A stretch of 10,864 nt of DNA from Desulfobacterales bacterium (GTDB taxonomy: Bacteria; Desulfobacterota; Desulfobacteria; Desulfobacterales; UBA5616): the NCBI GenBank assembly GCA_046483495.1, contig JAWODC010000055.1:1-10864 (forward strand), read 5' to 3'. The notes below the pieces were generated by a model. It saw only the letters and a program-made list of their open reading frames with translations. It made no database searches and was not told the origin of the DNA. The position numbers were made by a program, and so were the translations under genes. Shown in pieces: positions 1-10,864 of the stretch; positions within the stretch are counted from its first letter, which is position 1, and each line of letters begins with the position of its first letter.

Positions 1-166
1 AACAGCTCACACAATGCCTTGCTCCCACAAAGTCCGCCAGCGCCTTTTCAAATTCCTGCACCTCGGGACCCATGATGTACTTGCCGTGCTGCAGCACATC
101 TTGAATTCTTTTGTCTATCTGGTCTTTGATCCTTTTCTGTTGGGCGGATAAGTCTATGAATTGCAT
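1..166 (-). CDS. DegT/DnrJ/EryC1/StrS family PLP-dependent sugar aminotransferase (WbpE-like), N-terminal part, truncated by window edge
   Basis: Not in the ORF track. Manual translation from ATG at 166 gives MQFIDLSAQQKRIKDQIDKRIQDVLQHGKYIMGPEVQEFEKALADFVGARHCVSC, which carries the family N-terminal motifs FIDL and G.YI.GPEV..FE..LA. An SD-like AAAGGAAG lies upstream. Confidence 0.93.
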   Translation of the reverse strand, partial: MQFIDLSAQQKRIKDQIDKRIQDVLQHGKYIMGPEVQEFEKALADFVGARHCVSC

Positions 167-252
167 ATTTCTTCCTTTCTTGTCCTCTGTCACCACGAAG
201 GTTTTAAAAACCAAAAAAAACAAAAAATTCACCACGAAGTTAATCCGTGCAA

Positions 253-258
253 AGTCAA
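253..258 (-). promoter_or_regulatory. -35 half (TTGACT) of circle-junction promoter; the -10 half (TATGAG) is at 2006-2001
   Basis: Joining the IS ends through one CTT gives TTGACT-ttgcacggattaacttg(17 nt)-TATGAG, pointing into the putative bridge RNA and transposase. Confidence 0.7.
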
Positions 259-332
259 GTAAAAAATTTATGTATAATCGGGTTTACCAAGGTTTACCCA
301 GCATATATTGCTCTTTGAAAATTCGGTAAAGG

Positions 333-1733
333 CTATACTTTAGCAAGCACATCTGATAATATGGAGCCTATGTGGGCGGGGGCTGAGATCCCGCGCTTAG
401 TGTCGTTAACACTTTGGGACTGCTCCCGCTCCACTCTTTTCTTGCGTTGCCGCCTGGATACCGGGGCAGCGGGATTGTAGTCTTTAAAACGACGTTCTTT
501 TCTTTCCCTCCCGGTCGCTGCTATGGCCTGTAGCAGGCGCTCTCTGTTAGCCCTGTCGATTTTTGGATCGAACGCGGTGTTATTCTTCAGCATTCCAAAA
601 ACAATCCTAAGAATTTTGTGCATGCAAATACCGATAGCATCCATTTTTTTTCTTCCCTGATGGATATGGTATTCGTACAAAGGCTTAATAACGGGATTTT
701 TATGGATAGCCGATAGAGCAACGTTAAATAGAATCTTGCGGGGAGCCTTGCGGCCTTGTTTGCTCATTTTGTAACCGCCGCTGCCGTCTCCACTGATTTT
801 ATAGACCGGATGCACTCCCCAGAACGAGGCGAGCTTTTTAACGCTTTTAAAGCGCGCTACCGACTCCATTTCGAGGATCAAACCGATTGCCGATTTGTCG
901 CCGATGCCTACAAACGTTTTCAGCAGTTCGACTTCGGGCAGATCGCAAGCACTGATCATCAGTTCGTTCTGGGCGGCAATCGTTTTTTTAAGATGCAAGA
1001 TCTGTTTGGCTGTGGCGCTGACCAGCTGACTGCTCACCTCATCGGTGCCAGAGGCCACTGAACGCTTTGCGTTGGCTATCAGCTGCTGTGCGCGCTGCAT
1101 TGTGATATAGGGGATCCTGACCAACGTTTTGGCGCGGGCTCTTTTCACCTGCCTTGCTGTAGGGTAATCGGTCAGCAGCCTTAACAGCCAGTCCGGCAGA
1201 CCGTCCTGGCAAAAAGACAGCAACTCCGGATGGGCCGTATATAAAAGACTGTTGAGTTGGTTTCGAAATTGGGTGCTTTGCTTGGTCAACATTTCGATAA
1301 AGCCCCATTGCTTTCGAAGCGAGGCCATGGGGTCGTGGTGCTGATAGGTCACCTTTTCCGGGTGCGCCACCAGGTACTCGGCAATATTTTGCGCACTGAT
1401 TTTATCGGTTGTGTTGCGCTTTAGATCCGCTTTGCTGTTATGGGCTACGCCCAATGGATTTAAACGAGCGGTTTTGATGTTCAACGAGGCCTGGAATCGG
1501 GTCAATGCATTGTACCAGTTGTTTTCGTACCCGCCGGTGCTTTCCATGGCCGCATGCAGGGTCGCTTTTGGATGGCGGTTTAAGAATTCCTGTAAAATGC
1601 CGTGCAACCGGTTGTGCGAGTCAAACGTATCGTCGAGTTGAAAGCTGTCGATCATGGGTTGTTTTTTCTGGTTGATGATCACGAAATCCGCGTACCCTTT
1701 ACTTACATCGATACCGAGGTAGAATGATTCCAT
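333..1733 (-). CDS. IS110 family transposase/recombinase (DEDD_Tnp_IS110 + Transposase_20 domains), 466 aa
   Basis: Motifs are GIDVSK (D9), MESTGGY (E64), LNP, TDKISA (D110) and the C-terminal ASFWGVHP...ISG (S314)...MSKQG...RKILF. A strong SD AGGAGG lies at 1742-1747. Confidence 0.96.
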   Translation of the reverse strand: MESFYLGIDVSKGYADFVIINQKKQPMIDSFQLDDTFDSHNRLHGILQEFLNRHPKATLHAAMESTGGYENNWYNALTRFQASLNIKTARLNPLGVAHNSKADLKRNTTDKISAQNIAEYLVAHPEKVTYQHHDPMASLRKQWGFIEMLTKQSTQFRNQLNSLLYTAHPELLSFCQDGLPDWLLRLLTDYPTARQVKRARAKTLVRIPYITMQRAQQLIANAKRSVASGTDEVSSQLVSATAKQILHLKKTIAAQNELMISACDLPEVELLKTFVGIGDKSAIGLILEMESVARFKSVKKLASFWGVHPVYKISGDGSGGYKMSKQGRKAPRKILFNVALSAIHKNPVIKPLYEYHIHQGRKKMDAIGICMHKILRIVFGMLKNNTAFDPKIDRANRERLLQAIAATGRERKERRFKDYNPAAPVSRRQRKKRVEREQSQSVNDTKRGISAPAHIGSILSDVLAKV

Positions 1734-1761
1734 TGAGCGGTCCTCCTTTTTCAGTCAAATG

Positions 1762-1994
1762 GGAGCCAGGTAACATCAGCCTTGTAAATATGCGGTGTCA
1801 TGCACCAGGTTAATCCCCGATTTTACCCTGGCGGTTGGAAGAAACTTCGTGACGGGTTCGAGACCCACTACACGACCCTTCTCAACTCCAGGCTATAGAC
1901 TTTGCCGAAAAAAGAAAACCCAGAAATTTTTTACATTTCGGTGTGGGGGGGACACCCCCCACACCCCCCGTTAAAAATAATTTTTTATGTTTGA
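1762..1994 (-). ncRNA. Putative bridge RNA of the IS110 element (ends approximate)
   Basis: Two stem/internal-loop/hairpin modules. Target loop 1834-1886 has guides UCGUG(U) (1875-1870) and CACGAAG (1851-1845). Donor loop 1765-1832 has guides GGAUUAAC (1816-1809) and UACAAG (1786-1781). A 5' hairpin lies at 1940-1965. The 5' end is inferred from the junction promoter. Confidence 0.85.
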
Positions 1995-2008
1995 ACTTTA
2001 CTCATACA

Positions 2009-2172
2009 AGCACGAAGAACACGAAGATTTTTTTGCTTCCAGCAAAAAAGGTGGGCCGGCGCAAGCGGGCCACCCGCCGCAGCGATCAGCCAAGGCGGAA
2101 TTGTTATGATTCGTTTTGATTCGTGGACAATTTCTTCCTTATCGTGAGCGCAGCGAACGATCAGAAACCAAT
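2009..2172 (+). repeat. Repeat A copy 1 (about 165 bp, multi-hairpin), split from its 5' end (228-239) by the IS110
   Basis: Aligns with 6039-6204 with about 7 differences by eye. Confidence 0.92.
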
Positions 2173-2288
2173 GGTGAAAGGGGCGATGTCGCGCCAATTC
2201 TTTTCTGCTCCAATGCCGTTTCTTTCAAGTTAGAACGGGCGGGGATGAAAGGCCGCCGACAACCGGTCACCTTCAGGTGAGGATATAA

Positions 2289-2402
2289 AATAAAGCACCG
2301 ATACAATTCAATTTGTTAAACCGTGAAATCCGTGTTTACCCTGTGAAACCCGTCTTTTTGTTTTCATCGGGGTCTAAAAAAGCTTTTTAAAATAGAACCG
2401 AT
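2289..2402 (-). repeat. Repeat C core, inverted copy
   Basis: The reverse complement aligns with 4175-4289 and shares GATGAAAACAAAAAGACGGGTTTCACAGGGTAAACACGGATT exactly. Confidence 0.92.
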
Positions 2403-2406
2403 ACCG

Positions 2407-2433
2407 AAAAGTTTAAATGTTAAGAACGTCCCT
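2407..2433 (+). repeat. Repeat B (27 bp), solo copy
   Basis: AAAAGTTTAAATGTTAAGAACGTCCCT is identical to 6375-6401 and to the reverse complement of 5880-5906. Confidence 0.95.
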
Positions 2434-2523
2434 TTTTATATTTCTGTATACGTCTGTGTAGGTCTGTGGCTAACCACCCCGCTTTCGCATATTATTTGTT
2501 TTTTCAAAAGGAGCCGGATCGAC

Positions 2524-4155
2524 ATGATAACTTCTACACAAACCAGTGCACAAGCCCTCGCGAATGTAAAAGAAATCGACGAAAACGAATTCGTAATGAA
2601 CGCCACCCTCCGAATCTGCTCCAGCCTGGACCCGGATATCGCGCTGGAAAATCTTCTGTTATATTTGAAAGATTATATTCCGGTCGCCGGCATTCACCTG
2701 GGGCATATCGACGCCATTGCAAACGGGTTTCGCTTCCCGGCATGGGCCACCATCAACAACACCAAGCGCCCGAAGCCGTTCGTCAAGATTCCAAAGCATT
2801 TGAGGGAGCGCGTTTACCGTTTCTGGGAAATGAAGAACCGGTTCGAAGTCATCAACTATGATGACATCAAAAGCCCCCAGCTCAAGGAAATCGTCGAACT
2901 GGCCTGGCCGATGACCTCGAGGCTCACCATGAGACTGGACATGAACGGGCAGCGCATCGGAGCCCTGGGCCTTTTCATGCAGGGGAAGGACCGCTTCACG
3001 GACCGCCATCTCCGATTAGTGCTCAAGCTGCATGACCCCATCGCCATGGCCATGTCGAACGCACTGAAGTACCAGGAGATCAAAAAGCTGAAGGAAGATA
3101 TCACGGATGACAACCGCTATCTCAGGGAACAACTATTCAAAATTTCAGGCGATGAGATTGTCGGGAGCCATTCCGGCTTAAGGCAGGTGGTTCGCAAAAT
3201 CGAGCAGGTGGCCCGGTTGGACACGCCGGTTCTGCTGCTGGGGGAGACCGGGGTGGGAAAGGAAGTCATCGCCAATACGCTTCACAAGGCGTCCACGAGA
3301 AAAGACGGCCCTTTCATCAAGGTGAACTGCGGGGCGATACCGGATTCGCTGATCGACAGCGAACTGTTCGGCTATGAAAAGGGGGCGTTCACCGGGGCGG
3401 TGACGCAAAAACGGGGAAGGTTCGAGCAGGCGCACAACGGCACCATTTTTTTAGATGAAATCGGGGAGCTTACCACCTCTGCACAGGTTCGATTGCTGCG
3501 GATACTCGAAAACATGGAGATCGTCCGCGTGGGCGGCGGCGTTCCCATCAAGGTCAATATCCGGGTGATCAGCGCCACGAACAAGGACCTGGAAGAAATG
3601 GTGGCCACGGGGGCGTTTCGGGAGGATTTGTACTTTCGTTTGAACGTATTTCCCATCGTGATTCCGCCGCTCAGGCAGCGGAAAAACGACATACCGCTGT
3701 TGATCAATTACTTCATCAAGAAAAAGCGCATCGAGCTGAATATCGGCAAGAACATCAAACCGGCGCCGGATATGTTCGAAACACTCAGGGACTACAGCTG
3801 GCCCGGAAATGTCCGGGAGCTTGAAAACCTTGTCGAACGCTCGCTGATCGAGGCCAACGGGAATCCGGCGTCGGAATACCTCCACTTGATACCCTCCGGC
3901 AAAAAAAACGGCAGGACCGGCGGCGGCCGGCTGTTCGTGGAACATAAGATCCTCAGCCTGGACGAGGCCGTCAGGCGCCACATCGAGGCCGCCATGGCGG
4001 CGGCGTGCGGAAAAGTCGAAGGGGCAGGCGGTGCTGCGGAGCTGCTCGATGTCCACCCGAGCACGCTTCGGGCGAAAATGCGGAAGCTGGGGATTCCTCA
4101 TGGGCGCGTAAAAAATCGGACAGGGTCTGCTTTTTTGGTGAACAGTGAACAGTGA
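2524..4155 (+). CDS. Sigma54-dependent transcriptional activator (GAF-like + AAA+ + Fis-type HTH; FhlA/NifA-like architecture)
   Basis: Motifs are Walker A GETGVGKE, SELFGYEKGAFTGA, FLDEIGEL, FREDLYFRLNV, WPGNVREL and the C-terminal GAAELL...STLRAKMRKLGI. SD AGGAG lies at 2509-2513. Confidence 0.95.
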   Translation: MITSTQTSAQALANVKEIDENEFVMNATLRICSSLDPDIALENLLLYLKDYIPVAGIHLGHIDAIANGFRFPAWATINNTKRPKPFVKIPKHLRERVYRFWEMKNRFEVINYDDIKSPQLKEIVELAWPMTSRLTMRLDMNGQRIGALGLFMQGKDRFTDRHLRLVLKLHDPIAMAMSNALKYQEIKKLKEDITDDNRYLREQLFKISGDEIVGSHSGLRQVVRKIEQVARLDTPVLLLGETGVGKEVIANTLHKASTRKDGPFIKVNCGAIPDSLIDSELFGYEKGAFTGAVTQKRGRFEQAHNGTIFLDEIGELTTSAQVRLLRILENMEIVRVGGGVPIKVNIRVISATNKDLEEMVATGAFREDLYFRLNVFPIVIPPLRQRKNDIPLLINYFIKKKRIELNIGKNIKPAPDMFETLRDYSWPGNVRELENLVERSLIEANGNPASEYLHLIPSGKKNGRTGGGRLFVEHKILSLDEAVRRHIEAAMAAACGKVEGAGGAAELLDVHPSTLRAKMRKLGIPHGRVKNRTGSAFLVNSEQ

Positions 4156-4341
4156 ACAGTGAACGGGCCAGTGGATTGGTTCTATTTTATAAAAAACATT
4201 TTAGACCCTGATGAAAACAAAAAGACGGGTTTCACAGGGTAAACACGGATTGCACTGTTTAAAAAATTACATCGGATCGGTGCTTTATTGTATGTTTCAC
4301 CATGTTTTTATCTCACTACGAATATTACAAGAAGTACGAAT
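4138..4341 (+). repeat. Repeat C copy, starting with four GTGAAC(A) units
   Basis: Near-identical to 8018-8214, with a few substitutions and one extra heptamer. Confidence 0.95.
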
Positions 4342-4387
4342 TTTTAAATCAGGAAAAGCCATCTGACGCCGCCGATCCGCCGCCCCG

Positions 4388-4418
4388 TTTAGAATTTGGA
4401 ATTTAGAATTTCGAATTT
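4388..4418. repeat. Heptamer tandem array (TTTNGAA)x4
   Basis: Reads tttagaa tttggaa tttagaa tttcgaa ttt. It is preceded by CGCCGCCGAT...CCGTTT, as at 8304-8348. Confidence 0.85.
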
Positions 4419-4464
4419 GTTCACCCTTTTTCACCAAATACCGAACCACCCGCCCCCGCACTCC
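4418..4464 (-). pseudogene. Duplicated fragment of the 3' end of the O-antigen ligase-like gene (RGRVVRYLVKKGEQ)
   Basis: 4418-4460 matches 8452-8494 at 41/43 nt, and both differences are synonymous Val third positions. Confidence 0.85.
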
Positions 4465-4471
4465 TTTCTGC

Positions 4472-4499
4472 TTGCAATCCTCACGGGTTTGGATATAAT
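4472..4499 (+). promoter_or_regulatory. Candidate sigma70 promoter for the 4Fe-4S protein gene
   Basis: TTGCAA-N16-TATAAT, about 220 nt upstream of the likely start codon. Confidence 0.55.
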
Positions 4500-4720
4500 C
4501 CTTTCTATCATTTCTCGACAGGCATGCAGACCTGTCTGCCATCACTGTCATCGCTATCGGAGCAGGACACGATATCCCGGTTTCCAGAGATCGTAACCCG
4601 GTTTACACAGACAAGGACTTGCCCGGTGATCATCGGATCGGTTCCATGTTACCGGGCCAATGGACCATTCGAAATTCGACGAAACCTTTTTTCATGCAGC
4701 AACCCATCGGGAGGTGCACC

Positions 4721-5779
4721 ATGGCTGACAATGTTTACAAACGGCTCAGGGAATTTTTAGACCGGCTGCCGGCAGGGTTTCCGGAAACCCCGGACGGCGT
4801 TGAAATCAAGCTGCTGAAAAAGATGTTTACGCCGGAACAGGCCGAATTGGTTATGAACCTGACGAGCACGCCGGAAACGGTTGCCGAAATCGCATCCCGG
4901 ACGGGTATGGACGAGCGCCGGCTGGCCGAACAGCTCGAGCAGATGTGCAAGGACGGCCTGATCTTCCGCGTCCGGGAGGGAGATACCCCGAAGTACCAGG
5001 CATTCCAGTTCCTCATCGGCTTGTATGAATTTCAGGTCAACCGTCTGGACAGGGAGTTCTGCGAACTGTTCGAAGCGTACATGCCCCACATCGGGTTGTC
5101 CATGGCGTCTCTGCCCAAACAGTTGAGGGTGGTTCCCGTGGAATCATCCCTTGCGGGTTATCCCGAGGTGGCCCCGTACAACCGGATTCGTGAAATGGTC
5201 GACAAAGAAGAGGTCATCTCTGTCACCGATTGCATCTGCAAAAAGGAACAGGGCATCTTAGGCAATCCCTGCTCCAAACCCATGGAGGTCTGCATAATGT
5301 TCGGCGATTGGGCCCGGTTTTATGTAGAGAACGGCAATGCCAGGCAGATCGACGGGGCCGAGGCCGACAAGATTCTCGATCTGGCCGAAGAAAACGGCCT
5401 GGTGCTGCAAATCGGTAACTCCCAGGACATGCTGGCGATATGCTGCTGCTGCGCCTGCTGCTGTCCGGGGCTCAAAAACATCAAGCTTTTTCCGAATCCC
5501 GGCGAACTGGTGATGTCCTATTACCGCTCTGTTATTGACGGCGAACTGTGCACCGGGTGCGGTGAGTGCATCGAGATCTGCCCCATGGACGCCATTGAAG
5601 ACAAAGACGGCATTTCGTTGGTGTCGGACCCAAGGTGCATCGGATGCGGGTTGTGCGTCAACCGCTGTCCGGTGGAAGCCATCGCTCTTGTAGAACGCGG
5701 GGATAAAACCGACGCACCGCCCCGGACCTTTCAAGACCTCACGGACAGCATCGCCGCCCAACGGGGGGTGCAACCGTAA
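4721..5779 (+). CDS. 4Fe-4S dicluster (ferredoxin-like) protein with N-terminal winged-helix-like region, 352 aa
   Basis: Two CxxCxxCxxxCP motifs (CTGCGECIEICP, CIGCGLCVNRCP), an extra Cys cluster CIC...C...C, and ICCCCACCC. The start is placed at ATG 4721 because of GGAGGT at 4710-4715. Confidence 0.9.
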   Translation: MADNVYKRLREFLDRLPAGFPETPDGVEIKLLKKMFTPEQAELVMNLTSTPETVAEIASRTGMDERRLAEQLEQMCKDGLIFRVREGDTPKYQAFQFLIGLYEFQVNRLDREFCELFEAYMPHIGLSMASLPKQLRVVPVESSLAGYPEVAPYNRIREMVDKEEVISVTDCICKKEQGILGNPCSKPMEVCIMFGDWARFYVENGNARQIDGAEADKILDLAEENGLVLQIGNSQDMLAICCCCACCCPGLKNIKLFPNPGELVMSYYRSVIDGELCTGCGECIEICPMDAIEDKDGISLVSDPRCIGCGLCVNRCPVEAIALVERGDKTDAPPRTFQDLTDSIAAQRGVQP

Positions 5780-5955
5780 ATTGAAGGAAAGGAGAAAAGC
5801 CGAATGCCACCCGCCGGAAGATCCCATGTGTTTGTCCGAACGGCCGCCGGGGACCTTCGCCCCGTTGGGCAGTAGGAACAGGGACGTTCTTAACATTTAA
5901 ACTTTTACCTTCGTTGGGTTCTACAGCGATAGAAGACGAACCCTGCTCACTCCAA

Positions 5956-6012
5956 ATCGGGATCGGGATCGGGATCGAAAATCAAAATAGAAAATTCGAT
6001 CCCGATCCTGAT
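5956..6012. repeat. Hexamer-based hairpin (ATCGGG)n...(CCCGAT)n
   Basis: 5962-5979 pairs with 5995-6012 over 18 bp with one G-T pair. Confidence 0.85.
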
Positions 6013-6026
6013 GAAACGCGTTTTTT

Positions 6027-6204
6027 TTCACCACGAAGAGCACAAAGAACACGAAGATTTTTTTTGCTTCCAGCAAAAAAGGTGGGCCGGCGCAATCGGG
6101 CCACCCGCCGCAGCGATCAGCCAAGGCGGAATTGTTATTATTCGTTTTGATTCGTGGACGATTTCTTCCTGATCGTGAGCGCAGCGAACGATCAGACAAC
6201 CAAT
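6027..6204 (+). repeat. Repeat A copy 2 (uninterrupted)
   Basis: Begins TTCACCACGAAGAGCACAAAGAACACGAAG and continues as in 2009-2172. Its head is inverted relative to 6322-6349. Confidence 0.92.
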
Positions 6205-6403
6205 ACCTTTCTGCTTATCGCACACCAATTACAGGTCCGAACCAAATCAGGCCCCGGATAGATTTTATTTCGATTAATTTCATTTAACACGAAGGTGTGT
6301 TAACAATTATTTTTTCGTTTTTCTTCGTGCTCTTCGTGCTTCGTGGTGAGATAAAAAATAAAGAACCGATCCCTAAAAGTTTAAATGTTAAGAACGTCCC
6401 TTT

Positions 6404-7690
6404 TTACCTCTGCGGCGGTTTCAGCATCAGGGAAAACACGACCCCCAGGAACAGTGTCAGGGATAAACACAAAAACACCAGGTTGTAATCGCCGGTTCGC
6501 TCGGCAATGTAGCCGCCCGCCACCGGAACCACCGCAGCGAATATAATCAGGATCGGCCCGATAACAGCACCGATATTAGCGAAGGCATCCGGGCCGAAAT
6601 AATTGCCGATCATGACCGATAGGATGACTATCAGGCTGCCGAAGCAGAATCCGAACACCGGGGCTGTGACCATAAGCCAAGTGATACTCCCGGCGCTCCA
6701 AATGCCCAGGAATGTGATGAACAACAGAAGCATGGATGTAAAAATGATCCAGCGGGGCTCTATCCGGTCACCGATCCAGCCGATGGAAAATCGGGCAACT
6801 CCGCTGGCAAATATCAGAATGCTCAGAAAAGTTGCGGACTGCATCTGGGTATATCCCTTGTCCATTAAATGAAGAACGCCATGGGATATGACCAGGACTA
6901 TGGCCATCGTATACGTGCCCCCGACGATCACGGTGCACCAAAGCACCGGTTTTTTGATAATGTCGCGCAAGCCCCAGATTTCTGCGGTTCTGTAGGTTCG
7001 AGCAGATTTTTTCAGGACGTTGGCACGCTCCGTATCGTTCGGGTTTATCCCGTCCGGGTGCTGCCCTACATCGGATGGTTTGTTTTTCAGCCGGAATGAA
7101 ATCATCATCGCCAGGATGCTGAAGGCGGCCGCGGCAAGCCAGGCTATTCTCCAGGACTGAACCCGATTCATCATAAACGTGAAAAGCGGTTGAGCTACAA
7201 ATCCCCCCATGGCGCCGGCCGACATCACAATGCCGAGAACCGTGGCCCGCTTCACGTTAAACCAATGCATGACCGTTGTCTGAACCGGCAGCAGACCGGT
7301 GAATCCATTTCCGACGGCAATAAAAACCCCCCATATGAGAATCCATTGCCATATTTCATTCACTTTAATTCCGAGAAGGAGAAGACCGGTGATCATAAAT
7401 GCCAGTCCGACATGTATGGTTTTCTTGGCGCCGATTTTGTTGATGGAGACGGCGATAACAGGCGACAGAAAGCCGGTCAGCACGGCATTCAAGCTGTATG
7501 CAATCGAGGCTTGTCCCCGTCCCCATCGCATATCCAGGATCATCTCAGGGAAGATGACCGCGTAACCCAAATTCACGATCCCCATCAGCGCAAAAATCGT
7601 AAACAAGATGCCGGTGTTGATCCAACCATAGAATGGGCGGGTTTCCCGGGCGGGAATAATCATGGCGCCACCTGTATTTAAGAGTGACAA
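6404..7690 (-). CDS. MFS transporter (OFA/monocarboxylate-porter-like; substrate unknown)
   Basis: About 12 hydrophobic segments, N-terminal FYGW, WF.vKRAT.LG, and GWIGDRIEPR (an MFS motif A-like loop). The start could be TTG 7690 or ATG 7663. Confidence 0.92.
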   Translation of the reverse strand: MSLLNTGGAMIIPARETRPFYGWINTGILFTIFALMGIVNLGYAVIFPEMILDMRWGRGQASIAYSLNAVLTGFLSPVIAVSINKIGAKKTIHVGLAFMITGLLLLGIKVNEIWQWILIWGVFIAVGNGFTGLLPVQTTVMHWFNVKRATVLGIVMSAGAMGGFVAQPLFTFMMNRVQSWRIAWLAAAAFSILAMMISFRLKNKPSDVGQHPDGINPNDTERANVLKKSARTYRTAEIWGLRDIIKKPVLWCTVIVGGTYTMAIVLVISHGVLHLMDKGYTQMQSATFLSILIFASGVARFSIGWIGDRIEPRWIIFTSMLLLFITFLGIWSAGSITWLMVTAPVFGFCFGSLIVILSVMIGNYFGPDAFANIGAVIGPILIIFAAVVPVAGGYIAERTGDYNLVFLCLSLTLFLGVVFSLMLKPPQR

Positions 7691-8000
7691 ATATCTCCGT
7701 GCAGGCTGTCTGTTTTAATCAGGATGGTCAATAAGATTTGGAACGGCCGATGATTCGGTCAGTATGGAAAATGAAGTTTCCCTCCCGCTTTTAAATGAAA
7801 AGAAATTTATCATTTCCGGATAGACACCTTTAAGCATTCCGAACGGCCGATTTTCTCGATATAATTAACCCTAAACTGCAGTTTTGGTCAACTGAAAATC
7901 GAAAGATCCATGTCTCAGGCCAATCAACGAAATTCCTTCGGTATGATCTTCGTGGTGAGATAACATATAAAGTACCGATCCGGTTTTTTTTTAACCGTGA

Positions 8001-8214
8001 AATCCGTGTATAAAAAAGTGAACAGTGAACAGTGAACGGGCCAGTGGATTGGTTCTATTTTATAAAAAACATTTCAGACCCTGATGAAAACAAAAAGACG
8101 GGTTTCACAGGGTAAACACGGATTTCACTGTTTAAAAAATTACATCGGATCGGTGCTCTATTGTATGTTTCACCATGTTTTTATCTCACTACGAATATTA
8201 CGAGAAGTACGAAT
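8001..8214 (+). repeat. Repeat C copy with three GTGAAC(A) units
   Basis: Near-identical to 4138-4341. The 5' part AATCCGTGTATAAAAAA is shared with the copy starting at 10788. Confidence 0.95.
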
Positions 8215-8324
8215 GGTTTTTATTTTTCTTCGTGTCCTTCGTGCTCCTCATGGTTTTTAAAACAATCTTTTGGTTGTCATACGATTCAGCGAACATGATT
8301 CGCCGCCGCCGATAAACCGCCCCG

Positions 8325-8348
8325 TTTTGAATTTTGAATTTTGAATTT
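8325..8348. repeat. Heptamer tandem array (TTTTGAA)x3
   Basis: Read directly from the sequence. Confidence 0.85.
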
Positions 8349-8387
8349 GTTTAGTGCAGCTTTTTAAAACAGAACCGATCCCTACCA

Positions 8388-8457
8388 AACCCATCACCCC
8401 TCACCCATAACCTATAACCCCTCACCCATAACCTGTTCTTTTACTGTTCACTGTTCA
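8388..8457. repeat. Heptamer arrays: about 7 units of (A/C)ACC(C/T)(A/C)T followed by (CTGTTCA)x2
   Basis: Reads aacccat cacccct cacccat aacctat aacccct cacccat aacctgt, then ctgttca ctgttca overlapping the ligase stop codon. Confidence 0.85.
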
Positions 8458-10742
8458 CCCTTTTTAACCAAATACCGAACAACCCGCCCCCGCAACTCCA
8501 AATCCTCAACCGGCAAAATCCCCAAAACAACCCCATGATCCCCAAAATACCCCGAAACAAAGTCCACACACCGCTTCCACCGGTAAGGCCGCAGCGCCAG
8601 ATACCGCCGAAACAGCCCCTGGAACTTCGCAATTCCCGCCTCCCGCGTCAGCGCCGCAGAACCGCCGGCGGCAGCCTCCTCCGGCAGCAGCCCGGCCCGC
8701 CACACCCAGTACCGCGAGGCCCCGGCAAGGATCGTCCCGTCCCTGGGCGACAAAAAAACGGCCGTGTCGTGGCATTCGTCCGCCAACGGAATCCACACCC
8801 TCAGGTACCGGTACAGGTCGTCGTCCCGGCTGCGGCACGCCGCGGCCAGGGCGTGCCAGTACTTGCCGCGGGCCGGGTTGTTCATCACCGCTGTCTTCAG
8901 CAAGGATACCGCCGCATCGGCATCACCGCCCGATCCCTGCGCCGCCTGCAGGTGATGAACAGCCAGCCGGTACGGGTATTCGGCATTCAGTGGGTTGCGG
9001 GCCATGGCCCGCTCGATGTCCGCCGGCGCAAGGTCCCGGTTGAGGTTGAACGTCGAGTTCTTCTCCGTGGCGCACGCCGCCTCGGCCGCCCAGTGGGCGC
9101 CGGCCGCCCACATCAGCGCACCTGCGCCGGCGATGACGGCCAGGCACACTGCAGGTTTGATCCGCTTCGGCAGCGGCACGCGCGCCGTGCGGTAGAAAAA
9201 CGTCACGCCGTAACCGTGGCCCCGGTGGTGCAGAGCGACAAACCCCAGGCCCAGCACAACGGCCAATGTCAAGGGGTTGGCCGGTGTGTGCATGTTGAAG
9301 TCGACAAGGCTGTGCAGTCCGATGGCGACCATCGCGGCCAATGCGCCGGCCGTGACGCCCACCGCATAGGCGTTGCGCCGCCGCCGCCAGACCCGCGCCA
9401 TCCGGACGAACAGCACGAAAAACGCCGCAAGCATAAGGGCCAGGCCCGGCAGCCCCAACTCGGTGCCCGCCTCCAGCCAGTCGTTGTGGGGATTGCCGTT
9501 GTAGTAGTCGGCCGCCCGGCCGCCGGGCTCGTACTGCGCAAACAGGTCCGGGTTATTGCCCCACCCCACCCCGGTGACCGGGTAGTCCATCAGCATGGGA
9601 ATCAGGCTCCTGGACAGCGCGATCCGGCCGTTCAGCCCCTGGGTCTTTTCGAATTTCTCCAGGGTGGGATCGATGCCCACGGACAGCCCGTACACGAAGG
9701 TGAACAGACAGAAGGCCAGCGACATCAGCCCGATTCCGGCCTGCTTTTTCCGGGAGAGGAAAAGCCCGGCCATCACGAGCATGGCCATACTGATCGACAG
9801 GATGCCGCCCCGGGAGGCGGACAGGAGCAGGGCCACGCCCATGACCACGGCTGCGGCGACAAAGACGATCTTCAGCGGCGCCGCCGATTCGGGCGAAAAC
9901 CGCCCCAGCAGCCGCTGAAACCGGGCCCGGGCTCCGCCCAATCCGGCTTCCATGCGGGTGGTCTTTTTCTTCAGGGTCAGCACGTATCCCCAGGCCATGC
10001 ACAGGGTCATTTCCATGTAGCCGGCGAAGTGGTTGGAGCCGATGAAGGTGCCGGAGGCGTAACGCCCTCCCCCGGCTCGGCTTTGCCACCACAGGACCCT
10101 GGGTGAGAGGGAAAACACCTGGGAGACGGCATACAGGGCCTCGAAGAGGCCCATGGCGATGACGGCCAGGAGGAGGATGTCCATTCGGCGTTTGGTGTTG
10201 ACGGTGTTCAGGACGAGGAAGAACAGGGTCAGGTAGGCCAGGAGTTTGAGTGCTTGCCTTAGGGTGCCGTGAACGTTGTGGGTTATAGGTGATGGTTTAT
10301 GGGTTATGGGGGAGGGGTTTGACTGTGAACGGTGAACAGTGAACAGTGAACGGTTGGTGGATGGGGAACCGTTGGGGCTTTCAGCTTTGAGATTCGAGTT
10401 TTCGACTTCGTTTATTTTTTCGACAATCGCGGCGGCATGGGACTTGAGGGCGGCCGTGTTCGGGGAAATCGCTTCCATCCACGAGAGCGGCATGGGAACG
10501 AGCTGCAGGGCGATGATCGCCGGGATGCCGGCGAGCAGCAGCCCGATCGGGGTCTTTACCCAGGTGAATTCCTTTTTTCCCTTTTCGCAGATTTTGCCGA
10601 GGGCGTATAGGGCCGCCAGGGCGAATATGACGATCTCCACGAAACTGTACGCCCAGACGTGCACTGCTCCGAAAGCGAGCGGGGCGAACATGATGAGGAA
10701 TATTATGCCGGCGAATACTGTTTTTTCTGTGATTTTTGCCAT
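8448..10742 (-). CDS. O-antigen ligase/Wzy_C family membrane protein with C-terminal TPR-like region, 764 aa
   Basis: Multiple TM segments with motifs GTFIGSNHFAGY, SASRGG, PVTGVGWGN, PHNDWLE...ELGLPG and HSLVDFNMHTPAN. The helical tail includes NPLNAEYPYRLA and NPARGKYWHALA. Confidence 0.9.
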   Translation of the reverse strand: MAKITEKTVFAGIIFLIMFAPLAFGAVHVWAYSFVEIVIFALAALYALGKICEKGKKEFTWVKTPIGLLLAGIPAIIALQLVPMPLSWMEAISPNTAALKSHAAAIVEKINEVENSNLKAESPNGSPSTNRSLFTVHRSQSNPSPITHKPSPITHNVHGTLRQALKLLAYLTLFFLVLNTVNTKRRMDILLLAVIAMGLFEALYAVSQVFSLSPRVLWWQSRAGGGRYASGTFIGSNHFAGYMEMTLCMAWGYVLTLKKKTTRMEAGLGGARARFQRLLGRFSPESAAPLKIVFVAAAVVMGVALLLSASRGGILSISMAMLVMAGLFLSRKKQAGIGLMSLAFCLFTFVYGLSVGIDPTLEKFEKTQGLNGRIALSRSLIPMLMDYPVTGVGWGNNPDLFAQYEPGGRAADYYNGNPHNDWLEAGTELGLPGLALMLAAFFVLFVRMARVWRRRRNAYAVGVTAGALAAMVAIGLHSLVDFNMHTPANPLTLAVVLGLGFVALHHRGHGYGVTFFYRTARVPLPKRIKPAVCLAVIAGAGALMWAAGAHWAAEAACATEKNSTFNLNRDLAPADIERAMARNPLNAEYPYRLAVHHLQAAQGSGGDADAAVSLLKTAVMNNPARGKYWHALAAACRSRDDDLYRYLRVWIPLADECHDTAVFLSPRDGTILAGASRYWVWRAGLLPEEAAAGGSAALTREAGIAKFQGLFRRYLALRPYRWKRCVDFVSGYFGDHGVVLGILPVEDLELRGRVVRYLVKKGEQ
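10279..10351. repeat. Heptamer arrays inside the ligase-like CDS, in frame
   Basis: (TTATGGG)-type units at 10279-10320 and four GTGAAC(A/G) units at 10325-10351, translated as RSLFTVHRSQSNPSPITHKPSPITH. Confidence 0.85.
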
Positions 10743-10787
10743 TTTTCTATCGAGTGATGGACATTGCTGCTGCGTGCGTTGCCTTGC

Positions 10788-10864
10788 AATCCGTGTATAA
10801 AAAAAGTGAACAGTGAACAGTGAACAGTGAACGGGCCAGTGGATTGGTTCTATTTTAGAAAAAA
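10788..10864 (+). repeat. Repeat C, third direct copy, truncated by window edge
   Basis: AATCCGTGTATAAAAAAA, four GTGAAC(A) units, then GGGCCAGTGGATTGGTTCTATTTTA. Confidence 0.92.

Follow-up and report, generated by a model that had tools for sequence, protein, structure and literature searches.

The window analyzed here is a stretch of 10,864 nucleotides that makes up the whole of contig C89 in a genome assembly of 4.19 Mb (G000; 94 contigs, 96.7% complete). It carries an IS110-group insertion sequence (IS) on the minus strand, bounded by two CT cores. The features of the element, with the evidence for each, are:

240..2008, minus strand: IS110-group insertion sequence between its two CT cores, 1769 bp (sequence; identical right terminus on contig C6)
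333..1733, minus strand: IS110 recombinase of 466 aa, with D9, E64, D110, S113 (at the IS621 D105 position) and S314-G315 (Pfam PF01548 and PF02371; NF033542; alignment to IS621; conservation)
238..239, minus strand: CT core of the right-end junction, with left donor GGATTAA at 246-240 and right target TCGTG at 237-233 (sequence)
2009..2010, minus strand: CT core of the left-end junction, with left target at 2017-2011 and right donor TGTAT at 2008-2004 (sequence)

Read on the transposase strand, the left junction runs CTTCGTG, CT, TGTAT (2017-2004) and the right junction GGATTAA, CT, TCGTG (246-233). The recombinase open reading frame contains both the PF01548 and the PF02371 domain and scores above the cut-off of the IS110 model NF033542. 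A short core is present at both junctions, empty sites carry a single CT, and the ends of the element (left 275 nt, right 93 nt) have the long-left, short-right layout of the IS110 group. The hallmarks of the IS1111 group, an RNA in a long right end and long subterminal inverted repeats, were not found: no such repeats of the element occur among the 25 longest inverted pairs listed, and because the RNA is predicted in the left end and the right end is so short, we do not regard the element as IS1111-type. Judged by these sequence features it is a genuine IS110-group IS, and its predicted guides, described below, fit a dispersed word array. At the DNA level, a search of 61 related genomes returned no close copy, and the left-end 22-mer of the element had no match among viral contigs.

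The recombinase departs from IS621 at one catalytic position. All 114 aligned rows keep D9, E64, D110 and S314-G315, whereas Ser takes the place of IS621 D105 in 113 of those rows and in 120 of 120 further database homologs. In the sequence alignment, this Ser stands in gap-free register with D105. A structure model (pLDDT 84, pTM 0.59) has additional helices that separate the coiled coil from the Tnp domain. Mutation of D105 abolishes recombination by IS621 (PMC11208158). Ser-bearing elements nonetheless show recent identical copies (eight identical right ends in the related genome G356 and three identical copies in genome G061), and the clade enzymes with Ser at the fourth catalytic position are apparently active. 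We considered DEDS as a unique mark of the clade and dropped it: D-x-x-S also occurs in five rows of a published IS110 alignment (PMC11208160, supplement), which points to a natural variant not unique to the clade.

Predicted bridge RNA and guides

A bridge RNA is predicted in the left end of the element, and a promoter is predicted to form where the two ends would join:

1765..1890, minus strand: predicted bridge RNA, target loop followed by donor loop, limits approximate (consensus fold of 24 left ends)
1867..1877, minus strand: predicted left-target-guide loop, with TCGTG inside at 1875-1871 (guide-flank tracking among relatives)
1843..1851, minus strand: predicted right-target guide CACGAAG at 1851-1845 and handshake TT at 1844-1843 (guide-flank tracking among relatives)
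1809..1816, minus strand: predicted left-donor guide GGATTAAC (matches 246-239; covaries with the right end among relatives)
1779..1786, minus strand: predicted right-donor guide TACAAG at 1786-1781 and handshake GC at 1780-1779 (comparison with relatives)
253..258, minus strand: -35 box TTGACT of the predicted circle-junction promoter (in 60 of 62 elements)
2001..2006, minus strand: -10 box TATGAG of the predicted circle-junction promoter (TA-start hexamer in 62 of 62 elements; T at position 6 in 54)

For comparison, we fetched relatives from 40 genome loci and from the best 80 of 156 metagenome loci. When 24 left ends were aligned, their consensus fold contained two stem-closed internal loops with 30 pairs, 10 of which show a double change. 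The loops emerge from the alignment only: folded singly, the region is no better than shuffles (z-score 0.05), and an Rfam search of the window found no family. The target loop could be parsed in 104 of 121 rows, with the 17 unparsed rows excluded from every guide count, and right junctions were positioned via the donor guide, independently of the target guide. At 83 distinct sites, the right guide agrees with the five bases 3' of the core at all five positions in 68, at four in 13 and at two in 2, giving a mean of 4.77 of 5 as against 1.93 (maximum 2.41) in shuffles that disregard relatedness. The left guide follows its flank in two registers that lie one base apart (3.61 vs 2.14 and 3.02 vs 2.06, by the same kind of shuffle); of 82 sites, 54 fit best in the first of these, 24 in the second and 4 in a third register. 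Handshake base pairing has been described for IS621 (PMC11208158), and a donor-loop handshake base able to pair with target position 7 is found at 73 of the 82 sites. On the protein tree, 39 guide words need 54 changes, suggesting frequent retargeting. The computational evidence is thus of a predicted two-loop bridge RNA with guides that match both target and donor.

Across the joined ends, TTGACT and the TA-start hexamer are separated by 17 nt in 60 of 62 elements, at the level of motifs; a simple promoter scan is blind to a promoter formed across a circle junction. No end-to-end junction was seen in the low-depth read contigs, which is not evidence of its absence. By analogy with IS621, the ends of the element would join into a circle, the circle-junction promoter TTGACT-17-TATGAG would make the bridge RNA, and the recombinase would join donor GGATTAA-CT-TGTAT to the target at CT.

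CTTCGTG arrays and the choice of site

The sequences flanking the element, and related sequences elsewhere in the window, are tandem arrays of CTTCGTG and copies of a composite repeat (repeat A):

228..237, minus strand: terminal unit of a target array, holding the right-target half; the sequence beyond it does not belong to repeat A and is upstream of a DegT-type gene (flank comparison)
2011..2165, plus strand: two array units and the body of composite repeat A, with the left-target half of the used site (97% to 6059-6196; apparent empty allele in read run X2)
6322..6349, plus strand: empty 7-nt-spaced target array, core at 6339-6340 (sequence)
5878..6204, plus strand: intact repeat A copy 2 (sequence comparison)
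8228..8254, plus strand: further 9-nt-spaced array, among the best predicted left-guide matches at 6/7 (array scan and guide scoring)

The target is a CTTCGTG tandem array and lacks a GTAG-type REP palindrome. The 12-mer of the 7-nt-spaced target has five matches genome-wide, far above chance, and all five extend to a 15-mer. Chains of at least two CTTCGTG units number 26 in the genome against 7 and 3 in two shuffles, and a few of them may be chance. Their usual form is three units, spaced 9+9 or 9+7 and terminating in GGT, and 7-nt spacing occurs in 6 of the 26. They cluster on about 12 contigs, and by a crude test none of the 26 lies within an ATG-started ORF of at least 120 aa. The CTTCGTG arrays are a dispersed, low-copy intergenic family. 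The exact 9-nt array, in the pattern tried, is absent from the one congener genome.

Relatives of the element have been directed to such arrays repeatedly. A junction pattern that includes the repeat itself was run over 401 genomes of the order and singled out G356, whose recombinase is 68% identical to that of the window; 9 of the 14 matches outside G000 were discarded as chance, with no IS sequence behind them. All eight right ends in G356 are followed by CT-TCGTGGTGA, and an IS-internal pattern recovered the same eight. The five true left ends, identified with a core-plus-end pattern, are all preceded by CTTCGTG-TC or CTTCGTG-CC, and the G356 left guide matches its left flanks exactly or with one wobble (2 of 10 right-end and 1 of 6 left-end pattern matches in this genome were dropped as chance). 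Among the 61 empty arrays of G356, 60 are spaced 9 nt and one 7 nt. The three identical copies in G061 lie in a 9-nt array, in an 8-nt array and at a partial match outside arrays, placements that show register flexibility together with imperfect specificity. Across the family, 30 of 69 distinct two-flank sites fall in tandem arrays spaced 7-9 nt, compared with 3.8 after shuffling; the spacing is 8 nt in 21, 9 nt in 8 and 7 nt in one, that of the window. Array-type guides are carried by 51 of the 104 parsed elements and other guide words by 53, and, with the class defined post hoc, 26 of 36 sites for array-type guides are in arrays versus 4 of 33 for the others.

We consider it likely that this CT-core IS110, which sits inside a CTTCGTG array, was steered there through base-pairing by its predicted bridge RNA, and that the arrays serve as a multicopy landing site. 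The initial annotation had read the locus in much the same way, as use of an intergenic CACGAAG-array family, and that main inference stands: the predicted guides match, and the right ends on C6 and in G356 lie in arrays. The second right end, on C6, has an identical terminus and identical first 10 flank bases, and neither the differing termini nor the unrelated flanks that would have spoken against the proposal were seen among other copies in this genome or G356. The flanking segments at 228-239 and 2011-2027 read as quoted, and when joined they agree with the reverse complement of 6322-6349 at 27 of 28 positions, with the core CT present at 6339-6340. An empty site of the same form is thus present in the window, as had been proposed, but it does not rank first among the predicted sites. 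The head of repeat A copy 2 (6027-6056), a 9-nt-spaced array with its core at 6038-6037 on the minus strand and inverted relative to 6322-6349, does contain the extra AG and the one substitution that were pointed out. The suggestion that the extra AG breaks the guide match fails, however, because 9-nt spacing is the normal target of the clade and the 7-nt site of the window is the outlier (1 of 69).

That outlier bears on how much the left guide contributes. Eleven relatives share the right guide of the window; of the 10 that have a left flank, eight lie in TCGTG-NN-CT sites with 9-nt spacing and none in a 7-nt site. In the register of these sisters, the left guide of the window scores 6/7 at eight 9-nt array sites of the genome, 4 of 7 plus one wobble against the copy 2 head, and 2 plus two wobbles against the 7-nt site that was used, or 5/7 there if slipped by 2 nt. 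Across the family the 2-nt-slipped register shows no enrichment (1.46 vs 1.41), and the handshake base of the window is among the 9 of 82 non-pairing cases. By its sequence, the used site is a slipped-register or right-half-dominated insertion; a single matching arm suffices for IS621 in vitro (10.64898/2026.08.31.748434).

Taken further, this could mean that the element reads the right half only, core plus TCGTG(G) being enough, with the left guide idle and the arrays merely rich in the word. The in vitro result, the poor left-guide and handshake fit at the sole left junction, and a better 9-nt junction (6/7) left unused 7 nt from the used site all lean that way. We nonetheless think it unlikely: the genome offers 398 CTTCGTG sites, 97 of them followed by G, yet both right junctions lead into the array tail GGTGAA; the left junction is also in an array, and TCGTG is present in the left loop; and the left guides of relatives track their flanks, with exact or wobble matches in G356. 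Under the preferred reading of base-pairing to the array, the right guide, with seven exact bases, probably dominates targeting, while a loose left guide would vary its register, and one scaffold likely serves arrays spaced 8, 9 and, here, 7 nt.

The flanks point to a more complex history than one insertion. The assembly holds one full element, one left junction and, near the end of C6, a 78-nt right-end fragment with the identical terminus. On C6 the fragment is flanked by the head of composite repeat A. Over 157 nt this flank shares 99% identity with an intact empty copy on contig C91, in which a C6-type head is combined with a body 96% like the right flank of the window. Window positions 1-245, upstream of a DegT-type gene truncated by the contig start, have no BLAST match in the genome beyond themselves and hence are not the repeat A head, contrary to the earlier statement that the element splits repeat A. 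A 248-nt contig from read run X2, whose two listings we took as one record given their equal length, equal depth and abutting coordinates, follows C6:14989-15076 without difference and then window positions 2008-2170 with one difference. It sides with the window against C91 at 2072 and 2078, and so resembles the uninserted form of the site that is split at 2011. In run X1, the 116 bases next to the C6 fragment have different sequence before them, which suggests either a chimeric contig tip or a strain-specific deletion on C6. Position 239 is spanned by no read contig among those listed, at low depth, and small shares in runs X3-X5 were left out of the evidence. On these comparisons, the two flanks of the window probably go back to two separate insertions that were brought together either by collapse in the assembly or by recombination among copies, a detail that the initial reading needs to take in.

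A single true insertion, with the flanks already adjoined in a mosaic repeat and the C6 end a separate truncated copy, would suit the modular arrays with their varied flanks and the presence on C6 of only 78 nt of the element ahead of 116 unrelated bases. We judge it improbable. Both intact copies of repeat A, on C91 and in the window (copy 2), pair the body with the C6-type head; in the X2 contig this head adjoins a body with the bases of the window, not those of C91, at the two diagnostic positions; and the other sequence that X1 places before the 116-nt tail suggests that the C6 context is itself a chimeric tip or strain-specific deletion. We retain two insertions as the preferred account of the flanks.

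Base-pairing to the array may also be necessary and yet insufficient, if inverted array pairs fold and DNA structure or a repeat-bound protein gates insertion. The arrays at 6021-6057 and 6322-6358 are inverted arms, many G356 arrays form inverted pairs about 60-170 nt apart, and a precedent exists in ISPpu10 (10.64898/2026.03.19.712850). All eight right ends in G356 and both in G000 use the terminal unit before GGTGA, bases that lie beyond the 7-8-nt guide. This preference may, however, reflect only a U-G wobble at the eighth guide base and the conserved repeat end; moreover, relative L054 uses an internal array unit and the L003 copy lies outside any array, and we regard gating as quite unlikely. 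Far less credible still is entry into a 9-nt "CT CT" site followed by loss of 2 bp, with 7-nt arrays as scars: it would suit the nearest relatives, which are all in 9-nt sites, and the 7-nt arrays, rare in G356 (1 of 61) yet 6 of 26 in G000, but empty 7-nt copies of repeat A exist on C91 and in run X2, and the chemistry of IS621, which cuts beside one core, predicts no 2-bp loss (PMC11208158).

GxxExxY genes and comparison with known systems

The same arrays accompany genes for a small nuclease of the GxxExxY family (TIGR04256), which is present in 38 of 61 related genomes and had no match in G000, at 96.7% completeness, or in its one congener. We took the best locus from each of 30 genomes and compared the sequence up to 200 nt from the gene with control windows 1 kb away, eight of which were shorter. 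Clade guide words form tandem arrays near the gene at 16 of 30 loci versus 2 of 30 controls and 0.5 after shuffling. Loci L138, L152 and L208 carry the CTTCGTG form, in L138 and L152 as inverted arms. In G356, one GxxExxY gene lies between two hairpin units whose arms are those its IS uses; by pattern scan, such arrays accompany one of the three GxxExxY genes in that genome. On this comparative evidence, the IS110 targets are the arrays that form the bracketing arms of GxxExxY genes and are also found without the gene, and the repeat is not an orphan. The IS likely parasitises a GxxExxY-associated repeat system, as IS621 does REPs. Our search of openly available papers and preprint texts found neither a description of repeats flanking GxxExxY genes nor a link of the arrays to GxxExxY, nor the arrays named as IS110 targets; activity of the GxxExxY protein on the arrays was likewise not found.

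Landing in intergenic repeats is established for IS110 elements, including IS621, ISPpu9, ISPpu10, ISPa11 and ISRm19 (PMC1525189, PMC11187229, PMC11208160), and IS621 targets REP sequences in E. coli (PMC11208160, PMC11208158); further literature for comparison is available (10.64898/2026.08.14.744561, 10.1101/2025.10.25.684509, 10.1101/2024.06.21.599552, 10.64898/2026.10.21.760802). The strategy is therefore known, and the new parts are the target family, the link to GxxExxY arms and the register flexibility. The present element shares with IS621 the RuvC-like and Tnp domains, the Ser-Gly of the active site, the CT core, the right donor TGTAT and an intergenic repeat as target. Its long left end with a two-loop bridge RNA, the handshake bases and the junction promoter, all but the left end itself being predictions here, are further points of likeness. 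It differs in size (466 aa against about 326 aa), owing to an extra helical stretch at about residues 170-260 and a C-terminal tail, in having Ser in place of D105, and in a right guide of 7 nt where that of IS621 has 4 nt. It is also set apart by its left donor GGATTAA, by the two left-guide registers of its clade and by its target, which is a tandem array of a word where IS621 uses a REP hairpin.

ISPpu9, ISPpu10, ISPa11 and ISRm19 have all, or almost all, of their copies at a single point within a multicopy intergenic repeat (PMC1525189), and the G356 right ends likewise share one point in eight of eight cases. The repeat family is a different one, low in copy number (26 in G000, 61 in G356) and tied to GxxExxY instead of to RAYT transposases. 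The REP/RAYT and NTS-SRM/Ssn systems (PMC11893778) offer a further parallel: in each a small DNA-processing gene is bracketed by its own repeats, which also occur solitarily and are used as IS landing sites. The GxxExxY protein, unlike theirs, is uncharacterized.

These observations add a repeat family to the safe landing sites of RNA-guided IS110 elements and tie that family to an orphan GxxExxY nuclease, leaving the known IS110 mechanism unchanged. For the engineering of bridge recombinases, they provide natural examples of a long right guide, a multi-register left guide and Ser at the fourth catalytic position. A broader reading, which we put forward tentatively and as somewhat short of probable, is that a large, mainly Desulfobacterota-associated IS110 clade (466 aa, DEDS, 7-nt right guide, sliding left guide) has been reprogrammed repeatedly onto the repeats of small nucleases, GxxExxY arrays in about half and NTS/Ssn in a sister branch. 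The left-guide register would then move to track host word and spacing, and the element described here would be a rare 2-nt slip. If so, the clade would provide a natural map of how far bridge RNAs tolerate changes of register, and would argue independently that GxxExxY arrays form a genuine repeat system of wide occurrence.

In Durrant 2024, the arrays are not named in the portion of the main text covered here, and the markers GYENNW and the clade donor junction gave no match in the searched part of its supplement. Its supplementary target lists do include the same kind of array for IS621-like orthologues (target_seq540-547, 1862-1864, 2323). Those orthologues carry another bridge-RNA scaffold, and array targeting thus looks convergent.

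Target sites of related IS110 elements

Five loci encoding relatives of the window recombinase (L012, L013, L014, L035 and L172, from genome G062 and one other) form a sister branch. The apparent insertion target of this sister branch is the NTS/dRS3 hairpin, and the reconstructed L014 target site matches the published NTS consensus (PMC11893778). The same hairpin is the substrate cut by Ssn nucleases, and that paper does not mention IS110 (PMC11893778).

Two further relatives, L018 and L101, are inserted at CTCCTACAGG. This site resembles the end of a GTAG-type REP; therefore, IS621-like targets also appear to fall within the range of the clade.

Recombinase and ends of the element

Throughout the clade, the fourth catalytic Asp of the recombinase is replaced by Ser (S113 in the product of window 333-1733), and the extra acidic residues E70, D16 and D35 are invariant. 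Two features concern the ends of the element:

Window 1938-1970: G/C-run hairpin lying upstream of the predicted bridge RNA, within the IS left end
Contig C6:15155-15270 of the same genome (G000; L162:856-971): 116-nt unique coding-like tail, fused to a truncated IS end

The hairpin is found in many, not all, relatives. In sequencing run X1, the C6 tail is preceded by a different sequence, not the IS end.

Arrays, repeats and neighboring genes

In G356, a genome with a 68%-identical recombinase, inverted array pairs with a spacing of about 160-170 nt are densely strung along C106:4841-13761, around one GxxExxY gene. The window contains the following genes and further composite intergenic repeats:

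2-166: start of a DegT-type aminotransferase gene
2524-4155: sigma-54 activator
4619-5779: 4Fe-4S protein
6404-7690: MFS transporter
8448-10742: O-antigen-ligase-like ORF
2285-2392, 4138-4341, 8014-8214, 10325-10353 and 10806-10864: composite intergenic repeats

The first four are ordinary genes, each separated from the next by repeat blocks. The composite repeats comprise GTGAACA 7-mers and a 200-nt unit, and occur in both direct and inverted copies; many G000 contig ends lie in repeats of this kind. One repeat block (10275-10353), composed of GTGAACA and CCCATAA-type words, is embedded in frame within the O-antigen-ligase-like ORF, and its inverted counterpart (8374-8466) is situated at the end of that gene.

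Follow-up and report, generated by a model that had tools for sequence, protein, structure and literature searches.

A predicted bridge RNA of a Desulfobacterales IS110 element whose insertion site may have been set mainly by the right target guide

Introduction

A stretch of DNA of 10,864 nucleotides from a Desulfobacterales bacterium (assembly GCA_046483495.1, contig JAWODC010000055.1, positions 1 to 10,864) carries a short noncoding segment upstream of a transposase gene in which an initial annotation had read a bridge RNA by eye. Four guide words were proposed there, and these were matched to a target and a donor that had been reconstructed from the element's own ends. The questions raised by this locus are whether the segment is indeed a bridge RNA and, if so, which of its guides directed the element to the site that it now occupies. 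Hereafter, "the window" denotes the whole 10,864-nucleotide stretch, all coordinates are positions within it, and features lie on its minus strand unless stated otherwise.

The answer reached by comparing this sequence with those of its relatives is that the segment is a predicted bridge RNA and belongs to an intact IS110 element. The insertion site appears to have been determined chiefly by the right target guide, which has seven bases, and the left target guide lies out of its usual register. A probability of roughly 0.7 is assigned to this reading. That the stretch is a bridge RNA by descent and design can be regarded as nearly certain, and is distinct from the question of how the site was chosen.

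The element and its target

The element spans 1,773 bp when both of its CT cores are included (238-2010), and its relatives span 1,626-2,147 bp. Its boundaries were read from both junctions and are supported by evidence that does not rest on the RNA, namely an empty allele on contig C91 of the same genome and a second right end on contig C6. At the left end, the left target arm CTTCGTG is joined to the left CT core at 2010-2009 (together 2009-2017), and the junction reads TTCGTG-CT-TGTATG. At the right end (238-258), a -35-like TTGACT (258-253) and the left donor arm GGATTAA (246-240) precede the right CT core (239-238), and the junction GGATTAA-CT-TCGTGG continues into the right target arm TCGTG(GT) (231-237). 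Insertion around the CT core is scarless and long terminal inverted repeats are absent, with only a 3-base signal for a subterminal inverted repeat (77 of 108 pairs, compared to a null of 61.6). The target that had been reconstructed from these flanks proves to be real. The word TTCGTGCTTCGTG, with a single CT, occurs five times as an empty site in the same genome, one of these being in the C91 repeat that shares the window's left flank.

The targeted host element is a dispersed intergenic repeat that ends in tandem CTTCGTG units (2011-2250) and has a paralogue at 6204-6027. Copies that are 92-95% identical reside on C91 and C89, and weaker ones on C93, C58, and C38. The window's left flank matches the C91 repeat at 92% identity across 252 bp, and in a contig from DNA run X2 this flank runs on into C91-type downstream sequence, as an empty repeat would. 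The genome contains 398 CTTCGTG words, and its exact sites comprise 17 with a two-base spacer, five with a zero-base spacer, and none with a one-base spacer. The target makes up one arm of this repeat, and its units can be seen in the window at 2250-2011, 6204-6027, 6322-6349, and 8228-8243, and also on C91, C93, and C69. In the genome of a relative, G002, the repeat units occur 114 times, mostly as REP-like inverted pairs 40-60 bp apart. This genome, which is 75% complete and in which no element was detected, has one zero-spacer site versus 114 two-base-spacer sites, a count that bears on whether zero-spacer units are scars of the element.

A second, truncated copy of the element in the same genome (L121, at C6:15065-15154 of G000) consists of the last 90 bp of the right end, which are 100% identical to those in the window, followed by CTTCGTGGTG. 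The 116 bp that precede it, up to the contig end, have no other match in the genome. Because 157 bp of downstream sequence are common to C6 and C91 and are not shared by the window, the window's two flanks may derive from two copies. The reconstructed 14-base target is unchanged whether the flanks come from one copy or from two.

Several other features of the neighborhood can be recorded. At the right junction (249-233), CACG at the end of the element and CGTG in the target could pair to form a short hairpin, probably by chance. A gene starts 70 bp past the right end of the element (166-1). On the other side lie genes for a sigma-54 activator (2524-4155, plus strand), a 4Fe-4S protein (4619-5779, plus strand), an MFS transporter (6404-7690), and an O-antigen-ligase-domain protein (8448-10742).

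The collection of relatives

Relatives were gathered from genome contigs (40 loci), from metagenomes (16 loci) by using a pattern that fixed only the right target guide and the scaffold, from genome searches, and from viral contigs. A total of 122 loci, many of them duplicates, were examined; four from the window's own genome were set aside, and a target loop could be parsed in 106. The donor consensus served to place left junctions, and the left donor guide combined with a TTGAC-like anchor served to place right ones. Because donor motifs were used to call the junctions, counts for the donor guides and the promoter are partly circular, whereas tests of the target guides are not. Two loci, L074, whose right end is false, and L022, whose left end is ambiguous, were excluded from the counts concerned.

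Named relatives with more than 57% identity are mostly Desulfobacterales or Deltaproteobacteria, and more distant ones are Bacteroidota and others. Viral contigs gave three pattern matches and no usable junctions, and plasmid records gave only distant IS110s that are about 26% identical. Two loci in genome G863 (L164 and L165) begin like left ends (about 90% identity over 84 bp) and lack a bridge RNA in the next 330 bases; these are possibly non-autonomous or deleted derivatives.

The recombinase

The recombinase gene (333-1733) is an open frame of 466 codons for amino acids, with AGGAGG at 1747-1742. Its product exceeds the curated cut-offs for both the N-terminal DEDD_Tnp_IS110 domain (PF01548) and Transposase_20 (PF02371), and scores 150.3 bits against NF033542 (cut-off 140). 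An AlphaFold2 model with a mean pLDDT of 91.7 has extra helices at about residues 169-230 and a less certain C-terminal tail. The protein had been assigned to a divergent, longer lineage, and this is correct only by a small amount, given that 466 residues lies just above the 300-460 residues reported for IS110 recombinases and that two members of the clade are already present as unnamed rows in the same source (PMC11208160).

Residues D9, E64, D110, and S314 align with D11, E60, D102, and S241 of IS621. The full DEDD tetrad is absent here, with S113 at the fourth position, where IS621 has D105. Among 232 full-length relatives (270 fetched), this position is Ser in 224, Ala in eight, and Asp in none, compared to 24 Asp and one Ser in the 25 readable outgroup IS110s from 34 loci. 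The catalytic Tnp serine is retained in 231 of the 232, and D35, E70, and D316 are near-invariant in the same set (D316 in 230). In IS621, D105 binds a metal-coordinating water, and its mutation abolishes recombination (PMC11208158). Ser is found at this position in at least seven rows of a published alignment of 1,054 IS110 proteins, two of which are clade members (PMC11208160), so the DEDD motif is not invariant in the family. Furthermore, some clade members have three or four near-identical copies at different sites, which indicates that the Ser variant moves.

Two candidates for a residue that compensates for S113 were considered. Compensation by D316 is not established, given that locus L149 and several published rows (PMC11208160) are DxxS proteins without SGD; among outgroup proteins with a readable serine loop, none has SGD, in a comparison that includes one misparsed row. 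E70 was dropped because Glu is present there in ordinary IS110s too. L149 itself (genome G503, two copies) is an IS110 that is unrelated; it has Ser at the fourth position, lacks an SGD loop, and falls outside the clade in a quick tree. The window's own genome also carries another gene of the IS110 family, which is distant and whose DxxD motif is ordinary (L148, C83:1177-1614).

Scaffold and folding of the RNA

The RNA is located in the left noncoding end, upstream of the recombinase gene, and the right end is about 95 bp long. A G+C-rich hairpin (1940-1965), predicted by folding and similar in many but not all relatives, is a candidate for the 5' stem-loop of the RNA. The target-binding loop (1833-1888) has an outer stem with a bulged A (1882), a conserved G (1877), and an inner stem-loop (1867-1853), and a donor-binding loop (1765-1832) is given by the structure derived from the alignment. 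The four guide words named by the initial annotation are all present on this strand, namely TCGTG (1875-1871), CACGAAG (1851-1845), GGATTAAC (1816-1809), and TACAAG (1786-1781). Among 100,000 dinucleotide-shuffled versions of these 133 nucleotides, none contains all four words and none the three longer ones, whereas TCGTG alone is present in 14.9%.

Folding of the single sequence, which had been suggested as a check, does not produce the expected form. No open loops are seen, and the minimum-energy fold shuts the target loop (z -0.54) through pairing between the two target guides. This pairing is possible because the target is a tandem repeat with TCGTG in both of its arms, which makes the two target guides complementary and able to zip. 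The cost of opening the target loop is 7.8 kcal/mol here, equal to the median of 7.8 for ten RNAs with the same right guide and above the median of 5.8 for 43 others. Protein binding would presumably have to pay this cost.

The two-loop form was obtained instead from an alignment of 53 RNAs, comprising that of the window and those of 52 of the 54 distinct relatives (L034 and L080 were omitted). RNAalifold predicts two stem-loops with internal loops, with two-sided changes in 21 of 26 pairs. For the two-loop structure as named above, two-sided changes occur in 25 of 28 pairs, and 96% of cells are paired compared to 40-51% in slid controls. Within the target loop, such changes affect all nine outer-stem pairs and four of five inner-stem pairs, and the window's own outer stem is compensated, with TT/AA replacing AA/TT. 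An Rfam search of the window at E values up to 1 gave no match.

Donor guides, handshakes, and the right target guide

The left donor guide GGATTAAC (1809-1816) is identical to 246-239 and tracks the donor over ten guide types, with exact agreement in 59 of 67 rows; both results hold partly by construction. The right donor guide region (1779-1791) includes ACAAG (1785-1781), probable looped-out bases, AT (1791-1790), and a handshake GC (1780-1779). The 5-mer is exact in 79 of 82 rows, again partly by construction. Of the word TACAAG that had been proposed as this guide, five bases are supported, and the sixth matches the donor in only 16 of 45 elements; an upstream AT is present in 32 of 45. 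The right donor guide looks discontiguous, as in IS621 (PMC11208158).

The right target guide CACGAAG (1851-1845) is followed by a handshake TT (1844-1843; together 1843-1851) that is complementary to the donor AA preceding the core. This guide predicts the five bases after the core perfectly at 33 of 44 distinct sites, or at 37 when G:U pairs are allowed. Over 28 distinct guides, the mean agreement is 4.61 of 5 bases versus 1.61 in 20,000 permutations (p 5e-5). Covariation of this kind between the guides and flanks of relatives had been named as a check, and it is borne out. The IS621-type layout, the CT core, and the identity and place of all four guide segments are likewise supported. The 28 guide types indicate that retargeting has occurred naturally, as judged by sequence. 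Mismatches persist in seven of the 44 right arms even when wobble is allowed, and involve at least two bases in three of them. In 34 of 43 elements, pairing could extend by one more target base through the base immediately 5' of the guide, a count for which there is no null. Right flanks that fail to match the guide (1-3 of 5) are those at the right ends of L005 and L052 and that of L028. The L052 flank resembles that of L015, which suggests recombination between elements or a chimeric assembly.

The handshake of the target loop is complementary to the donor in 39 of 43 elements, including the one in the window. The donor-loop handshake pairs with the base preceding the core in 36 of 45 elements, and in the window its GC mismatches the left arm of the site at both positions. 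A difference between the two target arms is also evident at the 41 sites for which both junctions are available. The right arm matches at five of five bases at 32 sites, compared to 13 sites for the left arm in register 0, or 20 if the best of three registers is taken. In G863, three copies with identical left ends have the right arm in common and differ in the left arm. On sequence comparison, the left target arm is looser than the right throughout the clade.

The left target guide and its registers

The left target guide region GTCGTGTAG plus T (1867-1876) contains the seed TCGTG (1875-1871). In this element, the distance from the conserved G to the inner stem is 10 bases in the target loop and 11 in the donor loop. 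At the window's site, the guide matches one of six bases in register 0, two of seven in register +1, and five of five in register -1. The match claimed by the initial annotation is therefore present, in register -1, which is not the usual one for the clade. By this comparison it lies one base off the commonest register and two off that of relatives with the same right guide. With the left guide outside the clade's registers here, the site may have been chosen by some other pairing.

The registers were derived from 46 guide pairs with a left junction by scoring guide positions 2-6, in groups that were defined after the data had been seen and whose members include non-independent kin. The 32 elements with C at position 8 fit register 0, in which the core occupies positions 8-9 (3.16 of 5 versus a null of 1.34); position 1 matches in 16% of them, and register +1 is also slightly above its null (1.81 versus 1.35). 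For the nine elements with a CAYGAAG right guide, register +1 scores 4.11 versus a null of 1.6, and register 0 only 0.33. The four others without C at position 8 score 4.25 in register +1 versus 1.27, and all of them have CT at positions 9-10. In register +1, guide position 5 tracks the target, with C at four of five sites where the guide has C and at none of nine where it has T (Fisher p 0.005). The +1 type is found in at least three separate places in a quick tree. As judged by sequence comparison, two left-guide registers exist within the clade.

At 15 other sites of elements with CAYGAAG guides, the spacer between seed and core is two bases at 11, three bases at one, and zero bases at none, with no clean match at the remaining three. 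The two-base spacer corresponds to TTCGTG-NN-CT, and among CAYGAAG sites only that of the window has a zero-base spacer. With tandem-repeat targets, an upstream seed match may arise from the repeat context alone, and the exact element in the window is known from one full site only. Given the looser left arm, these spacer counts, the handshake mismatch, and the G863 copies, the site is read as having been chosen mainly by the right guide.

In the mechanism that we favor, the donor loop matches the element's own joined ends and the target loop matches the tandem CTTCGTG host repeat. As in IS621, the element would form a circle, and its joined ends would create a sigma-70-type promoter from which the RNA is transcribed. 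Recombinase dimers would then bind each loop, the top strands would be cut beside the CT core via a phosphoserine on S314, and the TT handshake would pair with the donor AA after exchange. The 10-base strand would permit the left guide to be anchored either at the stem, leaving six target bases plus the core (register 0), or at the G, leaving seven plus the core (register +1). The guides in the window would be of the +1 type and would fit TTCGTG-NN-CT-TCGTG, and the element would sit at a zero-spacer unit, one repeat unit downstream of a site of that type.

The main alternative, though rather unlikely, is that the pairing initially proposed does function, with the seed TCGTG adjoining the core in register -1. 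The left guide would then slide freely by 0-3 bases, or the lineage would have been retargeted to zero-spacer units. The seed matches at five of five bases with an additional U:G wobble at the core C, and the element left unused a site seven bases upstream that fits register +1 at six of seven bases. Also, IS621 off-targets reportedly tolerate insertions in the target (PMC11208160). The truncated copy on C6 is probably likewise in a zero-spacer repeat, since the sequence downstream of it is that of the zero-spacer repeat on C91. This hints at a repeated choice of zero-spacer sites and favors this alternative. L031 and L052 match with a three-base spacer; the right arm of L052 is mismatched, and this locus may be a chimera. 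Against this explanation, none of the 15 other sites of this right guide shows zero spacing, and register +1 is used by L050, which at 76% identity is the closest relative for which DNA is available. The donor-loop handshake is mismatched at both positions. Moreover, five of eight empty CTTCGTGG sites in the same genome that have an exact upstream TCGTG show zero spacing, so a seed match is cheap within the repeat.

Predicted promoter and expression

The right donor arm TGTAT (2008-2004) overlaps a -10-like TATGAG (2006-2001; together 2001-2008) of the predicted circle-junction promoter. Joining of the ends would place TTGACT 17 bases from TATGAG, a spacing that is kept over 36 elements in a partly circular count. 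A promoter scan of the linear sequence found nothing relevant, as expected for a promoter that is split. Contigs from RNA runs X4 and X6 include only parts of the recombinase gene, and those from X5 and X9 include nothing on the guide region; no circle joint occurs among the assembled contigs of eight of 15 runs. In both cases, contigs cannot show absence. That this copy is active is something that we infer.

One further observation concerns possible control of the gene. A left-end segment TTCGGCAAAG (TCGGTAAAA in most relatives) is complementary both to a Shine-Dalgarno segment and to a motif after the stop codon; the three segments are at 1918-1900, 1759-1742, and 331-311. When left ends of 32 elements were paired with their own right ends, z values relative to shuffles were below -2 in 19, and the energy was -31.9 kcal/mol against -27.3 kcal/mol with swapped partners. 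L041 carries compensated versions of all three segments, and the window is weak in this respect (z -0.8). One possibility is a switch by which the ribosome-binding site becomes accessible only when the transcript is full-length.

It is unlikely that the RNA is a true bridge RNA by descent in a copy that is now silent or crippled by a weak junction promoter, a self-zipped target loop, and the replacement of a catalytic Asp by Ser. At the last position of the -10 hexamer this copy has G and 32 of 36 elements have T, but this G pairs with C in the short subterminal inverted repeat. The target loop is costlier to open than those of the 43 RNAs with other right guides, but zipping to this degree is common to the ten RNAs that share this one. 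The counterpart of S113 is essential in IS621 (PMC11208158), yet Ser is common to 224 of 232 full-length relatives, including multicopy elements at different sites. Although the second copy (C6) is truncated, the two right ends in the genome have remained 100% identical over 90 bp, the recombinase frame is uninterrupted, and residues D9, E64, D110, and S314 have been retained. Finally, the very improbable notion that these words are not guides, and match only as a side effect of a hairpin or of host-repeat sequence that was captured, can appeal to the single-sequence fold, in which the two target guides are paired, but is contradicted by guides that track flanks over 28 guide types, most with unrelated targets, and by a scaffold held by compensatory changes.

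Comparison with known systems

The locus resembles IS621 in many respects (PMC11208160; PMC11208158; PDB 8WT6). The RNA is in the left end, the target loop precedes the donor loop, and the core is CT. The left guides are identical and the right guides complementary to the top strand, and both loops have a bulged A five bases before a conserved G (PMC11208158). Candidate handshake dinucleotides, a junction promoter (predicted here), the right donor arm CTTGTAT, a dispersed intergenic repeat as the target, and RuvC plus Tnp domains (profile E 5e-47) are likewise shared.

Several differences from IS621 are also evident. In each loop of IS621, 11 bases lie between the inner stem and the conserved G (PMC11208158, supplementary table), whereas the left strand of the target loop here has 10 and is used in two registers. 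The native right target guide has seven bases and makes near-perfect matches, and the left guide is looser. Because the target consists of direct tandem repeats, the guides are complementary to one another. In the protein, Ser replaces the counterpart of D105, D35 and D316 are invariant, about 65 extra helical residues separate the domains, and there is a C-terminal tail of 70 residues.

The best structural relative by sequence is ISCro4/IS622 (10.1101/2025.05.14.653916; PDB 9T56; profile E 1.6e-48), which has in common the logic of a 14-base target and donor with handshake guides. It differs in being about 330 amino acids long with a full DEDD motif and in being 88% identical to IS621. In single-sequence alignment, the window protein matches ISCro4 and IS621 only weakly (E 1e-12). 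Two proteins in Supplementary Table 1 of PMC11208160 (311da97e8ab2097df1 and 1fb29a0ac3c4a407f6) bear the clade motifs G[IL]DVSKGY, DxxSA, and SGDG, and so the clade has already been sampled in the tree of that study. They have no ISfinder name, and their RNA, target, and catalytic variant are not described in the parts of that source consulted. A study of half-match recombination by IS621 (10.64898/2026.08.31.748434) documents insertion where one arm of a guide loop matches. That analysis scored half matches of donor arms and excluded sites that match only the right target guide, the IS621 right guide being short; in the present clade, a long right target guide appears dominant in nature. Among the titles and abstracts searched, no description of a register shift or of a DEDS variant was found. 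Preprint supplements (72 orthologues, 86 RNA models) may include the clade, and one report uses the word register three times (10.64898/2026.03.19.712850).

Elements of the IS1111 group with seekRNAs encode the guide RNA in the right (downstream) end and have long subterminal inverted repeats. Unlike these, the present element has its RNA upstream of the gene and a right end of about 95 bp. Overall, this is a variant of a well-catalogued system and not a new mechanism.

Implications

A more far-reaching proposal, which is rather improbable, can be put forward tentatively. The left guide of this widespread clade may be a floating 5-base seed located 0-3 bases from the core, in a target loop one base shorter than that of IS621, with a 7-8-base right guide that fixes the cut site and a DED-S active site that the invariant Asp located two positions past the catalytic serine may complete in trans. 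If true, the floating seed would let the clade colonize tandem repeats of variable period.

Bridge RNAs are already catalogued by the thousand, with 32,190 loci scored in one collection (10.64898/2026.10.21.760802). One more readable example is modest news, but the clade bears on the design rules of bridge recombinases. Both fixed-column covariation and guide design assume one register, whereas natural elements here appear to use two. A long right guide combined with a permissive left guide offers a naturally occurring model of insertion at off-target sites. Because the clade moves while carrying Ser where IS621 depends on Asp, the role of this residue can be tested, and the 28 natural guide-target pairs on one scaffold would constitute a ready reprogramming set.
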